Shown: positions 1-64,000 of the stretch, piece by piece | Position numbering within the stretch: the stretch's first letter is position 1 | How the letters are laid out: every line of letters begins with the position of its first letter | Position numbers and translations under genes: made by a program | Notes under the pieces: model-generated | Told to the model about the DNA's origin: nothing | Database searches by the model: none | The model's input: the letters and a program-made list of their open reading frames with translations, nothing else | DNA from: Laetmonice hystrix | Taxonomy: Eukaryota | Length of the DNA stretch: 64,000 bases | Direction: 5' to 3' | Assembly (NCBI GenBank): GCA_965235115.1 | Contig: OZ249436.1 | Location: forward strand, 21,764,001-21,828,000

Positions 1-72
1 TGCTAACTTAATTAATGTGGGAAGATGTAGATAAACACCATTAACACAATTGCTAGCAAACAAATAGGATAC

Positions 73-208
73 GGGACTTAGTTTTCTGACCATCTTCAAG
101 ATCTTTCCTACGTTGTATCTGTTGTTCCCTACTTTCCTCATAATTTTCTTCGACGAGTTTCATTGGTGTCGTTGCCCGGTTAATCGCTTCGCCTCCCTTC
201 TCCGCCAT
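73..208 (-). CDS. FAM227A: First coding exon of a FAM227A-like gene (rest lies left of the window)
   Basis: caagATGGCG start at 208; reads MAEKGGEAINRATTPMKLVEENYEESREQQIQRRKDLEDGQKTKS. This resembles the recalled FAM227A N-terminus (EVINLTTLPMIPVDEH). It is divergent from CBY1, as in the human locus. Donor is either at 73/72 (GTATCCT) or 91/90 (GTCAGA). Confidence 0.65.
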
Positions 209-460
209 CTTGAAACCACTGTAAATACTGCATTTGGCCGTAACAGCGTAATTTCGAATTATTTATCTTGGGACTAGAAATCCCATATGAAAGTATTCTA
301 TTGGAATAAAATATTTATTTCAAAATATTTATTTGATGTTTATCTGCATTATTGATATAATCTGATCAAATTTAGCGTGACTGTATATACCAAACTTACT
401 AGGGAATCATATACTAAAACGTGGAATTGTTGTTGCTGTGACAGGTGCTCGAGCAGGTTT
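209..460. promoter_or_regulatory. Putative bidirectional promoter of FAM227A-like/CBY1
   Basis: Short spacer between divergent genes; X-box-like GTTGCTGTGACAG at 432-444; candidate non-coding CBY1 exon 1 with a donor near 457. Confidence 0.4.
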
Positions 461-766
461 GTAATAGATCTTCCGTATCTACAATTTTAGGCAACATTCA
501 CACACAGTAATAGTAAATAAGAGGTTGTGAACTACGATATAAATAATATTAGAACCGGTAGAAATGTGTGGTGCGTGCATGTCGAGTAAGCCCGCCGTAC
601 AGTGTCAAGCTCTGTCACGTCTTTGCCCGACTCCGACTGACCGCCGTACTGCCACTGGCTCCCCCCATACCCACTGAGACTCCCCCATGGCCATGCCATG
701 GCATGATGACCCATCCATACGCCGGCAGAATAACCACTGCCTTAACTGCTGACGATACATGTGTCA

Positions 767-954
767 CAGTGGTGTTGACTTTTTTTCCGCATCTGGGAGC
801 CCAGACTTAGGGCAGTAGAGAATCCAGTAGCCCGACGTATTCAGGCAGGCCTAAAGCTAAAGTATATAATGACAACCTGAACATTTATCCAGTAGCCCGA
901 CTGGAGAATTCAGTAGCCCCGGCGGCCCCGGGCAATAGAAAGTCAACACTACTG
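767..954. mobile_element. MITE with CAGTGGTGTTGACTTT TIRs and 5-bp TSD
   Basis: CAGTGGTGTTGACTTT ... AAAGTCAACACTACTG, flanked by TGTCA at 762-766 and 955-959. Confidence 0.8.
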
Positions 955-1236
955 TGTCATGATACGATACATGACATACGATACGTATCACGATATTTCT
1001 CAATGAAACTAAAAGTGTACTATCTATGCTGAAAATGAAAAAGAATATAACGCATGCGGCATGTTTATATTTCAAGAAGTGCAAGAAAAAAGCACTGATG
1101 CGTGGCATATGAAGTGACATGCATGCCAACCCGAAACCGGGAATTTTTTTATTTTTTTTTGGGGGGGGCCTTAGAAAGGGCAAGCAGTGCGTTATATCTT
1201 TACATAGCCTTCAGGTTTTTCTTCAAGAATATAAAG

Positions 1237-1592
1237 CAGGGGTGTAAATTAACGCTCACCCGTGGCGAGTTAAACCTCTGTTGGGCGACCTTGTCTGACC
1301 ATTCAGGTCGCCCTGCTGGCGATTTGTCTAAAATTATTGGGCAAGTGATTTTTTCCGGCAATCGCCTTCCCCCACAATGGCAGTCGTCATGATACTACCG
1401 GGCAGAGAACTTAGAATGTTCAGTAGGTTCTAAGTTCTCCAGTTGCCCAATTCCAGACCTTCTAGAGCCACAAGGTAGCACCTTCGACTGTACAGATTTC
1501 TGTGGGTTGAATGGCCGGGCAGTGGTCACGTGGAGGGCGAGTAACCCTTCACCTGAACTCGCCCTGCTGGCTAGTTCATTTACAGCAGGGCT
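1237..1592. mobile_element. Non-autonomous TIR element; a second copy of its right end lies at ~45560-45900
   Basis: Imperfect inverted ends (TGTAAATTAAC..GGCGAGT / ACTCGCC..GTTCATTTACA); 1531-1595 recurs in an SGSM3 intron. Confidence 0.55.
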
Positions 1593-2885
1593 AGTATTCT
1601 ACCCCGATTCATTTTTCGAATCGGATACTGCAGTCGGGGGCAGCCAGGAACCATGGTTACCGACTAGAGTTGGAAAAAATCGGGAAAGTGTATGGCAGGC
1701 TTTACCCCTTTATAGTAACGTAAAGCTCACCCAGCCACTGTTCTGACATCTGCTGCTGCAGTGCTGCATGACAGGACAAGGGATGCTGTGGTAGTCCAGG
1801 AACCTAGACCCTGTTATCGGTCCTGGGAAAACCATCTCAGTCAACACTCGCTAATAAATAATATCAAATAAATTTGACTAATCTCTGCCAGGCAAGGATG
1901 CCTGCACCAACATTCACTGCTGAGGAATGTGTCGTCCCGCTCAGCCCGGTATACAGGTTGGAGTGGAATTGTAAGGGAGACTAGCCTCAGCAAGTGGGGA
2001 CGACACAATAATGGAGGGGGAATGATAACTGGAACAGTGTGTGTATGAAGGAATAATTTACTGGTAGAACTTGCGAGAGGTTGATGTGAAATAGCCAGTA
2101 ATATAGGAGACTGTCAACAAATGAGGGAATAGAACTTACCGGAGAAGTGGAGTGGCTGATGTGGATGGTGAGGTTCTCCTGGCTATCTTGTAGGGTGGCT
2201 ATAAGGCGTCAAGGTGTCTAGGTATAGGTCCATCTCTCTCTCTCTGTGTCTGTCTATCGGATAGGATTTTGTGGGACTTATATACCGTGGGCACAGCTCA
2301 TAGTCAAGTATGAACCATGCCTGCACCCACCTTCTGCCCATGGTGAGAGGGAGTGGTTTTTCCTACAACATACCCTAATAATATCTGGTGGTGCAAAGGG
2401 AGGACCAGCAGCAAACCCCCAAACTACGTGGGACGTCAGAGATGACCACTGGTCAGTCGATGTCCCCACCACACAAGGCCTGGGATAGGTGTTAGGGGAC
2501 CAGGGATCTCATGCTGGAGATTTTCCGTTGTGCCACCATATCTCCACTCCACATCCTCCTAAGATTAAAATAGGTATAAACAGAAGACGCTCCTGTGGTA
2601 TAATGCAGGTTCTACCACTCCTAGCCGTGCACATATTTCTGACCTGTGTGTGGCCTCTGCACACCACTTCCAAAATAAGACCACGTCTGCAGCAAAAATA
2701 TGAGAATACACTTGATGAATGCCAGCACAAGCCATTTGTTGCTGAGGGATCCCCCGACTAACCATTTGCTGCTGAGTGATGCCCTTACCAGCCATTCACT
2801 GGGTGGGGAAATACCATCATCAATGACGAAAGAGACTTTTAAAATCACAATATTGACCTTCCACTCATTTATTTTCCAGATAACC

Positions 2886-4138
2886 ATGCCACTATTTGGG
2901 AACAAATTTAGCCCCAAAAAAGGTTTACCACGCAAGTCTACATCTCTCTCTAATCTTAATCTTGACGTCAGTGAACGCCGAGAAGAATTTGGTCTTGATT
3001 ATGGACCTATTAAGCTGAAACTTGGACCAAATGAAATCACTTTTGACAATGGACAGTGGATAGCAGGTAGCTATTTTTGTAGCAGAATCCTTACCAAAAT
3101 GCGAGTTGCTAATTTTTGGACTAATAAATTTTTTGATGTAATAACTTTAGGTTGTGTAAGTTGTGTTGTGCTAAATTTTGTGCAAATCTTTGTAGTGTTT
3201 TCACCTTATACTTAAGTCTCTAATGTTAAAAAGGCATTTTAAGGCTCCAATTTTAGAAATGATATTGAAAAAAATCTGAAATATACATATACAAATTCAC
3301 AGATATCCCTTTTGTGTTGTCTACATAGTGCATTCATGATGTTATGTCATTTGCACATGCAGAAAGTATGGGAGGAAGTCAGCGTGAGGTTGTGCATATG
3401 AAGAAACAAAACCACCAATTAACAGAGGAGAACAATTTGTTAAAACTAAAAGTGGAGCTGCTGCTTGATATGGTGAGTGGTGACATACCATGGAGATACG
3501 GCAAAAAAATATAACTAACAGAACCAAAGGATTGTTGGTTTTTTTTGCCCCCCAAAAGAGGCATATTGATAATGTTATGGAATGTATTGACTGTATTTGC
3601 AGCAGTTACTTAAAGGTAAACTCTATTGAATTCGGTTTCCACGTCGGACTGCAGCGATGGCCCAATGTCACGTACCCGTTCTAAAAATTGAACGCCCCGT
3701 TCCCACGACCTGTCACAGCCCTTCGTACAGCGGCCCCCCCACCCCCACCCCCCCACCCCCACCCCAGTCGCTCGCTCTCAGGGTGGGAACAGTTCGTTCA
3801 ATTATTAGAACTGAATTCAATAGAGTTTACCTTCAACATCTTACAAATACACATATTTGAACAAGTTGTATTCTGTATGTATCTTCTCTATTTAAAACTA
3901 CTCTGCGGAGATAGTATCTGATAGAAGTGATAGATATTTAGGCGGTATCTGAAAAAGACAAGAAGGTGAGCATATTTAAATGGTTATGTATGTTTGCTAC
4001 AAGGAAGATGATTTAAGCTTAAAGTGGAAGAGGCATAACATGTGTTCTTTTATATTTCAGCTGGCGCAATCGACTGCCGAAGTGCATCTTCAGGAGAATG
4101 AAATTGAACAGTTGAAACGACTTTCTAAAAAGAAATGA
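2886..4138 (+). CDS. CBY1: Protein chibby homolog; coding exons 2886-3066, 3363-3472, 4061-4138 (122 aa)
   Basis: MPLFGNKFSPKKGLPRKSTSLSNL...FDNGQWIAE...LTEENNLLKLKVELLLDMLAQSTAEVHLQENEI is the characteristic Chibby sequence. All introns are GT-AG and in frame; AATAAA at 4574-4579. Confidence 0.96.
3614..3832. mobile_element. Kolobok-type MITE in a CBY1 intron
   Basis: TIR AGGTAAACTCTATTGAATTC / GAATTCAATAGAGTTTACCT; TTAA on the left, TCAA on the right. Confidence 0.75.
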
Positions 4139-5541
4139 AACTCTACATTGAAGTGCGTGAAAGATGTTTTCACTCATCTTCCATTTATAAATAATGACAG
4201 TCTGGGTCTGACAGTCTGGCACATATTTCATCATGCTGTCCACTTTAGAATTTCCGTATGCATGTACATGTACTTCTGATGTGGAAGAATTCATAATGGT
4301 TAACGAAGTGTTTTATTATTTCACCTCATGAAGATGGTTTCAGGAAAAGCTAGTGTCTTACGAGTTGTGCCAAGCTCTCTCAGGAGCAAGGTTAAAATAG
4401 ACCTAATGGTGCTATGGAGAGTTCTGTGTTATCTTGTATGTCATTTCATTCCTGGCGTAATAACTTGTGATAATCTTCTTCAGCTTGCACCATGGGTCTA
4501 TACCGCCGAATTTTATCGGTCAAGTCTCCGTCCAACTATATATTAGATGACAATGTAGAGTTGTTTTATTTGTAATAAAAATGAGAAATCATCGAAACGC
4601 TGCATATTACGGTATGTTTATCGACTACCAGCACAAACGGTAATCTTTCGCCAAAAGCAAAGTACTGTACAGTTGTCACTGGGTGTTCCAGTCATCATTA
4701 ATAACAGACGTATAGGAGGAGGGATGTTCTCTTGTTTGTGTGGCTCTAAACTAGGGGTTGAGCCGCCGGCGTAGTGACGTACGCTTCGTACAAGGTATAA
4801 CGTCTAAGTGGATGTCAGTTTAAGCCCAATCCTGGTGAAAGCGTTACACTTTCGAGCCTAAGCCACCAACAAAGAAAAGGGAGGTTTGTGGGACAACGGG
4901 CGGAGAGCGGTTCCCTGGTGTGTGTCTACATCTAAAGGCTTACTGAGGGATACCTGAATACATGTACATGTACAAGGATCACACATGAAGGGCATATATA
5001 TGCTAAATGGTATACATTGATTGAAGAAAACATAACATAAAAAATAAGGGGCGGCTCGGGGGGGGGGGGGGGGGGTTTCAATAAGCGGGTCAGTCCAACC
5101 GAGCGACAGACCATACGTTTCCCATTTTGTTCCATTTTGTTGCCAAAATGGCCGGTTGCCCGTCGGACGGTCCGATGCGCTAATTGAAACACCCCCAGGA
5201 ATGTTGGGTATAGGAACGAGGGTGAGATCGCATGGCACGCCTCCTAAATGTGTCTATTCTTGCGACAGATCAACCCCACCACCACACACACACACACACA
5301 CACCTCCGTTAAAGCTGAATGACCATCATTTCCGTGGGGTCCCTTCCCAATCCCGCAGCCCCCCCCCCCCCCCCCCCATCATTACCTGGCTCTCTTGACG
5401 CCCTCCACTCCAGTCAGGGCGGGGAAGACATTTGTCTGACGGGGTAGGCTCGATCCATTTTTCTCAAATAATCTCCCCCCCCCCTTTTTATATAAAAGAA
5501 ATGCCCCTCCGTGATCGGTGCAAATCCGTTGAAGTAGGGGT

Positions 5542-5703
5542 CAGTGGCGTATCCAGGTTTGGAGGGGGTACCCCCCCCCCTCGCCCTGGCAATAACCTGA
5601 TAACATGGAAATTTGATCATTTGCAACGTTTGGACCCCCCCCCCCCCCCGACTAATCTTTTGGAACCCCCCGCCCCCTCAAACCAATCCTGGATACGCCA
5701 CTG
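5542..5703. mobile_element. GC-rich MITE (CAGTGGCGTATCCAGG TIR, poly-C tracts)
   Basis: CAGTGGCGTATCCAGG ... CCTGGATACGCCACTG; similar style to 12569-12812, 32249-32513 and 54760-54947. Confidence 0.75.
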
Positions 5704-6287
5704 GTGGGGGTAAAATTTCTCCAAATTCGTCAAAACTCGCTAGCGTATGGTTGGAAATCATTCCAGTATAACATAAAAAATAAGATCTCCAAAATGCATC
5801 CGCGATTGCACCATTTTAAACATGAAATTGTCAAAGGTTTCGCCGCGGGAGGGACCACCCTCCCCAAGTTGCGCCACAAAAGTCCAGGCTTTTTCTCCTT
5901 GACCTGAATCACACCCTGTTACGGCATATAGGCTATTGTCGCCGCGTGCATATTTTGTCGCCGGCGACAATATATGACAATGTTCATGGCATATAATATT
6001 ATTGTTGCCGGCACATAATGTCGCCGGCATATATATTGTCGCCAGCGACAATATGTGCAGATAAATACGGCACATATTGTCGCTGCGCAATTTGCTAATA
6101 GGGTGTTTGCAATGGGTAGGGTTCACTAGTCCGAGGGTTCACTAGTCCGAAGTTTGACTGTGTCGTCCCATATAGCAGAACAGGGACTGACATCACGGGT
6201 CGTTAAAACTATACATTTGTACCTCCAATGCGAACTCACCGCTGTGTAGAGGTCTACAATTCGTCGTGAATCATGCCGTTTGATCAA

Positions 6288-6720
6288 CCCTGATAAAACA
6301 CACACGCTGGTACAACTTTGGGCCAACGTCAACAGCTACGTTGGGCCACCGTCAGATGCCAACATTGGACCCAGGTCATTTTGCTCATTGGGCCCATGTT
6401 GGGCCACCAGTTGGGCGAACGTTGAAACAGGCCATTGGCCCAACGTCAGACCAACGTGCTTACAAACGTTGAGCCAACGTCAGATGCCCGACGTTGGACC
6501 AACGACATTTTGCTCATTGGGCCCATGCTGGGCCACCAGTTGGGCGAACGTTGAAACAGGCCATTGGCCCAACGTCAGACCAACGTGTTTACAAACACTA
6601 TTACGTCTAATACCAATGCTGGGCCAACGTCAGATGCCCGACGTTAGAGCAACGACATTTTGCTCATTGGGCCCACGTTGGGCCATCAGTTGGGCCAACT
6701 TTTGGCACGACCTTGCTGGG
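6288..6720. repeat. Repeat built from TTGGGCCAACGT palindromic motifs (~120-bp internal duplication), CCC...GGG ends
   Basis: TTGCTCATTGGGCCCA recurs at ~6381, ~6500 and ~6660. Explains the repetitive ORF 6280-6759. Confidence 0.7.
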
Positions 6721-7035
6721 TTCCCACAAGGACACTCCAGCCCCAGCCAATTTAAATAGACTCCCAAATAAAATCCTGGCTCAGGCAGAACCATTGCGTG
6801 GGTACGCTATAGTATCTCCTGTGCCAGTTAAGCACTGATGCGTAACACCTAAACCCCGGTCCTCACTATTGATGTTTCCTGTCGGAAATCCAAATTGGTG
6901 TTTTCTATATTGGGTTGTTTAAAAACAAAATATAATCTCTACGTCCCTATCATGTTCTTTTCACAAACAAAGAACAAATAAAGCTTAATTTTACACAATG
7001 AATAGCTGTTCTTATATTACGTGCGAATGACTTAA

Positions 7036-7575
7036 AGGGGCATGCTATGAAACACGTTTTTGAGGATTTCCGGCAATTATCCAACATGACCGTGTACTAG
7101 GGATCCAAGTAAATAATCCTACCACAGCATGTTGTCCTCCGACGTGTTTTCGCTGCGTATGCAGCACAAGTAGGTTCTATACGACCAAACCTATAGATTT
7201 CTCCCGATAGCACATCTCCCGCCATAATTTGGCGGACAACCCCCCCCCCCCCCCCCCCATCAACCCGTGTAATTGCATACTGCGTCACATCCTGTGTGTG
7301 CACGCTCTGCATGTGCTTAGTCACGTGCTTTGTTTAGTTGTAAACAATTCAGCAGTGGCACCCGATCGCCCGGCATCAGAATGCCACCCAAAAATATTTT
7401 GCGAAACCGGCAGAGAAGCGGGCAAGGGAGCTTAATAAACTTCGATTTCTCACGCAAAATGAAACTGATAAGTCTGTCTTTGTTTACTAAGCAATTTTAA
7501 TGAAGGATCTCTTCATGAAAACAGCAAAAGTTCTATGAAATACCGATTTTTAACGTTTCCTCATAATATGCCCCT
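7036..7575. mobile_element. Kolobok-type MITE
   Basis: TTAA|AGGGGCATGCTATGA ... TCATAATATGCCCCT|TTAA. Confidence 0.8.
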
Positions 7576-7659
7576 TTAAAGTCGCTAAAAGCTAACCTGG
7601 ACTGTATTTGAGACAGGCTGTAGTCAATCTCACTGATAACAGCGCTAGGTACAGAAGAA

Positions 7660-8610
7660 TTCCAACGTTGGGCCAACATTGGTGTTCCAACTGGGTTCCA
7701 ACAAAGAGGGTGGCAATAGTACTGACTTAATGCAACAAATTGGGCCAACGTGGGTATTCCAAGCGGGTTCCAACAAACAGGGTGGCAATAGTACTGACTA
7801 AATACCAACATTGGGTCAACGTGTGTGTTCCAACCGGGTCCCAACTCCAAAACTGGCGACAGTGCTAAACAAATACCAACGTTGGGCCAACATGGATGTT
7901 CCAACCGGGTCCCAACTCCAAAGCTGGCGACAGTGCCGACCAAATGCCAACGTTGGGTCAACATTGGTGTTCCAACCGGGTTCCAACAAAGAGGCTGACG
8001 GCAGTGCTGACTAAATAACAACGTTGGGCCAACGTGGGTGTTCCAACCGGGTCCCAACTCTAAGGCTAACGACAGTGCTGACTAAATGCCAACGTTGGGC
8101 CAACATGGATGTTCAAACTGGGTTCCAACAAAGAGTGTGGCAATAGTGCTGACTAAATGCCAACATTGGACCAACGTGGGTGTTCCAACCGGGTTCCAAC
8201 AAAGAGGGTGGTGACAGTGCTGACCAAATTCCAACGTTGGACCAACATGGATGTTCCAACCGGGTTCCAACAAAGAGGGTGGCGATAGTACTGACTAAAT
8301 ACCAAAATTGGGTCAACGTGTGTGTTCCAACCGGGTCCCAACTCCAAAGCTGGGTTCCAACAAGAAAGGTGGCGACAGTGTTGACTAAATTCCAACGTTG
8401 GGCCAACATGGGTGTTCCAACCGGGTCTTAACTCTAAGGCTGGCGACAGTGCTGAATAAATACCAACATTGGGCCAACATGGGTGTTCCACTCGGGTTCC
8501 AACAAAGAGGGTGGCAATAGTACTTACTAAATGCTAACATTGGGCCAACGTGACGGGTTCCAACCGGGTTCTAACAAAGAAGGTGGCGACAGCGTTGACT
8601 AAATACCAAC
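7660..8610. repeat. 71-bp minisatellite, ~13 diverged copies
   Basis: Unit CCAACGTTGGGCCAACRTGGGTGTTCCAACCGGGTTCCAACAAAGAGGGTGGCGACAGTGCTGACTAAAT; unit starts at 7805, 7876, 7947, etc. Confidence 0.9.
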
Positions 8611-10705
8611 CCTCGAGGGTTAGGTCAATTAACGCTACTTGCAAACTGCGCAGATTGACAAGTTGAGTACAACGCCACCTAGGCCAACTTCCGGGTTTTT
8701 GGATGTGGTTTCTGAATGTCAATGTTTCGCAATCCATGGGGCACATTTTAACTTGGTGGCCCGTTTTAGACACTTTCCCCCTACAATTATTGTGCCTGCC
8801 TGTCCGCCACTCCACCCTCCCTCTCTTCCAGACACTTCTCTTCCACAATGATCACCGACAACAGTAACCGGCGCCGGTGACAATATATGCCAATGTCCAT
8901 GGCACATATTGTCGCCGGTGCAGTCCGCTACATGTATACCAATGCTACCAGCACATTGTCGCCGGCGACAATATGTGCACTAATGGGCGGCAATATAGCC
9001 TGTGCCATGAAGGTTGTCATATATTGTCGCCGTAATATTGTAATATTATATGCACGGCAACATTATATGCTGTAACACGGTGCTAGAAAATCGGGATATA
9101 GGCCTATATGTATTATCTCCCACTGCCTTTGAATGGTAAACATTTTTTAAACACGTTTTTGGTGCAATAATTGCAAGCCACACAGGGTAAATCACTAGGC
9201 ATAATCTGCCAGAACATGCATGCGTTTGCGTTTACAATTATAGTAACTGTGGTTCAATTCCCTATATATCATCAGAATATCATCTATATATCAATCCGTC
9301 ACCGTTAATCCGGGCGACAACCTCCTGGATGGAGCAGCTTAAGTATCGGCCCTTTCCGCCTTCATTATGCCACGTGAGATAAGCTTTGAGCTTTGTCACA
9401 GAGGTATCAGTCATCCTGATGAAAAAAAAATCCAATAAATAAACAAATAGCAATGTTTCTGTTAGTGCCCTATAGGGGAGACTGCACATGTGGATTGTAT
9501 CTGATTATCGTTACAGACGAGCGTTGTTGCTATGGAGGCAACAAGTGTATGCTTTTACGATTAGTAAACCCTGGACGCGCGGTATATTATGGTCGGGACC
9601 GTGCACTGACGGCAACCCATTGGCATTGGCCTTGCACGCTATATGCATCGATCGGCTTTGACCATCGCCCCCATCGATGTAGGCCTCCCTACATAATTCT
9701 ATGAGGTGGGAGAGGTGAGACGCCTTACATGTTCCATCAGGTCCCAACTGCAGTCAGGACCGGAGTGGTGAAGTTATAGGTCTACAGCTAGCGCTCCACA
9801 TTTCAAGTCGGGATACCTATTCAAGTCAGCTCCTATAGTGCAAACTCCGGGACGGATTATATGTGATGATACGAAAACGATGTTAGCATCAACTGTGGAA
9901 TACATGCCATGTTGTAGCACGGAATACAAAACGTTAATTTTGTCAGATTTCTTTGAATTATTTGTCTAGAGCAAAGACGTATGGCCGACTGATGTTTTAT
10001 TGGCACCGGGAAAGCAGGTGAGTGAATTGAGAGAGACGGGACCGCTGTATACACTAAGTAAGCTTACTTATAAACGCTTTTTCACACCTGTCATTCACCA
10101 TGATGTATGCTACTGCATGGCAACGGGCATTTTCACTGGGGCTGCTGTGGGCCTAGTATAGGCCCCCTACAGGGCGGATGAAGGTCTGTTATGATCTCAT
10201 CTGATACGTTATCCTATATCTGATGATATTATAATACTACGGGTAAATTGCAATAATGTTTGCATTCGATTTTTATATTAACATTATACAATGTATAATA
10301 AAACCTCAGACATCTGAAAAGGATAATCAAATCACAAAATGCTATCACGGTGGCCAAACCCCATTTATATGTAGGCCTACACTAGTCTTTCAAATTTGAT
10401 GGCACGCTTCCAAAGCTAATATACATGCATTAGTCGACACATATTTGTAATGCATGGACTATCATTCATGCAGTTCAAAGGCGCCATTCTGTCAGCCTGC
10501 ATTTTGATCACTATAATGATAGAGGTCTATTGCCGTTTTCAGGTGCTTTGACTGAGATAGGAACAGTCCCATGACATGGTAAAACATCGCCAGCCGAATG
10601 GGACAGATCCACGCCACCATCTGAATCCGGACGCAAACCAGGTGACAGCTTCTTCAGAAATATTGTCAAGGTTGCCCCTGTCCCTTTGAACCCTCATCTA
10701 AGGCC

Positions 10706-11623
10706 ATGGCGCAGAAAAAGACAGTAGGATTTGGCACAACTATTTTGCGTAAAACTGTCTTTTTCAACACAATGGTTGGACCTGACGATGTTCACAGCCA
10801 GACAAAGCCAAGAGCGTGGCTTGTTTTGTTAACCTCAATGTCATGTTCACTGGCATTGGGAACTGGGATGATTTACTACGGAACTAAACAGAACTTACGA
10901 GATATCACTGTTGTAGGTTCGGGTGCAATCTTCTGCGCAGCGTTGTTGTTTCTTTTTGCCAGTGTTCTTTTCGCGAGGGACAGGTATTACTCCTGCCGCC
11001 AGCCGTCAATAATAAATGAGCAATCAAACATCAAACGAGAAACTGTGAAATCTGATGACCAATCGGACAGGCCGCAAGAAGGATCTCAATATGTTGTGCA
11101 GCCATCAGACACTATTCCACCAGCAATTCAAAGCATTTCAAACAGCTCGTTCAGTAAAAACATTGACGAGGAGTTGGGAGTTGTGAACTCGAGCCGTTCC
11201 GGGTTGTACCGGAAAGTCACTTCAGCAGGAGAGCGGAGTGAAGGGGTTGTTACAGTGACTGAGCTATCTCTCCGTGAAGCCTCGCCGTGTGACTCAACCG
11301 AACACAGCCAGCCGCCAGTTCACATGACAGATAATTTTGCCTTCGAGGTGAATGAAAACGTATTTGACGAGGAACCTGTTTACAAAAAGCCACTGGAGGT
11401 AAGCGTGGCACCCAAGGACAGGCGGGTCGACTCGACAGGAGATCTCCGAGGGGAGAGCAGCCCCCAGAGCATGAAGTCGGCGACCTCAGGACCAAGGAGT
11501 AGATCTCATACTCCCGATCTGGAATCGACACAGAGAGGGACCTCTCTCAGAGACATGTACTCACTCAGAGGCCAAGATGTGGATACCAGAGACAGTAACA
11601 TAACGAACAGCAGTGAGCTTTAA
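10706..11623 (+). CDS. Uncharacterised 305-aa membrane protein: two N-terminal hydrophobic helices plus a long Ser-rich tail
   Basis: 918-bp ORF with strong Kozak context (gccATGG) and an upstream acceptor (ttttcag at ~10542). Hydrophobic stretches AWLVLLTSMSCSLALGTGMIYYG and ITVVGSGAIFCAALLFLFASVLFA. Confidence 0.8.
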   Translation: MAQKKTVGFGTTILRKTVFFNTMVGPDDVHSQTKPRAWLVLLTSMSCSLALGTGMIYYGTKQNLRDITVVGSGAIFCAALLFLFASVLFARDRYYSCRQPSIINEQSNIKRETVKSDDQSDRPQEGSQYVVQPSDTIPPAIQSISNSSFSKNIDEELGVVNSSRSGLYRKVTSAGERSEGVVTVTELSLREASPCDSTEHSQPPVHMTDNFAFEVNENVFDEEPVYKKPLEVSVAPKDRRVDSTGDLRGESSPQSMKSATSGPRSRSHTPDLESTQRGTSLRDMYSLRGQDVDTRDSNITNSSEL

Positions 11624-12568
11624 GAATGACGGGGAAGGCGCTTAAAATTAATTCACGTTACTGTCGAAATGGTCGTAAGCATGCAGTGTTGGTCTATAGG
11701 CTATATATAGGCCTAGGTGTCACATAGGTATCATAGCTAGAATGCGTGGTGCGATTAGAGTACCTATATAGACTACATGCATGGATGCACAGCCAGAAGA
11801 CCGAGAATTTCAATAAAGGCGTCATAGTAGTCGGGGATCCAGACACCCAAAATTTGAGAGGACCTGACATGGCTTGCTATACTTTTTGTTTGTGTTTTTT
11901 CTATTAAATTGGTCATTAAGGTCCACTGAATGAGAGGTCTGCTCTGCTGGAAACCTTGCGAAAAAAAATTGTGGCCATTTTTGTATATGCGCCCTTTGTT
12001 TTTTTAGGGAAAAATGTGAAATATGTATTTTTTATTAGAATCTATGGTGGGTTGTGCAGGCTGTCAATAAATGCATCCCAGATACACAGAACACATGTGT
12101 TGACAACATTAAGTTCAGAAATTCACTTACAAAACCTTTCCAAATGATTTAGCATCATTTTTATGCAAAAGCGCCCCTGATTTTTTGGCATTTTTTCATT
12201 ATCTTCATCTTTACTTCATTATTAATCAAATATAAACCCTAAGTTATGACATAAGGCAATGTGTTATTCTTTTCAGCAAACATTATAGTCATTCCACAGT
12301 AAACATTTTGAAAATCAAACCAAAATCAGTGGATCTGTGGCGATTTCATTAACCCTACCCCCCAAACTGCAAATTGTGTCCGAGACATCAATGTATTTGA
12401 TTTGACTACTATTTCGTTTTATAGGCTATTAACAGAGGCATCCTTGGGGCTTCCAGTTATTTTCTACTTAATTTCCAGATGTTTCAGGTTAAAGACAGGG
12501 ACCAAAAGACTTACTATTACCCTTACTCCCAGAGATTCCACGTATATTTATATCAATTTAGCATCATG

Positions 12569-12812
12569 CAAAGGCGGATCCAGAAGGGGGCACAGGCCTT
12601 TAGCTTCACTAATTAGGCCTATACACGGCTATAGCCTACTTATTTTGAATTAATTTTAACACTGACGGTGTACCGCAGGGAAACCCCGAGCTATTATGTA
12701 GGCCTATACCTCTAAAACTCTAATTCAAGAGCATGAGCTTTAATTAGTAATGCAAACAATCATGAATTGTTTTTCTGTGCCCCCCTTTAGTGAAATCCTG
12801 GATCCGCCAGTG
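12569..12812. mobile_element. GGCGGATCCAG-type MITE with 5-bp TSD, nested in the fold-back element
   Basis: TCATG|CAAAGGCGGATCCAG ... CTGGATCCGCCAGTG|TCATG. Confidence 0.75.
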
Positions 12813-13361
12813 TCATGGTATGTCCATCTTATTAAACATCCTGGCCAAGGCATCTTTTTATTTTTAACAGAACTCCATGCTCCCAAAGAAAATACAAGTA
12901 ACACAAGAAATGCAAAACAACAAAATGAATTCATAATTTCAAAATGTACACAAGGTAACAAGCAAACAAAACAATCGTAACACAGCTGGTATATTTGGAT
13001 AGATTAGTGACCAGGGTCAATAAAAGATAAAATTGTACTTTATTTGAACAAAATAACTGAACATAACAAAATAAAAAATTACTTGGCAACAACGTCTGTA
13101 ATATCACATGAAATTAACATTGCACTGAACAAAATAACTTATGGACTGTAATGTGTAATGCATGATAGCATACATAATACTGTAACATTAAAATATAATA
13201 CTGCAGCAGTAAATCATAATTATATATATAAATAATGTCCCCAGTCCTAATTAAATTGGCAAGCCAACTGGGCAAGCCAGATCCTTATCTACCTTACCAC
13301 TATATATGATTGCAACATCTCGAATCCTACAGAACAAACACAGGAGTTTATCATAAAGATA

Positions 13362-14400
13362 GGTAAGGTGGGGCAATATGAGCACCTTAACAATTTTGAC
13401 CTGGTAAAACTGCTGGTACTGCCCAATGCATTCATGTAGTATTTCATCATCAAGAGTCTAGTATAGGCTGTATTTCTGACATAAAACAACTGTAAGATCC
13501 TATTAAAAAATTAAGTAAATCGCAATAAACAATTTAATCAAATATGCTCATATTCCCCGTCCTGATGGGTGATATGAGCACATGCTCATATTACCCCAAA
13601 ATGGCAAAATAGATATCGAAATGGTATGTAAACAAACTTATTAAAAAAGATGACGTCAAAGTTATCGTCTAGGCTACAGCTGTTATCATTCCCAAGTCCA
13701 AATGTGGTCGGTAAATGACGTTTGGTTACCAATATTTAAAATGTCAAGAAATAATCCTATATTAACATATGCTCATATTACCCCCAGTCGTGCTACTATG
13801 CCAATAAATGAAAATATTATTGTTTAATTATCAAGAAATTACACACATCAATATTTCATGGGATCATTAATTTTATTAATAAAGTATGATCCAGAGGTGT
13901 TTTAGAGGGGACCGGGGGGCTCGGCCCCCCTTGGTACAAATTCTGGATTTTTATGGTGGATTGCAGGCCCTTCATTATGGGAATCCCTATGCTCATAATG
14001 CCCCATCCTAGGTGTGCTTATATTCCCCGCACATGTATTCGTCGTGTTTCTCCCAAGGTCTGACATTATGCAATGTCTCGTGCCCTGCTATCGTTAACTT
14101 TATTTAACGCTGACAAGAGACATCGAATTGCCAATAAAATATGAAGTTGTGTCTACCAGGGTAGTCTTGCGAAGGCACCAGAACATGAAACATATGTGTA
14201 AAATGTTAAGAAAATGGGGCTTAAAATTTAATCTTCTCTTTTCTTCAAACTGTGCCACCGAGGGCTACGAAATTTTCGTATGCTATCGGCCTTAGTTAGT
14301 GCTGCAAAAAAAACACCAGGGGGCCCTACCCCCTGCGGTTCTGGGTTTCTGTACTGGAGGGTGCTCATATTCCCCGTGTGCTCATATTACCCCGCTTTAC
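13362..14400. mobile_element. Nested TIR element with GCTCATATT(A)CCCC subterminal repeats
   Basis: GTAAGGTGGGGCAATATGAGCAC ... GTGCTCATATTACCCCGCTTTAC; the motif recurs at ~13545, 13585, 13770 and 14360. Confidence 0.6.
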
Positions 14401-14424
14401 ATCTTTTGTTCCCTGCCTTTACCC

Positions 14425-17400
14425 TGAAACAACCGGTAATTAAGTAGAAAAAATACTGGAAACTCCAAGGATACCTCTGTAGATCACCTATAAAATGCAA
14501 TAGAAGCCAAATCAAATACATTAAAAAATGTTGACGTTTCAGCCACAATTTGCAGTTTGGGGGTAGGGTTAATAAAATCATTACAGGTCCATTGATTTTG
14601 GTTCGATTTTCATAATGTTTACTGTGGAATGATTATAATGTTTGTTGAAAAGAATGGCACATTGCTTCATGCCATAACTTAGGGCGTAGTTGATTAATGA
14701 TGAAGTAAAGATGAAGATAATGAATAAAATGCACAAAAATCAGGGGCGCTTTTGCATAAAAATGGTGCTCAATCATTTGGAAAAGTTTTGTAAGTGTATT
14801 TTTTAACTTGATGTTGTCAACACATGTGTTCTGTGTATCTGGGATGTATTTATTGACAGCCTACACAACCCACTGAGGATTTTTAGGAAAAATACATTTT
14901 TCACATTTTTCGCTAAAAAAACAAAGGGCGCATATACAAAAATGGCCACAATTTTTTTTCGCAAGGTTTCCGGCAGAGCAGACCTTTCATTCAGTGGACC
15001 TTAATGCCCAAATTAATAGAAAAAACACAAACAGAAAGTATAGCAGGCCATGTCAGGTCCAACCCATTTTATTGAGCTTTTGGGCCTGTGGATCCCCGAC
15101 TATAGATCTATACCAGCCGTTTCAGAACTATTTATGCCCTATTGCAATAATCGTCTGTCCCATACGCAAACAGAGTTGACGGACGGGACTCGAACGGGGG
15201 GCTGACGGGGTGGAGAACTCGTCATATCGTTGTATTGACGGACGTAGCCTAATTCAAACGGGACGAACCCCCCCCCCCCCAAGTGCCATAGAAGCGTTAT
15301 TATAGGCATACTGTGTGTGTACGCGGGGTATCTCTGGTGGAGAGGGTCATATCCTCCCGTATCATGCCGATTAAACCAGCCTTGCCCTGAGAAACGGGAA
15401 TGTGCAGCCTATACACACCCATGTTGAGCAGGATGCAGTCAAACGATCGCTTCAAATTCGATAGCAGGGCGTAATTCGCGGGGGGGGGGGGGGCCTAGTT
15501 GTGCCTAATGATTAACCTATCTTATACAAGGGAGAACCTTAGACTCTGTTCGCCTAGCCCCCTCAATAATTCAATGGGAATTATCTAGCCCCTCAATAAT
15601 TTGATGGAAATTACGGGCCTGATGTATAGGCCTAAGCTCCAAAATGATATCAGCCCGGCTACAACTCCCAACGCTATACAAGCGATTGCTCGTTGAATTC
15701 GGGCAAATTGGTCTATAGATTTCGTCTAGATCTATGCTTTCGCTTCACGATCATTTACAGAGTTTGGCCCCTGGCACTGTTTGTGGGTCGAGTGGTCAGC
15801 ACGGGACCAATAAAACCTTTCTGCATGAACATGATCGGCCTAGACCTGTCTATAACTGACCCAGATCAATCTTATCCCTTCGCAACGCATGATTCCTTTG
15901 AAGCTTTTTACACCTTTTGAACGGTCTTTATATTGTATGTGTTGGAAAGTCTGTTTGGCAAATCAATTATTCTCGACAGTTTTTATATTGGTTATGGCAT
16001 TGGTCGATAGGTGTCTCTGCATGCACGTTGTTCTTCAATGACATATCTGGGGTGTGGAGTTGGAGGGTTGATGTCCTGGGTTCATTGACTCAAGGGGAGG
16101 AAGGGCGACTCCAGTAAAGGCTATGGAAAGACGTCACGCATGAAACAACCGGTAATTAAGTAGAAAAAATACTGGAAACTCCAAGGATACCTCTGTAGAT
16201 CACCTATAAAATGCAATAGAAGCCAAATCAAATACATTAAAAAATGTTGACGTTTCAGCCACAATTTGCAGTTTGGGGGTAGGGTTAATAAAATCATTAC
16301 AGGTCCATTGATTTTGGTTCGATTTTCATAATGTTTACTGTGGAATGATTATAATGTTTGTTGAAAAGAATGGCACATTGCTTCATGCCATAACTTAGGG
16401 CGTAGTTGATTAATGATGAAGTAAAGATGAAGATAATGAATAAAATGCACAAAAATCAGGGGCGCTTTTGCATAAAAATGGTGCTCAATCATTTGGAAAA
16501 GTTTTGTAAGTGTATTTTTTAACTTGATGTTGTCAACACATGTGTTCTGTGTATCTGGGATGTATTTATTGACAGCCTACACAACCCACTGAGGATTTTT
16601 AGGAAAAATACATTTTTCACATTTTTCGCTAAAAAAACAAAGGGCGCATATACAAAAATGGCCACAATTTTTTTTCGCAAGGTTTCCGGCAGAGCAGACC
16701 TTTCATTCAGTGGACCTTAATGCCCAAATTAATAGAAAAAACACAAACAGAAAGTATAGCAGGCCATGTCAGGTCCAACCCATTTTATTGAGCTTTTGGG
16801 CCTGTGGATCCCCGACTATAGATCTATACCAGCCGTTTCAGAACTATTTATGCCCTATTGCAATAATCGTCTGTCCCATACGCAAACAGAGTTGACGGAC
16901 GGGACTCGAACGGGGGGCTGACGGGGTGGAGAACTCGTCATATCGTTGTATTGACGGACGTAGCCTAATTCAAACGGGACGAACCCCCCCCCCCCCCCAA
17001 GTGCCATAGAAGCGTTATTATAGGCATACTGTGTGTGTACGCGGGGTATCTCTGGTGGAGAGGGTCATATCCTCCCGTATCATGCCGATTAAACCAGCCT
17101 TGCCCTGAGAAACGGGAATGTGCAGCCTATACACACCCATGTTGAGCAGGATGCAGTCAAACGATCGCTTCAAATTCGATAGCAGGGCGTAATTCGCGGG
17201 GGGGGGGGGGGGGCCTAGTTGTGCCTAATGATTAACCTATCTTATACAAGGGAGAACCTTAGACTCTGTTCGCCTAGCCCCCTCAATAATTCAATGGGAA
17301 TTATCTAGCCCCTCAATAATTTGATGGAAATTACGGGCCTGATGTATAGGCCTAAGCTCCAAAATGATATCAGCCCGGCTACAACTCCCAACGCTATACA

Positions 17401-17860
17401 AGCGATTGCTCGTTGAATTCGGGCAAATTGGTCTATAGATTTCGTCTAGATCTATGCTTTCGCTTCACGATCATTTACAGAGTTTGGCCCCTGGCACTGT
17501 TTGTGGGTCGAGTGGTCAGCACGGGACCAATAAAACCTTTCTGCATGAACATGATCGGCCTAGACCTGTCTATAACTGACCCAGATCAATCTTATCCCTT
17601 CGCAACGCATGATTCCTTTGAAGCTTTTTACACCTTTTGAACGGTCTTTATATTGTATGTGTTGGAAAGTCTGTTTGGCAAATCAATTATTCTCGACAGT
17701 TTTTATATTGGTTATGGCATTGGTCGATAGGTGTCTCTGCATGCACGTTGTTCTTCAATGACATATCTGGGGTGTGGAGTTGGAGGGTTGATGTCCTGGG
17801 TTCATTGACTCAAGGGGAGGAAGGGCGACTCCAGTAAAGGCTATGGAAAGACGTCACGCA
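14425..17860 (+). repeat. Tandem duplication of a ~1.72-kb unit (14425-16140, 16141-17860)
   Basis: The copies give identical ORF-track translations, and the only differences I found are in poly-C/poly-G lengths. TGA microhomology at the junctions. Confidence 0.95.
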
Positions 17861-18709
17861 TGAGTACTCAGGGATTCCATGCATGATAGGATAAGGGCAC
17901 AGTTATTGAAACTGCTTAGGGTCGATTGAAGGCATTGGTCGGAGGAGTCTATAGCCGATTCAAATATGCCAAGAATATAGGCCAACAGTCCCAGCGCATA
18001 TTATTAATGCTCACAAGGCCGATACATAGGTCCTCGTATACCGGGGTAGTTTCCAAACAGGCAATTTGTTATCTTTTGAATAAATCTGACTACGCACTAA
18101 ATGTAAATTTATGGAGAATTTTAAGTTGACCTCGTCGACATGTAAAGTTCGGTCCAATATAACCCATGACAGCTAGGCCCTATACCCTGAGCAAGGACAA
18201 AAATGGGACCAGATTGCAAATAATCTGAGATTAGAGTTCCCCTATAACTATACTATAGTATAGTTAGCCACAACTCAAAATCCTTTCCAATAGCTTGCGA
18301 GTACAACTGCTCCGCCACAGAGGGAAATGAGATTTAAAAAATCGTTTCTCTCTTGAAAACAAGAATGGTTTTCTATTGGAAAAGTGTTTTATTATTATTC
18401 CCATGAATACAGATCTACACGATATTTGGAGACCTACCTCCGTTGTACCCAACATTAGGGGTGGCCATACCAATTTTCTCCGGACAAAAGAACATACACA
18501 TTGTTATGAGGCCAATACGAGAAGATCGAGGGAATAATATAGTTAATTATGTTCCCTCGAAATCATTACGAGGGAATGCAGTAACTTATTTCTTGGAAAC
18601 AAATTTATTTTATGGTAACGAAATAATTAGTCATCTCACGGAACAGAATAACATTTAATCATGGGGACGAAGTGATTTTATAAAAATCAAGTAATAGGCC
18701 TAGATTCTA

Positions 18710-19025
18710 CGGAGACCTGTTCGGGGCATGAAGAAAAAAATAACGTCACTAAGTCGTTATCGAGTTCGTTTTAGAGAAAAAAAATAGTGGTGATCTCGAA
18801 ATTACCACTTACTGACGTCATCGTAATAACGAGTTAATGACGTCACTAAGTGGTAATTTCGAGATCACCACAAATTTCTTTCTCTGAAACTAACGCGATT
18901 AACTCGTAATAATGACTTAGTGACGTCATTAAGTCGTAATAACGAGTTAATGACGTCACTAAGTGGTAATTTCGAAATCACCACAAAATCTTTTCTCTTC
19001 ATGTCCCCAACAGCTATAGGCTCCG
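18710..19025. mobile_element. MITE (CGGAG ends, TA flanks) with internal inverted/tandem TGACGTCA-containing repeats
   Basis: TA|CGGAGACCTGTTCGGGGCATGAAG ... CTTCATGTCCCCAACAGCTATAGGCTCCG|TA; internal GTGGTGATCTCGAAATTACCACTT occurs in both orientations. Confidence 0.7.
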
Positions 19026-19804
19026 TAAGATTCTATATTCCGTAGGAATAAAATGATTTCGTGGGAACGAAATAATATCTTAATATCGATGTGCCATTGG
19101 GGGTATTCGCACCAAAAATGGAAATGCTATATCGCTCCATCCCCCGCGCAATCTCCTTGCAATACAGTAGGCTTATACGATTCAGGATTCACACAAGGAT
19201 TCGTCTTCTTTGCCATTTAGTTACATTCCTACAAGATACGCATGTCGATTTCGTGTGTGGTCATTTGGAAAAACTAGTAAAACGTAATAAAACGTAAGTG
19301 TGGATAAAGTCTCAAAGCAGTCTAGTCTTGAGTGCACATCACTTTTCAAAGTAGGCCTACTTTCATCTAGGTCTAGGCCTGCATGTAGTTCTAACATAGC
19401 CTAGGCCTATATTATTGCCAAACATGTCATCAATCATCCGCAAATGTTCGTCCTCTATTAGTATTAAATGTTTGTTGAAAGTTTATCATTCACAATACTC
19501 TGAGTCTGAAGGGGTTGACCTGGATGCTAGCATTCCCACCTCTAGAATGTTTTTTCGGACCAATGAGTTTTAATCACGTTGTCAGTCTCATGGGGGCGCC
19601 ACAGTCATCTCGTACGAGGCCGCGCAGCACCGCCACCTGGTGGCAGCCCGGGCGTCCATGGCGGCATGGCGGCGTCCAAACGCGTCTCGGCGTCTGTCAA
19701 CCACATCTTCCCGCGCCTTTTTCCGTTCCGCTGTTCTGCCTCTGCTGGCCTCCGGTCCTGACTTCCTATCTTTGATAATTGTTATAACGGTAGGATTAAG
19801 CAGT

Positions 19805-21244
19805 TCACGGGTAACGCCGTCGGATTTCTTTGCGACACTGCCGCCTTTCCCGCTTTCGCCGATGACGTCGGCAGGCTTCCATTTCGCGCGCTTGCCTCTC
19901 GCGGTAAGCGCAACACTTGGTTAAGTTTCCCGAGTATTTCGAAGTGGCGCAAGCCTGGACCTTACTGGAGACACTCTTCATTAACTGCCGCACAGCCTGG
20001 GAGTTGGCTGCTAGAGGGTGACTTCTCTCCACATTCCTAGGTCCACTCACTGCTTCTGGGTGATAACTGTCCAGGTGACACGTCAACTTCTTCCGACCAA
20101 TCTTTTCTCCGAGCTTGCAGCAACGCGTGATGCTGGGCAGGAATTTCGCCTTGGACCGAAGACTAAAATGCATCAAGCCCGCACTCTTTTGTGGTTCTAC
20201 TTTGGCCTCTTTCCTTCTTGAGGGGCGGGACCCTTTATCGAATTGATCTGCATCTGTAGTCAAACAGACAAAAACAAAACAATACAAAATTAAGCTAAAA
20301 TGATAGGCCTATTGATAGGCATAGGCGCTAGCGACACAGTGCCTTTGGCCATCGTCGCAATCGCAATTGATGTAAAAGATTATGGAATTGCTCTACTAAC
20401 CCGTAAGATCAAGATCTGGGTTTCAGGTGAAACTACACATTATAGTAAGAAATCGACCACAACAAAAAAATAATAATTAAAAAGTCACTAATGAACCTCT
20501 CCTCTACCATAGCCATACATTTGTATACTTTTTTTTACTCTAGATTCCATCTAGCCTAAGCGTTTTAATCAAGAGAAATGACGGAGGCCTACTGCAGGCT
20601 ATTAGCCTATATGCTATGGAGCAATAGTACTTATAAGTTATACATCACTCATTTTTGTAGGCTACCAGGCCTCGTACCTCAAGCTATCTTTGTCCCTTTA
20701 ACTTCTACCTGAGCTGTACATTGCCCGTGCCCCCTTTCAGGTCAGCGGCACACGAATGTTGGTCATATATTTATAGCTGTATCCAGGGCACGCTGGCTAT
20801 TTACGTCTGAAGCCTTTCCGCTTCCTTAGGCTGCTTGCAGCGCAAATCAAACTGAGTGCCCGTGTACCGAGTGCTTGCCTTCCTCATGCAGGCCTTTGTT
20901 TACCTCGGAAAGATGGCAAACTTACGTCTGTTCACCTGTCTTTCATCATAGTTTTAATGATAGTCCCACGGGTGGATTCGTTTGACACCTTGGCAATTGT
21001 TTTGACGAGAAGAATCACGACCTTTCAATAATTATTATTAGTATGGAATTTTGGAGGTGACTGGTCCAATGTTAGATTCTAATTTACATTGAAATGTAAC
21101 AAACCTCTGCCTTTAGACAGTTTTAATACGCGCGCTCTTTAAGAATGCATTGAATTTGAAAGTTAGAAATCCAGACTTACCAGAGTATCTTGCCAACAGC
21201 AGCACTGCAGATGATAGAAAAACAAATTTTAAGAAGTCGTTCAT
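19805..21244 (-). CDS. Small secreted basic Cys-rich protein (170 aa) with an anaphylatoxin-like Cys pattern; exons 21181-21244 and 19805-20253
   Basis: Exon 1 encodes a signal-peptide-like MNDFLKFVFLSSAVLLLARYS with donor G|GTAAGT. It joins in phase 1 to ctacag|AT. Exon 2 carries CCKLG..C...C...CC and an Arg-rich C-terminus. Confidence 0.75.
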
Positions 21245-21429
21245 CGTGAAATTGAATCTTTCAGATTAGAATCAATCCCGTATAGATGGTGTACCAGGTC
21301 TACGTCTGCACTGCGAAATTCGTCTGTTGAAACCTATGATAGCGCGACTCGCTTTCTTCCGAAGTCAAACCCTGTGTTGTTGGGTGCGCGGGAGCGCTTC
21401 TCTTCATATACTGAAGGGTACGCGTAAAC

Positions 21430-21505
21430 ATCGTCACGTGGTCATGTTGTGCTATAAATTTTATACATTAGGAGGGCGGAGTTACGTCCCCAGTTAGCCA
21501 ATCAG
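21430..21505 (-). promoter_or_regulatory. Promoter motif cluster upstream of the secreted-protein gene
   Basis: E-box GTCACGTG (~21433), TATAAAA on the minus strand (~21459-21465), GC box GGGCGGAG (~21474), CCAAT (~21498). Confidence 0.5.
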
Positions 21506-22283
21506 ACGCCACTTGTTATATAGTGGCACCAAAAAGTAGGGTGGCTCTTACGAACATTTTGCCTCGTGTGGGGCAACAGTAGAATAATGGTACAAATGTA
21601 GTGTTTTAGTTCTTGGCCCCAAATTTCGTCCACATCTTCCCAAAGGACATCTACCCCGGGAAGCTATAGCATGATGTAGAGTTACCTTCTTGCATCAACG
21701 GATGTTAAATTGTTGAGAATCGAAAGTATAAATTATATGCATCGTGACTGATACCCCTTCTTACATGCGCTCTTCAATCCTGCACTTTACTACTGTTATT
21801 TCATAATTATGGCCCGCTGAAGCCGATCTATCTTAACCAATGGAGAGAGGCAGTGTTCCAAAGAGAAGAGGCGTATGGTTAAATTCTCTTCCTCGTTTAT
21901 TGTAGCACGATCCCAGCATTTTTTTATGCTCGGCTCAATGTATGGTCATGTGGCCATGTCAGTCAAATGCCCAACCAGGTGATAAAATGTTCCTGGTTCA
22001 CTTTATTATGTAAAAGGTCTCAAAGTCATGTATAGTAGACGCGATATTTCTCAATAGATCCGAGGCGTCTTTCATGGGAATTGTTGAAAAAAGGGTGGCC
22101 TGGAAAAAAAAAATTAAGGGCTGTGGCCTACTAAGAGCTGAGCATAATGCCGGATTGGAGCGATCTCAAAAGAAAGGGTCCCCTAGTTTTTCCCTGTTTT
22201 ATTTACGTTATAGAACATGTCAATGCAAACAGGAAATGTGATAGGCCTAAGCGTCTATCCCAAAGAACCCCGTCAACTCAGAG

Positions 22284-22314
<31 letters not shown>

Positions 22315-23019
22315 GGGTAAATTGACATAACATTTCAAGTCGTGACCGAGTTGCTTTAATAGTGACGCTATACTACAAATGAGAAAAAAACCTTCCTTTG
22401 ATATTTTTCTTTGCTGCTCTTTTATTTAACTCACAAGATCTACAGTCTTTTTGTCAGGTAACATTGAGTTAGGAAACGCCTACAACAGACTAGTATTCAA
22501 TAGGAATGGAGACTGATATTCAGAGACAAATACACATAACACGTATACTGAACCAATTTGCCTACATATCAGGGACAATAATATCACCTCGCCATAACAT
22601 AGCAGGTTAAAACAAACAAACCTTACTTTCCACTATAGTTTATATAACAACCTGACCTTCCTTACCTAGACAACCTGTCATCAAAAATACTTGGTACTCT
22701 AGGAATGTTAATAGTGGCAGACTTCCAGCTGTAAGATGTCTGGAAGGAAATTAATGCAGAGACACATTCAGCAATCTTCTGGTGCGATAACAATATGATG
22801 CATCTTTCCTCATCTAACAGAATTAAGTAGAGACCTTTTTATGTTTCACGGAGAAATAATGTGCAACTGGTCATAAACGCCCCCTCTTGCTGCTATACAC
22901 GTGACAATCTTAATACAAGCAAATATCAATAGAATTATATATTGCTTTAAAACCCCTGGAATTATTTGAACCTTGCTTCTAAGTCAAAAGAAGTTCATCT
23001 TTGCCACATGAGAAGGAGA

Positions 23020-23160
23020 ACGATCCGGGCCCGGTTCCCAAAAAAGTCAAGTCAATTTTAATTGACTTGAAGTCAATTTTACTTGAATCTGATTGGTTAA
23101 AATGGATTTCAAGTTAATTAAAATTGACTTGGCTTTGTTTGTGAACCGGGCCCAGATCGT
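23020..23160. mobile_element. Palindromic (PIF/Harbinger-like) MITE in the probable SGSM3 3' UTR
   Basis: GGGCCCGGTTCCCAAAAAAGTCAAGTCAATTTTAATT ... AATTAAAATTGACTTGGCTTTGTTTGTGAACCGGGCCC; hairpin over almost its whole length. Confidence 0.75.
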
Positions 23161-25864
23161 AACTGTCAGAACGCCCGTGAAGTGCGTTTTATCTTATCAA
23201 GACCAGCTGACAGTTAGAATATCAAAATATAGAATAAATAAGACACATAATATACCTGCTAACAGCCATCGACATGCTATAAGAAACTTAAAGTAATTCC
23301 TGCGTGATCGTTTCAAGCCTTATGTTTCCTGCCGCACAAAAATTCAACAGACTACATGTAATTACATAATATACTAATTATGTCAGCTGATTAGGTATTA
23401 CATACCGCAATTATGTAACAACAATCTATTGATTACGTAAACAAGTAACAATAAATAGTATAAACTGATTTTGTCAACAATAAACTGATCAAGCAAAAAA
23501 TTATCGAACAATAAACTCAATAAACTTGAGAACATACATCCGTACTTAGTGAATTACCTGTATATAATTTCGCAAGTCCCTTTCTCATTAATGTACATGG
23601 ACTAATCATTAGGGCGGGCTTTTAACGTTTACTTAAAAAAATTTAAAGTCAGTAATTCAGGGCAAACTTATAAGTCGTCAGTCTGTCAGCGTCTTCCAGA
23701 ACTTATAGTTTGGCCAACACGGGCACATCCCAACAAGCCGTGACTAATTTACAACAATTGTATGCACCTTTTAACCTGTGCACAAACACATGTATACCTA
23801 TTTTCTTTCCCAATGCATATAAACTCCACTGTCTTTCCAACGTTACGACTGAATATCAGGAATTGGCATAATGATGTAAACCGTAAAGGGCAACATCAAG
23901 ATAGGCCTATGCGTATGGATCACTGATATTTCGGCAATATTTCTTTTTCTTCAAGCACTCTCTTCTCCAAATGCTACTACAATTTCACCACTTACGCTGT
24001 TAGTATTGTACACAGTCTTATATATCTTTCTTTGACGAACCACGAAAAGGTTGGGACTTGTTACGCTCCACTTTATTCACATCTAAACTGCCCTTTACTT
24101 TTACTCTATGGAATGTTTCAATGGATATTTTGAATAGACAAATGCAACACTAACATCTGTATGAACACTATCAGTTGGCACAGGTATAATGGGGTCGGGT
24201 TTACCTGGCTAGGCAATGTCTTGTGAACGAATCGGAGAAGTTAAGCCAGGAATCCATGTGTAGTGTTGGCGTGATGCGTATTCATCAAAATCAAAGAAAA
24301 CAAGTTGGAGTGATTCTATGTGTGGGTAGTGCGTAATGCGTGTTTTCACTGTTTTGATTACGCACTACGGACACATGGATTCCTTTAACTGTCATTAACC
24401 CAACACTCTTCGCAATAACTTCTTTAAATGGATTCCTTTTTTTAGAACTGGTAAAGAGAGACAGAAAGCAAGGTAACGAACAGACGAACTGTACTTATCT
24501 ATGGGGAATGCTAATATAGGCACGGTCACGTTGAAATGGTGACGGGTCGGGACTACAGCACTGTGTGCCACCATTTAGACTGGTAATATATACCACAGAT
24601 ACAACTTTAATCTTTGCTGAGGCACGTGTGGATAACCTTGGTATATCTCGAGTTCACGACCCGTTTCACTTGGAGATTGAACCTTGACATTTTGTTCGCA
24701 GCTAACCCGCGACTACTGTTGCAGTTGACGAGAGACAGGCAGTTCCACAAATACATCACTGTTGTAGTCACGAGACCGACTTGAGTAAGTGACTGGGGTC
24801 AGTCTACGAGTGTAAACGGCCTACCGAACCCACCAAGCCGATTGACCTTTATGAATTAATGGCAAAGTTCACGTGGTAACATTTACTGTATCTTATCATC
24901 TAAGTCTGGAAAAGGGTTCCAGCCTTTCGACTAAAAATCGCAGTGAATGGTCACTGTTAGATTATAAATTGCATGTTCGCAAAGGCAATCGTACGAGTGG
25001 GACCTGGGAGAAATGGGGAGGGGGATGACCTGGGGTGCACAGTCCGGCAGACAAGCAAGGTCGTCAACATCGTCCGTTATGTTATGTAATAATAATAATA
25101 ATTACCGTACTAATGTATGATAGCTAGATTGGCGAGAGACATGAGAGTACCGACTGAAAAAAAATAGAAAAATTTCCAGGGGTGGCTAGTCCTGACCTGC
25201 TGTCAAGTCAAAAAAAAAATTCAGAGGAAAATCAGAACACTCTCATCCATGTGGATACTTCTAAAAAGTCCCGGGCTATAATAATTGTGTAATACAAAAT
25301 GACATAACATAAAGGTGTAAATGTGGACTAGAATCAATGTAATTCGGCTTTCAAAGCTTAGACTAATCTCTTCTTAACAAAATGGTGAGAACTTGAACTA
25401 ATCCTCCGGTGTACCGTCATGCAGGTCTGTAGAGATCCTTGGGTTTTAACCTGGCGTCTTCGACTGTTTTTTTTAAAGCAACCAGAGCTTTGTTCTGTAC
25501 ATCAAATCCACCGGCACCTTAGTGGACATTACCTCTCGTTATCCCACCTTCACGACAGGGTGGGCATGGCTCAAGGAGTTACTGTTTATTATAAAAGTCT
25601 TGGTTTAACAGCACCCATAGCCACAACCATCCTTCTGCCCACATCAACAGACCCGTTTATCACATACCACACTCCATAAAGTGTCTAACAGGACTTCAAC
25701 CATAGCCATTGCCTTCACCGGTTCAGCAAAGCAGGTGCCTAAGCATAATGTTGAGTAACATTTAAAGCTGTTAAATCGAAGAGGTCCACAAGAATACCGC
25801 TGGCCTGATCTTTGTTTTCTTTAAAGTTATTAAAAATTTCATATGAATTTCTAAGGCGCCCAGG

Positions 25865-28800
25865 TCATATATCCCAACTGAAGAGATGGTGTTTGACCAA
25901 CATGTCCCGCACGCCCTCCTTCAGGGGTTGGCAGAAGTCCTTCTTTAGAGGAATCTCCCAATCCTGAGATAGATTGAAAGCGAACTGTGAAAGGATTCTG
26001 TAAAGCAAGCAAAGCACAACCACCAGGTTAGTTTGTAATGTTAGTGTCGAGTTCAGGAGGCTAGGAAGTTTGACCCGCACGCTCACATTCGCGCCCATTT
26101 GCTTTCCCCGAATGAACGAAGGTTGCCGAAGATTGCCAAAAGGACTCGAGTGTGAGAATGCTAACCACGGTGGCTGACAGTCTGTGTTGCTGGCTTGGTG
26201 CTCCACAGGTATGGTGTTTACCCCGAGGTACTTACTGATACTAGGGCTCCTCTAGCCTTAACAACGTTATTTTCAATGTCTCGCAATGTGCAGTACATTT
26301 CACATACCATTACTTTAGAATAAGATACATTTTAAAATTAATAATAGCATATAATAAATATTTTGGTACTTGATTGGGGCTCCTCTCTTTTCTTTAGAAA
26401 GAGTTTCAGGAAACCCCTGGATATAGTAAAAGCACTAAAGGCGCTGGATGTGGAGCCTTTCGCTCTCACAGACTGTCAGACCACCACTGCATCTTAGTTT
26501 CATATGTCCTGCCGCTACAGTGCTCAGAAGTAGAGTTGGCTTAGTGCGGCGGGTCCCGTCACCAATGAATCAGTTCATGCAACCTACAGTAGGAAAACGA
26601 AGGGAAGAAATAGACAATCAGTTGGCAGGGACGGTTCCAGGACGGTTACTGGTAGTCGGGTGGGCGGTACTGGACCATTTACGCAGGGGCAAAAATTTCG
26701 CTTTAAATTTTGTAACGCTGGTTCTATTGGTGCTCCAAGGTAGTAATGCCCCTGCGCCAACCCCCAACCCCCTCTCAAGGGATCTGCACCTGATTTGAGA
26801 CATCTGCCAGTAATACTCTTTAGTTAGGAAGTCTGACAAATATGCGCAGGATTGTCAGAGAACCGTCTAAGATCTTCAACAGGTTCCTCATTCACGAGGT
26901 ACGATAATATTAACTGCCTCACAGGTCTACGTCTGGTACTCTTCCAACATCCTGTGACCAAATTCATTTATGTTAGGTGGATCTCTGAAGCCCTGTGACC
27001 CCATGACCTGCCTGGCATGAATTTGACCTTCTCGGCTGGTTTGTCATGTCGGGTCCTCACTCTTCCAGTTTCATTTCACATTTCACTTCACACATGACAT
27101 CATAATTATTAGAAAGAAAAATCACTTACAGAGGTACGCATACAATTCTTCTTATGAAAAGTTTTTTCATCGGCAGCTCTGGCAAGACTGGCGTATTAGA
27201 AATGTTTAGAAGAGGAAGACTAATTCTATCACATTTACTCTCTTACCATTAGTGTTATGTGCATACCGCGGATAAACAACCTAACGTACTTATGTTTCTC
27301 TGTTAGTAGTAGCTGACTAGTATCAGTGAAATTCCGCCCTATTTACATCTAGTGTGAACAACAGACTCTAGTTTTTCCTCACGCCTGCACATTAAGTTCT
27401 GGTGCGTCTGTAGATTTTTGGATTGGGATTTCTCTTGTAACAACGAAGAATACGATGAAATATCCAGACTGCAGTGAATTCATGTTATCATTTTTCTCGG
27501 TACTGAATGAACATGAAACTTGTTTATCTGTACAGCTAACAACACCTTGACTACGAAATATATTCCTTCCTTCCCACCTTCCCAAGGAGAAACAAACCAG
27601 ACAATATTCTGACCTCTTCCACGGATTTAGTGAAGCCAATTTAGACCAGCTCAACCGCCAATACTGATGCGCATTACCGGGTACATCCCATTTCTTACAT
27701 TCACCAGTGGTGCAGAAATTGCCTCTAGACCTATCTTGTTTCTGTAAGAACTTCTCCTGAGATGCTCTTTCTGTGGAGGCTGTGATACAGCCAAGGCCTG
27801 TCGACCCAATGACGGCTTGCCCATTTCAGAGGTCCCAGCTAAAGAGGTGATGTTTTATCAACATATCTCGCACCCCTTTCTTTAACTCTGCCTGATGCCG
27901 GTGTGCTATCTTCCGCTTGGGTAGCTCCCAATCTTGTGAGAGGTTAAATGCAAATTGTGCCACTACTCTGCAATGGAAGATTGGTCAGAAGCAGGCATTA
28001 GTAAGGGACTAACGTGAGCGGCAAAGGCCAGTGCTGGTAGAAAGGTCAGCATTCGTTGATGGCATCTGAGGGAACATTCATTGGTGGCAAGGGAAGCATC
28101 AATGGTTAGCAGAGGCGGGTTAGTCATTTTAAAACGCATTCTGATCTTCGTACTTCCACGTCCTAGTTTCCAATTACCGAAAATGAAACCGCAGTAGGAG
28201 AGAGTCCTAATCACAATACATTGTATATGTAATGACTCGCAGCACAACCCGGATCAAAAATGACCGTAAAACACGAGTAATATCTATTTGAACTTAGGTG
28301 ATAATGACTAAAATAGTAACTTGAGGCTTGTAGACGTTAAACTTCTTCACAGCTAGAACTGGTATTGACTGAAGAGCTAATAATCTATCGGCATGTACCC
28401 CTAAACAACAGCAAAGACATGCAGAAGACTAGACATCTGAATTTTTGCATCCATTATTGCGAATAATACACACCCATTATTGCGAATAATCATTTCCACA
28501 CTGTATATATTTTCTGGAATCATCAGGAGTTACCATATATATTAACATTCCCCCACAAAGGACCATCTTTGCTGTAGTAAAAGCTCTCTTAAAGGGACCA
28601 AATAAGCTGATCAACAGCATATATTTACAACAAAAAAGTAATGCAAATATCAGGAAAATCCAGGTCAAGAACTCTGCGTGAAGGCATAGCTGGATTCTGT
28701 CGTCCAATCTAAAATAACATGTAATTACGGTTCAGTAATGCTCCGGCAAGATCCCACAGAACGGCAGATAACATTCACACATTCAGGGAGATTATACAAG

Positions 28801-31800
28801 TTGAAGGTGAACAGTCGCAGGAGTTGTTCAAAGGTTCATTCTGGTCAAAGCTGCCAGCTGAAAAGGTGGTGCTTGATCAACATGTCCTGTACATTTAGAT
28901 GGACGTCATCAAATATTCGCTTTCGCCTTTTTTTCAGTAGCTCCCAGTCAAGACAGAGTCTAAATGACAATGGTGCAAGGATCCTGCAAGTAATAACACC
29001 AGGTAATATTGGAGGAATTAATGAAGTCAGGTAACAATGGTGTATATCGGGAAGTTATTGGTCGGTGTCGCCAGTCCTGACCATGCCACTGTTTGGATTC
29101 ACGGGGTCATACAATACAGAAATCATCCAGGGATAATAAAAAAATGAAAGCCAAAAAAAAAAGAGAGAACATTGTCTTCACAAAAGTATCTCAGCAAGCC
29201 TGCAAACAGTTTAGTCTCATGTTTGGGTTGTATTATTTGTATTTCTTTCTGTTTTCCCCTTGAATTTTTTTTCAAATTGATTTGTAATGTACCCATAAAA
29301 GATGTACAACAAAAGACGGATACACTGCTGACCTGAGTTCACACTTGATCTGCACCCATCCTGGACTTCGTATAAACGACCACGGATGGTACCACTTCTC
29401 CACGATGTCAACACATGAACACAACGTTTCCAACCAAAGGTGCAGCACCTGCTCACTGCAATGTCAGAGGATAAGGCAACATGCTTCAATGAAAATACAA
29501 TGTATACCTTTCCTCCGGACGCTCTTTGCTCAGATGAAACCCAATGACTTCTATCACTCACATAGTGAGCAGTGAAGGGAGGATCTAGTATCATGATACA
29601 AATTACTGTAATAGACCTGCCGCTTTCCTCAAGCTAATTTCAAAATCCTTAAATACAGAGTGTGTCTTTACATCACATTCAATAACTTGTATTTCTACTC
29701 ACTTAAGTCCACAGCATATAAGCGACCTAAACTTGACATCCATCTGAGCGTGGGCTGAGTCGTGGGTTAAATTCACGGACTGCACAGCCTGTCAACACAG
29801 AGGTTTTACATTACATTCACTTTATGAACAGATAACCTATAGTTATAATATAAGTCACTATATGAAAACATAAGAATTTTACTAAATTTATGTAACGTAA
29901 TTTGTTAGAAAGTGATCACTTCCATAGTCATAAAAATAATCCACAATATAAAAACAGAAGAATATTTATTTAATTAAAGTAACGTAATTTGTTAAAAAGT
30001 GACCACTTCCATAGTCATAAATATAAGCCACAATATAAAAACATAAGAATTTTTACTTAATTTAGGTAACAGAATTTGTTAGAAAGTGGTCATTTCCACT
30101 CTACCTTACAAAATACATACTTACCTGGCATATGATCATATCTCTATACATTTTGTATTTAGAACCATGTTCTCGGTTTCTAACACTGAATAATCTTCAA
30201 ATAAACGTGAATAAGCCTGTCACTGAGCAACAGTTCATAAATACCGGTACATGTGTAATATATGAACTGATTAACATTCATTTAAATTAACATTCATGTA
30301 CGTAGTACCGTAATGTAAAAACTACCGTATTTATGAAGGTCAATAAGGACTCACCCGATAGAGGATCTCCTCAGGAGTAAGTACCTTGCCGTCTTCATCC
30401 AATCTGAAATTATCAACATGAACAATTTCTTTATCCAGGTCAGGGGTTGAAATTCAGTGGTCAAGGCGCTCGGCTAGATGTCCACAACCAGTGGACAGGG
30501 AAGGTACCCACGATGTCAGGCGGGGGGGGGGGGGGGCTTACACCGATAGATTTCAGGGTACATTTCATTCCAACTATTCTGTGTCGTGATGTGGAAACGA
30601 GGACTGTTAAGTTTTAACTTTTTTTTTTCTTCAAAATGTTTAATTTGTATGGGACTAGAAGATAGAAAAATATATATTCTATGATTTATAGGTCTGCATC
30701 GTACCGTGAGATCTAATACAAGTCTATTAGAAGCCCACTTATATGCTGGCTTCTTTCTCCATGCCTGAATTTGTATAGTATCTTATGATCTGAAACTGAG
30801 CCAAAACATCCTTTGTCATAACACTGAAGGCCATCATATGTGACTTGACATGTCCCCCAAAAAGTGTCTCCCTAAACAAAATGATCACATCGTATGTATA
30901 AGTTTCTCTTGGCCACACGTGCATTGAAAGTCGCTGTGGTCACCTGGCCATTGTGCAATGAAGCATGAATTTATCTGGACCTAACGGAGACAGATAATCT
31001 AATAATTTCAGTGACTCATCTTTCAAGGATCATCTGAATTTCTCTGTTTTTCACACAGGTTTTAATCCCCCCCCCCCCGGTGTAACGCTAAACGTATGTG
31101 CACCCGAGGAAAACCCTTTTAAAAAGTGTTAAAGTGACAATTTTGGGGGGCATTCTGTAGAGGTTAGTTATGTAAATTCACAGCTTTCACGTGCTGTCTA
31201 ATTATAGCCCATGCTTGGTCTTTTGTAACAGGTGCCCAAGGCCTTCTGTGGTTCTGACATCGGTGACAAACAGTCAGTCAGGTCCAAACTGTCACCTTAC
31301 ATTCTCACTAAAGGCCAACACACACACTGCGACTGCTTGCAACTCCTTGCGACGCGACCGTCGTGACCCAGTTTTTAACCCGAGCTCATCTATACAGGAC
31401 GGAATGGAGTCTTGCGACGGTCGCAGAGGTTCTGGCACTGTCAGAACGTCTGCGACCGTCGCAGGCTGTTGCAGGCCACTCATTGCCATAGCGACGGACC
31501 GTCGTGAGACCGTCGTGCGACGGGTAATCGCAGTGTGTGTGTTGGCCTTAAGATTACAATGTGCTAGTTTTCACTGAATGGGGAGGGGAGGAGATTAAAA
31601 CCTGTGCGAAAAACATAGAAATTCAGATGATCCTCCAAAGAAATTATCTGTCTCTGTTACTGTTAGGTAGCTAAACATTCCAACTCCAAGTATGTTTTCA
31701 GTGTAGAGGCCTACTGAGGGATATGCTCCCGGTGTTTGCCTCGCTGTTATTGTCAGTGTGTGCATGAGAGTTTGGGATTGTATGTAGGTCATGTTGTCAA

Positions 31801-34800
31801 ACTGTCAGTAGTGCTGAAAAACTTGAGGCTGAATGTGGGTTAGGTATGTTTTCAGCCGTCAGGTCAACCCAAGGAATGTTGCCCAGTACACAGGCAGGCC
31901 TGGGCGCGTCATATCTCATTGGGAAGTACCATATCGTACGTAAGAAACGAGGTCATATCCCCAAGCCGAGGTCAGGTCCTCTCACTTCACCTTTCTGCAC
32001 CGTAGCAAATATACATTTGTAATTCTCTCTGATCTAAACCAGACAGTTCAACGGGGTAAAGTTAGTCATCTTTGCTACCTAGTACCAGCCAAACGGCCGC
32101 ACAAATCCCTGCTTATCACAGTACAGTCTTCTTCCTGTCAATGACACTCATTAATATCAGGTTGTTTTCTTTTGATGTTTTTAGTTAGACTTAAATACAT
32201 ACCGGGTACCAGTTCAAAAAGGTACACTTCCATTTCAGCAACAAAATCCAGGGGCGGATCCGAGAGGGGGGGGGGGGGGGGGTCCAGGGTGGTCCCTACC
32301 TATCGGCCCGCGCATGTTATTGGTAGACTAGGCCTGACTGCTTTCAGAAACTTTGAACACAATTTCTGTCTCCAGATGCAAGGAAATAGCAGGATTTTTT
32401 GCTTTCTAAATTCAAATATCTTCTACCCCCCAGGCATGAACCATGACATTAGGTCATAAGATATTGGACCCCCCCCCCCCCCCAACCTTTTCAAAAAGCT
32501 GGATCCGCCCCTGAAATCAGAACTATACCTTTCTTTGCTCTAACTTAGTCTAAAAGGCGCCCTCGATAGACATATAGGCCTAGTAGTGACACCAAGTGCC
32601 CATTCCGGGTGTTGATCAGGAATTCAGGCTGTAGAAGGTTCTACCCGTGTCCTACACAATTCTATCAAGTTTGTTTACTGTTATGTTAGATATGTGTGGC
32701 CAGTAAGGCCGAAGTGAATAATAATCAAAAATGGTACATGATGTATACACTTCTTTCAGCCTGAAGACAAAACGTCTCGCCAAAGGGGAAGTCATACATG
32801 CGTGCCAAGTATAAACTGTAAGGGTGAATGCATTTGGCAATACTTGTAAACTCTTTGTCTCTTATTTCATTTTACGGTTTACTGCCATTATTTCTTGGCA
32901 GAAAGCAACTAGAATCGTGATTTAAAAGCGGGCCCCAAAAGAAACTGCATATGTTGTTGGATGTTTATGAGAAGAAATTCTCAGAGATTAGATGGGAAAG
33001 ACTCCATGAGCACTGAAACCGAACTCAGTTTTTCATGTATCTTGAGTACCGGTAACATATGCGATGTACTAGGAAGACTTAATAAATCCCACATGGAAAC
33101 CTATTGCTAAATCAGTGCCGCATCCTTGCATAGAGTTGAACAAAAATATGAGTTTCTTCTACCGTAACCTACCTCAAACATGTATCTTACACCCGCCATA
33201 TCATTATGTCGCAGGTGATGCCTTTCTTATAGTCTAATTAAATATAAAGCAGCAAATGACCCGACGAATAATATATAGAAAAGTACAGTGTAAAACACTA
33301 GCATTAGCAGTACATACATGGACCGTTTAATACCGTTGACACACCGACACTCCAATGCGCTTCAAAGCTCACTGATACGGTTCGTGACACACCAAACACG
33401 GTTCCCATGCAATGCGCATTGAATCGCATTGAACCCAAACCACATCCATATGTGGATTGATACACGTCGATTCGATTCGATACGGTTCGCTTTTGCAGTG
33501 TGTCCACGGGAATACGGTTCTGTTCGTTTTTTGCTGCGCTCGTGTTGCGGAGTTTTCCCCAGAGGATTGCGCATTGGGAACCGTTTTTGGGGTGTCACGA
33601 ACCGTATCAATGCGAATTGAAGCGCTTCGAAGCGCATTGGAGCGTCGGTGTGTCAACAGTATTAGCAACTGTTTCAATGCAATTCAATGCGCATCGAAGC
33701 GCATTGACAAAAACCGTTTTTGGTGGGTCAACGGTATAACTGGGGGAGCAATTATCAGCAAAAATTTAATAATACATGGATTAACTAAAACGGGTCACTA
33801 CAACCTAGCAACACCAGCAATGGGCGGTGGGGTGTGGGGCGTGGGTGAAGGAAGGGGCGCTAAACTGTAGGTGCACCAGAGGGGGTGGGGGGGGGGGGGT
33901 GGGGGTCTGGGCACATGTCTTTTAGAACATACAGCCCCAAAAGTTGTGGGTATAACACCTCTCATGGCGTTTCTGGGTACTCCATTCTCAAACCATGACA
34001 TTTTAGGCCTGGAAATCTACTACGCCTACTTAATCACCTTCTTAATCACGTGGTGGATTCGTGACTTGACTTTATCCACGACGATTTGTCAGTCCAACCA
34101 GTTTTTCAATATATGTGAGTTTCTGGCATTAGAATACACGGTTTATTTCAGCCTGTATGGCCATGTGGCGAGCTGGAAGCTCTGCACTGGGACACGGGCC
34201 AACTGCCATGTTCTCAACAGCTTTTTAGAGACCATGTCATTCTTATAGGGCTCCCTCAAAGTTTACAGTAGCTCAGCTGCGATTGTCATTCGAAACCACT
34301 TTATCTTAACGCTGATGACTTTTCCTTCCTTCTGAGGCCTCGAGCAGTTCAACTGGGTTTTTCCATAACATACATTCTTACGTAAACAGATGCACAAAGA
34401 GTCATGTTTCCAGTGTTCCATGCAAGACAAAAATATGTACATTGTTTTCAGTACCACCAAGTGGAAAACGTGCGCCCTTCCTCCTTGGTTTTGGATTCAT
34501 TTCCAATATTCAACAACTGTTGTACTTTAAACAGTTCAGAGCAATGATTTTCATAAATTACATTTTCCCAACTGATTGGGAATAGAAAATAAGATTCATA
34601 TGAATGTCGACCTTGGTGGTCATATTATTCTTTACTTTTGAGGTCCATATTATTAAGTATCTTTTTCTGAAGTGAACCACTTTACTACAGCGTTTCATAA
34701 AGGCCCGGGTGTTGAATGACATGGGAGAGTGGGCACGAATGTGTACGCCCCTGTTTGACAAGAACGTATAGATCACAGAAAATGGGTCAAAGATAAAGTA

Positions 34801-37800
34801 GGTGGGCTCTTGGATGGAGGCGTTCCGCCGACCAAACATATGCAACAACTCGCTGGATTCAGTACACAGGTGGGGTGCACCTGTACTCTAGATATGTGAG
34901 ATTCTTTGAAACCAACTGAGGATGCATGATAAAGTTGAAGAAGTGCCTGCTTTATAACCACAAAGAAATCTGTTCATCTTCATCAACGTTTTCAGTTTTT
35001 TGTTTGCAATGACAACGTCACCTGATGTGAAAGTACATGTATACATAATGACTCTGCCAGAAAAAGTATCCTTAAGAACTAACTTCACTATTGCAATCTG
35101 TTCTGTTTTTTATTTGATCCTTTCAGAAGGGCTCGCTTTTTTTTCAGTTAGGTTTGTGTACTGCAGTTATCCTTCATCAAAATATCAGCTTCACTACCTA
35201 CTAGCAGTTATGTTTTAGAGACAACACTCTACTGCAAACAGAACGAAAAGGGATATGTTAAAAAAAACGAGGTGTTGACCATGACCTGCTTGGTTCATGG
35301 TCACCTTCTCCATCGGTCTGACAGGTTTCCTAGTATGATTATTAAAGTCTGTTTTAAAAATTGAGCATGCCTCGAGTCTCATGTTCAGATAGATTGTGTC
35401 TGTAAATGGCTCAGCGAGAGCTGTTAAATTATGTGTGACGGTTGCACAGCTCTGTCACCTAAACCGATCGTTCTTGTTCTCACCATCTTTTCTTCTGCCA
35501 CATTTTCAGCACAATAATGGAGCACAGATATACATGTATGTCTGTCATGATGATCTCATCCTTGAAGATGATGGCACAATTCCAAAGTGCCATTTATTAA
35601 TACCTGGCAAACGGCTGAATGACAGATGAGTCATGCTGATTCTCTGGTCTTGCCAAAAATTCTGTAAAAGTTTTCGACTCTAAGAAACTATTCCTTCGCT
35701 TGAAATCAACACACTTAGTAACCTGTGGTACTGGCTTGGCGGTGTGGAAGGAAGCGCCCTTTTTCCCATGACCTTTGAACAAACGGTATGTGTTTACCTC
35801 TTAGGAAATTTAGGCTCTGAGTGCTGGCACATGTGACCAACTAGGCCCAAGTGACCAACTTCTGACCCAAACTTTATCAAATACAAACACCTTGACAAGC
35901 CAAGGAAAAGTTACATCACTAACTTTAGAAATGTCCAGTGATCTGCCACCAAGTTATATGTCAAACTCTTGATTTTTTTGGACCGACAGAAGGGCATCAC
36001 GTGCCAAAATCTATACCAGATCTTCCACTTTTTCCAAGTGATACATTGACCCATGCACTATGCCTTATAAAAAAATTACAGATTCAGCTGCCAATGGTAG
36101 AGTTCTCACTGATGGATGGCAAGTTTTTAAATCTACACAGGAAAAGGTCACATAAACCGTTTACCCTCTGATCTGTCTAACTCACTGTACCAAGCTTCTA
36201 TTTTTCCTCTTCCTTCAACTTCAATCAGGTTTCACCGTTTGACAGAAGGCCGAGTAAAAAGCTAAATTACAAATTTCTGCCATCTTTTGGCAACTACGAT
36301 AGACTGCTGTTTGTTAATCCAGTGCCTGGCTTTAACATCTCAAGACTAACTAAGGTACATACATCCATGCAGTTGGCATACATCTTTAGCAAGAAAAAGA
36401 TTTATGTCTTAGCTGCTGTTACTTACCTAAACGTTTTACACAGGACCAGCCTGGAATATACTGATTCAAAGTCTTTCTCCACCTCCTTTGTTGCTGCCTG
36501 AAAAAAAAGTACAGGTGATAACATTTTTTACCAAAGTTGAGAAAACTCTACCCCTTCTGCACTCACAGACTACAGGAGAAAACGATAAACTAGAAAAGGA
36601 TTGAAAACTTTTCAAAATATACTCTTGTAGTGGGATGTAGGTATTAAAACCTTTATAAAACACTAAATGAAGTCCTGCAGAAGAAGAGAAAGAAGACGAT
36701 GGTTCGATTTTTTTACCTCCTCAATGAAGAGCCAGGGGTGACAAGCAGTGCCAAGGATAGTGGAACGCTTCAGTCCATGTTCAAATACTGCCTTCAGTGC
36801 TGGGCACAATCTGTGATCAAAAAACATCTTAACTCAGTAAGGACTCTTCCGAATTACAAACTCTGTAGCCTAATTATCCTTTAATTTCTAAATATTCTTT
36901 GTCCACTTTAGTAAAAAAGATGTGTATGTTGTACCCAGTGAAATTACCACACTATCTGAGAGACTTTCTTTACTTGCCAAACTTTTTAAAAGATGTTTGT
37001 ATTATACCCAGTGAAATTACCACTTTCATTACTTCATCATCCACGTACTCTGATAGATATTGTTTTCTAGACATTTAAAGTTCTGCTATGCTACATCATT
37101 CAGGTACATTAAAATGGCCACATACACGCCACGAGCCAGGTCTGTCACAGTTTCTGTAACGCTGTCATCACCAGCAGTCGAGTAATTTTTGCTCCTCTCA
37201 TCGAGGAGTTCCACAAACTTAGCTGGGAACCATCCGCGGAGACCGTTCAATTCCCCAATCCAGCAATGTTCATCTTTCTGGGACACAATCTTTGAAAGAA
37301 AACAATAAGTTCATTGATAAAGGGATAACTTCGATATTTACCAACTGTAGACTCTGGGCACACTTAACTGACTGAATCTGTGTAAAAACTGATGTCAGTC
37401 CTCACATTTAGTGGCCTTTGTTGAGGGCTTCAGCAGTCATAAGAGTCATACTCAGCCTCAGGACTCTAGGTGCATTTTGCAGAGTTTGTCATCACCATCA
37501 AGTGTGGACTTTTTGGCTTTCAGTCAACTGACAACTGACATCTTTATTCCTCTAGAAAGTGTCAATCATTCTCCAACTTCATTGCACAAATACGTAAATG
37601 TTTATCAGAAGTTTTGGTGAGTCATTATAATCTCCCTTCGGTATGACCCCTGAACTTTGTTTGGGAAAAATAAAAGGCTTATCAATGAAGCCATTCCCTG
37701 TAAACTCCTCTTATCAATGACCTTGACCTATGTGAGGAAAAATAATCTTTCCACACTCACTGTGATAATGTCATTTTTTCTAAAGCCCAGTTCATCGTCG

Positions 37801-40800
37801 TCATGTCTTTCAAAGTCAAGCAGAGCTTTGGCACGCCGGCGCTTGTTGCGGGCAACATTGACATAGTTTTCAAGGTCATGAGAATGACTCTCCATTGTGT
37901 AGTCTGCATGAAGATTCTGAAACGATAACAACAACAATTGTTATTTATCAGTGACATTTTTAATATGCAGGAAGTGTTTTGAATGTTCCTGTTTATGTTT
38001 TGACTTTGATGTCTCGACGTTTTGTCCTGTCTGCAAACATAACTAGGGGACATGTTACCCTGTTGAAACTGTCAGCACCTTGGTAGTTCTCAGATAAATT
38101 GTGAAATACATGTACTGTAGTTAATTGTAGTTAAACTATAAGTATAAAGGGACAGGCCTGCATTTTAAAGGACATTTCAGGGGCTGCTTACAAACTGAGC
38201 TAATTGTCTTAATACTGAAGAGGGGCTTTGATGTCCAACCTGACATATTTGTATGTCAAACAAAAGACCTGAATAGTAGATGACACCCTTCCTACAAACA
38301 CCACCAACCAAAATCATGAATAGCTTTAAAAAAAATTAACATAGAAGGTCCATCACAGCCTGCATCAGTAGTACCATTCTGTCTCATTCTGTCTCAAATC
38401 ATCATGAGGTAACCACACAATCATTACTTATCACATTTTCTTAATCCATGTGATTTGTGTAATTTTCTGGAATCATTTCAGCATTACCGGGTACTCTAGA
38501 CCGGTCCACATATCTAGTCACACTGTTATAGGCTTTTCAGTCTGCTCCAAGATACTTTTAATGTGTCCTCAAAATTTCAAAAACTTTGTTATCGTTTTTA
38601 TAAATTCAAGAGACCATTAGATGAGACGAGAGATGTTCTGATGAAGTAGATATGACTGCATTTGTGGTTGGGCTCAGGATCTCATTTTCACAAATGAACA
38701 CAGCACACAGAAACTTGAATATCACTCATTTTTTGTCTGCCTAAGGGCTAAAAACAAATGATCAATCAATTTTTTAATAAAGCATAACCAATCAAGTAAG
38801 TACATGTATAAAAAAATAGAAAGAAGCTATATTAAAGGGACTCCGTCAATTCCCCCCCAAATATGAAACGTACCTTTCATCCTTAGCAACATGATATTTA
38901 AATATGGTGGTCAAATAATGGCAACAAATCTAAGAAAATTACAAGTTTAGTCACCCGAGCATGGTCCGTGGAGTTTACAAACCACTGCCATGGCAAACCG
39001 GCATGGCTGCATGGAGTGAAGGAAGGCAATTACCGATGGCACATGCTGCTCCGTATTACAACTACATGCCCAGTTGTTTTGCTTCCAATTTATTACGAGA
39101 TTGCAGGTAAATCTAGGTTGTTTAATATGAGAGGGGGTCGATTTTGTGGCTTTTAATTGACGGGGCCCCTTTAAGAAGTTCTGAATACAAATTTTGAGAG
39201 CACCACACTGAAATTACATGCAAGTTCCTGATTTGGCTTCAGGATTATATCACTGTTTGTTTTTGAAACTCCACAGTTAAACTACAGTTCAACTCTCAAA
39301 ATTTGAATGACGCTTTTCTCCAACACACACCTTCTGACCTTTCTATGTCTAACAACCCATACGAATAACTAAGCATTACAAGAAAAAGTTACATTTACTA
39401 ACAACTACTATTGAATTTACTATCCTGCATGTTACAGGCCAATCACCCTCTCACACCTCATCAACCCTTATCCTGTCACAATTACTGTACATGCATGTTA
39501 GCACCATTATGTATTTTCTAGAATTAACACAGCAAACAAGAGTACTACTTTTAGTCTTTCATGGCAATGACTGACTGACAGTACACATGTACCTAGTAGA
39601 TATCAAGAAATAGAATGACAACACAGATTTACTGGACTAAATAGTAACATTGCTACTTGCATTATAAGGCAATGAGATAAATCATCTACAGGTCACCAAT
39701 ATTATTTTCTTTTAAAATCTGGACAAACTAGAACCAAGGGAACGACGTTGACTGAGGCTGCCATGCAGGATCTAGAGTGACAATCTTTACAACAAAATCT
39801 GTAGACAGGCACACCTACCCGTCTTGCTGCCTCTGGATCAGTTGTCTGAAAATGATATAAACACACAACCTGCACACCAGGGGGCACTCCTTCAGAATGG
39901 TTTAAAAAGGCAACACTAGATGGCGCCTCTGCATACTCAGTGTAGCAAAGTCTGATGACAGACAACTTACAACACTCAATTCCTTGCTGCCATTACCATT
40001 ACTCTTTACTACATTAAAGAATCATTAATTATGAAGCCTTATGGAAAGAGACGGTTCCCTTTGCAGACAAACTACTAAATTATAAACAATATATGAACTT
40101 CCTTAGATCATAAATAGATCTATTTAGAAACTTACGATTTTGTTGTTCTTTGGGTCCACAGATTGAAAGTGTCGGGCAACTTGAAGAATGGCTTCTCGTA
40201 GATCTACCAGTAATTCAGTTTGGCGGATATTCTTGGCCTTTCCCAGGTCGTCATCTTCTTGTTCTCCCCACAGGAGCAGCGATATGAGAGACCGCGACCT
40301 CTTCAACTGACGTTTTGTGAGTTGCTAAGGACAAACAGGCACTGGTTGACATCAGAAATACCAATCTATATATATTTATGAAATCACCGATAATTTAAAA
40401 AAAAGAAATCCTATTAATTTGCATATCGCAATAATGACATTGTCTGTTACTACACTTTCATAAATTAACCTCCCCCCTTTCAAAAAGTCCTGAACTATGG
40501 AAAAATTGCTCCACCTGTTTGGGAAGATTTCTGGTCGAGTCAGGGTTGACAATGGCGCCTTGGTCTGCCATTAAATAAGCAAGATGCTTACGTCGATGTG
40601 TCTCAACAATGACATCAGTCAAAGAGGATGCTATCCGGTGTGATATCTGCAAGTGAATGATGACATCTTTTAACATAATCACGTAACACAGCAATATGTA
40701 CAGGATGTAAAAGAGATGACATAAGAACTGGAAAATATTATTTCAATTAGAGTCTTGCAACGATATAATAATCAGAGGTTTCTATGCAAAGATTTAAATA

Positions 40801-43800
40801 CCTGCAACCAAGTTTAGGAAATTCTGGATTTAGTAGAACACAGTAGGATCTTAGAACATTGTGAATGTATACATTTAAAACCTATTCTTTAATATATATA
40901 TTGAATATATCTGACAATATTTAAAAAAAAGAAGATTTAAATCTACATCTACATACATACAATGTATACCAAATAACCTTTACTACCTTTATTTACGTAT
41001 GTAATAGTAGAAAATATGCTATTAATTCTTTTGGAATAATATCATTTAGAACATAGTATAGTTTTAATTCACTTGGCCCCAAAACAGAGAAAAAATTCAA
41101 GCATTTTATAGTTGGACCCTTACATCAATGAGTTCATCAACATCTTGGACATCACCAGGCACATCAGAAAGAGCATTGAATATTTGGGCAGAGTTATCGA
41201 GGGTCTTCAGTTCTGCCTCCTGTACCAGCATGAGCAATAACATTATGTTAATTAAATGGCAACAATATCGTTTACACAAAGAGAAGTATGTGTGCATCAT
41301 ATCAAATGTAAAAGTTATTGACAAGTCAAACAAACAAAGGTACATTCAAACAGGAAAGAAACTCTGCACATGTAGGACTCCCTGGCGGGTTGTGCATAGG
41401 TATTTCAAGTAATTTTAAATGGGAGTGCATGGATGTGACCTAGATGTCATCTTTTCATGGCATTTTAGTGGGTAAAACAAATTAGTAGCAGTGCCAGGAG
41501 TAGCCTAGATGTACAACACAAACAATATTCATTTATATAGTTGAATTATTGATGGCCTGCAAACAACTTAGTTACAGGTTCAATATGTCCTCTTGCTGAC
41601 AATTTACCAAAAGGCATTATTACATAGAAGTGGTATTCTAGTAAGCGTGTTCAGGACACAGCCCCCATCTGCCTGCCACTCAATCAACTGATCCTGACCT
41701 AGTTATCAGCCAAAATTGGATAGAAAAACTAAACATGTGCCACTCACACTAAAGGCTAGCTAGATTGGATGAATACTGAATGGCATTCATAACTGAATGT
41801 CCAATTTCATCTCCGACTGCCTGACAGTAAAGTGGCATCCCACTGACATTCCTCCTACCTTGGGTGGTTCTAAAATTGACAGAATAATACAGCCACGTCT
41901 ACTCCATTGTGTAGAGAGGTCAAGAATGGATCAATACATATCTACACTGACTGATCAACCTGCTCAATGGCAACAGCTGTACAAACACACTACCAAACCT
42001 CACAATTCATTTCAGGATTTAACAAAAGAAACTTATTTATCAGTCTGAAGGCTTCGATCTGTTTTGCATTCTTAAGAAAACATTCGTTCAGACTCATTCT
42101 TTGGAATAGAAATAAACATTTTTGACGCTACCAAAAATATGACAAACATTTTGGATCCTACCAATCATAACATAAACTTTCATTCGAACCAAAAACACCT
42201 GTTTAAGAGAACTGATTGGTTTTATACCCAAAGAACCAGTAACCAGTTTTTGTGTTCTGATGTACAAACACTGAACATGGTGTTTGTTAAGTCTTAGTTA
42301 CTATCTGAAGTGTATCTGTTATCTTTGATCAATGACCTCCAGCTCCTCTCATACTTCTTAAACTCTTACGTTGCCCACCAGTAGAGTTTTAGTTCTTGAC
42401 CTCCTCCCCTCCCGTGGGCATCAGGGGGTAAGAATGATTCTTCCTGGTGTTGGGAAGTACTGAGAGGTTGGACTGCAGAATATCTACATGGCACAGGTGG
42501 ATTTTGATTTTTCAGTCAAGTCAAGTCAATAACATACCCTGCAACTGGGTCATTCAACGCTTTGGTCCCACTCGCACTGTGTCTGTGTGAAGGGGAAAGA
42601 ACCTGTGGCACCATTTTCTATTGACTCCCAGAGGCGGATTTCTTTCTCACTTCCTCCTCCTCATCACCTCCCTGGGACTTGGGGTGTAATATTAATAGGT
42701 TCAATGACTTTGAAAGTTTTTGATTTACTGCAGACAGGGCATGAAACCCCAATTTCACGCACTTCCCCACACTGGTGACTGGTGTTAGGGTTTCTCAGGA
42801 CAGGACAAGTGTAGCTTTCCACATACACGTAGTCCTCTATGCTACCTCTGCTACTTAAACCAACTACTTAATGAAACATTATGATTTATTAGACATATAA
42901 CGTGACAAAACAAATTTCAATCCTAAGACATTTTCAGGTCTACAGTAGAACCTTATTTTTTTCACTACTGAAACTGAAAACTACATATCTTGACCTGCCG
43001 ACAGTATGTCGAGCAATGCATTCTCCCACAGGACAATATATCTGCTTATTTCACGGAACTGTATAGTTTTAATGTGGTGAAACTGTTTCTGACTTTAATG
43101 TCCTACTCAGCACCACATTCACTAATCTGGGTTTTATAAGGATTACCCTGGTAGCAATGGCTTTATGTACACTATCAAATACTGGCAGGCCTTGCCGTTT
43201 GACGGGCACGATTGCGCTTGTGCCCCTAAGCGCCCGCAAAATCTGTTTCAGAAGCGCTGTTTATCGCGCCCCTCAACTTCACTGACTGATGTGAACCCTC
43301 AGTAATGTCTGAGTCAACCTCATAAACGCTCTCTGTCTCCTCTTTGTCCCCCAGTCATTTATGAGTCAATCATTTCCTAGACGGCTCCCAGGACCTCTTT
43401 AGCCTATGCCAAACCTTATTAAACTACCCTGAGTTTACCTGAAAAAATACCCAAACGTGGGACAGGAACGATTTCTAGGGGAGTGATTTAGCTCTCCTCG
43501 GATAACCAAGGGGAGTGATGGATGGCTCCCGTAAAGATTTCAAATGGCAAGCACTGTACCGCCTCCCGGTATGTTTAATGTTCAACTGCCTCAAGAAGAA
43601 ATTTATAGCAACTTAGAGACTAGCTGAAAGAGAAAGCAGGGGTGTATTTCACTAACGAAAGACGTCGTTAGCAAGCTGCAAAGACGTCTTTGGAAAGATG
43701 TCTTTGGGAGGCCAATGTTAAAGAATAGATGGTTAGTGAAACAACTGTCGCGCAAAGACCTCTTTGGCCTCAGTGACCATTTCATTCAAAGATGTCTTTC

Positions 43801-46800
43801 GGGCTTCGTGAAATGCACCGCAGATGATAGATTCCTTACTTAACTTAATGCACATCACTGTCAGTGTGCTCTAATGTGTCCTAATCCTGCAAATGCCAAG
43901 TCTTATAGCAGTATCAGCAAAATGTTGTAGGTCACATTCATCAATCTATTTTTTGGTGAAATGGCCCAAGTAAATCTAAGAAAAAGGTACCAAGATATAT
44001 TTTTTGGAAACTACTACTGACCTTCATTTTCATCATGCCAATGGTGATCTGGAAGAGGACCACAGAACCCTCATAGAAGAAGAGGTCCCAGATTCTGAGC
44101 AAGACTTTCATGTGAACGACGCTGGCAAATGCCGTCAGGAACCAGTGTAGACTGATCAGGGATAATTCTGCCAGGTGGAACAGGACAGCATTTTAAGTGA
44201 AACTGAAAGCAACCTCATTTAGTTCAGGTTAGTGTAGGACAGTGAAAAAACCTTAATCCCACCTAAACCTAGAGAGCTATACTTACCTATGTCATGTTCT
44301 TTTAACACATGGTCAGTCTCTGGTAGGTATGTCACAACAAACTGTCGAAGTACTCTCTGGTCAGCCTGTAACACAACCAATACAGTTACTTCACTGCTGT
44401 TTATGAAATAGACCCAATGTACATTAATATATACCTGCTTGGGCCACACAAATTTTTTTACCGGTTTCTGGTCTGAAGCAGCGCATCAGTGTTTTTTTCT
44501 TGCCCTCATTTTTTTCCATTAAGATTGCAATGGGAGTCTATTGTATTCAAAACAAGGACAGCCAAGGTTGTGGTCCTTTTTTATGGGTTCAACAAAACCG
44601 TGTCATCGCACCACTTTTGAAATGTTTTCCATACCAGAAACCGAGATATTTTTTGTTGCCCTATGTCGAAATAATAGAGTCATGATATCTCACATGAATT
44701 ATGAGGAGATGAACCAGATAATCACATTTATTACATTTACTAGCATTTACATTTACTAACACAACAATGTGGGTAATGTTGCACTGATTAGGGATTGCCC
44801 ATTAAATTTAAAACACCTTTTTCCTATCTAGACTCATAGTCATAGCTTATAACAACATCTAAACACATAGTATATAAGCAAAAAAGTCAGCTCCTACCCA
44901 CTTGCAGTTAGTAAAGATATCTTACCTGGACACCTATCAGGGTGCTGGAATAATAGGAGGCAGGCAAAAGGTCCTCAATGATAGCACACATCATCCAGAA
45001 GGATTCTTCTTCTTCCAGGAACAGTAGCAGAGATGCTGCAATCTGTAACATTGACATTGTAAAAACTGTACTTGCTGCACCTGAATGACTCCTTCAATAA
45101 TGTGTAGAAACCATGGCTACTTAATTGTAGGTAACATGGGCTAGCTTATAGAAAATGGGAGAGGTATATGTATTCATGTATACTTTATGTTAAGTAAGTA
45201 CTGCTTACAGAAATCCTGCACTGGCAGCTCGTAAAAGATACTGGTGAAACAAAGCTGAGAAGACACACCATGTTACATCAATGTATTTACTGTACATACC
45301 ATGCCAGTCCCTTGGCAGTATCCTATGTCAGGGTAAAGCCAAGCAAGCCCACGTAACACACGTCTCAACCGTGGAATTCCAGTACTGTTGATGTTGCAGA
45401 AACATGCATTGCTTGGCATTGTCCGTAGTAGATCCTGACACAGGGAAAAATAGTGAGCTTTATTTGAGCATATGTAGTAAGTAGACTAAAATTGAAAATA
45501 TATGAAAGCCTAATCAGCAAACTGGCAGAAATATTTTATATCAATGGTTTGAAGGGTTGCGCAGTGGGCACATGGAGGGCGAGTAACTCTTCACCTGGGC
45601 CTGGTTTTTTTGTTTACTAAAGTTCCACCGTGAGCAAGGGTGAGCTGAGCTGAGCAAGGGTGAGCATGAGCTCATGCTCACCGTTTTGCTCACTGTTTTC
45701 GTTTTTTGGGGCGTTTTCCGCAAGCTTGCTCATCATGAGCACGCCTCATGGAAAAAAGCAACAACAAAAACACGAAAACGGCGAGAATGAGCTCATGCTC
45801 ACCCTTGCTCAGCTCAGCTCACCCTTGCTCACCGTGGAAAAGTAAACAAAAAAACGGGCCCTGAACTCGCCTTGCTGGCTGGTTTATTTAGAGCAGGGCT
45901 AGTTAAATTTCTACTGAAATAGCCCTGCAGGATAGTAGGTGATTTCCCCCTGCTTTTTACAGATGTGTACCTTTTCTATTTGTTTTGAAGTCATGAGAAG
46001 GTCATTAGAGCTAGCCTTCACAATATCCTTGTAAGTTGTCTCAGATTTTTGTTTTTTTTCTAGTGCACCAGACACACGCATCCACAGCTGGGCCCTCAGA
46101 GAGTGGGGAATACCTGCCCGAACCATGCCCCGTAACTTCTCTGACCGCGGCAGACGAGACTCAACCTGTTCCAAGGAAAATATATCATGAGTCTAACTGT
46201 CAACTCGGGCCTCACCTCAATCTAACAAAAGTCACTTCATGTGCACTTGAGTATCAACCAAACTATAACTGTTGCCTAACTGCCAACATTTGGTCAACTG
46301 AATGAAGAATCATCAAAGCATCAAAGAGAACGACATTCCGTTTTATAAATTATTCCCGTCTTATCAATCTCTTTCCTTTCCCTTTTCTCTCTCCTTTCCT
46401 GACCAATCTTACAGGTTTTCTTGAACAAACAGCATGGCAGCATCAACGACCTTTTGCTCATGAAATTGTGCTTTGGATTGGAAAATGTTACATCCATTTG
46501 GGGTGAATGTACACTAATTTTGTATACTGTGTAATATTTTGGGAGGAATTCAGAATGTGGAATACATCATCAAGTGCGGAAAGATTCTGCAGAATTATAT
46601 GCAGAACGGTTGGCAGACCTCTATGCTGTTGCTACTTCAACTTGAATTAAGGAATTTATGAGCAAAACCTACCTTGTCCCATGTGAGGTCACCAACCTCA
46701 TTGTTGTGTGTAAATTCAAGATATGCTGTCCACTTTAACCGATGCTGCGGTTCCTCCATGAATGGAGTGCTAAGTAACTTACTGGAATTCTCCTCTGGGC

Positions 46801-49800
46801 CATCTTAAAACACATGGCAAAGATATTAAATATGATTCTTGATATAATACATGTACTTTCAAAAAGCAATAAACAATCCATGTGGTAAATGTGGAATCTG
46901 AAACAATGAAACAATATACATGTACATTTTGTATTTCTCTTTCTTGCAGGTCCCACCAGTTTTAATTTAAATAGTTGCCTAGTATCACTAAATGCACACA
47001 CCTACCTAGAAGAGACCTTAAAAGTCAATTTACTGCACTTACCTTCCTCCTCTACCTTAAAGCCAAACTCATCATATCGATAGTCAAGCTGGCCTGATGC
47101 ATCCTCCGGCTGAAACAGAAGACATTTGGACTTACAATTTATCTTTGCTTCAATTCCAAAGCTTAGCTACTAACAGATCAGGGGCCCGAAAACAACGACC
47201 TAGCAACCCATTCACTTAGATCTACGTTAAATTAACGACATCGTTATTATCGACTCTTTAGTAAATCGGGGCCCAGGGCATTAATTTCCAGTCTTATATT
47301 CTGCTGGCTCTATAGTACTGCCACTAGATATTATATACAACTGAGTTGGCTGCATTATGGTCTGCCAAAGTCATTAATTGTTTCAAAAATTCATGGTAAT
47401 ATCAAAGGTGCAAGTAAAATTCACATGTATAGTAGGCACTGCTTTAAGAGTAGCCTTGCGCTATAAAGTGCTCACTGGATTTGAAAGCCTTGACAATATA
47501 TCCTGGGGCCACATGGAAGGGGTGAGAGCTGAGAATGGCCCTCCCGGGGTAGGAATGAAGTCTGAGCCTGCTGTAGAGTACTGGGGTGTGGCAGAGACAC
47601 TGACACCCTCCCCCGACACGCTGCTGACATCATCGTCTTCATCCTCAGACAACGTCTCAGCTGAAGCACAAAAACATAATCAAACATTTCACTGCTTCAT
47701 TAACCCTTTCAATGAAAGAGTTACCAACATTCTTGCCAAAGTCGCTAGCCTCTTATCGATAAGAGTAGAGCCTTCGCCCATTGTGCAGTTTTCTCCTGTA
47801 TCATCTCATCTTATCATCATTGTTGACATCAGGCAGAAAATAAAGAAGAAAAATTCATTGTTCACTTCCTGAAGCCAAAATTTGGCAATGGTAACTTTCA
47901 TAGTGGCAAACATGTGACAGATTAGGCTAATAGCAATGGCCATGCATCTCCTTGCCTAGCAGACGCCTGGTGCCATCCGGTGTGGTCACATCCCTGTGAG
48001 TAGTGTATATTTCGCTGGCAAGGGCTAAATAAGAATATTTTAGTTTGACTAATTACCGAATACAAACAAATTGCTTGGGTTAGGGTTAGGGTCAGGCCTA
48101 TGGTTAGTTCTATTTTTGTCTCAAATTTGGTGTTAATTAGACCATGTGTTAATTGGATAGTCAGCTCTTTCTCCATGTTCATAGAGCATTATTCAATATC
48201 TATGGCCTATGGCTATGGCAATAGGATTGAAGCTTACCGTAATCTTCCGTGTACAAGCCGCGGCCATGTATAAGCCGCACCCCCGTTTTTAGAGCAAAAG
48301 TCAGAGAAAAAAAAAATCACGTTTCTGACGCCAGTCGTAGCAAAGTTGGGCCCCAACCATCAACCCTACAGGCTGAGACGTGTATCAGCTAGGTGTTTCA
48401 CCAGCTTGGCCATAGTGTGAAAAGTCGTTGGCCAGACGCCGGTGCCACCATCACCTCCCATTGTTAAATGGGCCGTTGCTTTCACGGGGCATTGAAAACA
48501 ATAGGACCCACTTTTATTTTGGGAATCCATCTCACTGTCTTAGTCAGCAAAGAGTCACACGTAAAACAATGAGTATTAAGGTTGTGGGTATAAAGCAGGC
48601 CAGTTCCCATCAGAAATGCCTGTCCTTTGTCCCATTCAAATGATGATCTTGCCCAGAATCTTTCTCTGTCTATATCTCTCTCTATATGTTTCTTTAAATC
48701 TATAACTCTCTATATAACATTAATACTTTATTCGCAATACCACCACTAGGGGTGTAATAATAGCGTTGGTGGCGCCACCTAGGGATGACTTGGTCTCCAC
48801 ATAGACGTAGACGCTTGTGGCCATGTATAAGCCGCACCCCTGATTTATGATTAATTTGAGGAGGAAAAAAGTGCGGCTTATACATGGAAGATTACGGTAG
48901 TTGTCACATGCCGGCAAAATATACACTGCCTAGGGCTAGGCTAATGTTTAGGTAGATAAAATCTAATTAATTAAAACTGCCATCAAATAGACCGTTTGCC
49001 GTTGCGGGTTGTATGCTGCCTTGTTTTGAAACTCGGTGCAAGCGCCTGCTTGACGACCATGGTTCGCCATAGTTAACCTACGGACAATCACTTGAGAGAG
49101 CTGATTTTGAACTGCTCACAAAACCTTGCAAAATAGAATATTTCGAAACTTGGACCGGCCCCCGACTACGATTATCCCTCCAAGAACGAGGTGTGACTAT
49201 TTCTGGGTACAATAAAGCGTCACTGGAGTGGTAGAGTTATCAAGGTGTGTTTCGGACCTCGAACTGCCGATCGACAGCAGTTGGCTGACATGTGTATACG
49301 GGCCAGCTGACTGGCCTCTGGCGGGGGTCAAGCGCCGCGGGTGGCCGGGGCGCTTGTTTAGGTGCAAGGGGTAGCCGTTCACCAGGAGCTTTTCGTTTGC
49401 GGGATGCCATCATGACCAAAACAAATTAATTATTAGTTTATTAATTTAAAATGTATTTTTATTGACGCATGAACCAACTGTTGATTTCTCAATTTTATAT
49501 TCGTCAGTATTTTTTTTACATTTAAGGGGAGATATTTTACATAGCCTTGCTATATACGGGTAAAAATCAATTTTACATAGCCTATACTATAGGCAGAATT
49601 TTACATACTGGGAGAACGAATATTTTTTACATACGGGCAGAATTTTTACACATTGCCAGAGTTTTATACGGGCAAATATTTTTTGGGGCCTAATATGGTA
49701 GTTTTCCACATGTACAGGGAATTTTACATATCGCCTACAAGGTCTATATGGGTTGTACAGCCCACCGCTCTTTCGGACGGGTCCCGAGAAGGTAAAAAAA

Positions 49801-51073
49801 AACCTGACATCATCCATTTACTGTTTCCTGCCCCATATCTACTGTGACTTGCACATGTTCCATACCAACAGTGCTTGTTACATGGCATTAATGGTCAGTA
49901 TCAAATTTTTTTCGACTGTCAGGTGTCTCGATGTTGCTAACATCGCTCAAGTCAAAGTTCCGACCGTTCAACTTTACACCACGATTAAAACTTATTTCTG
50001 CCTGTTACCGAGATTCCAACTTACTGTATCATGTCACTCCCATTGTTTTATTAATCTGGCCACCCCGAACCGCTCATATTGACACAGAGAAACTCAAAAT
50101 CCCAGATTTCCTCAATACCTCTTTCTTTATTGTTCGCTATTGCCCAAGCGCTAGCAACGCGGTGCGCTTGCACCGACTTTGGCGTCACTAGGGAGCTTGA
50201 CCAAGTGTTAAATGATGATACTTGCTAGATTGTACTTGTAAAGCCCACCGCAGACGACGAACATTTGCTCGCGAACATTTTGTTCCCGAACAAAAATCCG
50301 CTCATGTGCGGTGATCAAAACGCCGAGCAAACAATTGTTCGTCGGTATTCAGCATGTTTAATATTTCCGAACAAATCTTCGTCATCTGCGGTAAACCACG
50401 AATTTTTTTTAAACATCTGCATGACGAGCACCTACGAACAATTGTTCGCAAACATTATTAATGTTTGTCATTTTGTCCGAGCAGATTTTTGTTCGTGAAC
50501 AAATGTTCGTCGTCTGTGGCGGCCTTAATAGGACACTCAAATTCTCAGTACAACTTCGGCATTGTGACGTCACATACCTAAGTCCCAACACAATCAAGCA
50601 ACACTGTAAATAGTGTAGGCGTAATAGTTAGGAGGTGGGGGGGGGGGGGGCAGGTTCTGCATGACTGTGTTTGGTCTCTCCGGACTGGACTAAAGACAAA
50701 TGCGATGGTTAGTGACTCGGAAACAAAAATCTTTTTTCGGCCTCGGCAAAGACGCGCAGCACATGTGCGAATTTTCGGGTTACCTTCGTGCATTAGGTGA
50801 ACCATAGAACCACTTACAAGCACCATATTGATCAGTTGGCAACAACTCTGCTGGAGGCCGACTGTGGCCGTGGCCGTGGGTCTCCTTGACTTGAGTTGAG
50901 ACAGACTTTTCCCATTCATGAACATGAATTAATCAGATTATTGATCTAGTGTACTGCAATTTTTGCCAAGATAATCTAAGCGAAGTACTCCGCTCTTATT
51001 CCGTACCGTGTATTCTTTTGGAGCTGTATCCATCTGCCGCCCGACCCCCAAACACTGTTCTTGCGAGGTCCAT
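25865..51073 (-). CDS. SGSM3: Small G protein signaling modulator 3 (TBC-SH3-RUN), 804 aa. Exons: 51007-51073, 47476-47660, 47043-47109, 46673-46803, 45971-46165, 45300-45434, 44926-45042, 44287-44365, 44022-44167, 41124-41219, 40515-40646, 40136-40324, 37761-37916, 37126-37289, 36717-36810, 36427-36497, 30355-30403, 29703-29788, 29333-29455, 25865-25997
   Basis: Hallmark motifs [26 protein letters not shown] (TBC Arg finger), [10 protein letters not shown]3 [23 protein letters not shown] and C-terminal [16 protein letters not shown]. All junctions are GT-AG and phases sum to 2415 nt. Exon 1 ([22 protein letters not shown]) is assigned mainly by phase match and is less certain. Confidence 0.96.
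29860..30100. repeat. 87-bp AT-rich tandem repeat, ~2.7 copies, in an SGSM3 intron
   Basis: GTAAC(GT/AG)AATTTGTT at 29892, 29979 and 30066. Confidence 0.85.
31312..31548. mobile_element. PIF/Harbinger-type MITE
   Basis: TAA|AGGCCAACACACACACTGCGA ... TCGCAGTGTGTGTGTTGGCCT|TAA. Confidence 0.85.
32249..32513. mobile_element. CAGGGGCGGATCC MITE with 5-bp TSD
   Basis: AAATC|CAGGGGCGGATCC ... GGATCCGCCCCTG|AAATC. Confidence 0.8.
33333..33734. mobile_element. Tc1/mariner-pogo-type MITE with internal inverted repeats
   Basis: TA|CCGTTGAC ... GTCAACGG|TA; internal arms GATACGGTTCGTGACAC / GTGTCACGAACCGTATC. Confidence 0.75.
38836..39170. mobile_element. Kolobok-type MITE
   Basis: TTAA|AGGGACTCCGTCAATT ... 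AATTGACGGGGCCCCT|TTAA. Confidence 0.8.
43186..43556. mobile_element. CAG-ended MITE
   Basis: CAGGCCTTGCCGTTTGA ... TCAAATGGCAAGCACTG; TSD degenerate. Confidence 0.55.
43640..43820. mobile_element. Harbinger-like MITE
   Basis: CAG|GGGTGTATTTCAC ... GTGAAATGCACCG|CAG with internal AAAGACGTCTTT repeats. Confidence 0.55.
45598..45860. mobile_element. Harbinger-type hairpin MITE with CTG TSD, nested in another repeat
   Basis: CTG|GGCC ... GGCC|CTG with ~100-bp inverted arms (GTGAGCAAGGGTGAGCTGAGC). The empty homologous site is visible at 1553-1555. Confidence 0.9.
48237..48897. mobile_element. pogo/Tigger-type non-autonomous element
   Basis: TA|CCGTAATCTTCCGTGTACAAGCCGC ... GCGGCTTATACATGGAAGATTACGG|TA; subterminal TATAAGCCGCACCCC repeats. 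Confidence 0.85.
50242..50525. mobile_element. PIF/Harbinger-type MITE
   Basis: TAA|AGCCCACCGCAGACGACGAACATTTG ... CAAATGTTCGTCGTCTGTGGCGGCCT|TAA. Confidence 0.85.
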
Positions 51074-51374
51074 TTTACCAGTTGACTCCGTTCACGGCTT
51101 CATCTACCAACCTAGGCTAAATCGTTCATTTATCGCCCATGAACTACGAATATGCAAATGTAGTTTGGACCGCGTTACCGTGATTACTTCACTGCGCTAA
51201 AAGGAGTATTGTGGTTAAAGTGGAACCTCTAACAGTAATTTATGATATTCTGACATGCATAGCAGTCTATAGGATTCATTAGTGATTAATAATTGCAACA
51301 TCGTGCGATAAACGGCAACACAGTGTCGTCTTATGAAAGAACTATCTTTATCGGACCGAAGTACTCCTCCAGGT

Positions 51375-51440
51375 TGTTGACGTCAACAACTGCGAGCCCC
51401 AACCATGTGCATGATAGCCTAATGCCACGCCCCCGCACTG
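51375..51440 (-). promoter_or_regulatory. Candidate SGSM3 promoter motifs
   Basis: Palindrome GTTGTTGACGTCAACAAC (CRE core) and GCCACGCCCC (SP/KLF) ~300-360 bp upstream of the proposed ATG. Confidence 0.4.
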
Positions 51441-51954
51441 GGCCCTGAGGCTGAGCCAAGATTATAACACCAAAACGACGCGCGAATCTTCAAGTCATAT
51501 TCTGACTTCTGATATAGGCCTAGATCTATTTGATAACGCATAGTCACCAGTGGCGAAGGAAGGGGGGCATGCCCCCTAAAAATAGGGGGGGAGAGATTTT
51601 TTTTTTATGATTAGGTGAGTTGGTTCCCGGCTCCCTCGCTAGGTGGCTCTGAGGTCGACGCGATAGGCATCTCCCCCCCCCCTTCCCCACCCCCACCCCC
51701 CGCCCGTCCCAGGTTTTAAGCCAGGGGGTTTCCGGGTTGCCTGGAACCAATCCCCCCCCCCCATTAATAGATAATGAAATAACTGAATAAATGAAGGAGT
51801 AATATTTTATGGTTGGACAAGATAATTTATGTAAGCTAATTTCTTCAAAATTTAAGCAGAAAGCTGGCATGCAAGAACAGAGTCTATAGCATGCATACAG
51901 TAGCATATGCATATAGAGTAGCCTATAGCCTAGGCCTATATAATTTGTCTTATA

Positions 51955-52805
51955 TAAGACAAATCCATAAATCCCCTGAAATGCAGGTCCAACGCACCTG
52001 CTATCGCTTTCTTTACAATCATATCCCTAATAACCTTATACTAGGCAGGGCCGTAGGCCCTACACCCCCCCCCCCCCCCCCCCCCCCCCGGGGGGGCAGG
52101 GGGGACTTAGGCCCCTCCCCCCAATATTTGCAGTGGTGATAATTAGCCTAATTTACTAGGGAGAAACTCAGACCACTCTCTGCACTCTGCCTGTATAGCC
52201 CCCCCCCCCCTCAATAATTCAATGGAAATTATCTACATTCTGCTTAGAGATCTATAGGTCGAGACCCCTTTCGCAATTGCTATACCAAGCTCTGCGTATT
52301 GCTTTGTAGGCCTAGCCTATAATGAAACGTTGTTGTTATCGACTTTTTTGCGCACCCCCTGCACCGATTCGCCACTGCTATTAGGGAAGGAGGTGTAATT
52401 TCGGAGTCGTCTATAATGTCTTCTATATTGTCTAATTCAAGCTACCGATGCCGGTGTGAAAGACAAATCCATAAATCCCCTGAAATGCAGGTCCAACGCA
52501 CCTGCTATCCCTGAACTAGCTTTCTTTACAATCATATTCCTTATAACCTTATAGGCAGGGTCGTAGGCCCTACAATCCCCCCCCGGGGGGGGGGGCAGGG
52601 GGGACTTAGGCCCCTCCCCCAATATTTGCAGTGGTGATAATTAGCCTAATTTACTAGGGAGAAACTTAGACCACTCTCAGCACTCTGTTTGCCTGTATAA
52701 CCCCCCTCAATAATTCAATGGAAATTATCTATAGCCCCCTCAATAATTCAATGGAAATTACAGGCCTGCTTATAGGTCAAGACCCCTTTCGCACTTGCTA
52801 TACCA
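51955..52805 (+). repeat. Diverged direct repeat (~51955-52285 and ~52460-52805) of a dispersed repeat family
   Basis: AGACAAATCCATAAATCCCCTGAAATGCAGGTCCAACGCACC occurs twice; CCCCTCAATAATTCAATGGAAATT is also seen at ~15560 and ~17280. Confidence 0.8.
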
Positions 52806-54759
52806 TGGGCTTTTGTAAACAAATCACGTTTTCAAATTAAGGCCACCCATTATCCGATCAATAAAGTATCATTCGTCTAGTTTGAACCTATGTATCTCGG
52901 GCTCCTTCATTGACGAGAACAGACGCGACCATGTGTGTAACGTTAGATAGAGAAATGATTAACAATGTTTTCTTACCTATCACGTCTAAGTTCTGAGGCA
53001 TTTCACCTCGATACTGGTACAGATAGAAAAACACGTCTTGATCCTCATTAAATCCAAAGTCTATTTTCCTTCTGTTTAAAACCAAGTCTTTACAGGAGGA
53101 GCACTGCATATCCATCACGGGAAACTTGCTTTCAAACACATGTCCTATAAGGCTTGTATATTACTTTATAGGCCTATATCTGGCCATGATAAAAGTTTTG
53201 TCTCGCATTCCCTGTATATAGCTGGTTGCCCCAAAATAAAGTAGCCAGGTGCATGCATGGCCACACATTCCGTGTACCACCTAAATACGGTATCAGGAGC
53301 AGGTGGTAACAGAGCACCAGGTCAGTGCAGTAATTCTCAAACTACACATGGCTGCGATCACATGCCTCCGAACAACAGGAAAATCCAATATTCTACATGG
53401 TTTAGGCCCATACACTTACCCGAACCTCTTTTTAGTTTTAAAACCCCCTATTAGTAATAATATTATTTGTAGGCCTACCGTTTATGGCAGTTATATTACG
53501 CGATATATTCGTGTATAATAGTTACCCTTTCTTTTTAAAAATTAGAGGGTTTTCATAAATGTGGGATGAAGCACAAAGTCCTCTATCTGTAACTACACTG
53601 TAAAGAATAATCGTTGTATTTACAGCAAAAATTTCTGGCAGCAAAGGTTCCACTTTGCTGCAAAAGTACAGCACATGATGTGCTGTATTTCTACAGCAAT
53701 ATGGTATGTAAAATAACAGGCATGCACTGTAAATAGAAACAGCAGTCACTACAGTTACTACTGATTTACTAGATGAAGTTGTGCATATTACCGGCAGATT
53801 CCAATGTATATTAGCACTATTAGTTTATTTATATACAGCATGAAGTACTGTATATTTACAGTATATTCTGATGTATAACAGCAGCAAATGGGAATTATTA
53901 TCCAGGACAAAGTTCTGTTACGTTACAGTGGATTATAACCAAGTAAATTAATTGTACACTGAACTCATGAAAATTATGATAAGCGAGAAACAAACATATG
54001 TCTCTTTAATTTAAATTCGTTTATGGCCTGATGATTTCAGACAGGTCCATTCGAGGAAAATTCAAACGTCTGCAACCTAAGAGGCTACTCCGCATGATAA
54101 TGTCCACTGCTTTTACAAAGGAGTTAATATTATGTTCTCTAGTGCCCAAAGATGGTGTTTCCATGAGAAATATTAACAAATCCCACTTCATAATTAGGCC
54201 CCTGTTTGACATTCCACTCTACTTACCATCACAAAGGGTGTATTCATATATATATATTATTGTTAATTTATGCCTGATCACAGGCATATGACACTTCGGG
54301 GTACAGACAAATAAAAAGGCAGGTGAGAGTCATCACGTGACCACTGTTCTGGTTATCCAGTAACGTCTTACGTCCTGTAAATTTACAGGAAGTCGAAGAT
54401 AATGTGATTTAACATAACAATATGCTGTAGACCTACCAGCACGTTCTGTATCTTTGTATATACATTGTACAGTGCATGCGCTGTTAATTTACAGCAAATT
54501 GTATTGTAGATTTTATTACAGCAAAAGTTGCTGTTAATATAAATTCTACCTTATGCGCTATAATATATTTAATATAAATTAATATATCGCCCACAAAACC
54601 AGGCATATAAATAACAATAACACAGTCATAGTTATAGGGCCTAACCATGCACAATATGCCCCCTAATAAATGGCTTTTGTAGATTTGTATGGCATATTAA
54701 TTCTTCCTAGATCTGTTTTTGTTTATGATATACAACCATGCATGCTCCACTATGCATAT

Positions 54760-54947
54760 CAGTGGCGGATCCAATAGGGGGCATTGGGGGCACGTGCCCC
54801 CCCCCCCCCCGGCAAAACTAAGAACCCCCTTCAAATTTCCCAGGAAATTAGGCACCCGGCGCTCGCCCAGGCCCTGTGCCCCCCCCCTCCCCCGCATCAA
54901 CCGGTGCCCCCCCCCCCCCGGCAACGACCCCTCTGGATCCGCCCCTG
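54760..54947. mobile_element. CAGTGGCGGATCCA MITE
   Basis: CAGTGGCGGATCCA ... TGGATCCGCCCCTG. Confidence 0.7.
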
Positions 54948-55146
54948 CTGTATGACTCATAGCCTACCTCAAGAAAAATGCCCCCCATAGTATGTCCTGC
55001 TATTATGAGCTGATAAAAGTAGGCCTAATGCCCTCTGCCGCTCGGCGGGATTGGCCCAAGGTCAGAAGGGTAGCAAGATGAGGTAAGCTGATTCCAAATT
55101 TCTTAATGAAGGATGATGCATTTAGGGTGCTCCAAAATAAATTTCA

Positions 55147-55222
55147 GCCCGATGAGGGAGTTATTCGAACCCGCGACCCTCATATTAAAAGTGTGATGCT
55201 CTACCGACTGAGCTAACCGGGC
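55147..55222 (-). pseudogene. tRNA-Lys(UUU)-derived pseudogene or SINE head
   Basis: GCCCGGTTAGCTCAGTCGGTAGAGCATCACACTTTTAATATGAGGGTCGCGGGTTCGAATAACTCCCTCATCGGGC has the tRNA-Lys D-arm and a TTT anticodon, but a mismatched anticodon stem and an insertion in the T-arm. Confidence 0.75.
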
Positions 55223-55341
55223 TCCATAAAATATTATTGCCAATCAAGTAAATTAAAAAATACTTGAGCCTCTCATTTGGGGGAAACACAAGCCAGAGTC
55301 CGGATGAGACCCTTTTGACCTTAGGGGGCTGTTAACATGGA

Positions 55342-55799
55342 AAACACACACGGCAAATAAGGTTTCGTAGACCAAATGAAACACCAGCATTTACCTCAGG
55401 GCAATAAATGCCACAATTACGTTGTCTGAATGAAGTAGGGGCCAATATAATTAACGTGTAGGCCCTATAACTGACCGATGTGTGACGCCGCTGGTTCTAA
55501 CCTTCCTCTGCTTGTGTGTTCATCACCTCGGACTTTCACAAACGTTGGGACTCCAAACATCGTGTAGACAAGGTCGGTGAGCAGAGTAACACGTAATGTT
55601 ACGCAATATGCCGTAGTGTGCATGCATTCGGCTCTGATGAACACACAAGCAGGTCGAGGTCAGAACCAGCGCGGCGTCACACATCGGGCAGTTACGCGTT
55701 AATTACTTCATTCAGACAACTTAATTGTGGCATTTATTGCCCTGAGGTAAATGCTGGTGTTCCATTTGGTCTACAAAACCTTATTTGCCGTGTGTGTTT
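55342..55799. mobile_element. Long-hairpin element with ~185-bp inverted arms, CACAC/GTGTG ends
   Basis: CACACACGGCAAATAAGGTTTCGTAGACCAAATG ... CATTTGGTCTACAAAACCTTATTTGCCGTGTGTG. Confidence 0.8.
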
Positions 55800-55982
55800 A
55801 GGCCTACCCTTCCTTTAAGTTCGGTTGTGTGATTTTTTTTTAGGGGAGATGTGCATGTAGACGGGCATCAGGCGTAGCCCAGTTCTCTTTATGATATTGG
55901 CCTAACACATTAATATGCCTTTAGGCCTCTATTTAAGAGAAATATAATAAAATTATAGTTAAATTTAGAAAAGTAAATTTAA

Positions 55983-56544
55983 AGGGAAGTGTGAGTGTTC
56001 AAAGCGCCACCTAGTGAGTCGCGTTGGTACCACTGGGGAAATGTGAGTATTCAAAGCGCCGCGTAGTGAGCCATGTTTGGCTTATTTATGCAGTCAACTA
56101 GGTTGATGTGGGAATCATTAGTATTTTTCAAACCATGAACCAAACTGTGTGCCAGAACCTGTCTACTCCATTGAATGCTATAGTTAAGACCCGTGTTTTA
56201 CCAAGGCACTGACTGTTTGGCAGGCCGTAACTTTTTTTTTTAATTCGGTCACCCCCAATTTTTTGTCCTGATCCACTTAACAGGGTTAAGTGAGTTTTGT
56301 TGAGTTTCAGGAGAAAATGAGTGGTCGTTTTTTAACTATTAGTCAAAATGTCTGAAAAGTCCTGTTTTTTTCCATTGAAACCTATAGGCCTAGTAAAGAC
56401 CCATTTTTTACGGAGGCCTGTATAAAAAAATCTAATTCGGTGACGTCATTTTTTGGGTTTCTTTGTACTCCTAGGACCAAAGGCTATCCCCCATAAAAAT
56501 ATTTTGAAAATTCCAGTGGTCGATTCGAACACTCACATTTCCCT
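55983..56544. mobile_element. Kolobok-type MITE
   Basis: TTAA|AGGGAAGTGTGAGTGTTCAAA ... TTCGAACACTCACATTTCCCT|TTAA. Confidence 0.85.
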
Positions 56545-56807
56545 TTAATTGTAGATTATTTCTCTGTTGAAACAGTCTTGTCATATCCCGCAGAAAGAAT
56601 TGAAAATTGGGTCTGACGTGCATGCCAAATAGGCCTACCTGTTTTCCTGGCATTTGGGAACAAAATCCAAGGTTATAGTTAGCTGGGGGAAAAATTAAAA
56701 ATTAACAATAGGGGGCGTGCGCTAACTTCTAAATCCGCCTCTGAAAATGATTCACCTCTTTGGAATTCCTAGCTAATTGATAGCCGGGTCCCCAGCTCTA
56801 TATTAAC

Positions 56808-57225
56808 TTCGTATATAGAGCCTGGTGATGGCCAATCGAAGCAAGCGTTGTGATTGGCCCATCGAAAACATGGACGCAAACGAGGTATAGTTCCGTACCC
56901 TCCGTATTTCTCCTACAAGACACAAATATTTTCGTCAATCCCTTTAAAATACAAGTGTTAAATGTCCTCGCTTTTCTGGATGTAAACATAGCGTCAGCAG
57001 TCCCCACACCTGCTACGGTCTGCATACGCAGGGGCATGTTGCTATTGTTGGCCACTCCCGGCCACGCTCCAAGCAGAAGTCAATCACTCTGTTAACGCTG
57101 ACCAACGGACCGGAGGCGGAAGTGATTAGCTCCGAGGCGGAAGTGCTCGGAGATCACCACTTCCGTTTTACAGCTTTCTGTTAGCCATCACCGGGCCTAA
57201 CATCAAGCGGATGCGTATGGTAAGG
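56808..57225. promoter_or_regulatory. Promoter-like region, gene(s) unidentified
   Basis: Two opposed CCAAT boxes (GGCCAATC ~56830, GATTGGCC ~56852), TATATA ~56812, three CGGAAGTG ETS-type motifs at 57115-57165, donor-like GTAAG at ~57220. Confidence 0.45.
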
Positions 57226-57475
57226 CACCGGGGACCAGGCTAGCTAATTGAGGCCTGCTACACCACATAAAGGAACACAAACTCTAGTATTGCAATTATA
57301 CTGAACTGTTCCCTGTTAATACATGACTATATTTTTCTACCAGGTGAACGACGGGTTAGAACATCGTCCCGGGGGGTTTTCGTTGTTTCCCCCATGCGAT
57401 ATATTTCTGTTGTTATTTTGTTGCTATTATTTATCTAACTTTTTTGGCTAAATGCTATAATTCATGGAGCCCGGT

Positions 57476-57575
57476 NNNNNNNNNNNNNNNNNNNNNNNNN
57501 NNNNNNNNNNNNNNNNNNNNNNNNNNNNNNNNNNNNNNNNNNNNNNNNNNNNNNNNNNNNNNNNNNNNNNNNNNN
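57476..57575. other. Assembly gap (100 N)
   Basis: Run of N; the transposon array starts mid-unit right after it. Confidence 1.
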
Positions 57576-57656
57576 CAGGAGGCACCCTCCACAAACGAGT
57601 CTACGTTTACTCAGTAACCTGCCCTGTACTTCTGTGACAGCCTGCCGCGGCTCCAT
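57576..57656 (-). CDS. 5' part of a His-Me finger nuclease copy, truncated by the gap
   Basis: MEPRQAVTEVQGRLLSKRRLVCGGCLL, identical to the starts at 60201 and 62292. Confidence 0.8.
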
Positions 57657-57753
57657 GATGCTTTGGTGGGTATGGGTGACACTCTCTGAATGTTGACTTT
57701 GGCAACCAGAAGTAAAATTCCTTTGTATAGTGAGTTTCCCATCAGGCCCCTAC

Positions 57754-58204
57754 AGGTTATGATCCACTATTTATTTTCTTCTATAATTTAATGTAATGTT
57801 TTGGCCATTTTCAATGTTTAAAATAATTTCTGCGAATGTCTGCTTGGCATGGCAGGTTAGATATGCATGTTTCCGACAATAAAAACTCAATTTACGTATA
57901 GGTTGAATGATTAGATTTTATTTTATCGGAGCTTCTGTTACATGACCCCAGGTGGCACCACCAAATCGACCAGAATACAGGCCTGTGATACATAACATAT
58001 TGGCTAAGATTTTCCAAGGAAAGTTAAGCAGATATTCTCTAATAATACACTGATATTATTGATCATATAGTGAACTTTTTCTCTGTGGTATTTGATGAGC
58101 ACATTCAGGGGGGTTATATCCATTCTTGGCCCTAGATACATTCACTCCATACCATTTTTGAGGGACAACCAGCAGCCCATTGGCTAAATAGGGGGTCATG
58201 ACCT
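57754..58204 (+). repeat. Long terminal direct repeat (LTDR) copy 1, 451 bp, with its own imperfect TIRs
   Basis: AGGTTATGATCC ... GGGTCATGACCT (10/12 inverted match), AC on both sides; near-identical to 62390-62839. Confidence 0.85.
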
Positions 58205-58931
58205 ACAGATCAAGACCCATCACCCCGAATCTGTTCAAAATTGGACCCCTTTAATGGTTATATGTTTGCAACAACCACACAAAATATAAATGGTGTAGAC
58301 TAAATGAAGACTGAGTTATCGATCATATACAATATGGACACTCGGAGATAAAAAAAACCCTATTTTGCCCTGCACTCATAGCAGTATTCTGACTTTGTGC
58401 ACAAATTAGACAATGAATAAAATTCATCTATGAACTTCTCATTTTAGTTATGTATTAAGCCAACATGTAAAGTGTTCAAAAGTTGAAATTAATAAATATA
58501 AAGTGAGAATCTTCATTCCCTATGAAGCATGTGAGTACCCCCTGTCATATTTTCAGTAAAAAAAAAGGTCCACTTTATTATATTTATCCCCATATCTCCC
58601 TATGTTGGATTTCAAAAGTGTCAAATTCAGTTGAGGGAATATGGGAAGGATGTTAACTTCAAAGAAACATCAAAAGAGATGTACTCCAAGTGTCTGTGTG
58701 GATGTATGGACCCCTCAAAGGTGGTCACCCACCCCAGGCAGGAAGCCTAGGTTAATAGGGGGAGGGGTTCAAAGGTGCCACTTGAGAGTCTGAGCTGCCT
58801 GGGAAGAGGGTGGGAGTGGGTATATATGAAGCCAACAGGCAGATCAAACTCAGTATCATTTTTCTGTTTGATTAGAACAGGATTTAAAAAAAAATTCGCC
58901 TAAATTATAGAGAATTTCTTAGAAAACTACC

Positions 58932-59712
58932 ATGACATCACGTAGCAGAAAGAAGCACAGCTGGAGACATGGCTTTCAACCTGGTAACTGCGCCTACAAG
59001 TTGAGAAAGCAGGCCGGTAGGCCTGAACCAGACGTAGGTGTCTATGTAAGACCCACCAAAGAAGAATTCGAATTACTCCGCTCACCTACACACAGTGGAA
59101 GAGGAGATCAGGCTGCAGCCACCATCACCGACAGTGAGGGCCGGCTGTGCAAGGCAAGGCCTTGCAAACAAAAAAAAGAAAAACTGGCTGTCACACAGTG
59201 CATTCCTGCCTGAGGGCTTTGGCCTTACATGCACGGATGGTGACAAGGAGAAACTGGTCAGACTGATTGAATACAGGCTGGGCCAGAAAGTCCTGGAAAA
59301 GACCAAACACCTGTTAACCACCCAGAAATGTGAAGCTGTCAACAGGGCCATAAGCAGTACAACACCCAAGAACAAAACATTTTCAAGGAACTTTGCTGCC
59401 AGAGTGCACTGTGCTGTGAATGCTGTGAATCGAGGGATTGGTGATTCAATCCTGAGTCAAACAGAGTTTGTGGGAGCCCCAGTCACTCCTGGTACACGGG
59501 TGACACGTGGCCTGCTGCGACGTCAGCAGCAGGACATGGCCAGAAAACTTGCCAGGGGGTCAACAAAGAAAAAGAATGCACGAATCAACAAAAGAAGGAC
59601 ACTTTTTAAGCTTAAGGACACCTGCGAACCACAGGATTCTAAAACTTATTACCAGAAAAATCTTGCCTTGAAACAGACTCAGCACAGTGACCATACCTAC
59701 ACAAAAATGTGA
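58932..59712 (+). pseudogene. Internally deleted, frameshifted Kolobok-type DDD/E transposase (copy 1)
   Basis: N-terminal part MTSRSRKKHSWRHGFQPGN.. shifts frame at an A8-G-A5 tract (~59170) to a C-terminal part with TTQKCEAVNRAISSTTPKNKTF..HCAVNAVNRG. This resembles the TQN.NE..N....PK motif around the catalytic Glu of Kolobok/'Mutator-like' transposases. ~260 codons is too short to hold the core. Confidence 0.75.
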
Positions 59713-59784
59713 ACATAAATTATGGCGGTGAGAGAGCTCGGGGTTAGACCTAAACTAAAGCTACACCTACCAGGAAAAAAACAG

Positions 59785-60201
59785 TTAGGGGGGCCTAGGG
59801 GTGTGTTCCCGGGTGCAAACTTGCTGTGCATTACAAACACGTCTTGCAGCATTCACTGGACGTGGCTCAAGGGTCAGGTGGGAGGGATTCACACACAGGG
59901 TTTGGTGGCACAAATGGCTAATTTCAACCCTATCTCCCTGAAGATTGATGTTGGGGGGCATTAAAATCTGAACCGAAATGTGGTTAATATTTGGTTGTTG
60001 AATAAGGTAGTGTAATTGATAGGCTAATCTATGGACACGAAAATAAATCTTTTTAGAGGAACCTGGCAAACGAAGACTTAGAACCCCATAGTGTGAATCT
60101 CCCCACCTGGCCTCTGTCCACAGGAGGCACCCTCCACAAACGAGTCTACGTTTACTCAGTAACCTGCCCTGTACTTCTGTGACAGCCTGCCGCGGCTCCA
60201 T
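59785..60201 (-). CDS. His-Me finger (His-Cys box, I-PpoI-like) endonuclease, 138 aa (copy 1)
   Basis: CLLW..YG..VHRLAY..EISHLCHQTLCVNPSHLTLEPRPVNAARRVC...C..H matches the zinc-binding loop of His-Cys box homing endonucleases (zf-His_Me_endon). Confidence 0.9.
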   Translation of the reverse strand: MEPRQAVTEVQGRLLSKRRLVCGGCLLWTEARWGDSHYGVLSLRLPGSSKKIYFRVHRLAYQLHYLIQQPNINHISVQILMPPNINLQGDRVEISHLCHQTLCVNPSHLTLEPRPVNAARRVCNAQQVCTREHTPRPP

Positions 60202-61021
60202 GATGCTTTGGTGGGTATGGGTGACACTCTCTGAATGTTGACTTTGGCAACCAGAAGTAAAATTCCTTTGTATAGTGAGTTTCCCATCAGGCCCCTACAG
60301 ATCAAGACCCATCACCCCGAATCTGTTCAAAATTGGACCCCTTTAATGGTTATATGTTTGCAACAACCACACAAAATATAAATGGTGTAGACTAAATGAA
60401 GACTGAGTTATCGATCATATACAATATGGACACTCGGAGATAAAAAAAACCCTATTTTGCCCTGCACTCATAGCAGTATTCTGACTTTGTGCACAAATTA
60501 GACAATGAATAAATTCATCTATGAACTTCTCATTTTAGTTATGTATTAAGCCAACATGTAAAGTGTTCAAAAGTTGAAATTAATAAATATAAAGTGAGAA
60601 TCTTCATTCCCTATGAAGCATGTGAGTACCCCCTGTCATATTTTCAGTAAAAAAAAGGTCCACTTTATTATATTTATCCCCATATCTCCCTATGTTGGAT
60701 TTCAAAAGTGTCAAATTCAGTTGAGGGAATATGGGAAGGATGTTAACTTCAAAGAAACATCAAAAGAGATGTACTCCAAGTGTCTGTGTGGATGTATGGA
60801 CCCCTCAAAGGTGGTCACCCACCCCAGGCAGGAAGCCTAGGTTAATAGGGGGAGGGGTTCAAAGGTGCCACTTGAGAGTCTGAGCTGCCTGGGAAGAGGG
60901 TGGGAGTGGGTATATATGAAGCCAACAGGCAGATCAAACTCAGTATCATTTTTCTGTTTGATTAGAACAGGATTTAAAAAAAAATTCGCCTAAATTATAG
61001 AGAATTTCTTAGAAAACTACC

Positions 61022-61803
61022 ATGACATCACGTAGCAGAAAGAAGCACAGCTGGAGACATGGCTTTCAACCTGGTAACTGCGCCTACAAGTTGAGAAAGC
61101 AGGCCGGTAGGCCTGAACCAGACGTAGGTGTCTATGTAAGACCCACCAAAGAAGAATTCGAATTACTCCGCTCACCTACACACAGTGGAAGAGGAGATCA
61201 GGCTGCAGCCACCATCACCGACAGTGAGGGCCGGCTGTGCAAGGCAAGGCCTTGCAAACAAAAAAAAAGAAAAACTGGCTGTCACACAGTGCATTCCTGC
61301 CTGAGGGCTTTGGCCTTACATGCACGGATGGTGACAAGGAGAAACTGGTCAGACTGATTGAATACAGGCTGGGCCAGAAAGTCCTGGAAAAGACCAAACA
61401 CCTGTTAACCACCCAGAAATGTGAAGCTGTCAACAGGGCCATAAGCAGTACAACACCCAAGAACAAAACATTTTCAAGGAACTTTGCTGCCAGAGTGCAC
61501 TGTGCTGTGAATGCTGTGAATCGAGGGATTGGTGATTCAATCCTGAGTCAAACAGAGTTTGTGGGAGCCCCAGTCACTCCTGGTACACGGGTGACACGTG
61601 GCCTGCTGCGACGTCAGCAGCAGGACATGGCCAGAAAACTTGCCAGGGGGTCAACAAAGAAAAAGAATGCACGAATCAACAAAAGAAGGACACTTTTTAA
61701 GCTTAAGGACACCTGCGAACCACAGGATTCTAAAACTTATTACCAGAAAAATCTTGCCTTGAAACAGACTCAGCACAGTGACCATACCTACACAAAAATG
61801 TGA
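61022..61803 (+). pseudogene. Internally deleted, frameshifted Kolobok-type transposase (copy 2)
   Basis: Same as copy 1 but with an A9-G-A5 tract. Confidence 0.75.
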
Positions 61804-61875
61804 ACATAAATTATGGCGGTGAGAGAGCTCGGGGTTAGACCTAAACTAAAGCTACACCTACCAGGAAAAAAACAG

Positions 61876-62292
61876 TTAGGGGGGCCTAGGGGTGTGTTCC
61901 CGGGTGCAAACTTGCTGTGCATTACAAACACGTCTTGCAGCATTCACTGGACGTGGCTCAAGGGTCAGGTGGGAGGGATTCACACACAGGGTTTGGTGGC
62001 ACAAATGGCTAATTTCAACCCTATCTCCCTGAAGATTGATGTTGGGGGGCATTAAAATCTGAACCGAAATGTGGTTAATATTTGGTTGTTGAATAAGGTA
62101 GTGTAATTGATAGGCTAATCTATGGACACGAAAATAAATCTTTTTAGAGGAACCTGGCAAACGAAGACTTAGAACCCCATAGTGTGAATCTCCCCACCTG
62201 GCCTCTGTCCACAGGAGGCACCCTCCACAAACGAGTCTACGTTTACTCAGTAACCTGCCCTGTACTTCTGTGACAGCCTGCCGCGGCTCCAT
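61876..62292 (-). CDS. His-Me finger endonuclease, 138 aa (copy 2)
   Basis: Translation identical to 59785-60201. Confidence 0.9.
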   Translation of the reverse strand: MEPRQAVTEVQGRLLSKRRLVCGGCLLWTEARWGDSHYGVLSLRLPGSSKKIYFRVHRLAYQLHYLIQQPNINHISVQILMPPNINLQGDRVEISHLCHQTLCVNPSHLTLEPRPVNAARRVCNAQQVCTREHTPRPP

Positions 62293-62389
62293 GATGCTTT
62301 GGTGGGTATGGGTGACACTCTCTGAATGTTGACTTTGGCAACCAGAAGTAAAATTCCTTTGTATAGTGAGTTTCCCATCAGGCCCCTAC

Positions 62390-62839
62390 AGGTTATGATC
62401 CACTATTTATTTTCTTCTATAATTTAATGTAATGTTTTGGCCATTTTCAATGTTTAAAATAATTTCTGCGAATGTCTGCTTGGCATGGCAGGTTAGATAT
62501 GCATGTTTCCGACAATAAAAACTCAATTTACGTATAGGTTGAATGATTAGATTTTATTTTATCGGAGCTTCTGTTACATGACCCCAGGTGGCACCACCAA
62601 ATCGACCAGAATACAGGCCTGTGATACATAACATATTGGCTAAGATTTTCCAAGGAAAGTTAAGCAGATATTCTCTAATAATACACTGATATTATTGATC
62701 ATATAGTGAACTTTTTCTCTGTGGTATTTGATGAGCACATTCAGGGGGGTTATATCCATTCTTGGCCCTAGATACATTCACTCCATACCATTTTGAGGGA
62801 CAACCAGCAGCCCATTGGCTAAATAGGGGGTCATGACCT
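62390..62839 (+). repeat. LTDR copy 2, 450 bp
   Basis: AC|AGGTTATGATCC ... GGGTCATGACCT|AC. Confidence 0.85.
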
Positions 62840-63565
62840 ACAGATCAAGACCCATCACCCCGAATCTGTTCAAAATTGGACCCCTTTAATGGTTATATGT
62901 TTGCAACAACCACACAAAATATAAATGGTGTAGACTAAATGAAGACTGAGTTATCGATCATATACAATATGGACACTCGGAGATAAAAAAAACCCTATTT
63001 TGCCCTGCACTCATAGCAGTATTCTGACTTTGTGCACAAATTAGACAATGAATAAATTCATCTATGAACTTCTCATTTTAGTTATGTATTAAGCCAACAT
63101 GTAAAGTGTTCAAAAGTTGAAATTAATAAATATAAAGTGAGAATCTTCATTCCCTATGAAGCATGTGAGTACCCCCTGTCATATTTTCAGTAAAAAAAAA
63201 GGTCCACTTTATTATATTTATCCCCATATCTCCCTATGTTGGATTTCAAAAGTGTCAAATTCAGTTGAGGGAATATGGGAAGGATGTTAACTTCAAAGAA
63301 ACATCAAAAGAGATGTACTCCAAGTGTCTGTGTGGATGTATGGACCCCTCAAAGGTGGTCACCCACCCCAGGCAGGAAGCCTAGGTTAATAGGGGGAGGG
63401 GTTCAAAGGTGCCACTTGAGAGTCTGAGCTGCCTGGGAAGAGGGTGGGAGTGGGTATATATGAAGCCAACAGGCAGATCAAACTCAGTATCATTTTTCTG
63501 TTTGATTAGAACAGGATTTAAAAAAAAATTCGCCTAAATTATAGAGAATTTCTTAGAAAACTACC

Positions 63566-64000
63566 ATGACATCACGTAGCAGAAAGAAGCACAGCTGGAG
63601 ACATGGCTTTCAACCTGGTAACTGCGCCTACAAGTTGAGAAAGCAGGCCGGTAGGCCTGAACCAGACGTAGGTGTCTATGTAAGACCCACCAAAGAAGAA
63701 TTCGAATTACTCCGCTCACCTACACACAGTGGAAGAGGAGATCAGGCTGCAGCCACCATCACCGACAGTGAGGGCCGGCTGTGCAAGGCAAGGCCTTGCA
63801 AACAAAAAAAAAGAAAAACTGGCTGTCACACAGTGCATTCCTGCCTGAGGGCTTTGGCCTTACATGCACGGATGGTGACAAGGAGAAACTGGTCAGACTG
63901 ATTGAATACAGGCTGGGCCAGAAAGTCCTGGAAAAGACCAAACACCTGTTAACCACCCAGAAATGTGAAGCTGTCAACAGGGCCATAAGCAGTACAACAC
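63566..64000 (+). pseudogene. Transposase remnant, copy 3 (runs off the window)
   Basis: Same as copy 2, including the A9 tract. Confidence 0.75.

Follow-up and report, generated by a model that had tools for sequence, protein, structure and literature searches.

What is the near-identical ~2.09-kb repeat at the end of this window (the whole 64,000-nucleotide stretch of the Laetmonice hystrix contig OZ249436.1), and how did it come to stand in tandem? Very probably, the region belongs to a multimer of 20 kb built from a non-autonomous KolobokP DNA transposon of an annelid genome; this multimer would have arisen by insertion in trans, growth in place and loss of terminal repeats. A unit combines a long terminal direct repeat (LTDR) of 448 bp, which has short inverted ends, with a 2.09-kb internal part (INT). 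The preliminary description had proposed a multimer of this lineage, and this reading is supported by the LTDRs, the termini, the TSDs, the convergent nuclease and the Pfam family PF20700. The features of the region are the following (positions within the window):

57476–57575, no strand: scaffold gap of 100 N, the sole N run of the 64-kb window; the array starts directly after it
57576–57754, plus strand: partial INT, last 179 bp with TACA at the end, 100% identical to INT positions 1917–2095
57576–57656, minus strand: third nuclease ORF inside the partial INT, first 27 codons, cut by the gap
57755–58203, plus strand: LTDR copy 1, 449 bp, 5'-GG..CC-3'
58193–58218, no strand: 26-bp near-palindrome GGGTCATGACC-TACA-GATCAAGACCC, spanning the LTDR 3' end and the INT 5' start
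58204–60299, plus strand: INT copy b, 2,096 bp, TACA at both ends
59095–59712, plus strand: transposase C-terminal remnant ORF of copy b, without Pfam match; N-terminal piece at 58932–59213 out of frame
59785–60201, minus strand: 138-aa His-Me (His-Cys box, I-PpoI-like) nuclease ORF of copy b, from the ORF list, PF05551 and a PDB match
60296–60299, no strand: INT–INT joint, one TACA common to two abutted INTs, without an LTDR between them
60296–62390, plus strand: INT copy c, 2,095 bp
61237–61803, plus strand: transposase C-terminal remnant ORF of copy c; N-terminal piece at 61022–61357 in another frame
61876–62292, minus strand: 138-aa His-Me nuclease ORF of copy c, with a 10-bp insertion at 61877–61886
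62391–62838, plus strand: LTDR copy 2, 448 bp; a single T within a T run distinguishes it from copy 1
62839–64000, plus strand: INT copy d, first 1,162 bp, running past the window; the array goes on for another 13.6 kb

From the gap at 57476–57575 to the window end, the order is INT tail, LTDR, INT, INT, LTDR, INT. The direct-repeat spacings in the window are 2090–2092 and 2543–2545 bp, and the repeat self-matches are far beyond chance since the blastn comparison of the array units yields E = 0. The ~2.09-kb segments of the preliminary description, two complete and two partial, lie where it had placed them. Its 450/451-bp modules carry their own TIRs as described but measure 448/449 bp with symmetric GG..CC ends; the greater length arises when each end is set one base outward (AG..CT). 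The copies in the window show no substitutions, and their differences are single-base indels in A/T runs. Beyond the window, the array reaches G000:C1:21841594 and comprises 20,019 bp as assembled, its left side being cut by the gap; the whole array contains seven LTDRs, seven full INTs and two partial INTs. On the right, it breaks off within an INT, at position 2035 of 2095, without an LTDR. Because of the gap on the left and this truncated end on the right, there is no demonstrable TSD for the window's array. Its seven full units have no substitutions among them, in agreement with the earlier designation as young. Homopolymer indels between copies may be sequencing errors, and assembly polishing may have erased real differences.

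The LTDR features an imperfect TIR of 19 bp, in which 16 of the 19 positions match (57755–57773 versus 58185–58203), and the last 10 bp of copy 1 (57755–58203), GGTCATGACC, form a perfect palindrome. Its termini, GG...CC, fit the 5'-RR..YY-3' pattern of KolobokP. INT starts and ends with TACA, and INT–INT joints keep a single TACA. A 2,998-bp monomer (L014), six copies of 4,178 bp and three arrays each have the LTDR as a terminal direct repeat at both ends. That the ~450-bp module bounds the element holds elsewhere in the genome, as seen, with TSDs, in the monomer, a solo copy, full-size copies and whole arrays.

The genome contains at least 476 INT copies. A genome-wide census of junctions by exact 29-mers yields 167 INT–INT, 309 INT-to-LTDR and 185 LTDR-to-INT joints as well as 492 LTDR 5' ends, while the reversed 29-mer controls have 0 matches; all 167 INT–INT joints carry the single TACA. 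These counts bear on the alternative that the 450-bp module is an unrelated MITE inserted into a 2.09-kb transposon-derived satellite—a view that draws on the module's own TIRs, on its resemblance in the window to an insertion relative to the INT–INT joint with repeated TACA flanks, and on solo copies that transpose or persist alone. This alternative is extremely improbable: in the monomer and in every one of the six full-size copies, a directly oriented module stands on either side of INT; the TSDs border the module pair rather than the single modules; arrays start and end with the module; and INT precedes 309 of the 492 LTDR 5' ends.

The family occurs as solo LTDRs, monomers, (LTDR-INT)n and LTDR-(INT)n. 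Perfect 4-bp TSDs are found at seven of the eight boundary pairs examined, the eighth being a 49-kb array at C1:22.0 Mb without a clean TSD:

Solo LTDR: TTTA
2,998-bp monomer (L014): TAAA
4,178-bp full-size copy: TGTG
Array of 123,926 bp: ATTA
Array of 95,168 bp: ACAA
Array of 32,282 bp: TTAA
Second solo LTDR: AAAA

The TSD length of 4 bp agrees with a classical Kolobok target, whereas the target word TTAA appears in only one of the seven TSDs. This shortfall has no bearing on KolobokP membership because KolobokP is described as having no strong target preference (PMC9587614). Within its 124 kb, the largest TSD-bounded array contains 53 INTs and 29 LTDRs; runs made up of INTs alone comprise 15 units (C29) and ~47 units (C6). 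Unit pairs differ by 0–1 substitutions within arrays versus 5–21 between arrays. Being bounded by TSDs and near-identical inside, the arrays of 32–124 kb therefore probably grew in place.

An assembly artefact, in which one or a few real units were inflated or misjoined beside the gap, is very improbable for the window's array. It would be in keeping with the adjoining 100-N gap and with copy differences restricted to homopolymer indels, as if the reads of one unit had been placed repeatedly; in addition, unit numbers rest on the assembly and on contigs of public runs. However, the LTDR-to-INT head-to-tail joint also occurs in contigs of two other runs, one of them a marine metagenome, where the shorter side of the joint spans 135 letters, and the irregular order INT-INT-LTDR-INT is not expected of simple over-collapse or over-expansion. 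Three other arrays are closed by LTDRs on both sides with matching TSDs in gap-free sequence, and KolobokP junctions of these types have been reported from other genomes (PMC9587614).

Within INT, the plus-strand transposase-like ORF and the 138-aa minus-strand ORF on which it had been said to converge both exist and are convergent. The remnant ORF of copy b still covers the stretch around the last catalytic E (TTQKCE) but has neither D and no DxxH; a Pfam search with it (59095–59712) gave no match. At another place in the genome, a 4,178-bp copy codes for a 667-aa transposase that matches PF20700 over the full profile (E 3e-52). This protein features D262, TTDPD 364–368 (D366/368), DTHH 393–396, a Cys/His cluster at 470–485 and E542, for which catalytic roles were read off the motif positions and a by-eye comparison with a single published consensus. 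Compared with this copy, the window INT is short of 1,222 bp, equivalent to aa 77–486 of the 667-aa transposase; the deletion site lies at ~61250–61256 in INT copy c. The full-size INT measures 3.28 kb, and the 2.09-kb INT of the window is a deletion derivative of it. Since the entire catalytic core is missing, the window's INT is non-autonomous, as the preliminary description had it. The autonomous core is matched in 12 of 17 candidates, six of which have an open 670-aa frame and trace to two insertion events; the 667-aa transposase is still encoded by only these two independent insertions in the genome. In the Atlas, the clusters nearest to the transposase consist of PF20700 proteins of ~650 aa, which are most frequent in Mollusca, followed by Parabasalia and Cnidaria with THAP. 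The C-terminal motifs resemble the KolobokP-2_MiYe consensus by eye (TQKCE..NR...PK...RNF.AR.H). The Kolobok-type similarity expected beforehand is borne out by PF20700, by the motifs and by this by-eye match to one published consensus rather than by a computed phylogeny.

Elements of the Mutator (MuDR) superfamily feature TSDs of 8–10 bp and long TIRs. Placing the element there instead of in Kolobok could appeal to the Pfam name of PF20700, 'Mutator-like transposase', and to the C/DxxH motif, which Kolobok, MuDR, hAT, P and Dada all carry (PMC9587614). The placement is nevertheless highly improbable, as the TSDs are 4 bp in all seven clean cases, the TIR is 19 bp and the termini are RR..YY. 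Moreover, the element shows the LTDR architecture and the convergent His-Me nuclease that define KolobokP, and the C-terminal motifs are, by eye, like those of the published KolobokP-2_MiYe consensus.

The 138-aa ORF matches the Pfam family named for it in the preliminary description, zf-His_Me_endon (PF05551; E 9.4e-14; score 52 bits, cut-off 27), and its only match in the PDB is I-PpoI (profile E 7e-9). I-PpoI is the sole solved relative and has the motif SHLCH..C.NP.HL..E....N....C in common with it; residues S97, H98, H110, E114 and N119 of I-PpoI are the counterparts of the catalytic set S95, H96, H108, E112 and N117, which is present in all nuclease forms. In an alignment drawn from 763 relatives found, S95-H96, H108, E112, N117 and eight Cys/His are invariant or at least 90% conserved. 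These eight match the two I-PpoI zinc sites described in PMC9587614, the last three ligands by pattern and not by alignment, as the HMMER alignment to I-PpoI ends at residue 130. The 164-aa form encoded by full-size copies carries 8/8 of the Cys/His and the 138-aa form of the window 7/8: in copy b, a 10-bp insertion at 59786–59795 turns the family C terminus ...P.C.. into ...PRPP*, with loss of the last conserved Cys, C137, a residue that at least 90% of the 59 aligned relatives have. Because this last zinc-binding Cys is missing, the window's nuclease copy is probably impaired. The ORF is open at 138–140 aa in 40 of 47 instances from fetched loci, some of which overlap so that the instances are not all independent. 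The 49-kb array at C1:22.0 Mb carries a frameshifted 42-aa nuclease in all four units seen.

A role of this nuclease in array growth is the subject of the 'induced unequal crossover' model of Kojima and Bao (PMC9587614), by which the His-Me nuclease cuts the element, a sister copy in shifted register templates the repair and units are added. The model competes with the multimer reading on the driver of growth only, not on the identity of the element. As the driver here, it is possible but doubtful. The nuclease ORF is retained, mostly open and with intact catalytic residues, in a derivative stripped of the transposase core; the 164-aa form with all eight zinc ligands could act in trans, and multimers are extreme in this genome, a single TSD-bounded array reaching 53 INTs. 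In addition, the near-palindrome at the LTDR/INT junction, which recurs at 62828–62853, is centred on TACA, and its arms can pair at 9 of their 11 positions. By analogy with I-PpoI, quoted as a dimer leaving 4-nt overhangs (PMC9587614), this may be the site shape for a dimeric His-Cys box enzyme. It is the sole match of at least 9/11 in 4,876 sequence windows (shuffles average 0.63) but was spotted post hoc. Against nuclease-driven growth stand the absence of C137 from the 138-aa form, the 42-aa frameshifted nuclease throughout the units seen of the 49-kb array, and the INT-only runs of 15 and ~47 units, which grew without internal LTDRs—the place of the cut in the paper's figure. Ordinary unequal exchange is enough for tandem arrays, and a passage of a 2026 review (PMC13565253) has the model awaiting experimental confirmation.

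In the favoured reading of a KolobokP multimer, the 667-aa transposase would have acted in trans to insert one copy at the locus. The array would then have grown in place by unequal exchange between repeated units of sister chromatids or homologues. LTDRs inside arrays may have been lost by excision and rejoining on the flanking 4-bp TACA, which would give rise to the INT-TACA-INT joints.

KolobokP is a lineage of Kolobok DNA transposons introduced by Kojima & Bao 2022 (Mob DNA 13:24; PMC9587614), a paper that the preliminary description had drawn on and that agrees with its account. The LTDRs of the lineage, ~450 or ~660 bp at both ends, carry their own TIRs, given as 11–18 bp in the main text and as long as 25 bp in Table S1, the termini are 5'-RR and YY-3', and the TSDs are 3–5 bp, usually 4 for families with ~450-bp LTDRs. 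The INT encodes on the direct strand a DDD/E transposase with a C/DxxH motif; the convergent His-Me nuclease and the LTDR architecture are given as defining traits. Solo LTDRs and multimers are described, with INT–INT joints 3–4 bp short of simple abutment, and Annelida are among the seven phyla listed (PMC9587614). Every structural hallmark tested is present in the family studied here: ~450-bp LTDRs with their own TIRs, RR..YY, 4-bp TSDs, solo LTDRs, (LTDR-INT)n-LTDR and LTDR-(INT)n-LTDR forms, TSD-bounded multimers, and a nuclease converging on the transposase. The host, an annelid judging from its mitochondrial gene order, likewise belongs to a phylum in which KolobokP is already known.

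The differences concern detail and scale. The INT–INT joint word is TATA in KolobokP-1_MeMe (PMC9587614) and TACA here; the main text of that paper names nothing beyond (INT)4, compared with 53 INTs in one array here; and the amplified derivative carries a nuclease without the last conserved Cys. The LTDR terminal motifs are absent from the four supplementary files of the paper, and Table S1 lists no family with the dimensions 4,178/448 bp. A close counterpart is KolobokP-N2_ParEch of the tubeworm Paraescarpia echinospica (Table S1 and Data S2 of PMC9587614), a non-autonomous element of 2,972 bp with an LTDR of 455 and an INT of ~2,062 bp. It shares the annelid host, the lack of autonomy, similar dimensions and, in the paper's coordinate map, INT–INT adjacency. 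The present element (2,991–2,998 bp, LTDR 448, INT 2,095) is set apart from it by these lengths and by the LTDR terminal 11-mer, which is missing from the published consensus file.

Among nucleases, I-PpoI and other His-Cys box homing endonucleases belong to nuclear group I introns, whereas the array nuclease gene lies in a transposon without intron or rRNA-gene context. The analogies drawn in PMC9587614 are bacterial composite and IS26-type pseudo-compound transposons and the TRIM/Cassandra LTR arrays. These have in common that the terminal repeats are themselves mobile and shared by neighbouring units and that solo repeats arise via recombination. They involve other enzymes and hosts, and LTR arrays arise partly via reverse transcription, which is excluded here. 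The array is a new example of a known element type, KolobokP, and not a new kind of element.

The repeat array of the window occupies positions 57576-64000 and is built of long terminal direct repeats (LTDRs) of 448/449 bp and internal regions (INTs) of ~2.09 kb. Its parts, as read from junction strings, and its ORFs are as follows.

57576-57754: partial INT, a 179-bp tail
57755-58203: LTDR, 449 bp
58204-60299: complete INT, copy b
60296-62390: complete INT, copy c
62391-62838: LTDR, 448 bp
62839-64000: partial INT, copy d
59095-59712 and 61237-61803, plus strand: ORFs, transposase pieces
58932-59213 and 61022-61357, plus strand: upstream ORFs, transposase pieces
59785-60201 and 61876-62292, minus strand: nuclease ORF of 138 aa

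The preliminary description had counted at least four ~2.09-kb segments, two complete and two partial, and the junction strings agree; its modules with terminal inverted repeats (TIRs) of their own also stand, with the lengths corrected from 450/451 to 448/449 bp. Direct repeats at 57576-64000 are spaced by 2090-2092 and 2543-2545 bp, and the units match each other at E = 0 in a blastn self-comparison. The LTDR features GG at its 5' end and CC at its 3' end; its two ends form a 19-bp inverted repeat with 16 matching positions, and its last 10 bases, GGTCATGACC, form a perfect palindrome. TACA flanks each LTDR of the window on either side, apart from the INT-INT joint, where both full INTs are directly joined without an LTDR and have a single TACA (60296-60299) in common. 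No substitution separates any of the window copies in the junction and alignment comparison. The two LTDRs are one T-run indel apart, INT b and INT c three A-run indels, and INT c and INT d one indel; such differences, confined to homopolymers, may stem from read errors, and true ones may have been masked by polishing. The array starts directly after the sole N run of the window, a 100-N gap at 57476-57575. Counted with the adjoining 20 kb past the window, it reaches C1:21841594, measures 20,019 bp, and contains 7 LTDRs, 7 full INTs, the 179-bp INT tail, and one last incomplete INT that ends at position 2035 of 2095 and gives way to unrelated sequence.

The remainder of the window carries several further features. 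The single Rfam match is tRNA-like (33.3 bits, minus strand, 55150-55219) and unrelated to the element; it adjoins a MITE-like 96-nt inverted repeat (55342-55437 and 55704-55799, 97% complementary, 266 nt between the arms). A 111-nt direct repeat lies at 52079-52189 and 52577-52687 (86%). Long open frames of a repeated ~27-aa unit (e.g., ...GPCWATSWANVETGHWPNVRPTCLQTL...) occur at 6250-6759 on the plus strand and 7533-8081 on the minus strand, the frame of this tandem repeat being open on both strands. At 10646-11623 on the plus strand lies a 325-aa open frame, possibly a host gene of a single exon; its N-terminal part is predicted to be membrane-like, and its tail is rich in Ser, Asp, and Glu.

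The genome searched comprises 627 Mb in 35 contigs; the window is C1:21764001-21828000, and contig C35 is a mitochondrial genome of 16,826 bp. Under table 5, and on one strand, it encodes trnS(UGA), nad1, nad3, nad2, cox1, cox2, cox3, trnQ, nad6, cob, atp6, nad5, nad4L, and nad4, followed by the ~2.4 kb left over, the expected place of the rRNAs. The placement of atp6 between cob and nad5, of nad5 before nad4L/nad4, and of nad3 between nad1 and nad2 seems restricted to annelids and their kin; nad6/cob directly following cox3 has a wider distribution (Mwinyi et al. 2009, PMC2639372). A single order dominates in annelids, being found in 110 of 149, and Oweniidae have another (Struck et al. 2023, PMC10405356). 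Since the gene order of C35 matches the published annelid-restricted adjacencies, the host is most probably an annelid that has the common gene order, that of Pleistoannelida. A vertebrate host was ruled out by the few and weak C1-set immunoglobulin domains in the genome (12 matches, best 43 bits) and by the invertebrate-type mitochondrial arrangement. The contig starts (positions 1-2100, locus L039) with about four tandem ~512-bp units, as judged by ORF periodicity, presumably the control region.

The LTDR has 520 candidate places in this genome, and the 40 that were scored are all 99.8-100% identical. A junction census by exact 29-mer counts over the whole genome, with reversed controls all 0, yielded the following lower bounds.

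Occurrences of element junctions in the genome
INT-INT joint: 167
INT-to-LTDR: 309
LTDR-to-INT: 185
LTDR 5' end: 492

Hence, at least 476 INTs have a standard 3' joint. Variant junctions are missed by the census, for example in the array at C4:32604818-32658607, which has a period of 2,423 bp: the LTDR-to-INT 29-mer is absent there and the other LTDR joint is present, and because of this missing 29-mer its junction is a variant one, ~120 bp shorter. The LTDR counts exceed the number of insertions because a solo LTDR was multiplied with a host repeat: at C1:21875784-21973283, ~35 kb past the window array and on the same contig, LTDRs follow one another at intervals of ~4,042 or ~2,997 bp without an intervening INT. 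Both LTDRs of L047, a stretch of this region (C1:21875601-21880400), have the same flanks and the target-site duplication (TSD) AAAA; the LTDRs of C1:21.876-21.973 Mb are one solo LTDR amplified inside a ~4-kb host tandem repeat. At C30:18952001-18962000 (locus L033, 5398-7766), unrelated sequence of ~2.4 kb, presumably a further insertion, splits an INT near position 2067-2071, which accounts for the 4,918-bp period on this contig.

The 16 public sequencing runs listed for the element include two marine metagenomes and no RNA sample. The LTDR-to-INT head-to-tail joint is present in contigs of two runs other than the best-matching sample, and contigs of one run break exactly at the LTDR 5' end, with a different flank; the INT-INT joint was not seen in contigs of these runs. 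All compared data are contigs, and unit numbers rest on the assembly.

The plus-strand ORFs of the window have no Pfam match, and their identity follows from full-size copies elsewhere in the genome. The 188-aa remnant has 518 candidate places; all 150 scored are 97-99% identical, and 2 of these sit in a 670-aa open frame. The full-size element measures 4,178 bp, with LTDRs 99.3% identical to those of the window and an INT of 3,282 bp, and encodes a 667-aa protein on which a 164-aa nuclease ORF converges. The former matches the whole profile of PF20700 "Mutator-like transposase" (E 3e-52, residues 106-485) and features D262 in VEMDSRY, TTDPD at 364-368, DTHH at 393-396 (DxxH), a Cys/His cluster at 470-485, and E542 in TTQKCE. 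The 667-aa ORF occupies positions 5193-7196 of locus L031. In the Atlas, the neighbours of this protein are PF20700 proteins of ~650 aa, which occur most often in Mollusca, followed by Parabasalia and Cnidaria with THAP; these phyla fit the range of Kolobok as given in the Background of Kojima and Bao (PMC9587614).

Aligned with the full-size INT, the window INT differs by 27 substitutions, deletions of 1,222 and 9 bp, a 10-bp insertion, TAGGGGGGCC, at INT 1582-1591, and an extra 33-bp segment at INT 2008-2040. The latter (62303-62335 in copy c) lies just upstream of the nuclease start codon and is bordered by TTTGG microhomology, and the right end of the window array (INT position 2035; 3594 in locus L012) falls within it. 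The 1,222-bp deletion takes out aa 77-486 of the transposase—both D's, DxxH, and the Cys/His cluster—and shifts the frame; in every copy of the window, the N-terminal piece is read in another frame than the C-terminal one. As judged from this loss, the window units are non-autonomous, as the preliminary description had held.

The deleted 410-aa core has 12 matches among 17 candidates in the genome, including the following.

C1:72.16-72.27 Mb: five identical full-size copies
C10: one match, 670-aa frame open
C5 and C11: broken pieces

The five C1 copies are 100% identical and have common flanks and the common TSD TGTG; hence, they are one insertion duplicated with host DNA. An open-frame transposase is thus confined to two insertion events, as against hundreds of deletion derivatives. 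Between the full-size copies, at C1:72157011-72217551 (loci L031, L032, and L041-L043), LTDRs occur at ~3,042-bp spacing, which suggests a solo LTDR in some repeat units and a full element in others.

The minus-strand ORF had been described as a 138-aa His-Cys-box nuclease opposite the transposase ORF, and it matches Pfam zf-His_Me_endon (PF05551) at E 9.4e-14 (52.2 bits, cut-off 27). Its only PDB match is I-PpoI (5 distinct sequences, best E 1e-4). A word-index homologue search with this form gave 6 candidates, none at E <= 0.001; with the 164-aa form as the query, a full HMMER scan over 1.84 billion representatives gave 763 relatives at E <= 0.001, of which 60 at E <= 1e-10, the best being 45% identical. 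The alignment A1 has 59 rows: 57 of 150 listed relatives, picked at roughly query length, and the two forms of the element. In 164-aa numbering, C25, Y38, S95, C103, H108, E112, and C123 are invariant, and W28, G39, H57, R58, H96, C98, H99, N117, R120, C129, H133, and C137 are at least 90% conserved. This conserved set includes eight Cys/His and the His-Me catalytic residues of the I-PpoI type, which in I-PpoI are S97, H98, H110, E114, and N119 (PMC9587614). A profile built from A1 again finds only I-PpoI in the PDB, at E 7.1e-9, with the alignment ending at I-PpoI residue 130. By pattern and from the structure of I-PpoI, we equate C129/H133/C137 with the last three zinc ligands of that enzyme. 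Most relatives in A1 end 2-3 residues past C137; the window nuclease ends in ...EHTPRPP* without C137, because the 10-bp insertion cuts off the C-terminus. The states of the nuclease ORF were counted over 47 instances in fetched loci, which are partly non-independent since some loci overlap.

Nuclease ORF states among 47 instances
138 aa: 39, in three variants
140 aa: 1
164 aa: 2, full-size copies
42 aa, frameshifted: 4, every unit seen in the C1:22.0 Mb array
74 aa: 1, the monomer of locus L014

The ~450-bp module, which the preliminary description had taken to bound the element, does so elsewhere in the genome—in solo LTDRs, a monomer, the full-size copy, and arrays with TSDs.

Further insertions and their TSDs
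Solo LTDR (locus L013): TTTA
Monomer of 2,998 bp (L014): TAAA
Array C1:66.48-66.61 Mb, 123,926 bp: ATTA
Array C20:13.34-13.43 Mb, 95,168 bp: ACAA
Array C29:1.206-1.238 Mb, 32,282 bp, LTDR-(INT)15-LTDR: TTAA

The 124-kb C1 array contains 53 INTs and 29 LTDRs, with 1-4 INTs between neighbouring LTDRs as judged by junction coordinates. A second array on C1, of 49 kb, lies 165 kb downstream of that in the window in opposite orientation (C1:22006776-22055826, loci L015 and L016); a clean TSD was looked for there and not found. It belongs to a subfamily that differs by 18 substitutions per INT, and one of its LTDRs has lost the terminal G. The C6 array, ~103 kb and mostly INT-only, has a ragged right end; at C6:21887944-21985534, scattered units of ~2,854 and ~3,143 bp, possibly other deletion variants, occur among those of 2,092 bp. 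Growth in place was examined by comparing 24 full INT units, drawn from stretches of seven loci. Within one array, units are 0-1 substitutions apart per pair: 0 in all pairs of the 7 units of the window array and in the C1:22.0 Mb array, and at most 1 in the C1:66.5 Mb array and in the first stretch of the C29 array; in the 95-kb C20 array, the first sampled unit is identical to the last. Between arrays, units are 5-21 substitutions apart, and 8 substitutions separate one end of the C6 array from the other. Because of the within-array identity and the TSDs, each array descends from one insertion and then expanded or was homogenised at its own locus.

We infer that the 667-aa transposase would move the elements in trans by acting on LTDR ends, that arrays may grow through unequal exchange between units, and that internal LTDRs may be lost by excision, rejoining on TACA microhomology; Kojima and Bao likewise read INT-INT joints as left by LTDR loss (PMC9587614). 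These authors also proposed that the nuclease cuts inside the LTDR and induces unequal crossover (PMC9587614), and a 2026 review describes this proposal as awaiting experimental confirmation (PMC13565253). A nuclease that drives array growth in this way would be in keeping with an ORF that has its catalytic residues intact in a derivative without the transposase core, and an eight-ligand form is present for supply in trans. However, the amplified form is without C137, the large C1:22.0 Mb array carries a frameshifted nuclease gene, and INT-only runs reached 15 and ~47 units with no LTDR inside them. A candidate cut site lies at the LTDR/INT junction, a 26-bp near-palindrome made up of the LTDR 3' end, TACA, and the INT 5' start, GGGTCATGACC-TACA-GATCAAGACCC; on either side of TACA, the arms are complementary at 9 of 11 positions. 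No other site of this kind occurs among 4,876 sequence windows of the unit (shuffles average 0.63 hits), and, having been noticed post hoc, it is put forward as a hypothesis. I-PpoI acts as a dimer on a semi-palindrome and leaves 4-nt overhangs (PMC9587614), and the near-palindrome has the shape that a dimeric I-PpoI-like enzyme would use.

It is conceivable, but in our estimate improbable, that the family is still expanding with the nuclease, supplied in trans from the two full-size insertions or as the 138-aa form, cutting this near-palindrome at every junction of LTDR and INT. A break with staggered ends at the central TACA, repaired in a shifted register, would add units and yield TSD-bounded arrays of up to 124 kb with almost no divergence inside them; such a break would also account for the 167 clean INT-TACA-INT joints. 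In that case, a homing-type endonuclease would turn a transposon into a self-amplifying satellite, and the family would be the first system to offer a defined candidate site for a direct test of induced unequal crossover. KolobokP was described in 2022, and nuclease-driven multiplication is the most unusual proposal made for it. The present family is suited to this question by its TSD-closed arrays of 32-124 kb with near-zero internal divergence, its INT-only runs, the side-by-side presence of arrays whose nuclease genes are intact, altered at the C-terminus, or frameshifted, just two transposase-competent insertions, and the candidate near-palindromic cut site. A transposon has here become a macrosatellite of ~1 Mb in total. 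Such loci break assemblies, as at the 100-N gap of the window, and in annotation the ~2.09-kb and ~0.45-kb repeats belong to one composite element and are not a satellite plus a MITE.

KolobokP elements feature LTDRs of ~450 or ~660 bp with TIRs of their own and RR..YY termini, TSDs of 3-5 bp, a DDD/E transposase with a downstream His-Me nuclease on the other strand, solo LTDRs, LTDR-sharing multimers, and INT-INT joints that are 3-4 bp short (Kojima and Bao, PMC9587614). Every structural trait of this published definition appears in the window family, which supports the KolobokP lineage claimed for it. The KolobokP-2_MiYe consensus translation, compared by eye, also resembles TTQKCEAVNR...PK...RNFAARVH of the window element near the C-terminus (PMC9587614). 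The class had been called known and the family perhaps undescribed, and this is borne out. The terminal motifs of the window LTDR, as 11- to 21-mers, have 0 matches in the four supplementary files of PMC9587614, of which file 3 is readable as sequence, as shorter motifs did match there. One of these, GGTCATGACC, lies inside the KolobokP-2_MiYe INT and is not a shared terminus. Among the entries examined in Table S1 of PMC9587614, none has 4,178/448 bp. By these comparisons, the family is new with respect to that supplement; its kind is known, and KolobokP occurs in seven phyla including Annelida (Owenia, Paraescarpia) (PMC9587614). Within KolobokP, the family stands out by the size and cleanness of its arrays and by its altered nuclease.

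Follow-up and report, generated by a model that had tools for sequence, protein, structure and literature searches.

An INT-INT junction without its LTDR in a non-autonomous KolobokP array: probable excision by a transposase supplied in trans

How did one junction between two internal regions (INTs) of a tandem array come to be without the LTDR, a module of ~450 bp, that stands at the neighbouring junctions? Self-comparison and exact alignment of the window, by which we mean the whole 64-kb stretch of DNA that was analysed, gave the array order INT end, LTDR1, INT1, INT2, LTDR2 and partial INT3, with the following features:

57476..57575, no strand: 100-N assembly gap; the array begins straight after it, and the insertion's left end is hidden
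57576..57750, plus strand: last 175 bp of INT0 (3' end), the same sequence as at the ends of INT1 and INT2
57751..57754, plus strand: TACA, 4-bp spacer from INT to LTDR1
57755..58203, plus strand: LTDR1, 449 bp, GG...CC ends, imperfect TIR (15/18)
58208..60295, plus strand: INT1, 2088 bp from spacer to spacer; internal region, non-autonomous
60294..60300, plus strand: empty INT-INT junction, inside the 7-bp common word CCTACAG; the single TACA is 60296-60299
60300..62386, plus strand: INT2, 2087 bp, with a split transposase and a nuclease ORF as in INT1
62391..62838, plus strand: LTDR2, 448 bp, with TACA flanks at 62387-62390 and 62839-62842
62843..64000, plus strand: INT3, partial, cut through by the window end

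Three junctions between an INT end and an INT start lie in the window, and the array continues past its end. The outer ends of the insertion, where KolobokP has a TSD of 3-5 bp, fall in the gap and beyond the window end. The LTDR was present at 57745-58218 and 62381-62853 and absent at 60290-60310, confirming the two filled junctions and the single empty one reported in the first-pass annotation. The loss at the empty junction was exact, with zero bases extra or missing and 452-453 bp gone in total. LTDR1 and LTDR2 differed by 1 single-base indel and INT1 and INT2 by 3, all of them in homopolymers. Because these indels are the sole differences between copies, substitutions tell nothing of the order of events. 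No solo LTDR or INT was found elsewhere within the 64-kb window.

Several other repeats were seen around the array. A tRNA-Lys-like sequence recognised by eye on the minus strand (window 55150-55262) ends at ~55225; ARAGORN called no tRNA gene for it. The 19 bases before the gap at 57476 correspond to its beginning, read in the opposite direction, and inverted similarity (72%) runs inwards for ~50 bp (57425-57475). These may be the two tRNA-like ends of a 2.2-kb element beside the array. An imperfect inverted repeat of ~460 bp (55342-55799, self-match 73%) is likely a foldback MITE. Further away, 14425-17863 is an exact tandem duplication of 1.72 kb (99.8%), either a recent duplication or an assembly overlap; both copies contain a portion of a 650-bp repeat that recurs in inverted orientation at 11860-12509. 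A minisatellite whose period is around 71-72 bp (7658-8610), short tandem repeats (6338-6702 and 29839-30098) and an exon of a Chibby-family gene (2870-3070; PF14645, E 4.8e-17) were also noted.

The word CCTACAG (7 bp) was common to both flanks at all five boundaries (57749, 58202, 60294, 62385 and 62837), and the boundary can thus be drawn in several equivalent registers. Kolobok elements have RR...YY ends and 4-bp duplications (PMC9587614), and published KolobokP LTDRs start with GG in 29 of 30 cases and end with CC in 27 of 29, in the part of the PMC9587614 supplement available to us (30 of 222 entries). The register that fits Kolobok, a GG...CC module with TACA on each side, is therefore preferred over one that has an A...T module and AC as its spacer; a 2-bp AC duplication gave way to TACA, given the GG...CC ends and the published LTDR ends. 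Read in this register, what looks like an additional A-T pair is accounted for by TACA itself, by its last and its first base. CCTACAG consists of the spacer together with CC and G, which the LTDR termini dictate, and the empty junction is without one LTDR and one TACA. The clean loss described in the first-pass annotation as that of the module plus one AC thus holds, with the AC spacer replaced by the 4-bp TACA. The final 10 bases of each LTDR form a perfect palindrome (58194-58203 and 62829-62838).

Judged on these features and on its coding content, the array is a non-autonomous family of KolobokP DNA transposons. LTDRs of ~450 bp (449 and 448 bp) flank the INT, and published KolobokP LTDRs fall into length classes of ~450 or ~660 bp (PMC9587614, Table S1). 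The LTDR has its own imperfect TIR (15/18), of a kind that measures roughly 11-18 bp in KolobokP, and ends of the RR...YY type, GG...CC. A DDD/E transposase lies on the direct strand, deleted as in non-autonomous families, and a His-Me nuclease (PF05551) on the opposite strand. The monomer measures ~2993 bp, or ~4.2 kb with the transposase deletion filled, sizes that fall within the published non-autonomous and autonomous ranges. The KolobokP INT-INT substructure, in which the LTDR is missing and one 3-4-bp spacer is left between two INTs (PMC9587614), was also found, as the single TACA at 60296-60299. A tandem array of an LTR retrotransposon or TRIM was rejected on the GG...CC ends with TIR, where such arrays would end in TG...CA, and on coding remnants of a DDD/E transposase and a nuclease in place of a reverse transcriptase. 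Within the accessible part of the published KolobokP consensus sequences (228 families), three terminal motifs gave 0 matches in a search that motifs split by line breaks escape, and the right-TIR motif gave one match with unrelated flanks. In the available portion of the published alignments (PMC9587614 supplement), TQKCEA is present as a peptide 32 times, a lead only. The coding features were as follows:

58923..59160, plus strand: N-terminal fragment of the transposase (DDD/E); P0001 residues 52-134, ~45% identity
59170..59712, plus strand: C-terminal transposase fragment, carrying the motif TQKCEAVN; P0001 residues about 537-719, 72-73% identity
about 61013-61803, plus strand: split transposase of INT2
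59785..60201, minus strand: His-Me finger (I-PpoI-like) nuclease ORF of INT1, 138 aa
62292-61876, minus strand: nuclease ORF of INT2

About 400 central residues of the transposase are deleted, including the entire Pfam Mutator-like domain of P0001 (161-536 of 719 residues); the break point of the N-terminal fragment was placed from a loose end at 63794 in a public run (X5). Full-length homologues, which bear PF20700 (Mutator-like), were matched by the C-terminal fragment in 8/8 cases and by the N-terminal fragment in 3/8. The nuclease ORF matched PF05551 (E 1.9e-13) and I-PpoI (E 1.5e-4). Its catalytic S-H, H, E and N are present and did not vary across 14 aligned relatives of the 150 listed. 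Seven of the eight zinc ligands are in frame and the last Cys is frameshifted away: the frame ends after H-T-P-R-P-P, and the Cys-bearing tail of the closest relatives sits in another frame. This Cys is kept in 124 of the 133 motif-bearing relatives among 150 examined. Since contigs of two public runs (X1 and X2) are identical there, its loss is a trait of the family and no assembly slip. An exhaustive homologue search with the nuclease gave 628 matches, and a word-based one gave 0 matches among 10 candidates.

The stretch is contained in 7 of 13 listed public runs, and four of them (X1, X2, X5 and X7), each of them a contig set, were compared over 61450-63990. In X5 a contig of depth 9568 runs from 62384 straight to 62837 and skips the 452 bases between; 7 bases at the joint can be assigned to either side. 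The empty junction was thus present in one of the four runs compared, and X5 may be the assembly's own sample; the contig represents real DNA or RNA with the junction and does not imply recurrence in other individuals. Read support for the junction, a point raised in the first-pass annotation, is provided by this contig. The contig at the INT start in X5 has a depth of 25000, a rounded number and perhaps a cap, and the resulting ratio near 0.4 is a rough upper guide that gives no copy number and no ratio of filled to empty junctions. Two further deletion joints are listed for X5, one of 121 bp at 62753-62875 with a depth of 4874 and one of 33 bp at 62302-62336 with a depth of 1518; each has a 2-3 bp overlap. 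The 121-bp deletion takes out the right TIR and the INT start, and the 33-bp one lies directly upstream of the nuclease start codon.

That misassembly of a collapsed repeat adjoining the gap produced the empty junction is scarcely credible. The array does abut the 100-N gap and its copies differ just at homopolymers, and no LTDR-skipping joint was found in X1, X2 or X7, whose depths of 3-9 are uninformative on absence and whose contigs may drop rare forms. The X5 contig, however, spans the exact joint at high depth; the junction is therefore no assembly slip and this explanation is largely refuted.

The same comparison gave indications of a parent element. In X1, an independent marine metagenome, one contig bridges INT-LTDR2-INT without differences and a second crosses the transposase deletion. 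Among the six loose ends listed for X5 (of 13), five stood at the LTDR ends (62384-62385 and 62839-62844) against unrelated DNA, positions at which solo and terminal LTDRs are indistinguishable. The loose end at 63794, the transposase deletion point, extends the frame (LRPLRHVQT, hand-read, against FLRPVQRTPT in P0001), indicating that a less deleted parent exists in the X5 organism. Such a parent could supply enzymes in trans.

The anatomy of the array, its family, its broken transposase, the one TACA left and the occurrence of the junction in a public run are established; the question is then how the LTDR left. We think that it was probably excised by a transposase supplied in trans from an intact copy elsewhere, a reading drawn from the sequence. 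The enzyme would cut out the TIR-bounded 450-bp LTDR, and the identical TACA flanks would rejoin as one, possibly by religation of complementary 4-base ends as in piggyBac. The excised piece may have been a single LTDR or a longer LTDR-INT-LTDR block, the product being the same either way, and the junction would then probably have multiplied with the array by unequal crossover. In agreement with this hypothesis, the ends of the deletion coincide with the GG...CC termini plus one spacer. LTDR-(INT)n-LTDR insertions with a single 4-bp junction spacer have been described in three mollusc families (Kojima and Bao 2022, PMC9587614), and the accessible entries include the same exact loss in KolobokP-1_MeMe (4 insertions), KolobokP-4_MyCo and KolobokP-7_MeMe (PMC9587614). 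Kojima and Bao 2022 ascribed such INT-INT junctions to LTDR excision (PMC9587614). The earlier proposal that the LTDR is an independently excisable unit agrees with that reading and fits our data, but a single event amplified in the array explains the junction equally well. For the same reason the abundance in X5 is no tally of excisions, one amplified event giving the same depth.

A spontaneous deletion between the two CCTACAG words, by replication slippage or, once a break had arisen at random, by microhomology-mediated end joining, with no enzyme of the element and with spread by unequal crossover, would leave the same junction. The first-pass annotation had pointed this out, and the flanks do share all 7 bp. 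Since the products are identical, sequence cannot prove which enzyme, if any, acted. The two other X5 deletions, with their overlaps of 2-3 bp, reached depths of 1518 and 4874, and the deep 121-bp joint, whose ends are unrelated to the TIRs, indicates that deletions made without a transposase also spread in the array. We nevertheless regard a spontaneous deletion as improbable. Each unit holds 85 direct-repeat pairs of at least 7 bp within 500 bp, and 1 of the 85 gives the LTDR-exact loss; the other 84, equally good, were absent among the listed X5 joints. The LTDR-exact pair was the only such pair among the three listed joints and the deepest of them (9568 against 4874 and 1518). Exact loss of the LTDR also recurs in published families with shorter overlaps: by eye, in the available part of the PMC9587614 supplement, the flanks across the LTDR share 4 bp in KolobokP-1_MeMe and 5 bp in KolobokP-4_MyCo. 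A 7-bp homology is thus unnecessary, and the depth of the LTDR-exact joint in X5, together with recurrence in three mollusc families, favours an event directed to the ends of the module. Published KolobokP footprints that were restored mostly lose 1-5 flanking bases on one side, which suggests a circle-forming pathway over clean religation (PMC9587614). Our literature search found no assay of a KolobokP transposase.

A junction that was never filled, made by joining INTs end to end or kept as a pre-insertion site at which the LTDR duplicates TACA, is very unlikely. TACA on both sides of each LTDR resembles a target duplication, but the same 4 bp are part of the INT consensus ends in ordinary published monomers (PMC9587614, in the entries accessible). 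The 3' tip of the INT carries no TIR-like sequence (2/11 at the 4-bp register), leaving the INT without an evident way to move alone. End-to-end joining of INTs, which the first-pass annotation had offered as an origin of the array, finds no support here.

The boundary between LTDR and INT has a symmetry of its own:

58193..58218, no strand: 26-bp near-palindrome of right TIR, TACA and TIR-like INT tip, 9/11 symmetric
62828..62853, no strand: same 26-bp near-palindrome at the second LTDR-to-INT junction

The INT 5' tip matched the right TIR in 9/11 bases at the exact 4-bp register and in 10/18 over a longer span (by hand), and the inner TIR motif is absent from it. Symmetry of 9/11 round a 4-bp centre was found at this sole site among 2580 unit positions (window background 30/57380), and the empty junction retains 1/11. 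The LTDR could therefore have been lost after a break at this junction, repaired by annealing of the two CCTACAG words; the break would be made by the His-Me nuclease of an intact copy or by the transposase acting on one end. We consider such a break unlikely, though deserving of more than passing attention. As the palindrome is destroyed with the loss of the LTDR, the product would resist re-cutting and accumulate, and the near-palindrome is both unique in the unit and without its symmetry at the empty junction. Two of the three X5 deletion joints (452 and 121 bp) take it out, and abutted TIRs have been suggested as a semi-palindromic nuclease target, I-PpoI cutting round a central 4 bp (PMC9587614). 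On the other hand, the near-palindrome was spotted post hoc, just one non-focal deletion overlaps it (chance ~6%), the INT tip is without the inner TIR motif (10/18) and the nuclease in these copies is without its last Cys. Among 27 published families compared by eye, none exceeded 6/11 at the 4-bp register, yet INT-INT junctions occur in other families; these are the 30 INT starts covered by the available part of the supplement, out of 39 listed, minus 3 with a missing LTDR or an incomplete start. KolobokP-4_CGi, the only such family in that part, showed 9/11 symmetry by eye at a 6-bp offset (PMC9587614 supplement). A TIR-like INT tip was also considered as the cause of the published 40:6 INT-LTDR asymmetry, an unexplained INT-LTDR excess in KolobokP-4N1_CorFlu (PMC9587614), and rejected, that family reaching only 4-5/11 by eye in the available entry.

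A wider scheme would be that each LTDR-to-INT boundary mimics an abutted-TIR circle junction and is cut by the nuclease or the transposase, driving both growth of the array and LTDR loss, with the empty junction as a cut-resistant form that has come to make up a large fraction of the copies. We hold this scheme to be a long shot; if true, it would give the first candidate target of a KolobokP nuclease and make an induced-crossover model testable on a 26-bp substrate. The model of the KolobokP nuclease awaits experimental confirmation according to the part of a 2026 review available to us (PMC13565253), and our literature search found no experimental support for LTDR excision or for a role of the nuclease. 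Excision of the LTDR by a transposase acting in trans is the reading that we prefer, and the present locus, a very young high-copy array with filled and empty junctions and signs of an undeleted parent, is well suited to tests of LTDR excision and of the part played by the nuclease.

Collectively, the data add one family and one INT-INT junction to an already described phenomenon: the family is new and the type of junction is known. The proposed excision resembles that of piggyBac, in which an element with TIRs leaves from between two identical 4-bp words and one word is restored. Kolobok belongs to another superfamily, and complementary overhangs for its transposase are hypothetical. The ends of piggyBac are of the CC...GG type. 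It is established that 4-base overhangs are rejoined in piggyBac with no footprint left, as stated in the part of PMC3878927 available. Bacterial composite transposons and the circle junctions of IS3 and IS256 offer a further likeness, as a flanking module can exit alone and abutted ends enclose a spacer of target length (PMC9587614); in KolobokP, by contrast, the enzymes are encoded in the INT and not in the flanking module, and circles are hypothetical. The non-autonomous families KolobokP-4N1_CGi (2899 bp), KolobokP-N4_PatPel (2994 bp) and KolobokP-4N1_CorFlu (2637 bp; PMC9587614, Table S1) share with the present one a similar monomer length and an internal deletion of the transposase. Unlike them, the present family has kept its nuclease ORF nearly complete, apart from a frameshift that affects the last zinc ligand. 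The closest parallels are found in KolobokP-1_MeMe, KolobokP-4_MyCo and KolobokP-7_MeMe, tandem multimers with an LTDR of ~450 bp, a short TIR and RR...YY ends, a direct-strand transposase and an opposite-strand His-Me nuclease, in which the INT begins and ends with the same 4 bp and one copy of these stands at the INT-INT junction. Their spacer is TATA or TTAA, whereas that of the present family is TACA, and the present family differs further from the published multimers in an empty junction that is seemingly highly amplified and in a TIR-like INT 5' tip.
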